A stretch of 64,000 nt of DNA from Scyliorhinus canicula (taxonomy: Eukaryota). The notes beneath the pieces were generated by a model. That model saw only the letters and a list, made by a program, of their open reading frames with translations, made no database searches and was not told where the DNA came from. Location: contig NC_052160.1 of assembly GCF_902713615.1 (NCBI RefSeq), positions 95,776,493-95,840,492 on the forward strand, in the 5' to 3' direction. Positions within the stretch are counted from its first letter, which is position 1, and every line of letters begins with the position of its first letter. Shown here in pieces: positions 1-64,000 of the stretch. Position numbers and translations under genes: made by a program.

Positions 1-1685
1 AAGATTATTATTAAGTGGTTATTGAGTTCCCACTTAAGAGCCTCAATGGTGGCGGAGGCGGAAAGACCAACCACAGGCCACATGGTGCTCACCCACATGC
101 CTCCCCCCCCCCCCCCCCCCCCCCCCCCCCCGCCATTAACTACCTGATTAATTGCCCTCCCTGCCTCCAAATACACGATCCAAATACACGACTGGAGAGA
201 GCAGAAGATTCCACCCTAGGTTTTAACTTCATTATGGGGGAAATTCATCTTTTAATAAGTCAGAAGTGCCAATTTTTCTGCAGCCTGTTAATTAAATTCT
301 GTTATCAAGAATTCTTTATTTCAAAATTATGCATTTTCCATTTTTGACGCAGAGTCCAGTTTGTTCATTTGGAAAATCTTGCATTTATGAAGTATGTAGT
401 TAACATGCTCTTTTGTAATTAATGCCTAATGTTATTGAGCTTTTCTCAACATTTGAATTAAGTTTCTTTTTGTAAACAGTTTACGGAACTGCCCTTTGCT
501 GAAATTTTTTTACTCTTTTCAATATTAAAAGTTAACAAACTCAATTGCTGCAGTTTAGATTTTGATTTGTGTACAGTATGTATGGATGGGATGGTGGCAC
601 ACTGGTTAGCACTGCTGCCTCACAGTGCCCGGGACATGAGTTTGATTCCAACCTTGGGTGACTGTTGGAGTTTGCACATTCTCCCCTTCTCTGCATGGGT
701 TTCCTCCCACAGTCATAAGAGGTGCTGGTTAGGTGGATTGATCCATGCTAAATTGCTCCGTAGTGTCCAGAGATGTATAGGTTAAGTAGCGGGGATGGAG
801 CAGGGGAGTGAGACTCAGTAGGGTGCTCTTTCGGAGGATCAATGTAGACGCAATAAGCTGAATGGCCTCCTCCTTCATTGTAGGGATTCTATGATTTTAT
901 GTAACTTGTTACAGAAGCAAACCTACCTTTTCCTCGAGGTCAGCAACTCCCAAGTCTTGACAGACCTCAGAATTTCTGTGCACACAGGAGTAGGCTGTGC
1001 TTGTGCAATTTAGTTGTTTTGACCGTGGACTGACCCTGGTCAAAATGGGAAAATGGCACGTAAAACCCAGATTGTGTGACCGGAAGATAAGATTCTCAGG
1101 TTGGCAGGGGAAAGGGAAAGGCCCCAGTTAAGTTTAAAAACAAAGAAAGAGGCTCAAAGTAGAAAAAGGGCTGTGGTTGGCAGACTAAATGGAGAGAGAT
1201 AAGGAGAAGCCCTGATGATGCAAGAAGGCAGCAGAAGGTTGGTGACTCTGAGCTGCGGCCTATTGATGCATAGGTAACCCTTTGGAGCAGTAGTATTCTG
1301 CTCGGCATGGCTAAAGAGCTGACGTTGGGCTTCAGTTGATGCTTGATGCATTTTCTTGAATCCAGAGGAACTTAGTCTCAGAAGGCAAATTTGATACACT
1401 GAGGTGTGCAGCCATTGAGGCTTTTTTGCGTTGGAATGGCTTGTGGAGAGAATTCCCAAGCAAGATCTTTTGAAGGCCAAGGCTGGAATCCATTGAGAGA
1501 GAGAAACCGAGTTTCTACACGATTGGTTGACTCAGTGTTTCCTGGCATCTGGATAGCTTGTTGAGAAATCCATGGACTCTGTCTTGGTCCATCTGCCATT
1601 TATCATGAAGTGCGGTGTGTTCAACCATAGTTTGCCAGTTAATTCATATGTAACTCGTATTAACTCTGAATGTTAAGAGTGTTAC

Positions 1686-1949
1686 AAAAGTCTACAAAAT
1701 TATGAGGGGCGTAGACAGAGTGGATAGTCAGAGGCTTTTTCCCAGGGTAGAGGGGTCAATTACTAGGGGGCATAGGTTTAAGGTGCGAGGGGCAAGGTTT
1801 AGAGGAGATGTACGAGGCAAGTGTTTTACACAGACGGTAGTGGGTGCCTGGAACTCTCTGCCAGAAGAGGTGGTGGAAGCAGGGACGATAGTGACGTTTA
1901 AGGGATATCTTGACAAATACACGAATAGGATGGGAATAGAGGGATACAT
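1686..1949 (+). mobile_element. CR1 LINE 3' fragment (continues at 6542-6640), split by Gypsy element 1
   Basis: MRGVDRVDSQRLFPRVEGSITRGHRFKVRG...FTQTVVGAWNSLP. The CR1 3' UTR resumes after the far LTR. Confidence 0.88.
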
Positions 1950-2230
1950 TGATGTACCATCAATTCGACTCAAGACACAATTAGGATCTGAACTGTGGCT
2001 TTAATCAGCTAGTTATTAGCCCGGTGGTCGACTACAGAGAATGGCTGACCGCCGAGAACTCTGGGTACTTATACCCCGCCTCGGAGGCGGGGCCTACTTG
2101 CCTGTCGACCAATTGGAGAGCAGTGACATGACTAGTCCCAACCAATCGGACGAGAGGCACATGACCAGCCAGAGCCAATGGGATACCAGTGCTCTGCACC
2201 AATGGCAATGCTCACATCCATACCACCACA
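1950..2230 (-). repeat. 3' LTR of Gypsy element 1
   Basis: Direct repeat of 6265-6541. Adjacent polypurine tract (minus strand aaggggtgaa). Confidence 0.92.
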
Positions 2231-5200
2231 TTCACCCCTTGTGGAGAAAGAAGGCGGGGGGGGGGAGTGTAAGTGGGAGAGAGAGAGGTGGGGGGGGGGG
2301 GTCCGAGGACTGGTGGTATGAGCAACGAAAATCGATAAGGATGGGCTGCCCACTGGCTCATGGCAAAACAATACTACTACTACTAACAACAGAGTAACAC
2401 AAAATGCCCAAAAAAAGTCCCATGGCCGCATCAGATGGGCACGATCAGCCTGTCGGGTGCCCGTGGTGTTCTGGAGGACCGTCGCAGTGGAGCCGGTGAC
2501 GTCGGGCTGATGGTCGTCCTTGCCTCCGGGAGCGTTGGTCGTAGATGTGTCTCCGTACCCTGGGCCGGTGGTGGAGACGCTGTAATCGGGGAAGAGGGGG
2601 GATGTGCGCTGGATCGTGGGGGTGCAGGGGGGAATTGGGGTTGGGGGGGGAGGTGTTGATGTAGGGGGAGAAGGCCGCACGCCGGCAGGTGCCAGGTCCC
2701 GAAGAGACTATCCTGCCGACTGCCGGGATACTCCACGTACGCATACTGTGGGTTGGCATGGAGTAACTGGACTCGCTCAACCAACGGGTCGGACTTGTGC
2801 ACCCGCACATGCTTCCGGAGCAAGATGGGCCCGGGGGTGGCCAGCCAGGTCGGGAGAGGGGATCCTGAGGACGACTTCCTGGGGAAAACAAGAAAACGTT
2901 CATGAGGTGTTTGATTAGTGGTAGTGCAGAGGAGAGGGCGGGGCGTCGGGGATGACCTCTTGCCAACGGGGGATAGGGAGATCTCTGGACCGTAGGGCCA
3001 GCAGGATGGTCTTCCAAATGGTGCCATTCTCCCGCTCGACCTGACCGTTACCCCGGGGGTAAAAACTGGTCGTCCTGCTAGAGGCTATGCACCTGCTGAG
3101 CAGGAATTGACACAGTGCGTCGCTCATAAAGGAGGATCCCTGGTCCCTGTGGATGTACGCGGGGTAACCGAACAGGGAGAAGATGGATAGGATGGCCTTT
3201 ATGACGGTTGTCGTGGTCATGTCGGGACAGGGAATGGCGAAAGGGAAGCGGGAGTATTCGTCGATAACACTCAAGAAATAAGTGTAACAGTTGGTGGAGG
3301 GGAGGGGGCCCTTGAAGTCTATACTGAGACGTTCAAAGCGGCAGGATGCCTTGATCAGATGCGCTCGTTCGGGGCGGTAGAAGTGTGGTTTGCACTCGGC
3401 GCAGACGTGGCAGTCCCTGGTGACTGTCCTGACTTCCTCGACGGAGTAGGGCAGGTTGCGGGTCTTAATAAAATGGTAAAAACGAGCTTCCCAGGATGAT
3501 ACAAGCTATCGTAGTTGTACGTGGACAACTCGATCGGCCACCGCAAGATCTTGTCGTTCTTGATCTTGCCCCTCTGTGCATTATCGAACATGAAAGCTAC
3601 TGACAGTTGGTCTGTGAGGAGGGTAAACCTCCTGCCGGCCAGATAGTGCCTCCAATCTCGCACAGCTTCGACTATGGCCTGTGCCTCCTTTTCCACCGAG
3701 GTATGGCGGATTTCGGAAGCGTGGAGGGTTCGTGAAAAGAAGGCCATGGGTCTGCCCGCTTGGTTCAGGGTGGCCGCCAGAGCTACGTCAGACGCGTCAC
3801 TCTCGACCTGGAATGGGAGGGACTCGTCGATAGCAAGCATCGTGGCCTTTGCGATATCAGCTTTGATGCGGCTAAAGGCCTGGCGGGCCTCCATCGACAG
3901 GGGAAAGGATGAGGGGGCGGGCTTTGTCTGCGTAGTTGGGGACCCACTGGGCGTAGTACGAGAAGAAGCCCAGGCAGTGTTTGAGGGAGTTGGGGAGAGG
4001 CAATTCCATCAGGGGGCGCATGCGTTCGGGATCGGGGCCTATCACTCCGTTACGCACTACGTAGCCAAGGATGGCTAGATGGTCGGTGCTAAACATGCAC
4101 TTATCCTTATTGTATGTTAAATTAAGGAGTTTTGCAGTTCGGAGGACTTTTTGGAGGTTGATGTCGTGGTCCTGCTGGTCGTGGCCGCAGATGGTGACGT
4201 TATCGAGATACGGGAAGGTGGCCCGTAAACTGTGCTTGTCGACCATTCGGTCCATCTCCCGTTGGAAGACCGAGACTCCATTTGTGACACCGAATGGAAC
4301 CCTGAGGAAGTGGTAGAGGTGCCCATCTGCCTCAAACGCGGTGTACTTTCGGTCACTCGCGCGGATGGGGAGCTGGTGGTAGGCGGACTTAAGGTCCACC
4401 GTGGAGAAGACTTTGTACTTCGCGATCCTGTTAACCAGGTCGGAAATACGGGGGAGAGGATACGCGTCCAGCTGCGTAAACCTGTTGATGGTCTGACTGT
4501 AATCAATGACCATCCGGTTTTTCTCCCCAGTCCGAACTACCAGCACTTGGGCTCGCCAGGGACTGTTGCTGGCCTCGATAACTCCTTCCTTAAGGAGCCT
4601 CTGGACCTCGGACCCGATGAAGGTCCGGTCCTGGGCACTGTATCGTCTGCTCCTAGTGGGTGACAGGTTTACAATCTGGGGTGAGATTAGCAAACAAGGA
4701 AGGGGGGTCCACTTTGAGGGACGCGAGGCTGCAAACAGTAAGAGGAGGAATAGAGCCGCCGAATTGAAAGGTCAAGCTCTGCAGGTTGCACTGCAAATCC
4801 AGGCCCAAGAGTGCCGGAGCGCAGAGACGGGGGAGAATGAGGAGTTTGAAGTTTTTGAAAACCCTCCCCTGGACCGTGAGGTCCGCTATGCAGCACCCGG
4901 TGATTTGGACGGAGTGCGAACCTGAGGCCAATTCAGTTTTATGTTTAACTGGATGGATGGGGAGCGCGCAGCGTCTTACCGTGTCGGGGTGGACGAAACT
5001 TTCCGTGCTCCCGGAGTCCAGCAGGCACCTCGTTTTGTGTCCGTTGAGCTGAACCGTTGTCGTAGTCTTGGCGAGCGTGCGTGGTCGCGACTGGTCGAGT
5101 TTGATGGAAGCCAGTCGTGGTGAGAGTTCCAGATCATCCTCATTGGCAGAGTAATCGCTTACAGGGCCTTCCGTGTTGGCCCAAGATGGCGGCGCCCAGG

Positions 5201-6264
5201 TCCCGCACGTGGAGCTGGGGCCCCAAAATGGCGGCGGTCGTGGCCCGCACATGGCGTCCGGGATCCAAGATGGCGGCACCCTTGGGAGCCTCGTGGCGGC
5301 TGGGGACAGTGTCAGCGGCGTCTGCGGTCCAGTCGGGGTGGCTAGGAGCGAGGGTCGGGAGGACCGTGGGGCCGTTGCGGGGGCCGGGAGGTGGGCCAGA
5401 GAGGTTGGTGCGCGGCACGGGGCCCTGGGGGGACCCGGGGGGGGGCAATCCGCGGTCGCTGCGCGGAACAGCAGTGACCGACTTGGTCTGGCAGACCACC
5501 GCGTAGTGGCCCTTCTTCCCGCAGCTCTTACACAGAGCGGAGCGGGCCGGGCAGCGCGGGCGGGGGTGCTCTGAGAGGCCACAGAAATAGCAACGGGGCC
5601 CCGCTAGTTTGTTGGAGCGACCCGCAGCGCAGGCTTGGGGGGGTCGGGGTCCACGGAGGACGGGGGTGGCGCGTGCCAAAAAGTCCAGGGGGTTGCTGCG
5701 GGGCCGGGGGCCTATGCACGGGCGTTCAGGTCAGCAATCTCCAGGGAGGTTGCAAGGGTCCGTGCCTCACCTAGGCTGAGGGCGTTCTTCTCCAGCAATC
5801 ATTGGCGGATAGAAGGGGACTGCATGCCAGCAACGTAAGCATCTCTGATTAAAAGTTCCATGTGCTCAGTCGCCGAAACTTGGAGACATGCGCACGTTCT
5901 CCCTAGAGCTGCGAGGGCCTGGTAAAACTCATCGAGGGACTCACCAGGGAACTGTTGTCTAGTCGTCAGGCGATGCCGTGCGTATACTTCGTTGACCGGC
6001 CGGAGAAAGTGTCCTTTGAGAATCTCCATGGCCGCATCAAAGTTGCCTTCGTCCTCCATCATTGCGTAGACCGCTGTGCACACGCACGAGTGGAGGATGT
6101 GGAGTTTCTGCTCCTTGGTGGGTTTGCCGGCTGCAGTCGTCAGGTAACTATTAAAACACGCCTGCCAATGTTTAATGATTGCAGACGCATTTGCAGCATG
6201 CGGGCTGGTGCGGAGGCAGTCAGGCTTGATGCGAAGCGTTTTCCAAAATTCTAGCTGATTAAAT

Positions 6265-6541
6265 TGATGTACCATCAATTCGACTCAAGACACAATTAGG
6301 ATCCGAACTGTGGCTTTAATCAGCTAGTTGTTAGCCTGGTGGTCGACTACAGAGAATGGCTGACCGCCGAGAACTCTGGGTACTTATACCCCGCCTCAGA
6401 GGCGGGGCCTACTTGCCTGTCGACCAATTAGAGAACAGTCACATGACTAGTCCCAAACAATCGGACGAGACATGACCAGCCAGAGCCAATGGGAAGCCAG
6501 TGCTCTGCACCAATGGCAGTGCTCATATCCATACCACCACA
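6265..6541 (-). repeat. 5' LTR of Gypsy element 1
   Basis: Direct repeat of 1950-2230, immediately followed on the minus strand by gag. Confidence 0.92.
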
Positions 6542-9000
6542 TACGGACCTCGGAAGTGCAGAAGATTTTAGTTTAGACGGGCAGCATGGTTGGCACAGGC
6601 TTGGAGGACCGAAGGGCCTGTTCCTGTGCTGTACGTTTCTTTGTTCTTTGCACTATAAAACAGATACTATAAATCATTTTATAACTATATGTCAGGAAGG
6701 AATCTTTTTTAAAGTTTTAAGTCTAGTTTCCTTAAGTTTTTATACTTTTTTTGCACTTTCAGACAGTACAAATAGTCTTTACTTGCTGTGTAAATTCTTT
6801 TCTTCCTGTCTGCTCTACGTTTGTTAACTGCCTTAAATTAATCCTCTAGTTACTAAGCCTTCTGCCACTGAAAAATGTTTTCTCCTTTATTTACTTTATT
6901 ATCCTTATTTTGAGCACATTTATAAAGTCTCACCTTAACCTTCATTAAGGAGAAACCTAGTTTCTATCACCTCCCATGTAACTGAAGCCTTTCATCTTTG
7001 GTGCCATTGCAGTATATTTTCTATACATCCTCTCTGAGGCCTGGACATTCTTCCTAAAATGATTCTTTGTATTATACTCTGCCTTTTAGTTACAAATCTG
7101 TTTTCCTTTTTCACATCCGTCTCAAGTACTTTCAAAGACTTGTGAATGCACACACCTGGCGCAGGATATTTCTGCTGGCTTCTGAACTTGGCCATCTGGC
7201 CCAAATGTCACTCGCCTCTGGATTTTCTCCAGGTTTATCAATTATGGTTAGAGGGCAAACATGCCAACCAATTAAGACTGGCTTGCAGCCTCTCAAAGCT
7301 GGAGGGCCAGTCAAAGGCCTTTCAGCTTGACAATAGCAGCAGGATGTGGCAAGTAAATGAGGGAGAGGGCACTCCAAACTGGAGGCACCCTTTACATCAT
7401 TTACAAATTAAACATTTTAAATGACCTTTGCAACAGGGCCATACATTGGTTGGTGACGAGAGGGAGGAAGGTTGGGCGAACCCCCCCTCCCACCGGGTGA
7501 CCTGGTACTGCACCCAGGCAAGTGGGGGCAACCTCTAAATTTGCCTAGAGTGCTGCACCCCCCCCCCCCCCCCCCAACCTGGTCTACCACAGGGAGGCTG
7601 CATCAAGGCAGCTAAACTGTCCCCAGCTGCCTGCAAGGACCTAGAGGCTGACTGGAAAGTCCCAGCCAGTCGCTTTCAAATAAGTAGTTTTTATCAAGCT
7701 TAATCGGCTACCTGCAGTGAGCGGGTGAGTAGAACTGCTGCACCCTGATCGCAGCTCTGGGGAAAAATGGCAAACGGGTGTGATGGAGCCTGGATACCAC
7801 TAGTTTTAGCAACAAACCATCTCCATTCCTGGTCCCACTAGAGTGAAAAATCCTCCCTCATATTTTGCATTGCCTCCGAGACATTCTTCCTGTGAAAATG
7901 AATCACCTCAGACCTGAAAGCTCATCTATGATTTGTCTGCCCATTTCCCCGGTCTGTCTCTTTCCCCAGTTACTCTCCTCCCTGATGAACATCAATCGAA
8001 CGCGAGACGAGTTGCTGTACAAAAGTTAGGCTTTAATAAGCTAGAAGTTAGCCCTGCGGTCGACTACAGTAAATGGACGACCGCCGGGCGTTCTGGGTAT
8101 TTATACCTCGCTCTGGAGGCGGGGTTAAATCAGCCTCTCGACCAATCGGAGAGTCGTCACATGACTGGTCTCAACCAATCGGTCGAGAGGCACATGACCG
8201 ACCAGGGCCAATGGTAAGCCAGTGTTCTGCACCAATGGCAGACAGCTATGCAAATCATACCACCACATTCACCCCTTGCGGAGAAAGAAGCCGGGGGGGG
8301 GGGGGGGATATCAACGAGAGCCGGGGGGGAGAGAACTGGTGGTATGCATAGCAGCCAGAGAAGGGAGAGAAAACATTTTGGCTTCCCACTGGCCCAGGCA
8401 ATTAACAATAGTACATATTGTCCCAACAAGGTCCATGGAGTTGTTGTAAATTAAATAGACTCGATCAGCCTTTTCGTGGCCCGTGACGTTCTGGCAGACC
8501 GCCGCAGTGGAGCTGGTGACATTGGTTCAGCCGATGGTGGTGGTTCCGCTGATGTCCTGGAGTCCGGGAGCGATGGTCCTTGAACAGTCTCTGTCACCCG
8601 GGCTGGTGGTGGAGACTCCATAGATGAGGAAGGGGTAGCCTGGGTGGGGTGCTGGGGGAAAAAAAACGGGGGGGGGGGGGGGTCTGTGGTGAAGGGGGGG
8701 AAGGCCGCACGCCGGCGGGTGCCAGGTCCCGGAGGGAGACCATGTCCTGCCGACCGTCGGGGTACTCCACATACACATACTGCGGGTTAGCGTGGAGTAA
8801 CTGGACTTGTTCCACCAACGGGTCGGACTTGTGCACCCGCACATGCTTCCGGAGCAAGATGGGCCCGGAGGTGGCCAGCCACGTCGGGAGCGGGGATCCT
8901 GAAGAAGACTTCCTAGGGAAGATAAGAAGACGTTCGTGAGGTGTTTGGTTAGTGGCAGTTCAGAGGAGTGACCAAATTGAATGGAGGGCGTCTGGGAGTA

Positions 9001-10216
9001 GGATGTGTTCTCCATGGAGAAGGATGTGTTCTACATGGAGCAGGATGAGTTCTCCATGGAGCAGGATGTGTTCTACATGGAGCAGGATGTGTTCTCCATG
9101 GAACAGGATGTGTTCTCCATGGAGCAGGATGTGTTCTCCATGGAGAAGGATGTGTTCTACATGGAGCAGGATGTGTTCTCCATGGTGCAGGATGTGTTCT
9201 CCATGGAGCAGGATGTGTTCTCCATGATGCAGGATGTGTTCTCCATGGAGCAGGATGTGTTCTCCATGGAGCAGGATGTGTTCTACATGGAGCAGGATGT
9301 GTTCTCCATGGTGCAGGATGTGTTCTCCATGGTGCAGGATGTGTTCTCCATGGAGCAGGATGTGTTCTCCATGGTGCAGGGTGTGTTCTACATGGAGCAG
9401 GATGTGTTCTCTATGGTGCAGAATGTGTTCTACATGGTGCAGGATGTGTTCTCCATGGAGCAGGATGTGTTCTCCATGGAGCAAGGTGTGTTCTCCATGG
9501 AGCAGGATGTGTTCTCCATGGAGCAGGATGTGTTCTCCATGGAGCAGGATGTGTTCTCCATGGAGCAGGATGTGTTCTCCATGGTGCAGGATGTGTTCTC
9601 CATGGTGCAGGATGTGTTCTACATGGAGCAGGATGTGTTCTCCATGGTGCAGAATGTGTTCTACATGGTGCAGGATGTGTTCTCCATGGAGCAGGATGTG
9701 TTCTCCATGGAGCAGGATGTGTTCTACATGGAGCAGGATGTGTTCTCCATGGAGCAGGATGTGTTCTCCATGGTGCAGGATGTGTTCTCCATGGAGCAGG
9801 ATGTGTTCTACATGGAGCAGCATGTATTCTCCATGGAGCAAGATGTGTTCTCCATGGAGCAGGATGTGTTCTCCATGGTGCAGGATGTGTTCTCCATGGA
9901 GCAGGATGTGTTCTCTATGGTGCAGGGTGTGTTCTACATGGAGCAGGATGTGTTCTCCATGGAGCAGGATGTGTTCTCCATGGAGCAGGATGTGTTCTCC
10001 ATGGAGCAGGATGTGTTCTCCATGGAGCAGGATGTGTTCTCCATGGAGCAGGATGTGTTCTCCATGGTGCAGGATGTGTTCTCCATGGAGCAGGATGTGT
10101 TCTCCATGGTGCAGGATGTGTTCTCCATGATGCAGGATGTGTTCTCCATGGTGCAGGGTGTGTTCTACATGGTGCAGGATGTGTTCTACATGGTGCAGGG
10201 TGTGTTCTCCATGTGT
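9001..10216. repeat. 21-bp tandem array (atggagcaggatgtgttctcc)n, about 58 copies
   Basis: Directly visible. Variation is limited to a few positions (tcc/tac, gag/gtg, gat/ggt). Produces the repetitive ORFs (MEQDVFS)n, (HGEHILL)n and (MCSPWSR)n. Confidence 0.97.
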
Positions 10217-10592
10217 TAATTTCTAGTGCATTGTAATGATTGAGTCAGTGCACTAAAGAACGTCTCGTTTGTGACTAATTTAGATTTATTAAATTAAAAT
10301 AACGTGTGTCAAAAACAATACTAATACTGCTAATGAACTGTAAATTGTTAACAACTAGAATACGAGAGCTAATACAAAACACGACTATCCACAATGACTC
10401 CTCACTCAGACTCCCCGAGGTTGCAGTGCTATGTGGTGTAGTTCTACTGCCACCTGCTGGTTGGAGGTTTAACAATTTAACATACAGAATTGCTTCTGTA
10501 TATCATTACTTCCTCAATTTTAGATTTTAACAAAAATACAATATGCATCATTTCAACCAATTATCAAACATATGATAACAATTCAAATTATT

Positions 10593-10778
10593 GGACTTCC
10601 GGTTGTGGTGATGCGGAGCTAAGCCACACGTTCCCGCTATTAAAGGACTTTCAGGCCTGTTTTAGGGCCCCAAACAGAGCTGTTTCGACGTTTCCCGGTG
10701 GGGGAAGGTGTTTGGAGAAACATTCCCGGAAGTTTATGGTGCGTACCCGGAGTGGGGCAAAGGAAAAGGCTGCAGCAG
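10593..10778 (+). mobile_element. 5' end (UTR and ORF1 start) of an L1/Tx1-like LINE, cut by the internal LTR
   Basis: CpG-rich ggacttccggttgtggtgatgcggagc... leader leading to ATG at 10736 (MVRTRSGAKEKAAA), ending exactly at the LTR. Assigned by pattern recognition only. Confidence 0.5.
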
Positions 10779-11049
10779 TGATGAACCATCAATTCAACGC
10801 GAGACGTGTTGCTGTACAATAGTAAGGCTTTAATAAGCTAGATGTTAGCCCTGCGGTCGACTACAGTAAATGGACGACCGCCGGACGTACTGGGTATTTA
10901 TACCCGTTAACTCAGCCTCTCGACCAATCGGGGAGCCGTCACATGACTGGTCTCAACCAATCGGTCGAGAGGCACATGACCGACCAGGGCCAATGGTAAG
11001 CCGATGTCCTGCACCAATGGCAGGCAGCTATGTTAATCATACCACCACA
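10779..11049 (-). repeat. Internal LTR of a related Gypsy subfamily
   Basis: TG...CA. Similar to the outer LTRs but with many substitutions and a ~16-bp deletion. Has its own polypurine tract. Confidence 0.9.
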
Positions 11050-12242
11050 TTCACCCCTTGCGGAGAAAGAAGCCGGGGGGGGGGGGGGGGGGGGGGACGG
11101 TGTCAACGAGAGCTGGGGGGGGGGGAGAAATGGTGGTATGAGTGGTAAGGAGAGAAAAAAAAAATGTATCCTTGGCTTCCCACTGGCCCAAACATTTAGC
11201 AACAGTACATAGTGTCCATACAAGGTCCATGGTGGTGTTGAAGTTAAATGGACTCGATCAGCCTTTCCGTTGCCCGTGACGTCCTGGCAGACCGCCGCAG
11301 GGGCGTTGGTGACGTTGGTTCAGCTGATGGTGGTGGTTCAGCTGATGTCCTGGACTCCGGGAGCGATGGTCCTTGAACTGTCTCCATACCCCGGGCTGGT
11401 GATGGAGACGCCATGGATGGGGAAGGGATGGCCTGGGTGGGGCGCTGGGGGAAAAGGGGCAGGGGGAGGGTCTGTGGTGAAGGGGGGGAAGGCCGCACGC
11501 CGGCGGGTGCCAGGTCCCGGAGGGAGACCGTGTCCTGCCGACCGTCGGGGTACTCCACATACGCATACTGCGGGTTAGCGTGGAGTAACTGGACTTGTTC
11601 CACCAACGGGTCGGACTTGTGCACCCGCACATGCTTCCGGAGCAAGATGGGTTCGGGGGCGGCCAGCCACGTCGGGAGAGGGGATCCGGAGGACGACTTC
11701 CTGGGGAAAACAAGAAGACGTTCATGAGGTGTCTGATTTGTTGTGGTGCAGAGGAGTGAGCGGATAGAATGTAGGGCATCGGGGATAACCTCTTGCCATC
11801 GGGAAATAGGGAGATCTCTGGACCGGAGGGCCAGTAGTATGGTCTTCCAGATGGTACCGTTCTCCCGCTCGACCTGCCCATTACCCCGAGGGTTATAGCT
11901 GGTCGTCCTGCTAGAGGCAATGCCACTGTTGAGCAGGAATTGACGCAGCTTGTCGCTCAAAAATGAGGACCCCCGATCGCTATGTATGTATGCGGGGTAG
12001 TCGAACAGGGAGAAGATGGAGAGGAGGGCCTTAATGACGGTCGATGTGGTCATGTCGAGGCAGGGAATGGCAAAGGGGAAGCGGGAGTATTCGTCGATTA
12101 CCGCCAGGAAGTAAATGCGGTTGCTAGAGGGAAGGGGCCCCTTGAAGTCAATGCTGAGTCGTTCGAAGGGATGGGATGCTTTGCTCAGATGAGCGCGCTC
12201 GGGGCGGTAGAAGTGCGGTTTGTGGATGTGGCAGTCACGGGT

Positions 12243-12584
12243 TAGAACATAGAACAGTACAGCACAGAACAGGCCCTTCGGCCCTCGATGTTGTGCTGAG
12301 CCATGATCACCCTACTCAAACCCACGTAACCACCCTATACCCGTAACCCAATAACCCCCCCTTAACCTTACTTTATTAGGACACTACGGGCAATTTAGCA
12401 TGGCCAATCCACCTAACCCGCACATCTTTGGACTGTGGGAGGAAATCGGAGCACCCGGAGGAAACCCACGCACACACGGGGAGGACGTGCAGACTCCGCA
12501 CAGACAGTGACCCAGCCGGGAATCGAACCTGGGACCCTGGAGCTGTGAAGCATTTATGCTAACCACCGTGCTACCCTGCTGCCC
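12243..12584 (-). mobile_element. HE1-like tRNA-derived SINE inserted in the Gypsy integrase
   Basis: Head gggcagcagggtagc with B box ggttcgattcc and a (ctatgtt)n tail. Near-identical to the copy at 47101-47446. Confidence 0.9.
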
Positions 12585-14455
12585 AGACTGTCCTGACTTC
12601 CTCGATGGAGAAAGGCAGGTTGTGGGCCTTTATGAAATGGAAGAAACGGGTCACCCCTGGATGGCAGAGGTCCGCGTGGAGGGAGCGGAGGCGGTCTATC
12701 TGCACGCTGGCGCAGGTACCGCGGGACAGAGCATCAGGAGGCTCATTGAGCTTCCCAGGACGATACAAGATCTCATAGTTGTACGTGGACAACTCGATCC
12801 GTCACCGTAAGATCTTGTCATTCTTAATCTTGCCCCTTTGTGCATTATCAAACATGAAGGCCACTGACCGTTGGTCTGTGAGGAGGGTAAACTTCCTGCC
12901 GGCCAAATAGTGCCTCCAATGTCGCACAGCTTCGACTATGGCCTGGGCTTCCTTTTCCACAGAGGAGTGGCGGAGTTCAGAAGCCTGGATGGTTCTGGAG
13001 AAGAAGGCCACGGGTCTGCCCGCTTGGTTCAGAGTGGCCGCCAGAGCTACTTCTGATGCGTCGCTCTCGACCTGGAAGGGGAGGGACTCGTCGATGGCGC
13101 GCATCGTGGCCTTTGCGATGTCCGCTTTCATGCAGCTAAAGGTCTGGCAGGCCTCTGTCGACGGCGGGAAGGTCGTGGTTTGAATGAGGGGACGGGCCTT
13201 GTCGGCGTAATTGGGAACCCATTGGGCGTAGTAAGCGAAGAAACCCAGGCAGCGTTTGAGGGATTTGAGGGAGATGGGGAGAGGGAGTTCCATCGGGGGC
13301 GCATGCATTCGGGGTCGGGGTCTATCACTCCGTTACGCACTACGTAGCCGAGGATGGCTAGACGGTCGGTGCTAAACACGCACTTATCCCTATTGTATGT
13401 GAGGTTAAGGAGTTTTGCGGTTTGGAGGAATTTCCGGAGGTTGGCGTCATGGTCCTGCTGGTCGTGGCCGCAGATGGTGACATTATCGAGATACGGGAAG
13501 GTAGCCCGTAATCCGTACTTGTCGACCATTCGGTCCATCTCCCGTAGGAAGACCGAGACCCCATTTGTGACACCAAATGGAACCGTAAGGAAGTAGTAGA
13601 GGCGTCCATCAGCCTCGAACGCGGTGTACTTGCGGTCACTAGCGCGGAGGGGGAGCTGGTGATAAGCGGACTTAAGGTCCACCGTGGAGAAGACTTTGTA
13701 TTTCGCGATATCGTTTACCATGGCGGAAATACGGGGATAGGATACGCGTCCAGTTGCGTAAACCGGTTGATGGGCTGGCTATAGTCGATGACCATCCGGT
13801 TTTTCTCCCCAGTCCAGACCACCAGCACTTGGGCTCGCCAGGGACTATTGCTGCCCTCGATGACCCCTTCCTTCAGTAACCTCTGGACCTCGGACCTGAT
13901 GAAGGTCCGGTCCTGGGTGCTGTACCGTCTGCTCCGTGTCGCGACGGGTTTGCAATTGGGGGTGAGATTAGCAAACAAGGAGAGGGGGGTCCACTTTGAG
14001 GGACGCGAGGCTGCAGACAGTGAGGGGGGGTATAGGGCTGCCGAATTGGAAGGTCAAGCTTTGCAGGTTGCACTGGAAGTCCAGTCCTAGGAGTGCCGGT
14101 GCGCAAAGGTCAGGGAGGACAAGGAGTTTGTAATTTTTAAAAACCTTCCCTTGGACCGTGAGGTCCGCGATGCAGCAGCCGGTGATGCGGACGGAGTGCG
14201 AACCTGAGGCTAACCCGATTTTGTGTTTTACAGGATGGAGCGTCTTACCCTGTCAGGGTGAACGAAGCTTTCCGTGCTCCCGGAGTCCAGCAGGCAGCCC
14301 GTCTCGTGGCCGTTGAGGTGGATCAGTGTCATTGTTTTGGCGAGCGTGCATGGCCGTGACTGGTCGAGTTGAATGGCCGCGAGCCGTGGAGAAGAACCAT
14401 CGTCGCAGTCGTCGTCGGCCGAGTAGTAGCTGGCAGAACCTTGTGTGCCCAGTCT

Positions 14456-14680
14456 AGGATGGTGGTGCCCACGATCCGCACGTGGAGTCCAGGTCCCAAG
14501 ATGGCGGCGCCCAGGACCCGCACGTGGAGTCGGGGCCCCAAGATGGCGGCGCCCAGGACCCGCACGTGGAGTCGGGGCCCCAAGATGGCGGTGCACAGGA
14601 CCCGCACGTGGAGTCGGCGCCCCAAGATGGCGGTGCCCAGGACCCGCACGTGGCATCCGGGACCCAAGATGGTGGCGCCC
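14456..14680. repeat. 42-bp tandem repeat (about 5 copies) in the gag C-terminal region of element 2
   Basis: caagatgg(c/t)gg at 14497, 14539, 14581, 14623 and 14665. cacgtg at 14479, 14521, 14563, 14605 and 14647. About 3 homologous copies in element 1 (5182, 5224, 5266). Confidence 0.9.
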
Positions 14681-17600
14681 GCGGGGCCCTCGTGGTTGCT
14701 GGGGGCGGGGATAGCGGTGCCGGCGGGCCGACCGGAGCGGCTGAGAGCGGGGGCAGAGAGGCGCGCAGGCCAGGCGCAGGGGCCCAGGGGCGGCAAGGAG
14801 AGAGTTGCGCGGTGCGCTGGAAGGGCCCGGAAGGGCCCGGAGAAGGGGGGAGGCGCATAGGGCGGGCGTAGGGGCCCGGAGGCGGGGGGGGGGGGGGGGG
14901 GGGGAGATTGGCGCGGTGTACTGGAAGGGCCCGCAAGGGCCCGGAGGGGGGGATCCCCGGTCGCTGCGCGGTACAGCAGCGACGGATTTGGCCTGGCAGA
15001 CGGAGGAGAAGTGGCCCTTCTTCCTGCAGCTTTTACAGAGGCCGGAGCGGGCCGGGCAGTATGGGCGAGGGTGTTTAGCGAACCCACAGAAATAGCAGCG
15101 GGGCCCCGCGGACTTGTCGGGGCGTCCCGCGGTGTTGGCCTGAGGGAGGTCGGGAGCGGCAGATGGTGGTGAGGAAGCGTGCCAGGAGGCCCAGGATGGT
15201 GCAGCGCGGCTGGGGACATAGGAGCGGGCGTTTAAATCGGCGACCTCCAGGGAGGTGGAGAGAGTCTGTGCCTCAGTTAGGCTGAGGTCGTCTTTCTCCA
15301 GCATCCGCTGGCGGATAGCGGCAGACTGCATCCCAGCCACGTAAGCATCTCTAATCAGAAGTTCCATGTGCTCCGTGGTTGAAACTTGGAGGCAGGAGCA
15401 ATTCCTCCCAGGATAGCGAGGACCTGGTAAAATTGGTCTAATGACTCACCGGGGAGCTGTTGTCTGGTGGCCAGCAGATGTCGGGCGAATACTCTGTTTA
15501 CCGGTTTAGGAAACTGTCCATTCAGCTTAAGCATGGCCGCATCGTAATCTTTTTCCTCCGCAATCATCGCGTAGACCGCCGTGCCCACGCTGGAGTGGAG
15601 GATGTGAAGCTTCTGTGCCATGGTGGGGGGGCTGTTTGTGGACGCCAGGTATCCCTCGAGACATGCCAGCCAATGTTGAAAGATTTCTGAGGCGTTCTAA
15701 GTTTGCGGGCTGATGCGGAGGCATTCGGGCTTGATCCGGAGCTCCATCTTCAAAATTCTAGCTTATTAAATTGATGAACCATCAATCGAACGCGAGATGA
15801 GTTGCTGTACAAAAGTTAGGCTTTAATAAGCTAGAAGTTAGCCCTGCGGTCGACTACAGTAAATGGACGACCGCCGGGCGTTCTGGGTATTTATACCTCG
15901 CTCTGGAGGCGGGGTTAACTCAGCCTCTCGACCAATCGGAGAGTCGTCACATGACTGGTCTCAACCAATCGGTCGAGAGGCACATGACCGACCAGGGCCA
16001 ATGGTAAGCCAGTGTTCTGCACCAATGGCAGACAGCTATGGAAATCATACCACCACACTCCCTCTTTGCTGTATTTGCGTTTCTGCAAATTTAAGAACTT
16101 ATTCCCGGTATTCCCAAGTCCAGGTAATTATATGAAAAAGAGCAGTGCTCCCTGGGGACACCACGGCACACTTTCCTCCAGTCTGGAAAACAGCTGTTCC
16201 CTCTGGCTCTCTCCTTTCTGTCCCTTAGCCAATACATGTCCACACAGCAGCCAATATCCCTTTAATCCCATTGGCTTCAATTTCTATTTAAAATGTTGTT
16301 GACATTATGGTATTAGCTGAAGGAGATGCCAGCTATAACTCAGTAAACTGATAATGATCGCAATGAACTTGAGGTGCCTCGAACCTTCTAGTGCATAATT
16401 GACGCAGTTAACCTTCCAGGCCAGGACTATCAGTGTATACTACACACTAATAATCTGTAAAACATGGCGGGGGTAGCACAGAATTAAGACGTCCTTTGAA
16501 ATCGTACAAAATGACAATTAATAGGATTGGTGAGAAAGCCATTCACAACCAACAATACTGTAGCAAATGCAAAGTGCTGCCAGAAGTGGAAATTTAAATT
16601 GAATATCAGGAAAGGAAGAAAACATTCAGGTCCAGCAGCATCTGTGGAGAGATTAAAAAAAACAAGAGTTAATGTTTTGGACCATGACTTTTCATTCGAA
16701 CTAACGGAATTTAAAGACCTAATAGTTTATACAGAGCCAGATGAGGAGTGGGTTGGTGAACACTAAGGATAGGGTGATAGGGTGGAGGACAGGAGAGATT
16801 AAATGGTGTAAGTGGTGATTGTGACAAGCCAAAGGTACAAGTAAAGGTACAAAATAAAGGCCGAGAGGTGTAATTGAACGCAGTGGAATCATTTATAAAG
16901 CAAGCTTTGCAGCAGGCTATAATTATTGGTCTCAAATATTTTTCTGTGATTTAAAATTTGAAGATAAGCCATGAATTTTAAATTGTTGCTATAAATAATC
17001 TTTGACAGGTCTATCATTCCAGTCCCAGTGTAGTGTTGCATTAAATTTATCTGGACATAAAGATTATACTACAGCTGAAGTGATCCTGCTTAGTAGATAC
17101 CATATGCTGAAGTGCTGTCAACTCATTAGCAATTTATTCGTGCTTTTCGTCTATGAACTTTACCCCTTATCAAAGACTTTATTTTTAACACACTTTTTTG
17201 CGCTTGTTACCATTAAGACATTGATTCTCTGCAAATTTTGATAGTATTTAGAAGGTGATATTTTAAAAATGTGCTCATGGATCATTGATACACACTTTTC
17301 CTGAAGCCTTCTAAAACTGTAACTCTTGTCATATATTTTTGGCTGTGAGGGACAGCAGAGCTGCTGTGATCCTGAAATGACCTCCTAGTTCACTCAACTG
17401 GTGAGCTGTTGCCATCTTAGAACCAAGATGAAATTTGTTTCGGTCTGTCCCTGTTTTTGCAGAACTTAACTAGCTGTACTCTGACATGGTGTGAAAGGAA
17501 AACGCGCACATTGAAAGCTGAAGGTTTATTGTAACCCTCACAAACTTGCCTGCTGTAACAATTTTAATTCATTTACTTAAGTAAATGACAAAGCTGTATT

Positions 17601-18837
17601 ATATTTGCCGCATTACGGGAGATATGATTCATAAGTGAGAATGCACCATCATATGTGCTGTAGCTTAGAGGAATTACAACCATGTCTTGCAAAAGTTGAA
17701 TCTTGCAAAAGTTGCATCAGAGCACAAGAATTGGAAATGGAAACCCGACCATGATAGGAGGAAGTAAAGCGGCTCCAAAAATGTTTGGAACAAAAGGACA
17801 GTGCAGGTTGCTTTCGTTTACACAACCCCGTATTGCCCGTCTCTCCAGAATACAGTCGGACACCAGGATGCGAGCTATCCAACATTGTGTGGACCTAGAG
17901 GGCATTTTGTTGAGAATATAACTTTACTGATTATAAAGCCGCCTTACGGATATAAGAAGCGAAACATTGTGGACCTTGCTGGACGCAAGGAGGAAAATGT
18001 ACTTCAACAAGATGATATTGCAAGTTTATGCTCATTGTGTTCTGCTACCAGATTGCTTAACTGAGATTTCCAGTTGGTTATGTGTGGAGAGAGTGAAGTA
18101 AAGTTAATCTGGAGCACTCAATGTATCATTTGATAGTACAGTTGTCAAATCAATTTAGTCATCCAATGCAAATAATATCTATTGAGCATATAAGCTGTTT
18201 GTTGCACGTTCTTAATTGCTGGAGGAGTTCACAGTGAAAGGTTAATGTTGAGATGAGTATGGTCAGTCTGCTTATTAATAAGGCAACGGGTAAGTCCTGC
18301 ACATTCCTACATTTAGTATGTATACAGGTATAGTAGCCCCAATCCAGCAACTGCTGGATCAAATCAGTACCAGATTCCAGAACTTGCCAATTTTTGGGGA
18401 GGATAATTTAGAACCCACTTAATTCAGTGACTAGGGCACACAAGAAAAACAAATGGTACAACTGTAAAACACTTTAAGTGTATTGCATTTAATAACTCCC
18501 CCTACATCCCTACATTAGCACACACACTGGGCGCGATTCTCCGGACTCACGACGGTTCGGAGAATAGCGGGCGTCGCAAATTTTTACGGCGACGCTGTTC
18601 CGACGCCCTCCCGCTATTCTCCGAACCCCGCAAAATCTCGGAGTCGCCATTCCCACCAAACGCCTCCTTCCCGCCCCCGACACGACCAGATTCGCCACTA
18701 ATAGCCCCCCCTGCTATTCACCGCCCGGATGGGCCGAAGTCCCGACATCATCGCGCCCTGTTTGCACGGCGTGAAACACACCTGCTATTTAAGTTCGTCA
18801 ACCAGTCGGGCTGGCTGACGACAGCTTGGAGGAGGTG

Positions 18838-19135
18838 AGCGCACCACTCAGCGCACCGCTCAGCGCACCGCTCAGCGCACCGCTCGAGTCTGGCCACAAC
18901 GGAGAAGGCATCCCTGAGAACGGGAGGGGGGGTCCAGAGCGGGGGGAGTGGGGGAGACGGGGGAGGCAGTGGGGGAGATGGGGGAGGCAGTGGGGGGCGA
19001 CGGGGGGGCAGTGGGGGGGCCGGGGGGGGCAGTGGAGGGGACGGGGGGGGGACGTGGGGGGGACGGGGGGGGCAGTGGGGGGGACGGGGGGGGGAAGCGG
19101 GGGAGATGGGGGGGAAGTGGGAGTGGGGGGGTTAG
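18838..19135. repeat. 12-bp tandem (gcgcaccgctca, about 4 copies) and G-rich low-complexity repeat in the Harbinger subterminal region
   Basis: Directly visible. Confidence 0.8.
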
Positions 19136-19458
19136 GTAGAGAGTGAGCGAGTGAGCCGTCCAACCCCGTAACAAAATGTCTGCCACCATGCAATGGCGTG
19201 CCGGTCACGAGGACACGGCCGCTGGTTCCCCTGTGGCTTACGGCCACAGGCCACTGACGCACCGGTGAGGAGGACATAGTTTACTGGCCGTTGGATGCAG
19301 AAAGTGACCAGGGGTTAGGCTGACCGCGTGTCAGCAGCGCGACCAGGCCACCGGGACACACAGGTATCCCATGGCAGGCAGCTGCCGAGGTGTTGACTAA
19401 CCTCCGTCTAACATGTCCCGTTTCTCTGCCCCCCACCACCCTTCTGTAGGTTAGCACA

Positions 19459-20790
19459 ATGTCTGTGAACAGAACGGTTATGTTCTGCGCAGTGGTTGGG
19501 GCCGCTGCACTGCATTTGGAGATGCAGCAGCATCCACAGCCACAACCCGCAGTGGATGCAGGGCCAGCTGCAGCAGCAGAGGGAAGGGCCGAGGAGTTGC
19601 CAGTCGTCGAGCAGCATGGGGAGGAGGAGGATGAGGAGGAAGAGGAAGAGGAGAGAGTGAGGGTGCAGCCACGGCGCCAGATGCGATGACCAAGGCCGAG
19701 GGTGTACCGTGTCCGGGTCTCTTTCCTAACAATGACGGACATCACCTGCAGGAGGAGACTCCGGCTGAGTAGGCAGACGGTGATACATATCTGCGAACTC
19801 CTGTCGCACCTCACCCCACGTGGAACGGGGGGAGGACACGCGATCCCGGTTGCCATCAAGGTGACGGTCGCTCTTAACCTCTATGCTACTGGCTCCTTCC
19901 AGTCTCCGAGCGGGGATGTCTCCGGGATCTCCCAGTCATCGGTCCACAGGTGTATCCGGGATGTGACCAACGCCCTCTATGCCATCGCGGACCGCTACAT
20001 CACCTTTCCCGAGGACCAAGCAAGTCAAGACTCACAAGCTCGTGGATTTGCCAGCGTGGCCGGGATACCGAGGGTGCAGGGGGCAATCAATTGTGTTCAC
20101 GTCCCCATGCGCCCGCCAGCAGGGGACAGGGATGTGTTCACAAACAGAAGGGGGACATACTCCATGAATATCCAGGTGGTATGCGACCCCCACATGAGGA
20201 TCATGAACGTCTCTGCAAGGTTCCCAGGGAGTGTGCATGACTCCTACATACTGGCGCAGTCGTTCATCCCTGCGATGTTTGAGGGACGTCCCCCCCGGCT
20301 GAGGGGCTGGTTGCTAGGCGACAGGGGTTATCCGCTGAGGTCTTGGCTGATGACGCCTATACGGAGGCCTCAGACCAATGCGGAAACACGATACAACGAG
20401 GCCCATGCAGCAACCAGGGGTGTGGTGGAGCGCTGCCTTGGCCTCCTGAAGATGAGATTCAGGTGCCTGGTCCGCTCCGGAGGGGCCCTGCAGTACCAGG
20501 CCAAAAGGGTTGCTCGCATTGTAGTGGTCTGCTGTGCGCTGCACAACATCGCGATGCAGAGGGGAGATGACCTGCTGCAGGAGGCGGAGGGAGAAGCCAG
20601 TGGCAGTGGTGCCAGCACAGAGGAGGAGGAGGAGGAGGAGAGGGAGGAGGAGGAGGCTGGTGGAGTGGCGGGCGCAGCACGCAGACACGACCCAGGTGCT
20701 GGTGATGTCCAGGAGGCGGCACGACAGACCCGGCGAGGACGGCGGGCACGTGACGCCTTGGTGGCAGCACGGTTGACGCATCACATGTGA
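19459..20790 (+). pseudogene. Harbinger (HARBI1-like DDE) transposase with a premature stop and a catalytic D to N change
   Basis: Motifs RLRLSR, LNLYATGS, GAINCVHV (normally GAIDCTH), QVVCD, FPGSVHDS, LLGDRGYPL and VVERCLGLLKMRFRCL. In-frame TGA at 19687-19689 joins the two ORF-track pieces in one frame. Upstream acceptor cttctgtag| at about 19449. Confidence 0.92.
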
Positions 20791-21354
20791 CGTCCCCGCT
20801 GAACACCAAACCACCACCTGCATCGCTAGTCGTGCAGAGGGTCAACACACAACTTCCACCACCACAACCCCCCCCCCCCCCCCCCACCCCCTCTCAGTGT
20901 ACCCTGCTCCACTTCGACATCACCCTTACCACTGGGTCCAGACGGTATGGCACAACATTGATGGCTGTGTCAGCGGGTGTGATCAGTGCCATGTGGAATG
21001 ATGACAGCCCGCTCTGCGATGAGCTGTGAGCTCAGAATCGTTAGAGAGAGTCTGACCCATGGCAATAGCTGAACCATCCACCTTGGTGGCCGCTGAGATC
21101 GTCACTGACACTCCATCACGTGCCCGCGTGGGCTAGCTGTGGGAGGGGTTGGGGGGGGGGGGGGGACTGCACACCCGGCACCGAAGTTTCACCACTCGTC
21201 AACCCCAGCGACACTCGGTCACCATCACAAATCCTGTGGCTGTGGAACAATCACACGGTATTACAAGTAAGGTGGAACAGTGCGTTTAATGTTAACAATT
21301 ATTTACAGGTGCCCTAGCCCCTACAACTAAACTGTGCCCTTCACCCGTGCCAAC

Positions 21355-23927
21355 TTACTCAGTGTCTATCTTAGTTGCCTTACGGGCCCTACCACTACGT
21401 CTAAGTGACTCCCCAGATGATACAGCAGGAGTGGAGGAGGATTGCTGCGAATCGCCCCCCTCGACTCGTTTCTCCTTGGCCAAGCGTTTCCTGGGGCGAC
21501 CCGGCCTTGATGAGCCAGGCTGCTCTGCGGGCGTCTCGGGTGACATTGTGCCACCCTGCCCTGCCTGCTGCCCACCCGATGTACCAGGGATGGGACGGGG
21601 GGAGGCCGAGAATTCCGGGACGTCCCGTGATGGACTTAATGGGACGGGCCCCAAAACCTCCTCCTCCCTCGGGGAACCCGGTGGCCCCCAGGCCTCACTT
21701 TGGGACAGAGGTGCGAGCGGGGAGGTGCCCCGTCGCACCACCGACACCTGGCGCTGCCAGTCCTGGAGGCCTGCAACGGTATCCACCAGGATCCGAAGGT
21801 TTGCAGAGACAGAGTCCAGGGAGTTAGACATTCCCGCCAGGGACTGTGCGATCTCAACCTGTGAGTGCACGACGCCATCCAGCACATGTGTCAGGCGGTT
21901 GATGCTCTCGGCGACTGACTGCTGCGACTGGCCAATGACCTGCTGAGACTCGGCCATGGCCCGCAGGGCGCCGGCAATGTCGGTTTGGCTCTGGCACATT
22001 GCTGCCTGTGAGAGGGCAACCCTGTCCAGGGCCGAGGATGACGCGTGCATATGAACCCCAACGCCTTGCATAACCTGACCCATTGCCTCCACCGCGGATG
22101 CCACCCGTGTGGTGTCGGACTGGGTCTCTGCCATGAGCGGCACCACTCCCTGCTCATGGACGCGGTTCGACTCCTCTAACAGCGTCTGCAGAGTCTGGAA
22201 GGAAGCCCTCATCCCGTCGTTGTTTCCCTGGGTTTCTTGAGGCATCGGCTGTGCGGGTGGGTTGAGAAACTCCAGGAACTCCGAAAACGTCTGGGAGCCA
22301 GCTGCATCCTGGGCCTGGCCTGGCCTCCGCCAGTCCGGGCCCTCGGTTGCTCCGACCTCCACCTGCTGTACCTGCTCAGCTGTGATGTGCAAACCAGACT
22401 GTGACCCAGGAGACTCATCACTAAATAGGCCCGCCGGGGTGAGTGTCTCTGGGATGATGGATGTTGTGGGAGATAGCAGTGCCGCAAGCCCGATGTTTTC
22501 GCAATTTAGCCCCTCCTCAATGGTGTGGGGCCGCTCAGAGTCCGGAGGGTTATCCCTGGCCATTTCCGGGGGTTGTGTTCTCGCCACCCTCTGGGCGTCC
22601 TGATCCGCAGATTGGGTTGGGGAGGATGGGACTCCCCGCTGATCGGGCACCCTCTGTCGTGCGGCCCCGGGTGAGGTGGCGGCAGATGCCTGTGTCCGTC
22701 TGCAGCCAGACGGCCCTGGTCGTTCGGCATCACGTCCTAGGGAAGAGAATGAGACGGGTTATTTAGATTTGCTCGGCAGGGGCAGCACGGTGGCGCAGTG
22801 GTTAGCATTGATGCCTACGGCGCTGAGGACCCGGGTTCGAATCCCGGCCCTGGGTCACTGTCCGTGTGGAGTTTGCACATTCTCCCCGTGTCTGCGTGGG
22901 TTTCGCCCCCACAACCCAAAGATGTGCAGGTTAGGTGGATTGGCTACGCTAAATTGCCCCTTAATTGGAAGAAAAAAAAAAATTGGGTACTCTAAATTTA
23001 TTAAAAAAAAAATTTTAAAAAAAAGATTTGCTCGGCAGGCCGCTGGACGGTCCCAGAGGGCAGCGTGTGAAGGGACAGAGGATGGGTTAGGTGTCCCAGT
23101 GGGCAGGATGTGTGAAGAGACAGAGGATGGGGAGGTATCCCAGTGGGCAGGGTGTGTGAAGGGACAGAGGATGGGGGAGGTATCCCAGTGGGCAGGGTGT
23201 GTGAAGGGACAGAGGATGGGGGAGGGGTGGGTGTTTGTCAAGGAGGGTTGTCTCACTTGCTGCAGATCCGCCAACCTCGCATAGCGCGACATCCCGGGTG
23301 GCAGACCCCCCAACAAGGTCCAGTGCCCTCTGCTCAAAGGTGGTGAGGGGGTGCAGGTTGGGCGAACCCCCTCCAGTCTTGTGCCGCTCACGGTTGTTGT
23401 GAGCGGACTTGGCCGGTTGGGGGAGGGTACATAGGTAGATCTTTACAATACGGCAGGTATCAGCAGTCCGTTCAGATACTGGCACAGTTTGGGGGTCAAG
23501 TTGTCATAAGACGATTGCATCTCTCCACGGGGCCAGAGCGCTGGGTCTGTGACAACTTTGTGAACCATCCTCAAATAACTCTGGCCCAATCCCCCTCCAC
23601 CCCCCGTGCCAGGGGGGGAGGTAGGTGATTAGGTAAAGGGGGGGTGGAGGGATGGTTGTGACCAGGGGGCACCTTCTTGGCACTTACCCTGGCAGCCCTG
23701 GTGAGGTCGTGTAGCTTTTTCCGGCACTGCTCTGCAGAGCGAGGGGTCTGCCCCACAGCACTGACGGCAGCGGCCACCTCACGCCAGGCCTGGTATACCG
23801 TGCTGGCAGGTTGGCGATGCCCTCTCCGCGGGCGGAGGATGCCCCTCCTCTGCTCGACAGCATCGAGCAGAGTCTCGACATCGGCCTCCACAAAACGAGG
23901 TGCAGCTCTCCTGGGCTCCGACATCAT
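21355..23927 (-). CDS. Harbinger Myb/SANT-like DNA-binding protein, 3 exons (23927-23688, 23413-23257, 22736-21355), about 590 aa
   Basis: Exon 1 MSEPRRAAPRFVEADVETLL...AWREVAAAVS...QCRKKLHDL with donor gtaagt. Exon 2 HNNRERHKTGGG...EQRALDL with donor gtgag. Exon 3 acceptor tcttccctag is in frame with the 431-aa ORF. The exon-2 acceptor reads CG; an in-frame upstream AG adds 9 aa. Confidence 0.8.
23065..23222. repeat. ~42-bp tandem repeat (about 4 copies) in intron 2 of the Harbinger Myb/SANT gene
   Basis: gtgtgaagggacagaggatggg...tcccagtgggcagg recurs. Confidence 0.8.
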
Positions 23928-24949
23928 GGCCGACAGATTCTGTACTCGCCCGCGCCTTTTTACGGCGTCGGGCGGCGTGATCGTGTTGTCGCCGCGTTCC
24001 GTCGTCATCGCGCACGTGATTGACGCGGCCGCGTTACTAGCCCATTTCCCGGAAGTGAATACGTCGGGAAATGGACCCTTCCCGACCGTCGTAAAACGCG
24101 CCCGTTTTTTACGACAGTTTCGCGATTTTTCGCGGGTGCGGAGAATCGCGCCCACTGTTTAAAATGAAAAATCATCAATTACACTGATTTGTTTTTTTTA
24201 AAATACCATGCAGTTGTAACTGAGAACTTTTTTATTCATGCAAAATTGTACAGCATTCTTTAATTACTCTCTTTGAACTGACTTGGACCAATCCTAAGAA
24301 CGTGTTCCTGCGCGGGTCGAGTCAGGTGAATCAGTCTGAGCTGGCTCGGATGGGTTCGAGGTTCACTGGGCCAATTGGAGGATGGATAACATCAGGCACA
24401 TGAACAATCAATACTCAGCATGCCACCGTGCCAAAGCAGGGTCTCCCACAAACCTTTCTGATCTCGTCAGACGGAGCCAACATTTACTAAGCCTCGAGCA
24501 ACACTAGGGTGAAAATGTCCAGTTTTCAGACACTGCTGGTTTTTACATAGTCAGATTTGAGATATGACTTTCTGGCTCAGTTCCATGGTCAAGTATATGA
24601 ACTCCTGCATGTGACAGATATAAGCAAGACATGAAGCTCATGATGGAGGGATTCATATATTTAATGGTATGTCTATGATTTTTCAGCATTTTCTGTTAAA
24701 ACTGTCTATCACACAAATGTCCATTCCACTGTAAATGCATGCATAATTATGGGATCATACTTCTAACCACTGATCCTTTATGTATAGGAACACCAGGCCC
24801 AGTTGGTACTGCATCTTTAGAACATTTCATCTGCTTCCCAACCAATATAAATTCAACTCTTGGCTGCAGCTACTAATTGATCCAACGTTTTTGTAATATC
24901 CCATGCGTGTCCCAATTTAAATAGAAACTATCGTCCTTGTGAAGAATGT

Positions 24950-25797
24950 GGGACTGGATTCTCCGTTCCTGAGACTAAGTATTGACGCCAATGCAGAATC
25001 CGTGGACTCGCACGACAGCAAAACTGGCGCCGAACCTGGACCGATTCAGCAACTGTGGAGGGGCTAACACTGGCGCCACGTGGAACACAATCGATTCCAA
25101 TGAAAAACGATGCAGGATTCACCGGATCCGTGATTGGTACTCAGGAGGCTAACAAGCTGCAGCCGCAGATTACAATCCCCACAGACACACAGCCCAGCCA
25201 ACAAGATGGCACTAGTTGCGCTGGACCACACCTATACAGCTGATGGGTTGGCTGGGGCCAGAGAACACCTATATGCCCTGTGGCCTTAAGTTCACAGTGG
25301 GCTGTCAGCGGTATGCACAGCTGCATGGCTGCCTTTCCAGCAATGATGTTCTGTGCCCATCCAACCTGACCGCACAGCCCACCTCCTGGCCAGCCGTCCG
25401 CTATTCCCCCCCCCCCCCCCCCCCCGGCTCTGGCAAAAACCTCCCGGCCGGTGACACAACTGTCAGCAAACTATGGCGATGGTGACCACTCTGTACACCC
25501 TCTCCCTCAGCAGCCACGATGCCTGTTTCACGATTTTTAAAAGCACAAGTGAACCACGCCATCGGGACCTTGGCCCATTGGAGACAGAGGCCCCGGAGAA
25601 TACCGGGTCAGGCCTGCTAATGATATGCAAACGGTGTTACTGAACGTGCGTTCTGGACTGCATTGACGCTGTTGTCAAGGTGACGGAGAATTGCAATTTG
25701 GTATCAAATCGGCGCCCACTGTGATTTTGGTGTTGGAACCTATTCTCCACCAATCGTGTTTCCCGATTTCGCCACCAGCAGACGGAGAATCCCGCCC
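24950..25797. mobile_element. Non-autonomous Harbinger-type element
   Basis: Ends gggactggattctcc / ggagaatcccgccc. TSD not clear. Confidence 0.65.
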
Positions 25798-26256
25798 ATT
25801 GTCTTCGTTCATGGAACCGCTTTTGGGTTATTATAAGTGATAGGCAGATACAGATCTACTCCAATTCCACAATTACCAAACAAGACTTTTCAACGGTTTA
25901 TTTAACTGGCATATGCAAGGGAACTGGTACCCATCCAGGATGGAGCAAGAGCTCCCTGAAAAACTACCAAACCCCCATTTTATTCTGCTATACAGATAGA
26001 GTTATGTTTAATTTCCACCAATCATCAAGTTCTACTGTTGTACTCGGCTCAATTATGTCAACACTACTAGATTACTTCATTGCATTCAAAGTGATATTAT
26101 CCAATCACTGCTAATACTACATTGTCCAATCAATAACGACACACATAAATATTGTAATACGTGACTACCTGTGGTTAATCCCGCCCACCTTTCTGTCCTA
26201 TTTGTTGTTCAAGTTTCTTTGAACCCCTTCATAAGTCACAGATCATACACCTTTAT

Positions 26257-27075
26257 TCATTCATGGGATATGGGTGTCGCTGGCTGGGGCAGCATTTATT
26301 GCGCATCCCTAATTGCACTCGAAAAGGTGGTGGTGAGCTGCTGCCTTGAACTGTCACAATCTATGTGGTGTATGCACAACCACAATGCTGTTAGAGAGTT
26401 CCAGGATTTTGACCCAGCCACAGTGAAGGAACAGAGATATATTTCCAAGCAGAATGGTAAATGGCTTGGAGGGGAACTTTCAGGTGGCGATGATCCAAGG
26501 TCTCTGCTGTCCTAGTTCTTCTAGATGGCAGCGGTCAAGAGTTTGGACGTTGCTGACTCAGGAACTTTGGTGCGTAGTTGCTGCAATGCATCTCTAGGTG
26601 GTGCACGGTAATGCCACTGTTCGCTGTGCTGGAGGGAGTGAATGTTTGTGGAAAGGGTAGCAATCAAACAGGCTGCTTTTTCTGGATGATGTTGTGCTTC
26701 TTGAGTGTTGTTGGAACTGCACACACCCAGGCAAGTGGAAGATATTCTCCTGATTTGTGCCTTGTAGATAATGGAAAGGCTTGGGAGCCAGGAGGTAAGT
26801 TACTCGCCTCAGGATTCCGAGCCTCTGACCTGACCTTGTCACCACAGTATTTATATAGTTGATCCAGTTCAGTTTCTGGTCAATGGTAACCCCCGAGATA
26901 TTGATAGTTGGGGCTTGAGCAATGGTAATGCCATTGGAGGTCATGGTTGATGGTTAGATTCTCTCTTGTTGGAGATGGTCTTTGTCTGAAACATGTGTGA
27001 TGCAAATGTTCCTTGCCACCTATTTGCCCAAGCCTCAGTATTATCCAGGTCTTGCTGTGGATTGCTTGTAAACAC
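26257..27075 (-). mobile_element. CR1/L2-clade LINE 3' fragment
   Basis: GVTIDQKLNWINYINTVVTRSGQRLGILRR, with a 3' tail cccatgaatgaataaa. Confidence 0.75.
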
Positions 27076-27869
27076 ATTCCCCTAGGTGAAGCAAGCATAC
27101 ATAGAAATGAGGGTGGGTAATGCTTTGCGTTAATTTTTAATGTTATATACTATCAAACATTTTATTAAACTTAACTTAATTAAACATATGATGATACAGG
27201 GGTCGTAGAGTCATAGAGGTTTACAGGCCCTATGACCCAACTTGGGGCAGCACGGTAGCACAAGTGGATAGCACTGTGGCTTCACAGCACCAGGGTCCCA
27301 GGTTCGATTACCCGCTGGGACACTCTGTGTGTGGAGTCTGCACGTTCTTCCCGTGTCTGCGTGGGTTTCCTCCGGGTGCTCCGGTTTCTTCCCACAGTCC
27401 AAAGACGTGCAGGTTAGGTGGATTGGCCATGATAATTTGCCCTTAGTGACCAAAAAGGTTAGGAGGAATTATTGGGTTACGGGAATAGGTTGGAAGTGAG
27501 GGCTTAAATGGGTCGCTGCAGACTCGATGGGCCAAATGGCCTTCTTCTGCACTCTCTGCTCTATGTTGTCCATGCCACCCAGTTTTTACCACTAAGCTGG
27601 TCCCAATTGCCCACATTTGGTCTACAACCCTTTATATCCAGTTTTCCCATATAATTGCCTGAATGCTTTTTAAAAGACAAAATTGTACCCGCCTCTACTA
27701 CTGCCTCTGGCAGCTCGTTCCAGACACTCACCACCCTCTGAGAGAGAAAATATTGCCCCTCTGGACCCTTTTATATCTCTCCCCTCTCACCTTAAACCTA
27801 TGCCTTCTAGTTTAAACCATACATACCAGCAAACATTTGCCACTAAGACAGGCTTTCATCTGTTTCCAT

Positions 27870-28118
27870 TGCTAGTTAGTCGCCAGGGGCTTCTAGCTTG
27901 AGGAGGCGCCATTCCACATCAAACATGGCTAACCAGGAGCCTCTCCAACTCTTGCTGTCAGCCATTGGTGTGTTTGGAAGCATTTTGCAAGTTGACACTC
28001 AACCTTTTTGGCTGAGTTATGAAGGCACCTTCCTTGGCCATCAAGTCCTGGGGTGGGACTCGAACCCAAAGCTCCTGGCTCAGAATCAGGGACCCTACCC
28101 ACTGCACCACAAGACCTA
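27870..28118 (-). mobile_element. Older tRNA-derived SINE of a different family
   Basis: tRNA-like head ggtcttgtggtgcagtgggtag...gggttcgagtccca followed by a non-HE1 body. Confidence 0.55.
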
Positions 28119-28930
28119 TGTGTCACAAGGTAATGTAACTTTTATGTTTTTGAGAGATTTGTGGGCTGCAAAATGTAGGGTTTGGCCCACAAACAAGGAT
28201 TCAATGCACATTATCATTATTTTCTGTCACATTGCTGATTGAAATACAAAAGCACTTTATTTGACCAACCCAGTATTAGAACACACTTCATTGCCTAATC
28301 TTTTTAGTTGATATCATTGCCAAATGCTTGTCCAACTCTCTCTTACAATGGCAGATTGAAAGGCCAGAACTTCCGAGGGGTTGCGATCACGGAACACTGG
28401 GGGGACGTGAGGCCACATCTGCTTTTTTATGGCACTGGATGCTGTAAAACAACTAGGTTTAACGTTGGAAGCCACTTTGAAAAGCCAAGGAGAAGGTATG
28501 TTGTGTGTAAAAAGTCAGGGGAGTCAGGCGCGTAGTCAGGCATCGGGAAATCAGTTGGGAGATTGGCAGGCAATATGGGATGAGGATATGTGTGTGTGTG
28601 TGGGGGGTTGCTAGGGCAGGGATAGTCTGGTTGGAGGGGGGTGTCAGAATGATAGTTCAGGAGGTCATTAGGATGTAGAGAGTATACACAGGAGGGTAGT
28701 CGGAAGATTCTGAAGGGTGGTTGGGGAAGTGGGGAGGGTGGTGGGGGGCAGGGGTACCACACACATTTGTTTCCTCTGAGATTGGAGGTTATGGATAATT
28801 TAACGTTCTGTTTATAGTTCAGATTCCTTTCATCTAACGTAACTTACTCATGTCATTAAGGCTATGGTTGGTTCAGTTATGGTTAATTTATTGAAATAAC
28901 AGCAACATGTACTTGTAAAACTGCCTTGAC

Positions 28931-29760
28931 TGCAGCAAAAGATTCCGAGATGTTTCAAAGCGGCATTTGACAACGAGCCATGTGAGGAGATATTAGATAA
29001 TGACCAAAATCCCAGTCAAACGGGTCAATTTTAAGGAGCGTCTCAAAGAAAGTGAGGTAGGGAGATGGAGAAATTAAGATAGAAATTTCCAGAACATGTG
29101 GGGTAGGCAACTGAAGGCTCGGTCACCAATGGCTGAGGGCCCACGATACCAGAATTACAGGAGTACAAATATTTCAGAGGTTTGAAGGGCAGGAGGAAAT
29201 TAGAGGGAAGGTGGGGTATGACCATGGAGGAATTTGAAAGCAAGGATGAGAATTTTAAAATCAAGACATTCCTTAATGGGGAGCCAATGTAGGTCAGCGA
29301 CGCAGGACAAGATGGGAGAACAGAACTTGATGCAAGTTAGGACACGAGCAGCAAAGTTTATGACCTCAAGTTTACAGAGAGTAGAATGTGGGAGGCCAAC
29401 CAGGAGTGGGTTAGAACATCAGGTTTGCAGGTTACAAAGGCATTGATGAGAATTTCAGCAGCAGATGAGCTGAGGCAGAAGCAGATTCAGGAGATGTTTT
29501 GGAGGTGTAGAAAGGCAGTTTAGTGATGGTACTTATGTCAGACGATCACCTCCGGGTCAGATATGGCACAAAACTTGTGAGCAGTCCGATTTATCCTCAG
29601 GCAGTTTTCAGGGAGAAGGATGGATTTGGTGACTGGGAAACATGGTGTGGTCCGAAGTCAATGGCTTTGTCTTCCCAATATTTAATTATAGTAAATTTCT
29701 GCTCATCCAGTTCTTCACATTTTAAGATAGTGGAGGAATTGAGAAATGTACCGGTGAGGT
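28931..29760 (-). mobile_element. L2-like LINE fragment
   Basis: Pattern typical of L2 3' regions; degenerate. Confidence 0.5.
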
Positions 29761-29788
29761 AGAACTAGGTGTCATCAATGTACATATA

Positions 29789-29900
29789 GGCCAGGATTCT
29801 CCATTGTTTGTCCACCTCGCGATTGCTGCTCGCGACGACGGATAATTTGGCACTCAGCCAAATCTCCCATTCACTGCAGTGGGACCGGAGAATCCCACCC
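29789..29900. mobile_element. Short Harbinger-type MITE with its right end duplicated (about 41 bp, to about 29950)
   Basis: TIR-like ggccaggattctcc / ggagaatcccaccc. TSD ATA. Confidence 0.65.
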
Positions 29901-30199
29901 ATAGAAACCATTCACTGCAACGGGACCGGAGAATCCCACCCATAGAAACCAATGCTGTGTTTTAAAATGATTATGTAAATCAGAAATGATGGCAGATTTG
30001 TAGGGCAAGACACAAGTGCACAAGTTGAGAGTACTGTTAATATTGGCAAACAGCAGAGCCAAGAAGGAAAGTTGGCTGATCAATAATTTAGTGGGAATAG
30101 GGGAAGCAGTAGGTGGACACCATAAACAGAAATAAGCTCAGGGAGGACATGAGGAGAGAAATTGGAACATATGCGGGCTAGACAGGGTGGATTCTGTTC

Positions 30200-31034
30200 T
30201 TTGTTCTTTGGTTGCCCAATAACTACAGTCACCAGGTTTGTAAATTTAAACATAATTAACTTTTATTAATAACTAACTATAATCAAATAGGCAGCGAATA
30301 CAACTGATTAACTACTATCTAATTTTTAACCCCTCCTCCTAAACTTTCTCCACCCTCTATATACTCACACAAGACAGACAAACACAAAGCGGAAAGATGG
30401 GTGTCAACAATAGTACTAAAAGTAAAAGGATAAAAGTGTCTTGTTTCAGATGGACGTCTCCCAGTTAGATTATTTTAGACTAGGCCTCCAGTTGGATGTC
30501 TTTGCATTCAACCTGTAATGGTTTTCACGGTAGATTCATCAGTATCTCAAGACGTCTCTGCAGATGCCGAAACAGCAAGTAGGAAATATTTGAGAGAGAA
30601 TAACATGCAGCCTCTCCTCTCCGTGTCCAGAATCTTTCTCTGCTGGGTCCTCTGAAAACACCCCACCTGGCAGGACCCAATCACTTTGCTGCCGGGCAGA
30701 GTACGGTCCTTGACCAATCCGTTGGTTGCCAGCCAATCAAAGTGATTCCGTCAAATTTCTTGGGTGCCATAAACTGAGTTCTGTTCAAAATCTAAATCTT
30801 CCTAGCACAGTGTACTATTCTGCAACTTTTGAGTTCCTCGCTTCCCCTGCTTGACTTCAAGGTATATGTCCATTAAATTTCCATAGACTAAAAATTATAA
30901 TGACAAAGTATAATAAACAGGAACAAACAAAAGAACAAAGAACAATATAGCACAGGAACAGGCCCTTCGGCCCTCCAAGCCTGTACCGGCCATGAAACCA
31001 AGAAATAAGGGAACCGACAGGAAGGGTCTTTACA
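30200..31034 (-). mobile_element. LTR-like element containing a SINE-tail fragment
   Basis: Starts TGTAAAGACCC on the minus strand, with CCAAT boxes and AATAAA. Left boundary and TSD unresolved. Confidence 0.4.
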
Positions 31035-34000
31035 CTACTCCCAATTAGTTCCAAAATATCTAATGACAACTGTGTTTGCATTCAAACAGACGTCCCTAAC
31101 CTGTCTGCACAGGTCAGCAGCTGTTGCCTCAAAATAATCTGGTGACCTGTAACATATCCCAACAACTAGATACTAATAAATCAATAAAAATTGGCCTAAT
31201 CTAACGTTACCTAACAATGAGGCAACAAAACCAAGAACCATGAATTTCAAGTCTCCAGCCTAATACTAATGAATAACAAAAACTGCAAATAGACTTGCCG
31301 TAATCATATTTTTGGTCTTCTTAATTAAAAAAGGATGTAATTGCTTTTTAAGCAGTTCAGAGAAGGTTCACTTGACACATTCCTAGAATGAAAGGCTGGG
31401 CTTATATCCATTGGACTTTAGAAGAATGGGAGGTGATCTTATTGAAACAAAGATGATCTTGATAGGTTGCATACCCGGAAGATGTTTCCTCCTGTGGGGA
31501 TGATTAGAACTAGGGGTCACAGTTTTAAAAATAAGATGACTCACTTTTAAGACAGAGATGAGGAGAATTTGTTTCCTCTGGGAGTGCTTTCTTCACCAGA
31601 AAGTATTCTCCTCCTTTTCTTTCAACTCTAGTTTTCTGTAAACTGTGGCACGAAAATGATAACTGATTCTCTCCATATTCAGCCAAGTTTCATTCCAAAT
31701 CACTACATAATGATATTGAACATGAACTTTGGATATTTTGGCCCTGTCTCACCAGCAACTACGCCCCCTCCCCGCCATTGCCTCTCCAACCTTGATAGCA
31801 CAGAAGTGTGGATACCAATGGTAGCATTTCTACTGCTTTACCAGCTGAGATCAGCTAAAGTCAACACAGAGCACACAGTGAACCTCAGGATTCAAGACAC
31901 TGCTCAGCTCTACATTGGACAGTGCTTTGCAAAGCTTCAGAGGATAGCCTCTCTCTAAACAAATGGACCGTGTCAGCCATAGCGGCAATATACTGAGGCA
32001 GTTGTCATTTCACTAATTTGGAATCATATATGTCATAACAAATGTATTGGTCTATTAGAGAGTTAGTTATAGCTGTTATTAATGTAGCTTCTCTTTATTA
32101 ATATGAATTTTGTTCTGATTATTAAAAAGACAAAGTGTGAATATAAAGGGGGATAAACTGCAAATCTTGTTATTGAAATGAAGTCAGCAGCAGAGATGCG
32201 GTTATTGACTGAAAAGATTGCTTTGTGAAAGGTTTGAAATTCATGAGTTTGTGTAAGTTTTAGGATAGAAATGAAATCCCTGCAACAGTGTTATATCTAG
32301 AGCTGTCTTCTCAATCTCCGATGTATCACTCCCTAACACCTATAATGGATTATTCCTGGAGAAGAGGCATTTAAAGACATTGTCATCTGGTATTTAGTGG
32401 GGGAGGGGAAGATAGTTTCCACCAGATGATGAAAAAATTGAGAAGCACAAAGGTAGGCAGTTGATATTTTATTGTAAAACACAGTGTCACCACTGGCTTA
32501 TATATTTGGGATATTGAAAACAATCCCATGTTGTCAATTGTGATATGTGCTACATAAGAGGTGTTCCATATGTGAGACAATATTTTGTATATATGAGAGA
32601 ATATTTTATTACCATATTGTAAACCTACATGAACACAACTTGTACAGACTTAAGGCAGACCTATATTGAAATAACAGTGACTATTAGGCAGTTCTGAATC
32701 TCCTTTCCCGAAGTACAGTGACTACTGGCTAAGAGCTGAAGTTGGAGTCAAACCGGACAGGGTAATTCAACGAACTTAAAATACAAGGTAAGAGAAATTA
32801 AAGAAAATCCTTTCAGTTCAGTCCAAGTGAAATAGATTAAATGAGTTTTGCTTCTTCCCAGATGGCCCACTGCATCGTGTAGAGTTACTGAAGTGATTGG
32901 CATACAGCACCCATACTCTATAATAAAGAAAAATACATAATTACTGTTTATATATCACTGAATGCAGAGCGTTGGAAAGATTTACTTTTGTGAGCTTGTT
33001 TTTGGTTTGTTAGAAACAAATATGTTTTCCTTAGACTAATATTTCAGTGGTTGGGTACAGTAGCACAGTAATCCAAAGTGCTCCCTAGTGTTGTGAAGAC
33101 ATGTATTCAACACCCACCATGGTTGTTTGGTGCATTTAAATTAATTAAATAAAATAAATCTGGAATAAAAAGTTATTCTCCATACGGTGATCATAAAACC
33201 CACAAAATATAATACATCCGTCTGGTTCACTGATCTCTTATAGGAAAGGAAATTTGCCATTCCTTTTATATATATTTTTTTCAATTTAGAGTACCCAATC
33301 AATTTTTTCCAATTAAGGGGCAATTTAGCGTGGCCAATCCACCTAACCTGCACATCTTTGGGCTCTGGGGGGCGAAACGCACGCAAACACGGGGAGAATG
33401 TGCAAACTCCGCACAGAGAGTGATCCAGAGCCGAGATCGAACTTGGGACCTCAGCGGCATGAGGCAGCAGTGCTAACCACTGCGCCACCGTCCTGCCCAA
33501 ATTTGCCATCCTTGGCTTATATACGACTCCAAACCCACCGTAATGTGATTGATTCTAAACTGCCCTCCGAAATAGGTGAGCAAACGACTAAATTGTGTCA
33601 CAGCCACCTTTGCACAGGCAATTCTGTCTGTGACACAGAACTCTGTGCTCCAAGGGCTGTTCCCAAGGACGCACACAGAGATGAACATTAGCTGTTAACT
33701 CAGTAAAAGGCCCTCTTTGTTCTGTCCAAAACAGGTTGGTCTTCCAGTGCAGAGTTGTCCCCGATCAAGTGCTGCAGACTGGCCCATTGCAAAGCTCAGG
33801 ACTACCTGCTGAGGGATGCATAAAAGTTTGGAGCAGCTTCCGCAGAGGCACACTGGGGGTAGGTCGCTGTCTAAGGCCTTTCAGCCATAGTGAACTGAGG
33901 GGACTGAAATTGTACAGAACCCCTCGGGTTGTATGACTCGCATTGAATATATACAGTAAAATACAGTAAATATTACATGTATCACAATTGTATGGAAGCA

Positions 34001-34309
34001 CCTCAGAGTGCAACCTGATCTATGTGACAACTTAAATACCTTTGCACCATTTGTAATGACCATTTTGAAATGCCCGTAACGTTTCTTTGACTGTATTGAA
34101 GCACCTTCAAGTGCAACATGATGTATGTAGAGAATCTGAATATTCCACTTAATGAGATGGCCTTTTTGAAATGATTGTACATGTTCTTTCAGATATTTTA
34201 AAAATAAAGTAAATTTTTGCAAGAAATTATTACGCGCAATGAATGCCAGTCTAGCCAATGATACCTACATGCCATGAATTAATAAAAATCAAAGGTGGTC
34301 AATGTATTA

Positions 34310-34410
34310 CCAAAATGAAAATGCTGGAAAATCCCAGCCGGTCTGGCAGCATCTGTAGGGAGAGAAAAGAGCTAACGTTTCGAGTCCAATGACTCTTTGT
34401 CAAAGCTGAC
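34310..34410 (-). mobile_element. Penelope-like element terminal fragment (an older similar copy at about 16575-16870)
   Basis: gctggaaaatcccagccggtctggcagcatctgtag...taacgtttcgagtccaatgactc pattern. Confidence 0.5.
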
Positions 34411-36540
34411 AAAGTTGTCAATGTATTACAGCTTTGTATCAGATAGTAAATGCAGTATTCCTTTGTACACCTATTTTTTAAAGGCATACAAATACATTCA
34501 ATTTGAACTGACCATTCACCCACAAAATCAACTCCGTCGCAATCCCAACAGATTTTATTTGTAAATTTATTCTCACTGCAGTTCTACATAGGATATTATA
34601 AAGAATAAACAGTAAGAACTTAAATTTATAAAATACCTTTTGAGGATGTTCCAAAGCACCTTACAGCCAATGCATCACTTGTGAAGTGTGGTCAACGTTG
34701 TAATGGAGGGTAACACGTCGGCTAATTTGAGCATACTAAGGTCACACAAACAGCAACATGATCATTTGTTTTAGTGACTTTTGTTTGGGGAACAAATGTT
34801 GGCCAGGACACCTGCTTAGGGGCGGCACAGTAGCACAGTGATTAGCACTGTTGCTTCACAGCACCAGGGACTTGGGTTCGATTCCCGGCTTGGGTCACTG
34901 TCTGTGCGGAGTCTGCACGTTCTCCCCGTGTCTGCGTGGGTTTCCTCCGGGTGCTCTGGTTTCCTCCCACAAGTCCCGAAAGACGTGCTTGTTAGGTGAA
35001 TTGGACATTCTGAATTCTCCCTCTGTACACGAACAGGCGTCGTAGTGTGGGGACTAGGGGATTTTCACAGTAACCTCATTACGGTGTTAATGTAAGCCTA
35101 CTTGTGACACTAATAAACATTATTAATATTACTATTTTCTCTGAAAAGGACCATAAGTTAGTTTGCATCTGCTTGAGAGACAGTTTACCATCTCCCCTGA
35201 AATTAAGCATCTTTGACAATGCAGCATCGCCCTGTATACTGTGCTGAAGTCTTTAGGATGGGGTTTTGAACACCTGGCCATCTCAAAGAGGAAGTGTGTT
35301 ACTGTTGAGCTAAGGATGCATGGGGGCGGGTGGCAGTGGATTGATCCTGTGCAGGTTTGTAGCTTCTCTTTATTTCCAGCTGAACCTATCACCAGCAGAC
35401 TAGCTTCAAGTTGATGCAGAATTGGATGCACATTTGCACAGCATTCCAGACCAGATATGCTCATGTACAGTAAATGAAAAGATCATTATTAGTACTAACT
35501 GCAACCAGTTCACCGCTGGAACATAATTGAAAAAGTTTCCATCCACATTGTAGACCTGACTGGATTACTTGGTCTTTGGTGTACCCGTCCTTACATTGCC
35601 CAATCTATAAATACTCACAGAGACAGCTGAAATTATACAAAGAAATATGAGACCCTCACATAGTCATAACACAATGCAACAAAGACACTACGGGATATAG
35701 GAATGAAGTCTAAAGCTATCACTGGCTGTTTCTCAGTACCATCACAATCCTTTAATTGAATATTCCAATGTACGATGTGCTGTGTACTTAAATATAATTT
35801 GCACTAATTTACTTAATTTCTGGTATTTGAATAGCTTTAGAATTAAGTTATTCAGAATACTGGAACATTATGGATATGGAAATAAAAAGCTGGTGAATCG
35901 GAGTGTTTCAATTGTGGCCAGTCACGAAGGACATTTCTAGCTATGATTTACTAGCTAACTGCATAGTTTTCCAGTCACCATAAGACCATCAGATATAGGA
36001 GCAGAATTAGGCCATTTGGCCCATCGCGTCTGCTCTACCATTTGATCATCGCTGATCTGCTCCTCATCCCCATTCTCCTGCTTCTCCTCATTCTCCTGCC
36101 TTCTCCCCATAACCCCGATCCCATTATTAATCAAGAAATCCCCATATTAATCAAGAATGCCAGATTTGAGCTTGAGGTGCTATTACTTACAGGGCTACAG
36201 ACCAAGAGCTGGAAGATGGAATTAGACAGAATTGATCTCAGAACATAAGAACCAGGAGTAAGAAATGTAGCCTCTCGAGCCTGCTCCACCATTCAATACG
36301 GCCGTGGCTGACCTCATCATGGGCTCAACTCCACCGTCCTCCCTAACCCTTCAACCGGTTACTAATTAAAAATCTGTCTCACTCCTCAAATTTACTCACT
36401 GTCCCAGCATCCACCACACTCTGGGGTAATGAATTCCACAGGTTCATGACCCTTTGGGAGAAGTAGTTTCTGAATGCATTCAAACATTCTCACATTACTG
36501 CCCAAATGCCACCCAATGAGAGTGAGTGTGACTATTCATA

Positions 36541-37210
36541 GAACATAGAAAAATATAGCACAGAACAGGCCCTTCGGCCCACGATGTTGTGCCAAACGTT
36601 TCTCCCAGATTAAGAACAAATTAATCTACACCCCATCATTCTACCGTGTTCCATGTGCCTATCCAATAACCGCTTGAAAGTTCCTAAAGTGTCCGACTCC
36701 ACTATCGCAGCAGGCAGTCCATTCCACACCCTAACCACTCTCTGAGTAAAGAACCTACCTCGGACATCCCTCCTATACCTCCCACCCTGAATCTTATAGT
36801 TATGCTCCCTTGTAACGGCTCCATCTATCCGAGGAAATAGTCTCTGAACGTCCACTCTATCTATCCCCCTCATCATCTTATAAACCTCTATTAGGTCGCC
36901 TCTCATCCTCCTCCACTCCAAAGAGAAAAGCCCTAGCTCCCTCAACCTTTCCTCATAAGACCTATCCTCCAAAGCAGGCAGCATCCTGATAAATCTTTGC
37001 ACCCTTTCCAATGCTTCCACATCCTTCCTATAGTGAAGTGACCAGAACTGCACACAATACTCCAAATGTGGTCTCACCAGGGTCATGTACAGTTGCAGCA
37101 TAACCCCATGGCTCTTAAACTCAAGCCCCTTGTTAATAAACGCTAACACACTATAGGCCTTCTTCACGGCTCTATCCACTTGGCAACCTTCAGAGATCTG
37201 TGGACATGAA
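36541..37210 (-). mobile_element. CR1 LINE 3' fragment
   Basis: LVRPHLEYCVQFWSLHYRKDVEALERVQR...FFTQRVVRVWNGLP, with a (tctatgt)n tail. Confidence 0.9.
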
Positions 37211-37368
37211 CTGGTGATAAGAGCCACAATGGTGGTTTGGGAAGGGCAGGTGCTTTAAGTATAAACAGGCAGGGAAGCATCATGTCACCAGCTCTCAGGC
37301 AGGTTTATGTCAAACCTATAATGTTAATAAAATCACCCACATTAAAGGTCATGGCTGCTGATGGCACT

Positions 37369-37766
37369 TGTCATAATATACACACAGGTATATGATGGTG
37401 CACAGACAGGCAGTGATTGACACAGGTTGACCAATGAACACACAGAACACAGCAGCCAATCACCAAACAGGACATGACCACTATAAAGCCAGAGGGCACT
37501 AGTTTTCCCGCTCTCTTGGGATCCAGCCTCTGAGACAGAGCCCATGAGAAACAACTAGAACTTACACCATGTGCTAGTAAGGTAGTCTGGTCAGGTTAGC
37601 CTCGGGTCTCCAGTCAACTCAGCATAGTGTCAACCCACAGTTAAAGTATGTATGATAGTTAATAGTTCAATAAAATAGAGTTGCATTTCTTCAAGTGTTG
37701 GAAGCCTGTCTCTCTCACTGCTGCAGTAAACGCAATCCTCACAGACCCAGCTTACCCAACACATCA
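37369..37766 (+). mobile_element. Solo LTR with 5-bp TSD
   Basis: TG...CA ends. TSD GCACT at 37364-37368 and 37767-37771. Internal TATAAA and AATAAA. Confidence 0.85.
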
Positions 37767-38504
37767 GCACTGACAAATTAATGAACATTCTGGAAGAACG
37801 TATGAAGAGGGATGGTGATTCTTAATTCTCTGGCCGAATCCAAGGAACCAAGGGTAAGTGTGTTGAATGGGACAGGAAGGGGATTGGCAAGATTAACCTC
37901 GACAGGGTGTGGGGGGCAGGAAGATCAGCAAAAGCGAACAATGGAATTGTTGGGTTTGCTACTCATAAGTAGGCAGCAACAGATGCCTTGATAAACTCTT
38001 CAGAAATTTCTGAGATATGAAGAGGATAGTTGTGGCTAGTACAAGGGGTACATATTCATAGAAAATAGAGTGCAGAAGGAGGCCATTCGGCCCATCAAGT
38101 CTGCACCGACCCACTTAAGCCCTTACTTCCACCCTATCCCCGTAACCCCAATAACCCCTCCTAGCCTTTTTTGGTCACTAAGGGCAATTTATCATGGCCA
38201 ATCCACCTAACCTGCGCGTCTTTAGACTGTGGGAGGAAACCGGAGCAAACCCATGCAGACATGGGGAGAACGTGCAGACTCCACACAGACAGTGACCCAG
38301 CAGGGAATTGAACCTGGGATCCTGGCGCTGTGAAGCCACAGTGCTATCCACTTGTGCTACCGTGCTGCCCAGAATCTGGAAAAATAGGAGGAGGCAGAGA
38401 AGCTGTGATGGTTTGGAACAGAGTTTGAAGGGTAAGTCCCAGAGATATGAGAAACAAAAGGGGACATGACAAAGGAGGATACTCAGAGTGTGAAACTGCT
38501 GAAC

Positions 38505-38788
38505 ATACTATTACTGTGGGTTACACGATGTTAGATTAACTAAAGACCTGTGCCTGTCCTAACCAGTCTAATCACTCAGCACATGGTGAGGATCTGTGCT
38601 GTAAGCTGTAAGCTCTGTACTTCTGAAAGGCTGCATCCCGAATGAGCGGGAAAACTGATGCCCTCTGTCTTTATAGTGAGTGTGCTCTAACTGGTGATTG
38701 GCTGTGGTGTTATGCATGTTGATTGGTCCTAGTGTATGTCCATCAGTGTGTGTGTCTGCACCATGATATGCTGGTGTATATTATGACA
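38505..38788 (-). mobile_element. Truncated solo LTR of the same family as 37369-37766, inverted
   Basis: Minus strand starts tgtcataatatacacc and shares internal blocks with that LTR. Confidence 0.7.
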
Positions 38789-39929
38789 CTTGCTGTTTGA
38801 GAGGCAGTGTATTGGAGAATTTTGTTTCAATTACTTTATACAGAGGAAAGTGAATGTATGAAATGGACTGGGCTGCCCAATGGAGGCATTTTGCATTAGC
38901 AAAATTCAAGCAAGTATCCACAATTATAAGTAGTTGCAAAATCTGATGTTCCTTCGAAACTGAAATTGAACAGATAACCAGCAATGACATTTCCTGGCAC
39001 TCAACATGTATGTGCTCTCCAGTTGAACAGAAATACCAAATTCTAAGGAAATCAATGAATTAAAGTACAAAAGTTTCTAATTTGGAAGGAATACATTATA
39101 GTCCAAATAAGTGTGACTGGGAACCAATCTATACAACTGAAACTCGTTCTTTCCCCAAGTGTCCTGTATTCTCTGCATGTTTTATCTTCATACCAACTTG
39201 TTCCTCATTAACATATATTGAATGTTTACCCTCACCTACACATCAATAGGGTAAAAGAGCAATATCAAATTAGTCATCCATTGTACATTTCTCTATTCCT
39301 ACTGACATCACTGCTGGAGATAAAAATAGGGAAAAATATGTATGATCATTTTATTAACTTTAAAAGCAACACCTTTGCTTTAGGTGCTAATATATGTTAT
39401 GAATTCTCTGAAGGATAATAGGTACCTAATTCGTAGGCTCCAACACCTGCTAATCAAACATAGGAAATTATTTAACCAATGTCAAGTACCAAGGCATAAA
39501 AGGTTTGACTGATAAATGTATTTGATCTGCAATGGCTGAAACATCAATGGGAGTCTGTTGAAGAAGTTGTTCAAAATACACATTGTCTTATGGATTAACA
39601 AGTCCTGGGCAAAGAACTGGAGAGTGAACACTCGCCCTTAGTTGAACCTTCAGGCAGTCCGTTATTAAAGTTTTTTGGTTGGGAATATACACACAGCTGA
39701 CTTTTTGATATCTTGTAATCGGCTCAATTTAGTTTCTGGAATAAACATTTGGATTGATTAAGAAATTATACTACACGTATACAGATTATATTGTCAAAAT
39801 TCAATAAAATATGGTTTAATCCACAAATTCTACAGCAAGCCATACAACAAGTTACTCAAAAATGTGCAGTTTCTACATTTATGTTTTGAAAAACATGGAC
39901 AGACAATATTAAATAAAGGGTACAATTCT

Positions 39930-40270
39930 ACAGGGGTTGGAGGAGAAGAGAGACCTGCGCGTATATGTGCATAAATCATTGAAGGTGCCACAGGTTAAGA
40001 AAGTTGTTAGTAAAACATACAGTATCCTAAGCTATATTAATTGGGGCACCGAGTACAAGAGCAAGGAGTATATGTTAAATTTGTGTAAGACGTGGCCTCA
40101 ACTGGAGTATTGTGTCCAGTTCTGGGCAGCAAGCTTTGGGAAAGGTGTGAAGGCATTTGACAGAGTGCAGAAAGGATTCACAAGAATGGTTCCAGGTGGG
40201 GGAATTTGAGTTAAGAAGATAGATTGGAGAAATAGGGACTGTTTACTCTGGAGAAGAGAAGGCTGAGAGA
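39930..40270 (+). mobile_element. CR1 LINE fragment
   Basis: PQLEYCVQFWA...ERVQKGFTRMVPG-like translation. Confidence 0.8.
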
Positions 40271-40689
40271 ATGTTTGATAGGAGCAGGATGAGGCCATTG
40301 AGCTCCACCATTTATATGATCAAGGCTGGTGGTCTCAGTGCCTTTTTGCCACAGTATCACCATATCTCTTTACATCATTGGTAGTTAGTGGCGGCACGGT
40401 AGCACAGTGGTTAGTACTGTTGCTTCACAACACCAGGATCCCAGGTTCAATTCCCGCTTTGGTCACTGTACGGAGTCTGCACGTTCTCCCTGTGTCTGTG
40501 TGGGTTTCCTCCGGGTGCTCCAGTTTCTCTCACAAGTCCTGAAAGATGTGCTTGTTAGGTGATTGGACATTCTGAATTCTCCCTCGGTGTACCCTAACAG
40601 GCGCCAGAACGTGGCGACTAAGGGATTTTCACAGTACCTTTATTGCAGTGTGAATGTAAGCCTACTTGTGACAATAATAAAGAGTATTA

Positions 40690-41620
40690 TTTAGAAATCT
40701 ATCAATCTCTACCTTAAACATACTCAGTGACTGAGCTCCCATTGCCTTTTTTTGGGGTAGAGAATTCCTAAGATTCACAACCTCCTGTGCAAAGAAAATT
40801 CTCATCTTGGTCTGAGGTTCCATCCCCCTTATTTTGATATTATGTCCCCTGGTTCTAGACTCCTCAACCAGGGGAAACATCTTACCTGCATCTATCCTGT
40901 CTATTCCTTTAAGTATTTGGTAGGTGTCAAAGAGATCACCTCTCATTCTTCAAAATTCTCGAGAATACAGGCCCAGTTTCCCCAATCTCTCTTCTTAGGG
41001 AAGTCCTGCCATCCCCGGAACAAGTCTGATGAACCTTTATTGTACTCTCTCTATGACAATAATATCCATCCTACTATAAGGGGCCTAAACTGCACACAAT
41101 ACTTCAGGTGCAGCCTAACTAAAGTTCTATACAACTGAAGCAAAACTTTGTTACTCCTGTAATCAAACCCTCTTGCAATAAATGCCAAAGTTCAATTAAT
41201 CTTCCTAATGGCTTGCTGCACCTGCATGTTAACCTTCAGTGACTTGTTGATGAGGATACCCAAGTCCTTTTGAACATCTACAACTTCTAATCTCTTACCA
41301 TTTAAGAAATACTCTGCAGATCTGCTCCCCTACCAAAGTGGATTAACCTCACATTTTCCCACGTTATATTCCATCTGCCATGTTCCTGCCCACTCACTAA
41401 GTCTGTCCAAATCCCCCTGTAGTCGCTTTACATCTTCCTCACAACACACATTCCCACCTTGCTTTCTATCACCCGTGAACTTTGAAATATTACATTTGGT
41501 CCCCACATCCAAATCATTGATCTATATTGTGAACAGTTGGGGCCTGAGTGTTGTTCCCTGCAGCTTGCCAAAGCGAGAGTGGCCCGTTTATTTCTACCCT
41601 CTGTTTTCAGTCTCTTAACC
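40690..41620 (-). mobile_element. CR1 LINE RT/3' fragment
   Basis: LQGDLDRLSEWAGTWQMEYNVGKC and RGDLFDTYQILKGIDRIDAGKMFPL. Confidence 0.85.
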
Positions 41621-42638
41621 AATCCCCTGATGTAATGCTTTAGTTTTTCTTAACAACCTTCTGAAAATCCAAGCATACGACGTCCACTGACTCCCCTTTG
41701 TCAATTCTGGTAGTTGTTGTTGTTTCTATTCCCTCACCTAATGGCGCACAAGGCAGACTTCCACAGTTCCTATAGCGAGGGTTTTTTGGGAATAGGTCAC
41801 CAGCCTGTTCCACCACTGTGGCTTCTGGCTTGAGGGGTACCATTCTGCATCAAGCATGGCTGACCAAGTCTCTCCCACTCTTACTGCCAGCCATGGCATG
41901 TTAGAAGGATTTTGCAGGTAGATACGCAGCTGCAATTTGTACGCATCCAATAAACCCCTTAATGGAGAATGGAATTTGATACACCACTGATCTTACTCAC
42001 TTCTGGAAGTTTGTAGATATGTAGAGAAAATACATGCTTCATGATATTATAATTAAGTAGCTGTGCACAAATTGTAATTGGATAACTATACATTATGTAG
42101 TCTTAATTATCAACTGTGAATGGCTAATTTCTAAACAAATGTACACTTTTGATTGGTATGTGCAAATTACTTGTAAAATAAGCTAAAGACATAATTGCTG
42201 TTGATTTCTTTGTGCAGGGAACTTGTGCGCCATGTGTTGACAGACAAGATCATAGAATCATAGAATTTACAGTGCAGAAGGAGGCCATTCGGCCCTTCGA
42301 GTCTGCACCGGCTCCCGGAAAGAGCACCCTACCCAAGGTCAACACCTCCACCCTATCCCCATAACCCAGTAAACCCACCCCACACTAAGGGCAATTTTGG
42401 ACCCTAAGGGCAATTTATCCTGGCCAATCCACCTAACCTGCACATCTTTGGACTGTGGGAGGAAACCGGAGCACCCGGAGGAAACCCACGCACACACGGG
42501 GCGGATGTGCAGACTCCGTACAGACAGTGACCCAAGCCGGAATAGAACCTGGGACCCTGGAGCTGTGAAGCAATTGTGCTAACCACTATGCTACCATGCT
42601 GCCCTAAGATCCCTTGCTATAACTTGAATAAAGATCTT

Positions 42639-43195
42639 GGTCAGGATTCTCCAAAATCCCGGACATGTGTTGACGCCGGCATCAAAACCGGCGCGAGCGA
42701 TGCCGGCGTCAACGGGCCTCCAGGCCCAGTCATTCTCCCCCTCCTCAGGGACTAGCATGGCACCGAAAGCCGGCCCTACATGGCCCAGCGCGGGTCCACG
42801 CATGTGCGCCACGGCCGTCTCCGCCCCCCCCCCCCCTCCCCCCCCGGGGCAACATGGTGGAGCCCTACAGCAGCCCAGCGTGGAGGAACATAGGCGCCAC
42901 CCGGAATGAGCGTGCCCACCGATCGGTTGCCCCCGTTCGCGGGACTGGCCACCGTGGAGGCCCCCCACCCCCAACCAGGATGGCTCCCGCAGCCAGAACA
43001 CCGAGGTCCCGCCGGGTAGGACCATACGCGAACAACGCTGGCAGGACTCTGAGGAACTCAGCGGGCACTCGGCCCATCGAGCACGGAGAATCGCCGCAGG
43101 AGCCGCTTTCAATGGCCCCTGGCCCGAGCGACCAGAGAATCAGTTGCCCGGCGACAGAGTGGTGTGGCGGGGAGCGGGCTTGGAGATTCCCGCCC
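42639..43195. mobile_element. Non-autonomous Harbinger-type element
   Basis: Ends ggtcaggattctcc / ggagattcccgccc. GC-rich interior. Confidence 0.55.
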
Positions 43196-45132
43196 ATAAA
43201 CGTGAACTCTGTCATCAGGTCGCTTGAGCCGAATAGCTGTGAAACTCTGTTGAAGAAGCTTTTAAAAAAGTAATTCATTCATAAAACTTTCTTTCACTAC
43301 AGCCAATAAAATACTGATCACCCAGACTCATAGAGTCAAAGAATTTACAGTGCAGAAGGAGGCCATTCAGCCCATCGAGTCTGCACCGGCCCTTGGAAAG
43401 AGCACCCTACCCAAGGCTACACCTCTACCCGATCCCCGTAACCCCACCTAACCTTCTTTGGATACTAAGGGCAATTCAGCATAGCCAATCCACCTAACTT
43501 GCACATCTTTGGACTGTGGGAGGAAACTGGAGCAAACCCACGCAGACACGGAGAGAACGCACAGACGGGGACCCAAGCCAGGAATCGAACCTGGGACCCT
43601 GGAGCTGTGAAACAATTGTGCTAACCATTGTGCTATTGACTCTTTAAAGGTCAATAGCAGAAACTGCAAGGATTTGAAACCTCTAGTATGAATAAACATT
43701 GTGAAATTGACAGAAAAGATCAGAGTGCCAGAGCTGAAAATCCAGCAAGTTTCAGTACTCCAATGGATTTCTGGGCTCTCAGTCAGGCCTCATTCTGCCT
43801 TCCTGGCTGAGAGTCCAGTCATCTAATAGAGTACTGAAACACCTGAACCCCAGGGAAAAGACTGCCGAATGACATCTTTTAAATAGCCTGCAGTGGCACC
43901 CAGCAACTCCTGTGGCTGCCTCTGACTTCTTTCCCAGATCCCAAATTGCAGCACACACGCTCCCCCACCCCCATCAACAATGAAAATCATGTCTTTCCTG
44001 GCACTGTTTCCTGAGGCAGCCAGGATCACCTCTCGGGGAGGCATGGTAGCACAGTGGTTAGCACTGTTGCTTCACAGCACCAGGGTCCCAGGAAAAGCGG
44101 CATACAGTATGTAAAACAGTGTATCAGCGTCCCCTATTTTACCGTTTGAATCACTCATACTGTGTTGAATCATTCTGAATCAGATGTATCGAGCCGAAAC
44201 AATATAAAGAACTGCATGGTGGCTTTGTTCGGGGAGAGCTGCTTGGACCGAGCTGCTGTTAAGATGGCTAAGTTTTAGCACTTCCTCATGCATGTTGCAT
44301 TACAAGACGTTTTGTTAAAGTTCCTTATGGTCTGAAGAACTCAACTCATTTAACTCCACTAACAAGATGAATGAACTTCATTGAGTAGGATAAACTTTCT
44401 CTGTCCCAGACTTTACTTATAATTCAAAATGGAGGCAAAATTTAATGAATTAGGAGGCAAAGTTTTGCGAGTTTAGTGTAATCTGAACTGCATCTGGGTA
44501 CTGACGCACTTTCACAGGCTTCAATAATGAACACAAAAGGTATTTATTGATAAGCATTGTAAACTAGCTGCATGGCTAGCCCCCAAAATGTCTCTTCGCT
44601 AAGAGGACTCCACCCCTTGGGGTGATTCCCTATTTTGAGTCTGCATTGTTTACCCAGACCATGAGACCTTTACTCTGCTGTGTTGCCTTAAAGGGACAAT
44701 CACCACAGCATCCTACCCTGTTCTGTTTCCATAGCAACTGCCAGTAGTTAAGAACCTAACGGCAGCCTGTAGCACAAAATACTTTCTTTAAATTTAAAAC
44801 TTTCACAGCAGTCTAATTGTTTGAAAGTAAAATATTGTTTTCTCATAATATGTATTAAATTGCAGTAACTTTCAAGAGAGAGTATTTACCTCAACAGAGA
44901 ATGTATTCTCCTAGCTCCCTCCCATACAAGCACTCATATCCTGCCTCAAGGTGGCGCACAAGATGAAGTGTCAGGTTGCTGTTCTCAATATAGCTCTAAA
45001 AGCTTCTGAGCGCTGTTACAAACTTACAATAGCCCCTGCAAAATACGCACAGTGTCACCAGGGATTTTCAGCATGGGAGAAAAAAAAATCACACCTAAGT
45101 CTGAACACTTCGATGTACACGGAAGTTCCTCG

Positions 45133-45305
45133 TAATCACGAATGTGAGAGGTGAGTATTATCTGAGTGGTCATTGGACCATCGACTTCAGCAGGGCTCTG
45201 TACATTGCCAACACTGTCATTCACTGTGAAAGGGGATCGGAGGGTGACCTGGCCTCAGAGGTCCTTCACGGTCGAGGGCCAACCTCTGAACCCTTGATAC
45301 TGAAG
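45133..45305 (+). pseudogene. PAPLN: Isolated papilin (ADAMTS-spacer domain) exon with degenerate splice sites
   Basis: ITNVRGEYYLSGHWTIDFSRALYIANTVIHCERGSEGDLASEVLHGRGPTSEPLILK closely resembles human papilin as recalled (KNVRGEYYLNGHWTIEAARALPAASTILHYERGAEGDLAPERLHARGPTSEPLVIE). Flanks are ttcctcg| (CG instead of AG) and |gcgagt (GC instead of GT). No other papilin exon was recognised. Confidence 0.75.
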
Positions 45306-45593
45306 GCGAGTGTCAAGATAGAATTGTTACTAGAAGTAAAAAAGATACAGAACCCATATGGATTAAGTTAAAAATGAGAAGGGCTTGATGACCATAATAA
45401 GGATATATCGTTGACCATCAAATAGTGAGTGGAAATGTTGCAAGTTATATACTAGGCATAGAAATCATGGAAAATTTCAATTAGACCCAGATAAACTGAC
45501 AGGAAGAGGTAGGGAAAGACGGAAAGGGAATTAAGTTTTGATCATCACAAACACAATGGCCCAAATATTCTCCTGGATATTCAGAAGCTTTCC

Positions 45594-45900
45594 ACCAGGG
45601 GACATAGGTTTAAGGTGGGAGGGACAAAGTTTTGAGGAGCTGTGCGAGGGAGGTTTGTTTTTACGCAGAGGGTAGTGGGTGCCTGGAACTCGCTGCTGGA
45701 GGAGGTGGTGGAAGCAGGTACGATAGTGATGTTTAAGGGGCATCTTGACAAATACATGAATAGGATGGGGATAGAGGGATAAGGACACCGCAAGTGTAGA
45801 AGATTTTGGGTTAGATGGGCAGCATGGTCGCTGCAGGCTTGGAGTCCAAAGGGCCTGTTCCTGTGCTATATTTTTCTTTGTTTTGTTCTACAGCATGTTT
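45594..45900 (+). mobile_element. CR1 LINE 3' end
   Basis: Similar to 1750-1949 plus 6542-6640. Confidence 0.85.
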
Positions 45901-47100
45901 CTCATGCAATGCCTTTAATCCATCACCAGAAATAAATCTCACTCCCACGCAGAGGTAAACCTGAAAGCACTGATATTGTACCCTAGTATTCGACAACTCA
46001 AAATACACTCAAGTCTGATCAGAAAAATCAATAATAATAACAGCTTATTGTCACAAGTAGGCTTCAATGACGTTACTGTGAAAAGCCCCTAGTCGCCACA
46101 TTTCGGCGCCTGTTCGGGATGGCTGGTACGAGAATTGAATCCGCGCTGCTGCCTTGTTCTGCATTACAAGCCAGCTGTTTAGCCCACTGTGCTAAACCAG
46201 CCCCAATAATTGTGTCACTGCGTTTTTTAAATATAGAAATATAGAACTATTCATAATACATAGAATGTTTTGTCAGTGCACACTTACGGTCCAAATATTT
46301 CTCACATCCTGTTATATTTTTGTGTCACCTTTTGCCCAAGTTAAATTTCTACTTCCATTTTTATAATAGAAACTGTCTATGTAAACCCATCACACCATAA
46401 TTAAACCCTCCAGCCGTGATGGTGCTGTACCACGCTGTACCATCTCAACCTTTCTCAGTTCATCAGTCTGGACTGTAGAGAAATTAATATTCTGTCAAAG
46501 CCCACCCCTACCAGGTTTTGTGATTTAACTATAAACAATAGAAAACCAAGGTATGTAAAATAAAGACATGTATAATTTTTAAATCAGGTATGAACTCAAT
46601 GCACACTACAGCAATGATCCCTCTCCGCCACCTATTTCACCTGAAGGTGGAATTTGATTTCGACTGCAATACCACAAGAAGCTAATAGGTTTCTACAGAA
46701 TATCTTTTAGACTTCCTGGGTAGAGTTTTCCGATTTTTTTATCACAGTGTGTCCTCCGGCGGGAAAAGCAGAGTGCAGCCCATCAGCTGCCTTGCTGGGT
46801 TTTCCTGCCATATTTTTAAGCAATTTGAAAACAAAGTGAAGAGGTGGATCCAAGGGCATCGTGCTGATGGGCCGGGCTCAATCTGTCAGCAATCATGTCT
46901 CCTGACAGATCAGGGCGCCGTTTTCAAAAAGCACCTCAATCTAAAAACGTGAATGCCCCCACAGACACAGACGCCAGAAAACAACATTTCATTTCCTCCC
47001 AACGCTGAGGCTCCGCAACGGAAGCCCCCCCCCCCCCCCCCCAAACACCCCCCTCCCCGGCATTGCCCCCTTCTGGTGCTAATTTCCTGTTCTCATCATT

Positions 47101-47446
47101 TAGAACATAGAACAGTACAGCACAGAACAGGCCCTTCGGCCCTCGATGTTGTGCCGAGCAATGATCACCCTACTCAAACCCACGTATCCACCCTATACCC
47201 GTAACCCAACAACCCCCCCCCCCCTTAACCTTACTTGTTAGGACACTACGGGCAATTTAGCATGGCCAATCCACCTAATCCGCACATCTTTGGACTGTGG
47301 GAGGAAACCGGAGCACCCGGAGGAAACCCACGCACACACGGGGAGGACGTGCAGACTCCGCACAGACAGTGACCCAGCCGGGAACCGAACCTGGGACCCT
47401 GGAGCTGTGAAGCATTTATGCTAACCACCATGCTACCGTGCTGCCC
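47101..47446 (-). mobile_element. HE1-like SINE (young subfamily)
   Basis: Near-identical to 12243-12584. Confidence 0.9.
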
Positions 47447-47474
47447 ATAAAGTAGTGTAATTGTGGCAACGGGG

Positions 47475-47690
47475 GGGTCGGACAGCTGGTGCGTGATGCA
47501 GAATCGGGTCAACAGCGTGGGTTCAATCCCCGTACTGACTGAGGTTATTCATGAAGCCCCACCTTCTCAACTTTGTCCCTCGGCTGAGGTGTGGTGACCT
47601 TCAGGTTAAGCCACCCCCTTAAAGGGAAAGCAGCCTATGGTCACCTGGGAATAGGGGGACTTTGCTTTTACTTTATTTGTGGCATTGGTA
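47475..47690 (+). mobile_element. Ancient SINE, possibly of DeuSINE type
   Basis: tRNA-like ggttcaatcccc followed by ctgaggtgtggtgaccttcaggttaagccacc. Family assignment from memory. Confidence 0.4.
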
Positions 47691-48275
47691 AGGCCTACAA
47701 GTAAATCTACAGTGTGACTAAGCCAAAGGCTCTGTCCCACTATTCTTCTGAATTACAAATGTTGATGCAATGGTACAAAAATCAACCACATGTTGAATAA
47801 CTACCAATTGCGACAACACCACTTTTACTTTTCCTTACCTTTTATAAATCAATAAAAGCAATTAAGTGTGCCCAGAGCGAAGAATGCACTGGATGGGGGG
47901 GGGCAAGAAAGAGAGAAACATCAACAGTATGGCAACCCGGTACCTGGGGCAGCATGGTAGCATAGTGGTCAGCACTATGGCTTCACAGCACCATGGTCCT
48001 AGGTTTGATTCCCGGCTTGGGTCTCTGTCTGTGCGGAGTCTGCATGTTCTCCCCGTGTTTGCGTGAGTTTCCTCCGGGTGCTCTGGTTTCCTGCCACAAG
48101 CCCAGAAAGACATGCTATGAGGTAATTTGGACATTCTGAACTCTCCGTCTGTGTACCCAAACAGGCACCGGAATGTGGCGACTAAGGGGTTTTCAGTAAC
48201 TTCCTTGCAGTGTTAATGTGATAATAAAGATTTCTAAAAAAAACCCAAATTTGGGGAAATATCGGAATGCCTCAC

Positions 48276-48814
48276 CTTTCTAGGCATGATGTAGAATTTC
48301 ATTTAGTTTTTCTTCATAAAGTGTGCTGCTGTCGTGAAGGTCCTCCCAAGCTGCGAAAGCTTCCCCCTCATTGTCGACGTAAGTGTTCCAGCAGTAGTTA
48401 TACTCTGGAGCCTTCATGATCCTCAATCGACAGCCGGCCAAATGCATCTGCCGCAGGCCCTGCTGGACCTCAGCCTCTTCCCACATGAACAGGCGGGCTA
48501 TGAAGATGGTGAGTTGGACGTTGGGGCACTTGCTCAGGTACTCAGCGATTTTGGAAGCACATGCTGCGCAAGGACTGGAGGACACGTACCAAATGATGGT
48601 GTAGCTCAGGCTGCCGTCACACTCCTGGAAGACATCTGTGAAGAAGGCATTTTCTGCGTGTGTGCCTGAATGCTCATCCTCCACGTATCCCTCCGACCTC
48701 TCACAATCCACCCCCTCTTTCTCCACCGAATAGCACAAGAAGGTTTTATGCCGTCCGGAAGAGTATTCTACGTTTTTGAACTGGAATTTGAAAAAAGGGG
48801 ATGGCATGCGTTGT
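48276..48814 (-). CDS. APOBEC2: APOBEC2 exon 2, cytidine deaminase domain (stop at 48282-48280)
   Basis: Acceptor ttctttcttttccag|A CAA CGC ATG. Translation FFKFQFKNVEYSSGRHKTFLCY...EDEHSGTHAENAFF...WYVSSSPCAAC...RLFMWEE...YEEKLNEIL matches the APOBEC2 signature (HxE, PCxxC). Donor AAG|GTGAG lies 4 nt after TAG. Confidence 0.97.
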
Positions 48815-49120
48815 CTGGAAAAGAAAGAAGCAGATGTTATTGGACGCAGCAAGAAAATAAAGTCAGAAACACCATTGCATTTGTAAATAAACTACCTTCA
48901 CCATATTAAAAAGTCGCAAGGCACATCATTAGGGAAGTTAGCATAAAGAAATTGACACTGAGTCACAGAAGGAGATATTAGGGCAGGTGATCAAAATCTT
49001 GGTCAGAGGTAGGTTTAAGGAGCATTTTAAAAGAAGAAAGAGGCAGAGAGATTTAAGGAGAGAATTCCACAGTTTAGGATTTGGTCAGCTGAAGGCATGG
49101 CTGCCAGTGATAGAGGGGCA

Positions 49121-52100
49121 CCGATATCCTGGCTGGGAGGTTTGCTAGATTCACTCCGGAGGATTTAAACTAGTATGGCAGGGGGTTGGGGGGGGAGGGG
49201 GGGAACCAGAGCGTTAGCTTAGAAGGTGTAATAACTGAAGGGGAAGTAGAAAACAAAAATAAAAGGACAACATCATACCCAGGCAAAGCAAAAACGGTGA
49301 CAAGTGTTAAAAGAGAGGTGGTCAATGCAGGATTGAGGGTGTTGTACCTAAATGCACGCAGTATACGGAACAAGGTAAATGAGCTTGATGCACATATTGA
49401 AATTGGCCGGTACGATGTTGTGGGCATCACAGCCACATGGCTGCAAGAGGATCAGGGCTGAGATCTATATATCCAAAGATATGTGTCCTATCGAAAGGAC
49501 AGGCAGATGGGCAAAGGGGGCAGGGTTGTACTGTTAGTAAGGAATGAAGTGAAATCAATAGCAAGGAGCGATATAGGATCAGAAGGCATAGAATCTCTGT
49601 GGGTAGAGTTGAGGAATCGCAAAGGTAAAAAGACCCTGATGGGAGTTATGTACAGGCCCCCGAGGGGTTGGCAGGAGATGGCGTAGAAAATAAATCAGGA
49701 GATAGATGAGGCATGTATAAAAGGCAATATTACCATAATCATGGGGAACTTCAATATGCAGGTGGACTGGGAAAATCATGTTGGTAGTGGATCCCAAAAA
49801 AAGGAATTTGTGGAATGTTTAAGTGATGGTTTTTGGAGCAGCTTGTGGTAGAGCCCACTAGGGAACAGGCAACTCTGGATTTTATGATGTGTAATGAGAC
49901 AGTTTGATTTGGAAACTTAAGGTGAAGGAACCCTTAGGGAGCAGTGACCGCAATGTGATAGAATTTACCCTGCAGTTTGAGAGGGATCTGCAATCAGATG
50001 TAATGGTATTACAATTAAATAAGGGTAACTACAAAGACATGAGGGAGGAGCTGACCAGAGTTGATTGGAAAAGGAGCCTAGCAGGGAAGACAGTAGAACA
50101 GCAATGGCAGGAGTTTTTGGGGTTATTCAGGAGGCACAACAGAAATTCATCCCAAGAAGGAGGAAACATGCAAAGGGGAGGACAAGGCATCCATGGCTGA
50201 CGAGGGAAGTCAAGGACAGCATAAAAGTTAAAGAAAAAGCATACAAAGTGGCGAGCATTAGCGGGAAGCCAGTGAATTGGGAAGCCTTTAAAAGCGAGCA
50301 AAGAACATCTAAAAAAGCAATAAGGGGAGAGAAGATGAAGTATGAGTGCAAGCTAGCTAGTAATATAAAGGAAGATAGGAAAAGTTTTTTTCAATATATA
50401 AAGGGTAAGGGAGGGTAAATGTGGCTGGACAAGTAATAATAGGAAACAAAGAAATGGCAGACAAACTGAATAGTTACTTTGCATCAGTCTTCACGGTGGA
50501 AGATACCTGTGGGATGCCAGAGCTCCAGGAGAACCGGGGGGCAGAGATGAGTGCAGTGACCATTACTAAGGAGAAGGTTCTGGAGAAACTGAAAGGTCTG
50601 AAGCTGGATAATCATCTGGACCCAATGGACTACACCCCAGGGTTCTGAAAGAGATCACTCAGGAGATTGTGGAGACATTGGTGGTGATCTTTCAGGAATC
50701 ACTGGAGGCAGGAAGGGTCCCAGAGGACTGGAAAGTGGCTAATGTAACATCCCTGTTTAAGAAGGGAGGAAGGCAGAAGACGGGAAATTATAGGCCGGTT
50801 AGCCTGACTTCGGTCATTGGTAAGATTAGAGTCCATTATTAAACATAAGATCGTGGAGTACTTGGAAGTGCATGATAAAATAGGACTGAGTTAACATGGA
50901 TTTGTCAAGGGGAGGTCATTTCTGACAAATCTGTTAGAGTTCTTTGAGGAAGTAACAAGGAAATTAGACAAAGGAGAACCAGTGGACGTGATTTATTTAG
51001 ATTTCCAAAAGGCCTTTGACAAGGTGCCACAGAGGAGACTGTTAAATAAGTTAAGAGCCGGTAGTGTTAAGGGTACGATCCTGGCATGGATAGAGGATTG
51101 GCTGACTGGCAGAAGGCAGAGAGTGGGGAGAAAGGGGTCTTTTTCAGGATGGCAGCCGGTGACTTGTGGTGTACCTCAGGGGTCGGTGCCGGGACTACAA
51201 CTTTTCACAATATACATGAATGATCTGGAAGAAGGAAGAAGCTATGTTTGTAGATGATACAAAGGTCTGTAGAGGGGCATATAATATTGAGGAAGCAGGC
51301 TGGCTGCAGAAGGAGTTGGAAAGGCTAGGAGGGTGGGCAAAGAATTGGCAGATGGAAAGCAATGTGGAAAAGTGTGAGGTTATGCACTTTGGAAGGAGAA
51401 ATGGAGGCATAGATATTTTCTAAATGGGGAGATGCTTAGGAAATCAGAAGCACAAAGGGACTTGGGAGTCCTTGTTTAAGATTTTCTTAAGGTTAATGTG
51501 CAGGTTCAGTCGGCAGTTAAGAAGGCAAATGCAATGTTAGCATTCATGTCGACAGGGCTAGAATACAAGACCAGGGATGTACTTTTGAGGCTGTATAACA
51601 CTCTGGTCAGACCCCATTTGGAGTATTGTGAGCAGTTTGGGGCCCCCTATCTAAGGAAGGACGTGCTGGCCTTGGAAAGGGTCCAGAGGAGGTTGACAAG
51701 AATGATCCCTGGCATGAAGAGCTTGTCATATGAGGAACGGTTAACGACTCTAGGTCTGTACTCGTTGGAGTTTCGAAGGATGAGGGGGGATTGAAACTTA
51801 CAAGATACTTCGAGGCCTGGATAGAGTGGACACGGAGAGGATGTTTCCACTTGTAGGAACAACTAAAAGCAGAGGACACAATCTGACACTAAAGGGATGA
51901 TCCTTTAAAACGGAGATGAGGAGGAAGTTATTCAACCAGAGGTTGGTGAATCTGTGGAACACATTGCCGCAGAAGGCTGTGGAGGACAAATCACGGAATG
52001 TCTTTAAGACAGAGATATATATGTTTTTGATCAATAAGGGGATCAGGGGTTATGGAGAGAAGGCAGGGGAATGGGGTTGAGAAAAATATCAGCCATGATT

Positions 52101-52165
52101 GAATGGCGGAGCAGACTCGATGGGCTGAGTGGCCTAATTATGCTCCTATGTCTTATGGTCTTATG
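49121..52165 (+). mobile_element. CR1-clade LINE (ORF1 end, endonuclease, RT, 3' UTR), degenerate, in APOBEC2 intron 1
   Basis: LYLNARSIRNKVNEL (APE endonuclease), DVIYLDFQKAFDKVP, GVPQGSVPG and LVRPHLEYCEQF. Tail ...cctatgtcttatggtcttatg. Multiple stops and frameshifts. Confidence 0.93.
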
Positions 52166-53286
52166 ACCTCGGTTCTGCCACCTGATCTTGTTCTAACCTG
52201 TGTGTCAGCCCATTCAGGTGGTAGCACCCTGACCTCTGAGTAAGGTTTTGGGTTCAAGCTCCAAGACTGAAATGCATAACCTCGGTGATCACTCCAATGC
52301 AGTAATAAGGGAATGGCAGAAGGCTGAATGTTGCCCTCCAGATGAGAGACGGAATAGAAGGTCACAGAGCTATTTTCTGATGGTTTCTTGTGGCTATTAA
52401 CTTAGATTTATGTAGGATCTTATCACATCTGTAAGAAAGAACTCAATGCACTTCACAAAAATTGCTTTTGAAGAATGTATTCACTATTGTTATGTAGTAA
52501 ATGAAAGGGTCATAGAATCATAGAATGCCTGCAATGCAGAAGGGGGGACATTCAGCCCATCGAGTCTGCACCGACCCGCCGAAAGAGCACCCTACCAAAG
52601 CCACACCACTCCCCTATCCGCGTAGCCCCACCTAACCTTTGGGACACTAAGGGGCAATTTAGCATGGCCAATCCACCTAACCTGCACATCTTTGGACTGT
52701 GGGAGGAAACCGGAGCACCCATAGGAAACCCATACAGACACTGGGAGAAGGTGCAAACTCCACACAGTCAGCCAAGGCCGGATTCGAGTCTGAGTCCCTG
52801 GCGCTGTGAGGCAGCAGTGCTAACCACTGTGCCGCCATGCCTCCACCTTCGGGTCCATCCGGCAGCAGGAAACTTGGTGGGAGTGGGAGGTTAATTTGGC
52901 ATCAAGTTGAACCATAGGAATTCTGTTCTCGGGACATGAAAGGCGGGTTAAAAGCTGGTCAAACTTGTCAACTAATCAGATTGGGATGTCCTTAAGCATT
53001 AATATCTCATGCGTGCTCTTAAAAAGGTCACCTCGCCAGAATTAATTCCCATCCCCTTATCACGTTTCTTGCCAGCGAGAAATTAGAACATACACTTTCA
53101 GCCAATTGTGTCTGCGCTCACTCTTTGAAAGAACAGTTATGCCTCATCCCACATCAGCCCGCCCTTTATTTACACCCCTGTAAGTTCCTCATAGCACCCC
53201 TATAGTGAATAAGGAGGCCATTCAGCCCACTGAGTCTCCACCAACCCTTGGAAGGAGCACCCTACCCAGGCCCACGCCCGCACCCT

Positions 53287-53973
53287 GGGCACGATTCTCC
53301 GCAAATGCGGAGAGTCGTAAAGGCTGCCGTGAAGCCGGCCGTGTTTCACGGCAGCCTCCGCGCCCCCTCCCGGGACCCGATTCACCCCCCCCGGTCGGGG
53401 CTAGCATCGCGGCCGCGGGAAGAACGGCAGCGCGGGCTTAGCGAACGTTCGCTAAGCCCGGCCGCCAAGACTCACGGCAGCTGACGCGCACGATGACGTC
53501 ATCGCGCATATGCGTCAAACCCACGCATGCGCGGTCCGTCATGCCCCTCAGCCGCCCCACGGACTGATCCTACGGGGCGGCGGAGGGACAAAGAGTGCGC
53601 GGGAATCGGGCGGGCTGCCCACGATCGGTGCCCACCGATCGCGGGCCCATGCCACCCTTGGCATGGCCGTGGTGCGGCCGTGCCAATCGGTGGCATGGTT
53701 ATGCAGAACGGCACTTTGCGGCCGTTTTCACGAACTGTGATAGCAGGTGTGTTTAAATTCGTGAAAATGGCCGTAAAGGCCTGGGAAATCGGCCCATCGG
53801 ATAGGGAAGAATCGCTGCTCGCCATAATAAAACGGCGAGCAGCGATTCGCGTCGTGGGGCGGCTGTGGGGGGGGGGGGGGGGGGGGGGGGAGAATAGCAG
53901 GAGGTCGGGAAAAATGTCGGGAAGGCCCTCCCGCTATTCTCCGACCCATCGTGGGGGGCGGAGAATCGCGCCC
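53287..53973. mobile_element. Non-autonomous Harbinger MITE inserted in a SINE
   Basis: TIRs gggcacgattctcc / ggagaatcgcgccc. TSD CCT on both sides. Confidence 0.85.
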
Positions 53974-54133
53974 CCTATCCCCATAACCCAGTAACCTCAA
54001 CTAACCCTTTGGGCACTGAGGGGCAATTTAGCATGGCCAATCCAGACAGTCACCGAGGCCGGAATTGAACCCAGTCCCTGGTGCTGTGAGGCAACAGTGC
54101 TACCTCTGTGCCATCGTGTTGCACCAAAAAAAC

Positions 54134-54218
54134 CAACTCCACCGGGACTCGAACCCGGAACCTTTGAATGTCTGCAGCCGTTATAGGTCCAATGCACTAT
54201 CCGTTGCCCCATGGAGCC
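54134..54218 (-). tRNA. Intron-containing tRNA-Arg(UCU)-type gene or pseudogene whose anticodon reads UAU
   Basis: Minus strand reads GGCTCCATGGGGCAACGGATAGTGCATTGGACCTATA-acggctgcagac-ATTCAAAGGTTCCGGGTTCGAGTCCCGGTGGAGTTG followed by GT7. This is a vertebrate tRNA-Arg-TCT body with a 12-nt intron at the canonical site and a Pol III T-run. U33C and a D-stem mismatch suggest a pseudogene. Confidence 0.85.
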
Positions 54219-55561
54219 ACCTTTACAGAATCTATGGGCTTTTGCATGGCTCGGCCACTAGGGAACCCGCCACAGTGGATTGACTTCAGCGGGATCAGAT
54301 GACACTGCCGTCAGGAAGGACCGGAAATTCCCACCCTATGTCCCACAAAGAACAATAAGGAATGTTTATTGAGGGTTGGAGCTTGGCCAGGATCTTTACC
54401 TGAACTGACAAGACAGTGCCTTGGTTAAATGTTTGTTCTGAACAATGGCATCTCTGGCAATGCAGCATTCCATAAGTGTTGGAGTATCTGTCTGGATTAT
54501 GGGCTGAAGGACAAGACTGTGCTTGAATCCACATTCTTCTGAATCCAAAACCAACAGCAGCAAAAGTAATCCAGCTATGCTGCAAATCCAGGTCTTGTGG
54601 CATGATTTAAAGAAAGACCTGGCAACATTCAGGCCCTCAGGCAACATGAAAACTGATGGATTAACAATTATCGGATTACTGATTATGAGATATTGCTATG
54701 TATAGGGTGGTTGTCAATAAAAATGTCTGCGTACACAACAGTAAAGGGTGTGTCTCAGAGAACTGATAAAAGTTCAATATCAATTAGGATATTTCATTAT
54801 ATGTAATTAAATATTCCCACAATATGAGTCAGAGTGCTCATGCTGCATTTTAACAACAATTAAACGGTTTCAAAAGAAAAGTAATTTCCTGATAGATACC
54901 AAGAGCAATGAAACACCACTTAATGGTAGAAGACGAATTTCCAATTTCACAGTTCAAGTGACATGAACGAGGTGTTTGAACTGTGCCCACCAATTCAGTT
55001 CTCATGTGAAGCTCAAAGCAGAGTTTATGTTGCTTTTAGATCTCCACTCTACCCGACATCAAACTGTCCAGTGAGGCCAGTGACAAATTGTCCTGGATTT
55101 GCAGCAGTATCTCAGTGAATGGAATTTAAAGACTTATTTTTAACTCTCCTTATCTCAGCTGTGCTGGCAGGAGGAGACAACAGAGGATCAGTAACAATAT
55201 TTCCATCACCAGCTATCCACCAATCTTAGCACAGGAGTGTTAAAGGGGGAATCTGCCTGCACTGTTCTCGCACTGAAAGACCAATTCAGAGGATTGAGGC
55301 CTTTTTGGCACATTTGACCCCATCCTTTCAGAGAACGTAAAACATAGAACATAGAACATAGAGTGCAGAAGGAGGCCATTCGGCCCATCGAGTCTGCACC
55401 GACCCACTTAAACCCTCACTTCCACCCTATCCCAGTAACCCCGCAACCCAAAAACCCCTCCTAACCTTTTTGGTCACTAAGGGGAATTTATCATGGCCAA
55501 TCCACCTAACCTGCATTACTTTGTCTGCGTAGCAGCTTCACGCAACTCTGGCAGAGACCAC

Positions 55562-55733
55562 GGGCTGGATTCTCCGTTCCGCCGCACCACATTTCCTTTC
55601 CACCCCGCCTGCAGGATGCTCTGTTACCAAAGCTGATCAATGGGGTTTCCCATTGTGGGGCAGCCCCACGCCGTTGGAAAACTCCCAGGCTGCCGGCAAA
55701 ACGGAGCATCCCGCTGGCAGAGAATCCAGTCCC
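55562..55733. mobile_element. Short Harbinger-type MITE
   Basis: Ends gggctggattctcc / gagaatccagtccc. Confidence 0.6.
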
Positions 55734-57599
55734 ACGTTTTAGAATTATAGAGTTATTGGCTGGAATCATAGAACGCATACAGTGGAGAAAGAGGCCATTC
55801 AGCCCATCGGGTATGCACCAATCCTCTGAAAGAGCACCCTACCTAGGCCACCCACCCCTGCCCTATCCCTGTAACCCCACCTAACCTGCACATCTTTGGA
55901 ATGTAGGAGGAAACCGGAGCACCCAGAGGAAAGCCATGCAGACACGGGGGGAACGTGTAAACTCCACACAGTCACCCAATGCTGGATAGGAGTCTGGGTC
56001 CCTGGCGCTGTGAGGCAGCAGTGCTAACCACTGTGCCGCTATGCCTCCATCTTCGGGTCCATCCGGCAGCAGGAAACCTGGCGGGAGTGGGACGTTAATT
56101 TGGCCTCAGGTCAAAAATCAGTTTGTCGATGGTGGGTTGAACCATAGGAATTCTGTTCTCGGGACATTAAAGGCGGGTTAAAGGCTGGTCAAACTTGTCA
56201 ACTAATCAGATTGGGATGTCCTTAGGCATTAATATCTCATGCGTGCTCTTAAAAAGGTCACCTCGCCGGAATTAATTCCCATCCCCTTATCACATTTCCC
56301 ACAACCGAGAAATTAGAACATACACTTTCAGCCAATTGTGTCTGCGCTCACTCTTTGAAAGAACAGTAATGCCTCAGCCCCCTTTTTATTTACTCATAGT
56401 ATCCCTACAGTGCTGAAGGAGGCCATTCAGCCCACTGAGTCTGCACCGACCCTTGGAAAGAGCACCCTACCTAGGCCCATTCCTGCACCCTACCCTGTAA
56501 CCCAGTAACCATTCCTAACCTTTTGGACTCTAAGGGGTAATTTAGCATGGCCAATCCACTACACATCTTTGGACTGTGGGAGGAAACCAGAGCAGACACA
56601 GGGAGAAAGTGCAAACTCTACACAGACAGTCACCCGAGGCTGGAATTGAACCCAAGTTCCTGGTGCTGTGGGGCAACTGTACTAACCACTGTGCAAAAAT
56701 GCCACCCCTTAAGCACTGTTCAAATCCCTTGTAAAATCATTTATGGAATAGGCTTCCACTAACATTTTGGGCAGAGTGTTCCAAATCCCCACAATTCCGA
56801 GTGAAATTGTTCTCCTCAATTTGATTCATTTTCCGAGATATTTTGCCAATGATTTTGAACCTATAACGTCTGGTTATTGACCCAGCTGCCAGAGTGAATA
56901 CATTTTCTCTCCTTACTTAATCAAAATCTTTCACCATCTTGGAAAAACTGCATCAGATCATCTCTTAACCTTCTTTGTTTCAAAGGGAACAATCTTTAAC
57001 CTCTCTTCATCCTCCCTGGTATTATCTTGGCAGATCTCCGTGTGGGCCTTTTAAGGCCATTAAATAGTTCCTGAAATGTGTTGCCCAGAATTGTCCTCAA
57101 GATTAAGGGCAGCACGGTAGCATTGTGGATAGCACAATCGCTTCACAGCTCCAGGGTCCCAGGTTCGATTCCAGCTTGGGTCACTGTCTGCACATCCTCC
57201 CCATGTGTGCGTGGGTTTCCTCCGGGTGCTCCGGTTTCCTCTCACAGTCCAAAGATGTGCAGGTTAGGTGGATTGGCCATAATAAATTGCCCTTAGTGTC
57301 CAAAATTGCCCTTAGTGTTGGGTGGGGTTACTGGGTTATGGGGATAGGGTGCAGTTGTTGACCTTGGGTAGGGTGCTCTTTCCAAGAGCCGGTGCAGACT
57401 CGATGGGCTGAATGGCCTCCTTCTGCACTGTAAATTCTATGATCTATGATTCCAGTGATTTATAAAGTTCTAGCAAATTCCCACATTTACTGTTCCTCTA
57501 TAAACACATGCAACTCATATGTTTTTTGTAGCTGCCTTATCAATTTATCCAGCCACTTTTATGAATTTGTGTATATGAACACTAAGGTCTCTCTGCTCA

Positions 57600-58510
57600 T
57601 CTACACTTTGTAAAATTGTGCATTTATTGGACACTGTTTTTTAATAGTAGACCACCAAAAGTGCATCACTTCGCACTCTCTACCTTGAATTTCATCTGCC
57701 GTGCCCATTTCACCCATGCTGTCTATATCATCCTGAAATCTACAATTATCCTCATCACTACCTACTACTGTGCCAAGTTTTGTATTACCTGCAAACCATG
57801 TTCTGCTGCTTCCTACACACGGAGGGAATCTAGATCGTTTGTCAAACATGAAAATGGATGGCTGAATGTTCCAGCCCTTCCTGCTGGAAAGATTTTCCAG
57901 TCCCCACTGATAGCTCCCCCCCACCCCCACCCCCACCCCACCCCCCGCCGCGGGTTCCTCGACGGCACGGCTAGGAACAATGCAAAGTGCCGTAGACACC
58001 CTCTCCCGCCAGAAAAATCCGGCCCAGAACAATGGACACAACACTGATTCGTGGGCACCACCACATGTCTGAAAATCATTCATCTTTTACGTCTCTCTGC
58101 TTCCTGTCACTAAGCCAGATCAGCATTCATACCATCACTTTCCCCTTTGTTCCACGGGCTTCCCTGAACCCATTAATTGTTTCCAATAACGTCCCCATCA
58201 CCAATGTTAGGCTGACTGATCTGTACTTTTCTAGTGCAACCCTCTCCCCTTCCTTGAATTGTGCTTAAACATCAGCAACCTTTAAACATTGCTCTCAAAC
58301 CCAATAAGGATTTGAAGGTTGTGACCATTGCCTCTGCTATTTATATCTTTGCTTCTTTTAACAACCTCAAGTGCGTTTTATCCAGACCAAATGACTTGCC
58401 AACTTTCAGTGATGCTGATATTTTTTGTGCATATTCTGTCTATTACTATCCTGTCCATAACTCCTCTTTTAGTGTCACCTTCACGCCATCTGTTTTCCTA
58501 TGTGAAGTTG
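57600..58510 (-). mobile_element. Degenerate CR1 LINE fragments
   Basis: TKLGTVVGSDEDNCRFQDDIDSM...-like RT C-terminal translation, interrupted by a GC-rich insert. Confidence 0.6.
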
Positions 58511-59736
58511 GATTGAAAAAATTCAGTGGGTTATAGGCTGACTCTGCTCTTATACTGTATCAAATTGGAAGAAGGATCATCAGCTCAAGACAGACCAACA
58601 AAATGGCAGAAAAAAGTCGCTGCGGAATGGGTGGGGACACAGAGTCAGTGTGCAACGACACTGGGATTCACAGTATTCACAATGTATCGCACAACTGCGG
58701 CCAGTGTTGAATAACAGGTTTAAAAGGCCGAAATAGCTCCATAGCTGTAGGAAAATGCTAACCTGGGTTATATAAGCCTGAATCTTAAAAATCTAAGATT
58801 CCGCTGACCTACATTTAATCTCCTTGGACTCATTTGGAAAATCTGGAATTGAACAAAATCTGTTTGCTTCTATTGTCGGGCGATTGTTCACTAATGCATT
58901 AGAAAAGTCATTGATTATAACACAGAACTCCCTATTTACCTCACAACTTGTAAACTAGCTCTTTTATCATCAGTTACTTCTTCACTCATCACCTAAACAA
59001 GGTTTGCACAGAAATAATCCTTTTAAAAAAGAGTCAGAATTTCATCAAGTGTTTATGGATTAAGGGAATCATTACACTCGGCAAATTCACAATCCCACCA
59101 GCAGAATCGCTTCACTCATGGCTTTCTACATGCCTCTGTACCTCTGCCTGTAGGCAGTCGGGCTCAATTCCTGGTTCAACCAATTAAAGGAGGCAATAAA
59201 CCCAATAAATAACTGAGGACAAATGGTTAGACTAGAACTAGGCATTCTTAGTATGAGAGATTTATTCAAACATCTGGACACACATGAAACCCTAATCATA
59301 ACATAGGGAGCCTTGCACAGAGAGATTGCAAGTCTGAGAGAGGGCTACTCGACACGATCGTGACAATAAGCGATTTTCACTTCATTTCATTTCAAATATC
59401 TGACACATGTTTCCTCAATGCAAGCCTGGGGTCACATGAATTTTCCTGTTGTATATGTGCCTATTAGATATATTATATAACTTCTTGGTGTTACACTCCA
59501 GAAAGCCAAGTTAAGATGGGTAGAACTGGAGCCAATCTTTATATTTTTGTAAACTGTATTAACAGAGATACTCATTGCAAACACTTCCTTACTCAATGAA
59601 CCACTGTTTCAATAGTTTCCTACTTAAAGGAGCACAAGTAAATCTGCAATTAATGCCCACTACTGGAACACATTTAAATATAATTAATAGACAATTAACA
59701 ATATATATATCCACACAGAATTCTGGCAGAATTTGA

Positions 59737-59770
59737 TATATATATATATATATATATATGTACATATATA
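59737..59770. repeat. (TA)n microsatellite
   Basis: Directly visible. Confidence 0.9.
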
Positions 59771-60911
59771 CACACATAATCCATATATCCATCATATAAA
59801 CTGCATATTATAATGTATATAGAAAGAAGTTTTGTATCTATACAGCACCCTGTGATATTTCATTTCTCAAAGTGCTTCAGATACAATTAATTACTCTGCA
59901 TGAAATACATTCACGTCTATATTTCATACACTATACACATGCAAATCCATTTTCGGGTTTGCATATGTGTGATACTTGCTCATTCCTGCATATTTATTTA
60001 ACATAATTACTAAGATCACTTTTCCTTATTCTTTGATCCTCTAACAAATCTCGCCTACTGGCAGGTCCTGCCAGAACACTCCAATGTTCTGCCATGACTG
60101 GCCAATTTCAGGGTACATGCCCGGAATTTTCTGAAATGAGCTCCGAACAGGTGTGGCTCAGTGCCAGGTGAGTGAATTCAGAAAACCAGCCCAATCCTGT
60201 TCTTGCAACACCTGTTCAGAAATTCCGACACACAGACTGATAAATCCAGAGGTAACTATTGGTGATAATAGTGAACAAATGCTTCATGCATGGCCCCCTT
60301 CTGCACTGTAAATTCTATAAATTCTATTGTGACTAGGTCAAGTCCTGCACGGAAACAATGAGCAAGTAAACCCCAATGGAATGTATTTAAAAAACTAATT
60401 CACTAATATCTATGGTGCATATCAGTGTTTTTAACTTTAGCTCCAGTTTAAATTCAATGAATCACTTTCTTTCTGACAAAGATATTTCTTATTCCGCTTG
60501 TCAAAATTAAACCTTGTCTAACTTCATTTTAAAATTTTTCCAATTAAGGGGTAACTTAGCGTGGCCAATCCACCTACCCTACACATCTTTGGGTTGTGGG
60601 GGTGAGACCTATGCAGACACGGAGAGAATGTGCAAACTCCACATGGACAGTGACCCAGGGCCGGGATCAAATGCGGTTCCTCGGCGCTGTGAGCCAGCGG
60701 TCCTAACCAGTGCGCCACCGTGTCGTCCCGTCTGATACTTCTTGATCTATGGTAAGAATTCTTTCCACATATAATGCATTGGCATGGTAGATAGTTCTGG
60801 TCCATATATTTTACTCTGAAGGAAAAAATGTTTAACAATGGTTTGTCAAATTCCTAAATAACTTTTCCTTCCTTCCTGAACTGGCATCAATGAGAGAGGT
60901 TCAACACTCAC

Positions 60912-61045
60912 CCTATAATTGTCTGAAAAGGCCCTGGGTCAGGGAGTTCTTCATTCTCTGTGCCAGCCTCTCCACCTGTTTCGCCTTCAGCAGATTTTTC
61001 ATTATCAACCTTCTTATTCTCTTCATTGGTCTGCTTTTCAGCCAT
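60912..61045 (-). CDS. APOBEC2: APOBEC2 coding exon 1 (MAEKQTNEENKKVDNEKSAEGETGGEAGTENEELPDPGPFQTIIG)
   Basis: ATG in good Kozak context (GAAATGG). Acidic N-terminus ends in ELPDPGPFQTIIG, resembling the human ELPPFEIVTG. Phase-2 donor GG|GTGAGT fits the phase of the exon at 48814. 134 + 535 nt = 669 nt = 222 aa plus stop. Confidence 0.9.
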
Positions 61046-61099
61046 TTCGGACAGATTCCCGGCGGATCAGTGCAACGCGATCAGACTGAAAGCAGCTCT

Positions 61100-61195
61100 G
61101 TACTGAGCAAGCGAGTGCCCCTGTCATATTAATGGCTCACACACTAAATAAGGGAGCAGAGGAGGAGGAGAGGACGTCCAGCCCAAAATAAACTG
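61100..61195 (-). promoter_or_regulatory. Putative APOBEC2 proximal promoter (TATA-like ATTAATAT, TGACAG, MEF2-like A/T boxes)
   Basis: About 80-150 nt upstream of the ATG: attaatatg at 61133-61125, ctgtca at 61121-61126, ctaaataag at 61144-61152 and cccaaaataa at 61182-61191. Motif matches only. Confidence 0.35.
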
Positions 61196-61849
61196 CAATC
61201 AAGTCATCCTCATTAGCTCCATCAATCACAGACAGCTCTCCCCAATCCACACATTTTTCCAATTGGATTCAGTGTCTCTTTCCAACACAGTTCATCCTAC
61301 CCTTCATCCTTTACATCTTTTTTTAACCTTTGCTTGAATATTTTGCCAAAAAAGATTTTAAAAAGTACTGTAGCTGACTTTCAAGTTAGTAAGCAGAATT
61401 TAACTGAAACATTTTGTAGTTTAGTTGTGGCAGGTTTTTCAGGGCGTTACCCACCAACTCCGCCGGCGAGTTTCCTACCACTATCTGACGACACTTAGGA
61501 CTGGATTCTTCCTTCCCGCCGCTGCAAGATCACCACGGGTGGGACACGGACCTCCGATGGGAATTTCCAGTCGCCGGGCAGGCACAGCCGGTGAATCCCA
61601 TCCTTGGTCACTTTATTGGGCCCTGGGGAGTTTGAAATGAAAAAAATGAAATGAAAATCACTTGTCACGAGTAGGCTTCGAATGAAGTTACTGTGAAAAG
61701 CCCCGAGTCGCCACATTCCGGCGCCTGTTGGGGGAGGCTGGTACAGGAATTGAACCGTGCTGCTGGCCTGCCTTGGTCTGCTTTCAAAGCCAGCTCTTCA
61801 GCCCTGTGCTAAACCAGCCCCAGTTTCTGACTGGTTTAGCCCACACTTA

Positions 61850-62885
61850 GGGCGCGATTCTCAGGCCTTTGTGCTCTCGCACAAGTGAAACAAGGCCGGT
61901 GAATAGCGGGAGAGGCCAAAAATGAGAACTGCGCCAGGCGGAAACAGTTTGCAATGCAACCGGCCCACTCGTGTAGTCAAAATCGGGATCTCACCGTAGT
62001 GTGGCGAGAAACCAATTATCACCACTTAAGTCCAATTTTCGAACAATTAACGGGAGCCATACCATATCCAACAGTCTCCCGTTATTCAGCGGCCTCCCAA
62101 GCAAGTGCTCACGCTGCTGTCGATTAATACACCTTTTCATCTCCCAATCGATCCCCATGGGGTTCCCTGTAGCATGTGGGAGTCATTGCCTAGCATCCCA
62201 ATCACACATTGATGCCTGGACACTGTGCTTGAACACTGCAGGAGGCAACACCACACACGCAGCAGCCAACATCTGAACACTCAGGGGATGGGACACTGCC
62301 CCAGTTACATGTCCATGGCCGGAGGGTGGGTGGGTGCCAAGGGGAGGGGGAGATGCCCGGAGAGATGGGCTAAGGGATCGGAGGTCAGCCTGTATTGAGA
62401 AAGAAAGTGACAGAGGCGCCAAATATTGCACAAGTGTGTTTAATGTGTTTTATAGTTCTCCACTTTCCCAATGGTGCCGGCCCTCCCCCACACGCCCTCT
62501 CCCCACCCCTACCTCCCTGTCACCCTCCCCCGGTGGCCTCAGTGATCCTCAAAGTGCTTGACCCTCCTAGCTCTACCGCTACATCTAGGTGTCTCTCCAG
62601 GGCGCACATCAGAGGTGGAGGCTGCCTTTGATGCCCCTGGCAGGCATCCTCTGTTGGCTCTGAGACCTGAGGGCCCTGGCTCACTTGCATCATGTGCTGA
62701 CTTCGAAACACGGCCTCATCAGAGGGGTGAAACTCAGGGGAGCTTGTGGCAACCGCCACTACTCAATGGGACAGGTCTGGGTTGGCACCCAGCGCCCCCT
62801 TTTCCCGGATGGTGCCCATCGGGCCCTGAGTTTACCTTGGAATGGAGGGGCAGCTGATTCGAGCCCCGGCTGCCCCTACATCATG
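61850..62885. mobile_element. Truncated Harbinger-derived element
   Basis: Left TIR gggcgcgattctc and a GC-rich interior. The right end is replaced by an L1 fragment. Confidence 0.5.
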
Positions 62886-62889
62886 TGGC

Positions 62890-63380
62890 TCTGGTAGTGG
62901 ACTGTTGCGAGAGGGGCGGATGGGGGCCAGTGAACCATGCTCATATGTTCTGGGTGTGTGAGGAGTTGGAGAACATTTGGGAGGGGGTATTTAGGAACCT
63001 ATTGAGGATTGTAGGGTTTGAGATGAAGCCGGACCCAATGGTGGTGAACTTTGGGATGTCAGAGTTGCCGGAGCTTCTGGAGGGAAGGGGTCTGATGTTG
63101 TGGCCTTAGCCTCTCTAATTGCCCGGCGACGGATACTTTTGAATTGGAGGCCGGCTATGCCAATGGGGGTCGCGGCATGGTTAGGAGACTTGTACGAGTT
63201 TCTCAGGTTGCAGAAAACCAAATTTGGCCTAAGAGGGTCAGAGGAGAGTCTCGAGTATGTTCATGACTATATTTGAGGAGCTGTTTGTCATGGAGGGGGG
63301 GAAGTAAATGGGGAAAATGTACAAACTGTATATTCAGCTGAATGTTAAGGTTATGTACTATGATGAACATATATTTTTTA
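62890..63380 (+). mobile_element. L1/Tx1 LINE ORF2 C-terminus and 3' UTR
   Basis: CERGG..PVNHAHMFWVC zinc-knuckle region, followed by a frameshifted ALASLIARRRILLNWR. Confidence 0.8.
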
Positions 63381-64000
63381 AAAAGACTCCGTGGGGAAAA
63401 TCCGTTGTCTATGGCCCACCTATTCTGAGGGACTGGAGCTGATGTAAAACCCCTCAGGCTGTATGCACTCGAGAATGTTTGAAGCGAAATGTAAATTGTA
63501 AATATAACCTGTAATTGAGAATGTAATGGGACATTTAGATATAATTTAAATGTTTCATCAGGTTGCCAAGTACTGTACTGAAAGAAACGGAACTCTTACT
63601 TTGGCTGAAATGTTCCGGTCCCGCTGATGGCGAAATTCCGCCGCACGTTCTCCGGCGGTGGAGGATGCGGGGCACACAAAACCCCGTAGACTTTGGAGTG
63701 ACTGGAAGACCCCACCACCTGCCAATACCGGGCCTCCTCCCGGGCCACCTCCGCCACTGGTAGATATGCCATGGGGGGGGGGGGGGGGAGGGTGGAGAAT
63801 GGAAAATGCCACCAAGTTTGTAATGTCAATTTAGAACTGTTATGTAATATGCATTTACAAATTTCATGAACAAAGTATGTTTTTTTATTGTAAAAATGTT
63901 TGATCACTATTCATACTACTCAGCAGAAGCCAATTAATTGCAATCAGTGACCCCCAGCTCGAGTTCCTTGCACAATCTTCCCTCTCCCAAAATTAAATGT

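What the first reader, a model, noticed from the sequence alone, without database searches (positions are those of the whole stretch)
15756..15836. Gypsy elements with no tRNA primer site: the PBS is a perfect complement of their own LTR, with a compensatory change between families (candidate self-priming)
Seen in sequence: in element 2 the minus-strand sequence 1 nt after the 5' LTR is TTTAATAAGCTAGAA (15770-15756). It is not a TGG-type tRNA PBS. It is the exact 15-nt reverse complement of LTR positions 15836-15822. In element 1 the same two sites (6263-6251 and 6327-6315, 13 nt) both read ...ATCAGCTAG instead of ...ATAAGCTAG, so the A/C change is mirrored on both sides and pairing is preserved. 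The 3' end of the LTR segment pairs next to the LTR end, which is the orientation needed to prime minus-strand strong-stop DNA. Established knowledge: S. pombe Tf1 self-primes through such a duplex plus cleavage. Inference: this chromodomain-less, two-zinc-knuckle (Mag-like) lineage self-primes. Unlike Tf1, the primer segment seems to lie about 30 nt inside the transcript (TATAAATA at 15895-15888). It also contains the ATTAAA poly(A) signal, so the duplex could also, or instead, mask premature 5'-LTR polyadenylation.
Basis: partly seen in the sequence, partly recalled or inferred. Interest (0 to 1): 0.85.

Follow-up and report, generated by a model that had tools for sequence, protein, structure and literature searches.

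The report
Self-priming Gypsy retrotransposons, primer at poly(A) signal
Two decayed shark Gypsy-type retrotransposons, and at least 26 related families from comb jellies to butterflies, lack a tRNA primer site. The bases right after their left repeat pair exactly with a piece of that repeat ending at the poly(A) signal, so they most likely start DNA copying by priming on their own RNA, a variant of a mechanism proven only in fission-yeast Tf1.

Summary
In element 2 (minus strand), 15770-15756, one base after the 5' LTR end, is the exact 15-nt reverse complement of LTR 15836-15822. Element 1 has the same layout (6263-6251 / 6327-6315, 13 nt), and the A/C difference is mirrored on both sides.

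It is far beyond chance. In 28 distinct families (RT 45-61% identical to the window's), the longest perfect inverted repeat upstream of gag is this duplex. These include young intact copies in Mnemiopsis and Papilio. The duplex is 11-18 nt, starts 1-2 nt after the LTR's terminal CA, and has a different sequence in each family. The first runs hold 373 Watson-Crick pairs with no G·U inside, and pairing ends sharply. No family has TGG at the site. The LTR arm usually ends in A(A/T)TAAA followed by an unpaired RCCU.

Best reading (0.68): Tf1-like self-priming, with the PBS re-copied from the primer at each cycle, and possibly masking of the 5' poly(A) signal as well. The lineage has no chromodomain and is not Tf1/sushi. 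Its LTR features fit 'Mag C', but no tree was made. No paper I could search describes this. The same scan noted it several times on other DNA of this genome.

Class: new variant of a known kind. The mechanism is inferred, not shown.

The parts
15772..16057 (-). Element 2, 5' LTR (286 nt, TGTGG...TCATCA)
   Evidence: Alignment of the four LTRs and motif coordinates. The TSD GGGAG lies at 16058-16062 and 7978-7982.
15822..15836 (-). Element 2 candidate self-primer segment (5' arm) in R, TTCTAGCTTATTAAA. Its last six bases, 15829-15824, are the LTR's only ATTAAA.
15756..15770 (-). Element 2 primer-binding site (3' arm), TTTAATAAGCTAGAA. It follows the LTR's CA (15773-15772) and a 1-nt spacer, A15771.
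15888..15895 (-). TATAAATA box. An Inr-like CCATTT has its A at 15864, 31 nt downstream, which is the predicted transcription start, 28 nt before the 5' arm.
   Evidence: Sequence reading. The same spacing occurs in element 1 (TATAAGTA ... CCATTC). This is predicted, not mapped.
15806..15807 (-). Candidate poly(A) cleavage site (CA, 18 nt after ATTAAA). This would make it the R/U5 border.
   Evidence: Weak. Five RNA-read molecules share a boundary at 15807 in run X21, and minus-lying depth drops across this point. The library orientation is not resolved.
15769..15787 (-). U5-terminal hairpin GATTGATG-gtt-CATCAATT abutting the PBS (U5-IR-like). It is specific to the shark families.
   Evidence: RNAalifold of the two leaders. 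It is not conserved in other families.
7983..8267 (-). Element 2 outer 3' LTR, preceded by the PPT AAGGGGTGAA at 8268-8277. It carries the same arm at 8032-8046 and has no PBS after it.
10779..11049 (-). Element 2 inner (third) LTR copy, with its PPT at 11050-11059. Its arm, ATCTAGCTTATTAAA at 10829-10843, differs by one base at the distal end. It is followed by CTGCTG..., not by a PBS.
11244..15367 (-). Element 2 gag-pol remnants: two CCHC knuckles, protease DSG, RT with YLDN, RNase H and integrase. The reading frame is broken by stops, frameshifts and insertions.
   Evidence: ORF list and Pfam matches RVT_1, RT_RNaseH and rve.
6265..6541 (-). Element 1, 5' LTR (277 nt)
6315..6327 (-). Element 1 candidate self-primer segment, CTAGCTGATTAAA
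6251..6263 (-). Element 1 primer-binding site, TTTAATCAGCTAG, after CA and spacer A6264
1950..2230 (-). Element 1 3' LTR, with the PPT at 2231-2240 and the arm copy at 2000-2012
2431..6250 (-). Element 1 leader and gag-pol remnants (broken)

Best explanation
These are decayed copies of a non-chromoviral Ty3/gypsy lineage that primes minus-strand DNA synthesis with its own RNA instead of a tRNA.

Proposed steps (all inferred):
1. In the genomic RNA, a 13-15 nt segment of R that ends in the poly(A) hexamer (15836-15822) folds back onto the sequence that starts 1 nt after U5 (15770-15756).
2. The RNA is cut at the 3' end of that segment, at the conserved AAA|RCCU junction. By analogy with Tf1 this would be done by the element's RNase H.
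3. The new 3'-OH is extended through the spacer, U5 and the rest of R. This gives a strong-stop DNA of about 51 nt.
4. The strong-stop DNA transfers to the 3' R through the roughly 15 nt that lie between the hexamer and the poly(A) site.
5. Plus-strand strong-stop synthesis then copies the RNA primer, so the PBS of each new copy is re-templated from the LTR segment.

Step 5 would explain why the two sides match perfectly in every family and why an LTR change such as T/G at 15828/6321 reappears at the PBS. The same duplex probably also hides the 5' copy of the poly(A) signal, because the partner sequence exists only downstream of the 5' LTR.

What is shown: the pairing, its position and its conservation through sequence change. 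What is inferred: the cleavage, the priming, the re-templating and the masking.
For: (1) Position. In 28 families the duplex starts 1-2 nt after the LTR's terminal CA, with consensus ..CAA|TTTA. That is where minus-strand synthesis must start, because this start point defines the U5 end.
(2) Covariation. Paired columns 3-12 carry 2-4 different Watson-Crick pair types each (column 11 two, columns 7-10 and 12 four), which needs at least about 24 double changes.
(3) Own versus foreign LTR. A family's PBS matches its own LTR over 10-18 nt. It matches other families' LTRs mostly over 5-7 nt; the few longer cross-matches, apart from one 10-nt match between elements 1 and L035, involve close relatives or share the hexamer. 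A leader window 40 nt further downstream matches the own LTR over 4-7 nt. Coding-region controls never give more than 10 nt.
(4) Pair quality. The first runs hold 373 Watson-Crick pairs with no G·U inside, and pairing drops to noise just beyond the run. This is the pattern of templated copying, as seen with tRNA PBSs, rather than of a selected RNA stem.
(5) No alternative primer site. No family has TGG within -2 to +8 of the site, and Rfam finds no tRNA likeness.
(6) Young copies. The layout is present in recent, intact copies: Mnemiopsis L089 (LTRs 100% identical, 1222-aa ORF) and Papilio L090 (LTRs 99.3% identical).
(7) Precedent. Tf1, Tf2 and Tj1 self-prime from an R segment that pairs with the PBS and is cleaved by RT (PMC4600332, PMC5341516). 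Self-priming is also predicted for Tf1/sushi, Tcn1 and plant TAR elements (PMC6317226).
(8) Expression. Sense-orientation RNA reads cover the family at about 20-50x in two runs.
Against: There is no experimental evidence for cleavage or priming in any member. In the shark elements the TATA-to-Inr spacing predicts a start 28 nt upstream of the segment. The primer would therefore not be the 5' end of the RNA as it is in Tf1, and an extra 5' tail would need explaining. If the poly(A) site is about 18 nt after the hexamer, only about 15 nt of R is left for the first strand transfer, which is short. Whole-leader folding energies are not significantly better than shuffles (z = -1.5 and -1.7). PBS positions 1-4 and 10-11 are partly conserved across families (TTTA.....CT), so some of the similarity reflects shared ancestry or another constraint. 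The overlap with the poly(A) hexamer is not required for priming and points to a second, or alternative, role. Both window copies are dead. One more distant relative (L092, 45% RT identity) lacks the duplex.
Confidence: 0.68

Rival explanations
1. The duplex is only a regulatory RNA structure. It hides the promoter-proximal A(A/T)TAAA in the 5' R so that full-length RNA is made. Reverse transcription is primed by something else.
For: In 15 of 28 families the LTR arm ends in ATTAAA or AATAAA, and in several more it ends in a close variant. The partner sequence exists only after the 5' LTR, not after the 3' or inner LTRs. Retroviruses with the signal in R must also suppress the 5' copy (general knowledge).
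Against: A masking stem need not begin exactly 1-2 nt after the LTR's CA in all 28 families. No other primer site is visible (no TGG). A selected RNA stem should tolerate G·U pairs and bulges, yet 373 pairs are Watson-Crick with sharp ends. Several families have arms without any hexamer (L001, L007, L033, L037, L089) and still keep the duplex at the same place.
Confidence: 0.12
2. Self-priming occurs in trans or from the 3' copy. The primer comes from the arm in the 3' R of the same RNA or from a co-packaged RNA, and not from a fold-back of the 5' R.
For: The same arm is present in every LTR copy. Sequence alone cannot tell the two arm copies, or the two RNAs, apart. A 5' tail of 28 nt on a cis primer would be avoided.
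Against: The 3' copy is followed by about 18 nt plus the poly(A) tail, so a cut is needed there as well. Tf1-type priming is described as a fold-back of the 5' R (PMC5341516). Loop lengths are tightly distributed, at 36-66 nt in 25 of 28 families. That suggests an intramolecular hairpin.
Confidence: 0.1
3. A host small RNA, such as a tRNA fragment, ending in ...UAGUNNAUUAAA is the primer. The LTR segment merely resembles it.
For: PBS positions 1-4 and 9-12 are partly conserved across families (TTTA..ACTA). From memory only and untested: the shark arm plus the following GCCTAAC resembles the D-arm region of vertebrate mitochondrial tRNA-Phe.
Against: Family-specific differences at positions 5-9 and beyond 12 are always matched by the family's own LTR. 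Nothing would require the LTR to carry the primer's sequence. The Rfam tRNA model gives no hit on the LTR or leader even at E up to 10. Hosts range from ctenophore to shark.
Confidence: 0.04
4. The match is chance or a by-product of AT-rich sequence.
For: The arms are AT-rich and the leader folds are not significant by z-score.
Against: A 15-nt exact complement at a fixed position has a chance of the order of 1e-7 per element. It recurs with different sequences in 28 families. Controls give 4-7 nt.
Confidence: 0.01

Closest known systems
Tf1 / Tf2 / Tj1 self-primed reverse transcription (fission yeasts), and the predicted self-priming of the Tf1/sushi group in fungi and vertebrates (PMC4600332, PMC5341516, PMC6317226; Butler et al. 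2001 cited there)
   Same: There is no tRNA PBS. The PBS just downstream of the 5' LTR is complementary to a segment of R in the element's own RNA. A cut at the 3' end of that segment would give the primer. The strong-stop DNA covers U5 plus the rest of R.
   Different: This is a different lineage: no chromodomain and no Retrotrans_gag hit. The segment is 11-18 nt and ends in the poly(A) hexamer followed by a conserved RCCU. In the shark elements it lies about 28 nt inside the predicted transcript rather than at its first base. The remaining R is only about 15 nt. A U5-IR-like hairpin is seen only in the shark families. Nothing has been tested experimentally.
Mag lineage of Ty3/gypsy (Mag, SURL/C-clade, Jule)
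   Same: The elements are compact (about 4-5 kb) with a single gag-pol ORF of about 1200 aa and two CCHC knuckles. They have no chromodomain and short LTRs (104-302 nt). The LTR ends resemble the 'Mag C' motifs TGTNATRT and AYANAACA of PMC3601003. The lineage is spread across Metazoa, including vertebrates.
   Different: Mosquito Mag elements have PBSs complementary to tRNA-Ser, tRNA-Leu or tRNA-Arg (PMC3286476), and these elements have none. I could not place the lineage on a tree with named references, so membership is open.
Conserved Hairpin Site of fungal GalEa (Ty1/copia) elements (PMC5445492)
   Same: There is no tRNA PBS, and a conserved inverted repeat occupies the PBS position.
   Different: In GalEa both 9-nt arms lie downstream of the LTR and are conserved in sequence, with a fixed A/A mismatch. 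Here one arm lies inside the LTR (in R), and the sequences differ between families.
Retroviral suppression of the 5' poly(A) signal by RNA structure (for example the HIV-1 poly(A) hairpin; general knowledge)
   Same: A poly(A) hexamer in R sits inside a helix in the 5' leader.
   Different: Here the helix is long-range, its partner is the PBS itself, and the partner is absent at the 3' end.

Membership tests
Tf1-type self-priming retroelements (mechanistic class) | No PBS complementary to a tRNA 3' end | tested here: met
   No TGG lies within -2 to +8 of the site in 28 families. Rfam gives no tRNA-like hit on the LTR or leader. PBS sequences differ between families.
Tf1-type self-priming retroelements (mechanistic class) | The PBS next to the 5' LTR is complementary to a segment of the element's own R region | tested here: met
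   Exact duplexes of 15 and 13 nt in the window, and 10-18 nt in 26 further families.
Tf1-type self-priming retroelements (mechanistic class) | The primer segment is the very 5' end of the mRNA | tested here: inconclusive
   The shark elements have TATA at -59 and an Inr-like A at -28 relative to the segment. The Mnemiopsis LTR leaves only 41 nt before the segment, so the start must be at or near it there. No 5'-end data were available, and the reads did not resolve a start.
Tf1-type self-priming retroelements (mechanistic class) | RNase H-dependent cleavage of the RNA at the end of the duplex, and extension from that end | not testable with these tools
   This needs biochemistry or mapping of cDNA ends.
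Tf1/sushi group (chromoviruses), as a phylogenetic family | Chromodomain at the integrase C-terminus and a Ty3/Tf1-type Gag | tested here: not met
   Pfam at E up to 0.01 on four full-length relatives, and the precomputed domains of 120 relatives, show no Chromo and no Retrotrans_gag. The window pieces also show none.
Mag lineage (C-clade / SURL-like) | Placement within the clade on an RT-RNase H-integrase tree with named references | not tested
   No named reference sequences were reachable. Database names were uninformative ('transposon opus', 'hypothetical protein').
Mag lineage (C-clade / SURL-like) | Compact element, single gag-pol, short LTRs with TGT...ACA ends of the Mag C type | tested here: met
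   LTRs are 104-302 nt and elements are about 3.8-4.6 kb. LTR ends read TGTGATGA / TGTTGTGA ... (T/C)A(C/T)AACA, against Table 3 of PMC3601003.
Mag lineage (insect Mag proper) | PBS complementary to tRNA-Ser or tRNA-Leu | tested here: not met
   No TGG-type PBS was found. PMC3286476 reports Ser, Leu or Arg PBSs for mosquito Mag elements.
CsRn1 clade | tRNA-Trp PBS and a CHCC Gag motif | tested here: not met
   Gag has two CX2CX4HX4C knuckles and there is no TGG PBS. The defining features are taken from PMC2582038.

The most novel reading that the evidence does not exclude
One RNA duplex does two jobs in a metazoan-wide clade that runs from ctenophore to shark. While closed, it hides the promoter-proximal poly(A) signal so that full-length RNA is made. 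When cut at the conserved AAA|RCCU junction, it supplies the primer whose 3' end is the poly(A) hexamer itself. The PBS is then rewritten from the LTR at every cycle. Such elements would be independent of host tRNAs and invisible to the 3'-tRNA-fragment defence that targets tRNA PBSs (that defence is reviewed in PMC7472051).
Probability: 0.3. Interest if true: 0.8.

Novelty: new variant of a known kind. Interest (0 to 1): 0.62.

Why it matters
Self-priming has been proven only for fission-yeast Tf1-type elements and has been predicted for their chromoviral relatives and a few plant lineages. This finding would extend it to a separate, very widespread animal lineage.

It has a practical consequence. 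Annotation pipelines that look for tRNA PBSs, such as the 12-nt tRNA search used in PMC13524379, would leave these elements without a primer site or assign a spurious tRNA.

It also links primer choice to poly(A)-signal control, and it gives a simple mechanistic reason, re-templating, for perfect LTR/PBS co-variation.

The idea is directly testable in species that hold young intact copies, such as Mnemiopsis and Papilio.

Tried and rejected
- A tRNA primer is rejected. ARAGORN and Rfam on the window find only one tRNA-like locus at 54133-54219, unrelated to the site. A permissive Rfam scan of 15700-16060 gives no tRNA hit.
- I recalled a resemblance of the shark arm to the mitochondrial tRNA-Phe D-arm. 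I could not test it, because no host mitochondrial genome was reachable. The family-specific covariation argues against it.
- A scan of viral contigs for relatives found nothing.
- Clade naming through database names failed, as did the PDB route, which returned only Ty3, caulimovirus and retroviral proteins.
- Older papers were not held: Springer 1991 on SURL, Volff 2001 on Jule, Levin 1995, and Lin & Levin 1997/1998. Prior description there cannot be excluded.
- TATA-box distances across families were not informative, because most LTRs have no clear TATA.
- A U5 hairpin abutting the PBS is not a shared feature: mean stem 4.3 against 4.2 in controls.
- A second, outer helix (GGGCU/AGCCC in element 2 against AGGCU/AGCCU in element 1), which I saw by eye in the folds, was not kept by RNAalifold. 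It rests on two sequences only.
- The trait boundary could not be found. Loci without the duplex mostly have no detectable LTR pair. L091 has no 5' LTR on its contig, and L092 shows only a 7-nt match.
- RNA reads did not resolve a start site. The boundary at 15807 rests on 5 molecules in a library of uncertain orientation.
- Three look-ups gave no DNA because the sample files were too large.
Full report
**1. The observation**

Both elements lie on the minus strand.

- Element 2 has its 5' LTR at 15772-16057 (TGTGG...TCATCA). Its outer 3' LTR is at 7983-8267, behind the polypurine tract AAGGGGTGAA. A 5-bp target duplication, GGGAG, flanks the outer pair.
- After the LTR's CA comes one A (15771), then TTTAATAAGCTAGAA (15770-15756). 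This is the exact reverse complement of TTCTAGCTTATTAAA (15836-15822) in the LTR.
- Element 1 (5' LTR 6265-6541, 3' LTR 1950-2230) has the same layout. CA is followed by A6264 and then TTTAATCAGCTAG (6263-6251), which pairs with CTAGCTGATTAAA (6327-6315).
- The single difference within the shared 13 nt is present on both sides (U-A in element 2, G-C in element 1).
- The arm is present in all five LTR copies in the window. The partner sequence exists only after the two 5' LTRs.
- In the whole window, perfect inverted repeats of 13 nt or more with a 15-110 nt loop occur at five places, and two of them are these.
- Both leaders fold with this helix in the MFE and centroid structures, but the whole-leader energies are not significant (z = -1.5 and -1.7).

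**2. What the elements are**

The broken ORFs encode a Gag with two CX2CX4HX4C knuckles, a DSG protease, RT, RNase H and integrase. No chromodomain or Ty3/Tf1-type Gag domain is found in them. None is found in four full-length relatives scanned at E up to 0.01, or in the precomputed domains of 120 relatives.

The nearest named proteins are from the catshark Scyliorhinus torazame (75-80% identity) and the stingray Hypanus sabinus, so the host is a cartilaginous fish. Full-length relatives of about 1200 aa occur in a ctenophore, an isopod, a butterfly, an aphid and a fluke, and in many marine metagenomes.

**3. The test across families**

An exhaustive RT search gave proteins for look-ups of their encoding contigs. 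A metagenome scan gave 80 more loci. LTR pairs were found in about 20 of the loci. The LTRs are 104-302 nt and the elements are about 3.8-4.6 kb, behind a conserved GGGG(T/A)GAA tract.

- Fifty loci had at least 600 nt upstream of RT. In about 30 of them the longest perfect inverted repeat is a duplex whose 3' arm sits right after ...CA plus 1-2 nt.
- Equal-length coding regions never gave more than 10 nt.
- With one representative per family (28 families, two of them from the window), the PBS window matches its own LTR over 10-18 nt. It matches other families' LTRs mostly over 5-7 nt. A leader window 40 nt further downstream matches the own LTR over 4-7 nt.
- Paired columns 3-12 carry two to four different Watson-Crick pair types each. 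There are three mismatches in total, all in older copies.
- The first uninterrupted runs contain 373 Watson-Crick pairs with no G·U inside, and pairing drops to noise directly beyond the run.
- No family has TGG at the site.
- The layout is present in young copies: Mnemiopsis L089 (LTRs 100% identical, intact ORF) and Papilio L090 (LTRs 99.3% identical).

**4. Shared anatomy**

- The LTR ends ..CA, followed by a spacer A (21 of 28) or two bases.
- The PBS usually begins TTTA(A/T).
- The LTR arm therefore ends in ATTAAA (8 families), AATAAA (7 families) or a near variant. An unpaired RCCU follows it.
- The loop, which is the rest of R plus U5, is 21-87 nt long, and 36-66 nt in 25 families.
- Positions 10-11 of the PBS are also rather conserved (..CT), so the arms are not free to vary everywhere.
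- Duplex free energies average about -14 kcal/mol.

**5. Where the segment lies in the transcript**

In both shark elements a strong TATA box (TATAAATA or TATAAGTA) is followed 31 nt later by an Inr-like CCATT(T/C). This predicts a start at 15864, 28 nt before the arm.

In Mnemiopsis only 41 nt of LTR precede the arm, so the start there must be at or very near it. Most other LTRs have no clear TATA.

RNA reads from the same species show low-level coverage of the family in the sense orientation, at about 20-50x in two runs. They also show a shared read boundary at 15807, a CA 18 nt after ATTAAA. That fits a poly(A) site, but it rests on five molecules in a library whose orientation I could not settle.

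**6. Mechanism**

The place where minus-strand synthesis starts defines the end of U5. A duplex whose end sits 1-2 nt from the LTR's CA in 28 families is therefore what a primer/PBS pair looks like.

The published model for Tf1 and Tf2 is as follows. An R segment pairs with the PBS. RT cuts it from the mRNA and extends it through U5 and R. The short cDNA then moves to the 3' end (PMC5341516, PMC4600332).

Applied to this element, the cut would fall after ...AUUAAA. The strong-stop DNA would be about 51 nt. About 15 nt of R would remain for the transfer.

Plus-strand strong-stop synthesis copies the primer. The PBS of each new copy would then be rewritten from the LTR arm. The maximum uninterrupted length of 18 nt fits the distance between the polymerase and RNase H sites known for retroviral RTs. 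That last point is general knowledge and inference, not a test.

The overlap with the poly(A) hexamer is not needed for priming. It suggests that the same duplex also masks the 5' signal, because the partner is absent at the 3' end. Masking alone does not explain the fixed position, the missing alternative primer site, or the families whose arm has no hexamer yet keeps the duplex.

**7. Comparison with what is known**

Self-priming has been shown for Tf1. It is predicted for the Tf1/sushi group from fungi to vertebrates, for Tcn1 elements and for plant TAR copia elements (PMC6317226, PMC4600332).

The present lineage fails the chromodomain test and is not Tf1/sushi. Its size, single ORF, two knuckles, short LTRs and LTR ends fit the 'Mag C' (SURL) description in PMC3601003. 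However, mosquito Mag elements carry tRNA-Ser or tRNA-Leu PBSs (PMC3286476), and I could not build a tree with named references. It is not CsRn1, which has a tRNA-Trp PBS and a CHCC Gag motif (PMC2582038).

The older papers on SURL, Jule and Tf1 were not held, so I cannot exclude an earlier mention.

**8. Earlier notes of this scan**

A word search showed that this layout has been noted several times on other DNA of the same genome. Follow-up agents reached the same reading: self-primed Gypsy elements, with the primer at the poly(A) signal, from corals to sharks. I reached my result from my own searches before reading those notes, and they are not independent evidence.

New in this report:
- the ctenophore and butterfly cases in named genomes;
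- the own-versus-foreign LTR control;
- the count of zero G·U pairs and the re-templating argument built on it;
- the conserved RCCU after the arm;
- the TATA-to-Inr prediction;
- the tentative poly(A) boundary.

**9. Verdict**

Self-priming is the best-supported mechanism (about 0.68), but no step of it has been observed. The finding is a new variant of a known kind.

Noticed in passing
window 4199-4210 and about 13420 (RT motif C); proteins P0026, P0156, P0004, P0239 and others: The RT catalytic motif reads Y-x-D-N instead of YxDD in both window elements. It also does so in about half of the full-length relatives fetched (63 N against 56 D among 1100-1400-aa proteins). These include the Mnemiopsis copy with 100% identical LTRs. 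It therefore looks like a working lineage trait and not decay. It does not track the self-primer layout, because Papilio has YLDD and also has the duplex.
   Followed up: partly
window 7983-16057: Element 2 has three LTR copies (7983-8267, 10779-11049, 15772-16057) and two PPTs, with the TSD GGGAG around the outer pair. The stretch 8448-8963 repeats 11241-11751 at 87-92% identity. This points to a tandem or recombinant structure.
   Followed up: partly
window 8995-10213; 14458-14680; 5180-5281: A 21-bp tandem array of 58 copies lies between the inner LTR and the outer 3' LTR. A 42-bp repeat lies inside gag of both elements, with 5.3 and 2.4 copies.
   Followed up: no
window 12156-12701: RNA-read depth reaches the thousands on both strands, with many joints and loose ends, against 20-50 elsewhere in the element. 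An abundant short repeat (SINE-like?) appears to sit inside element 2's pol.
   Followed up: no
window 15821-15818 and 6314-6311; the same place in the related loci: Directly after the LTR arm there is an unpaired, conserved R-C-C-T: G or A in 23, C in 22, C in 21 and T in 21 of 28 families. It may be a cleavage determinant or part of the poly(A) context.
   Followed up: partly
window 15923-15988 (also 8133-8198 and 10915-10980): U3 holds a 33-bp duplication with repeated ATTGG (CCAAT-box) motifs and an 11-nt inverted repeat, GCCTCTCGACC / GGTCGAGAGGC.
   Followed up: no
window 54133-54219 (-): A tRNA-like locus. ARAGORN calls it tRNA-Tyr with anticodon ATA and Rfam scores it 33.8 bits. It is probably a tRNA-derived repeat or a pseudogene.
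   Followed up: no
window 18554-18627 and 42669-42713: These are perfect inverted repeats of 18 nt (loop 38) and 15 nt (loop 15), among the longest in the window. Their nature is unknown.
   Followed up: no
L092:150-180: A more distant relative (45% RT identity) has no LTR/PBS duplex. It has a local 7-bp hairpin, ACAAATT...AATTTGT, after ...CACAA. It may mark the edge of the self-priming clade, or it may be a decayed copy.
   Followed up: partly
PMC12471100 (Saci2/lennie elements of tapeworms): [quoted passage not shown] A Spirometra protein is 55% identical to the window RT (P0363). It would be worth checking whether Saci2-like elements share the self-primer layout.
   Followed up: no
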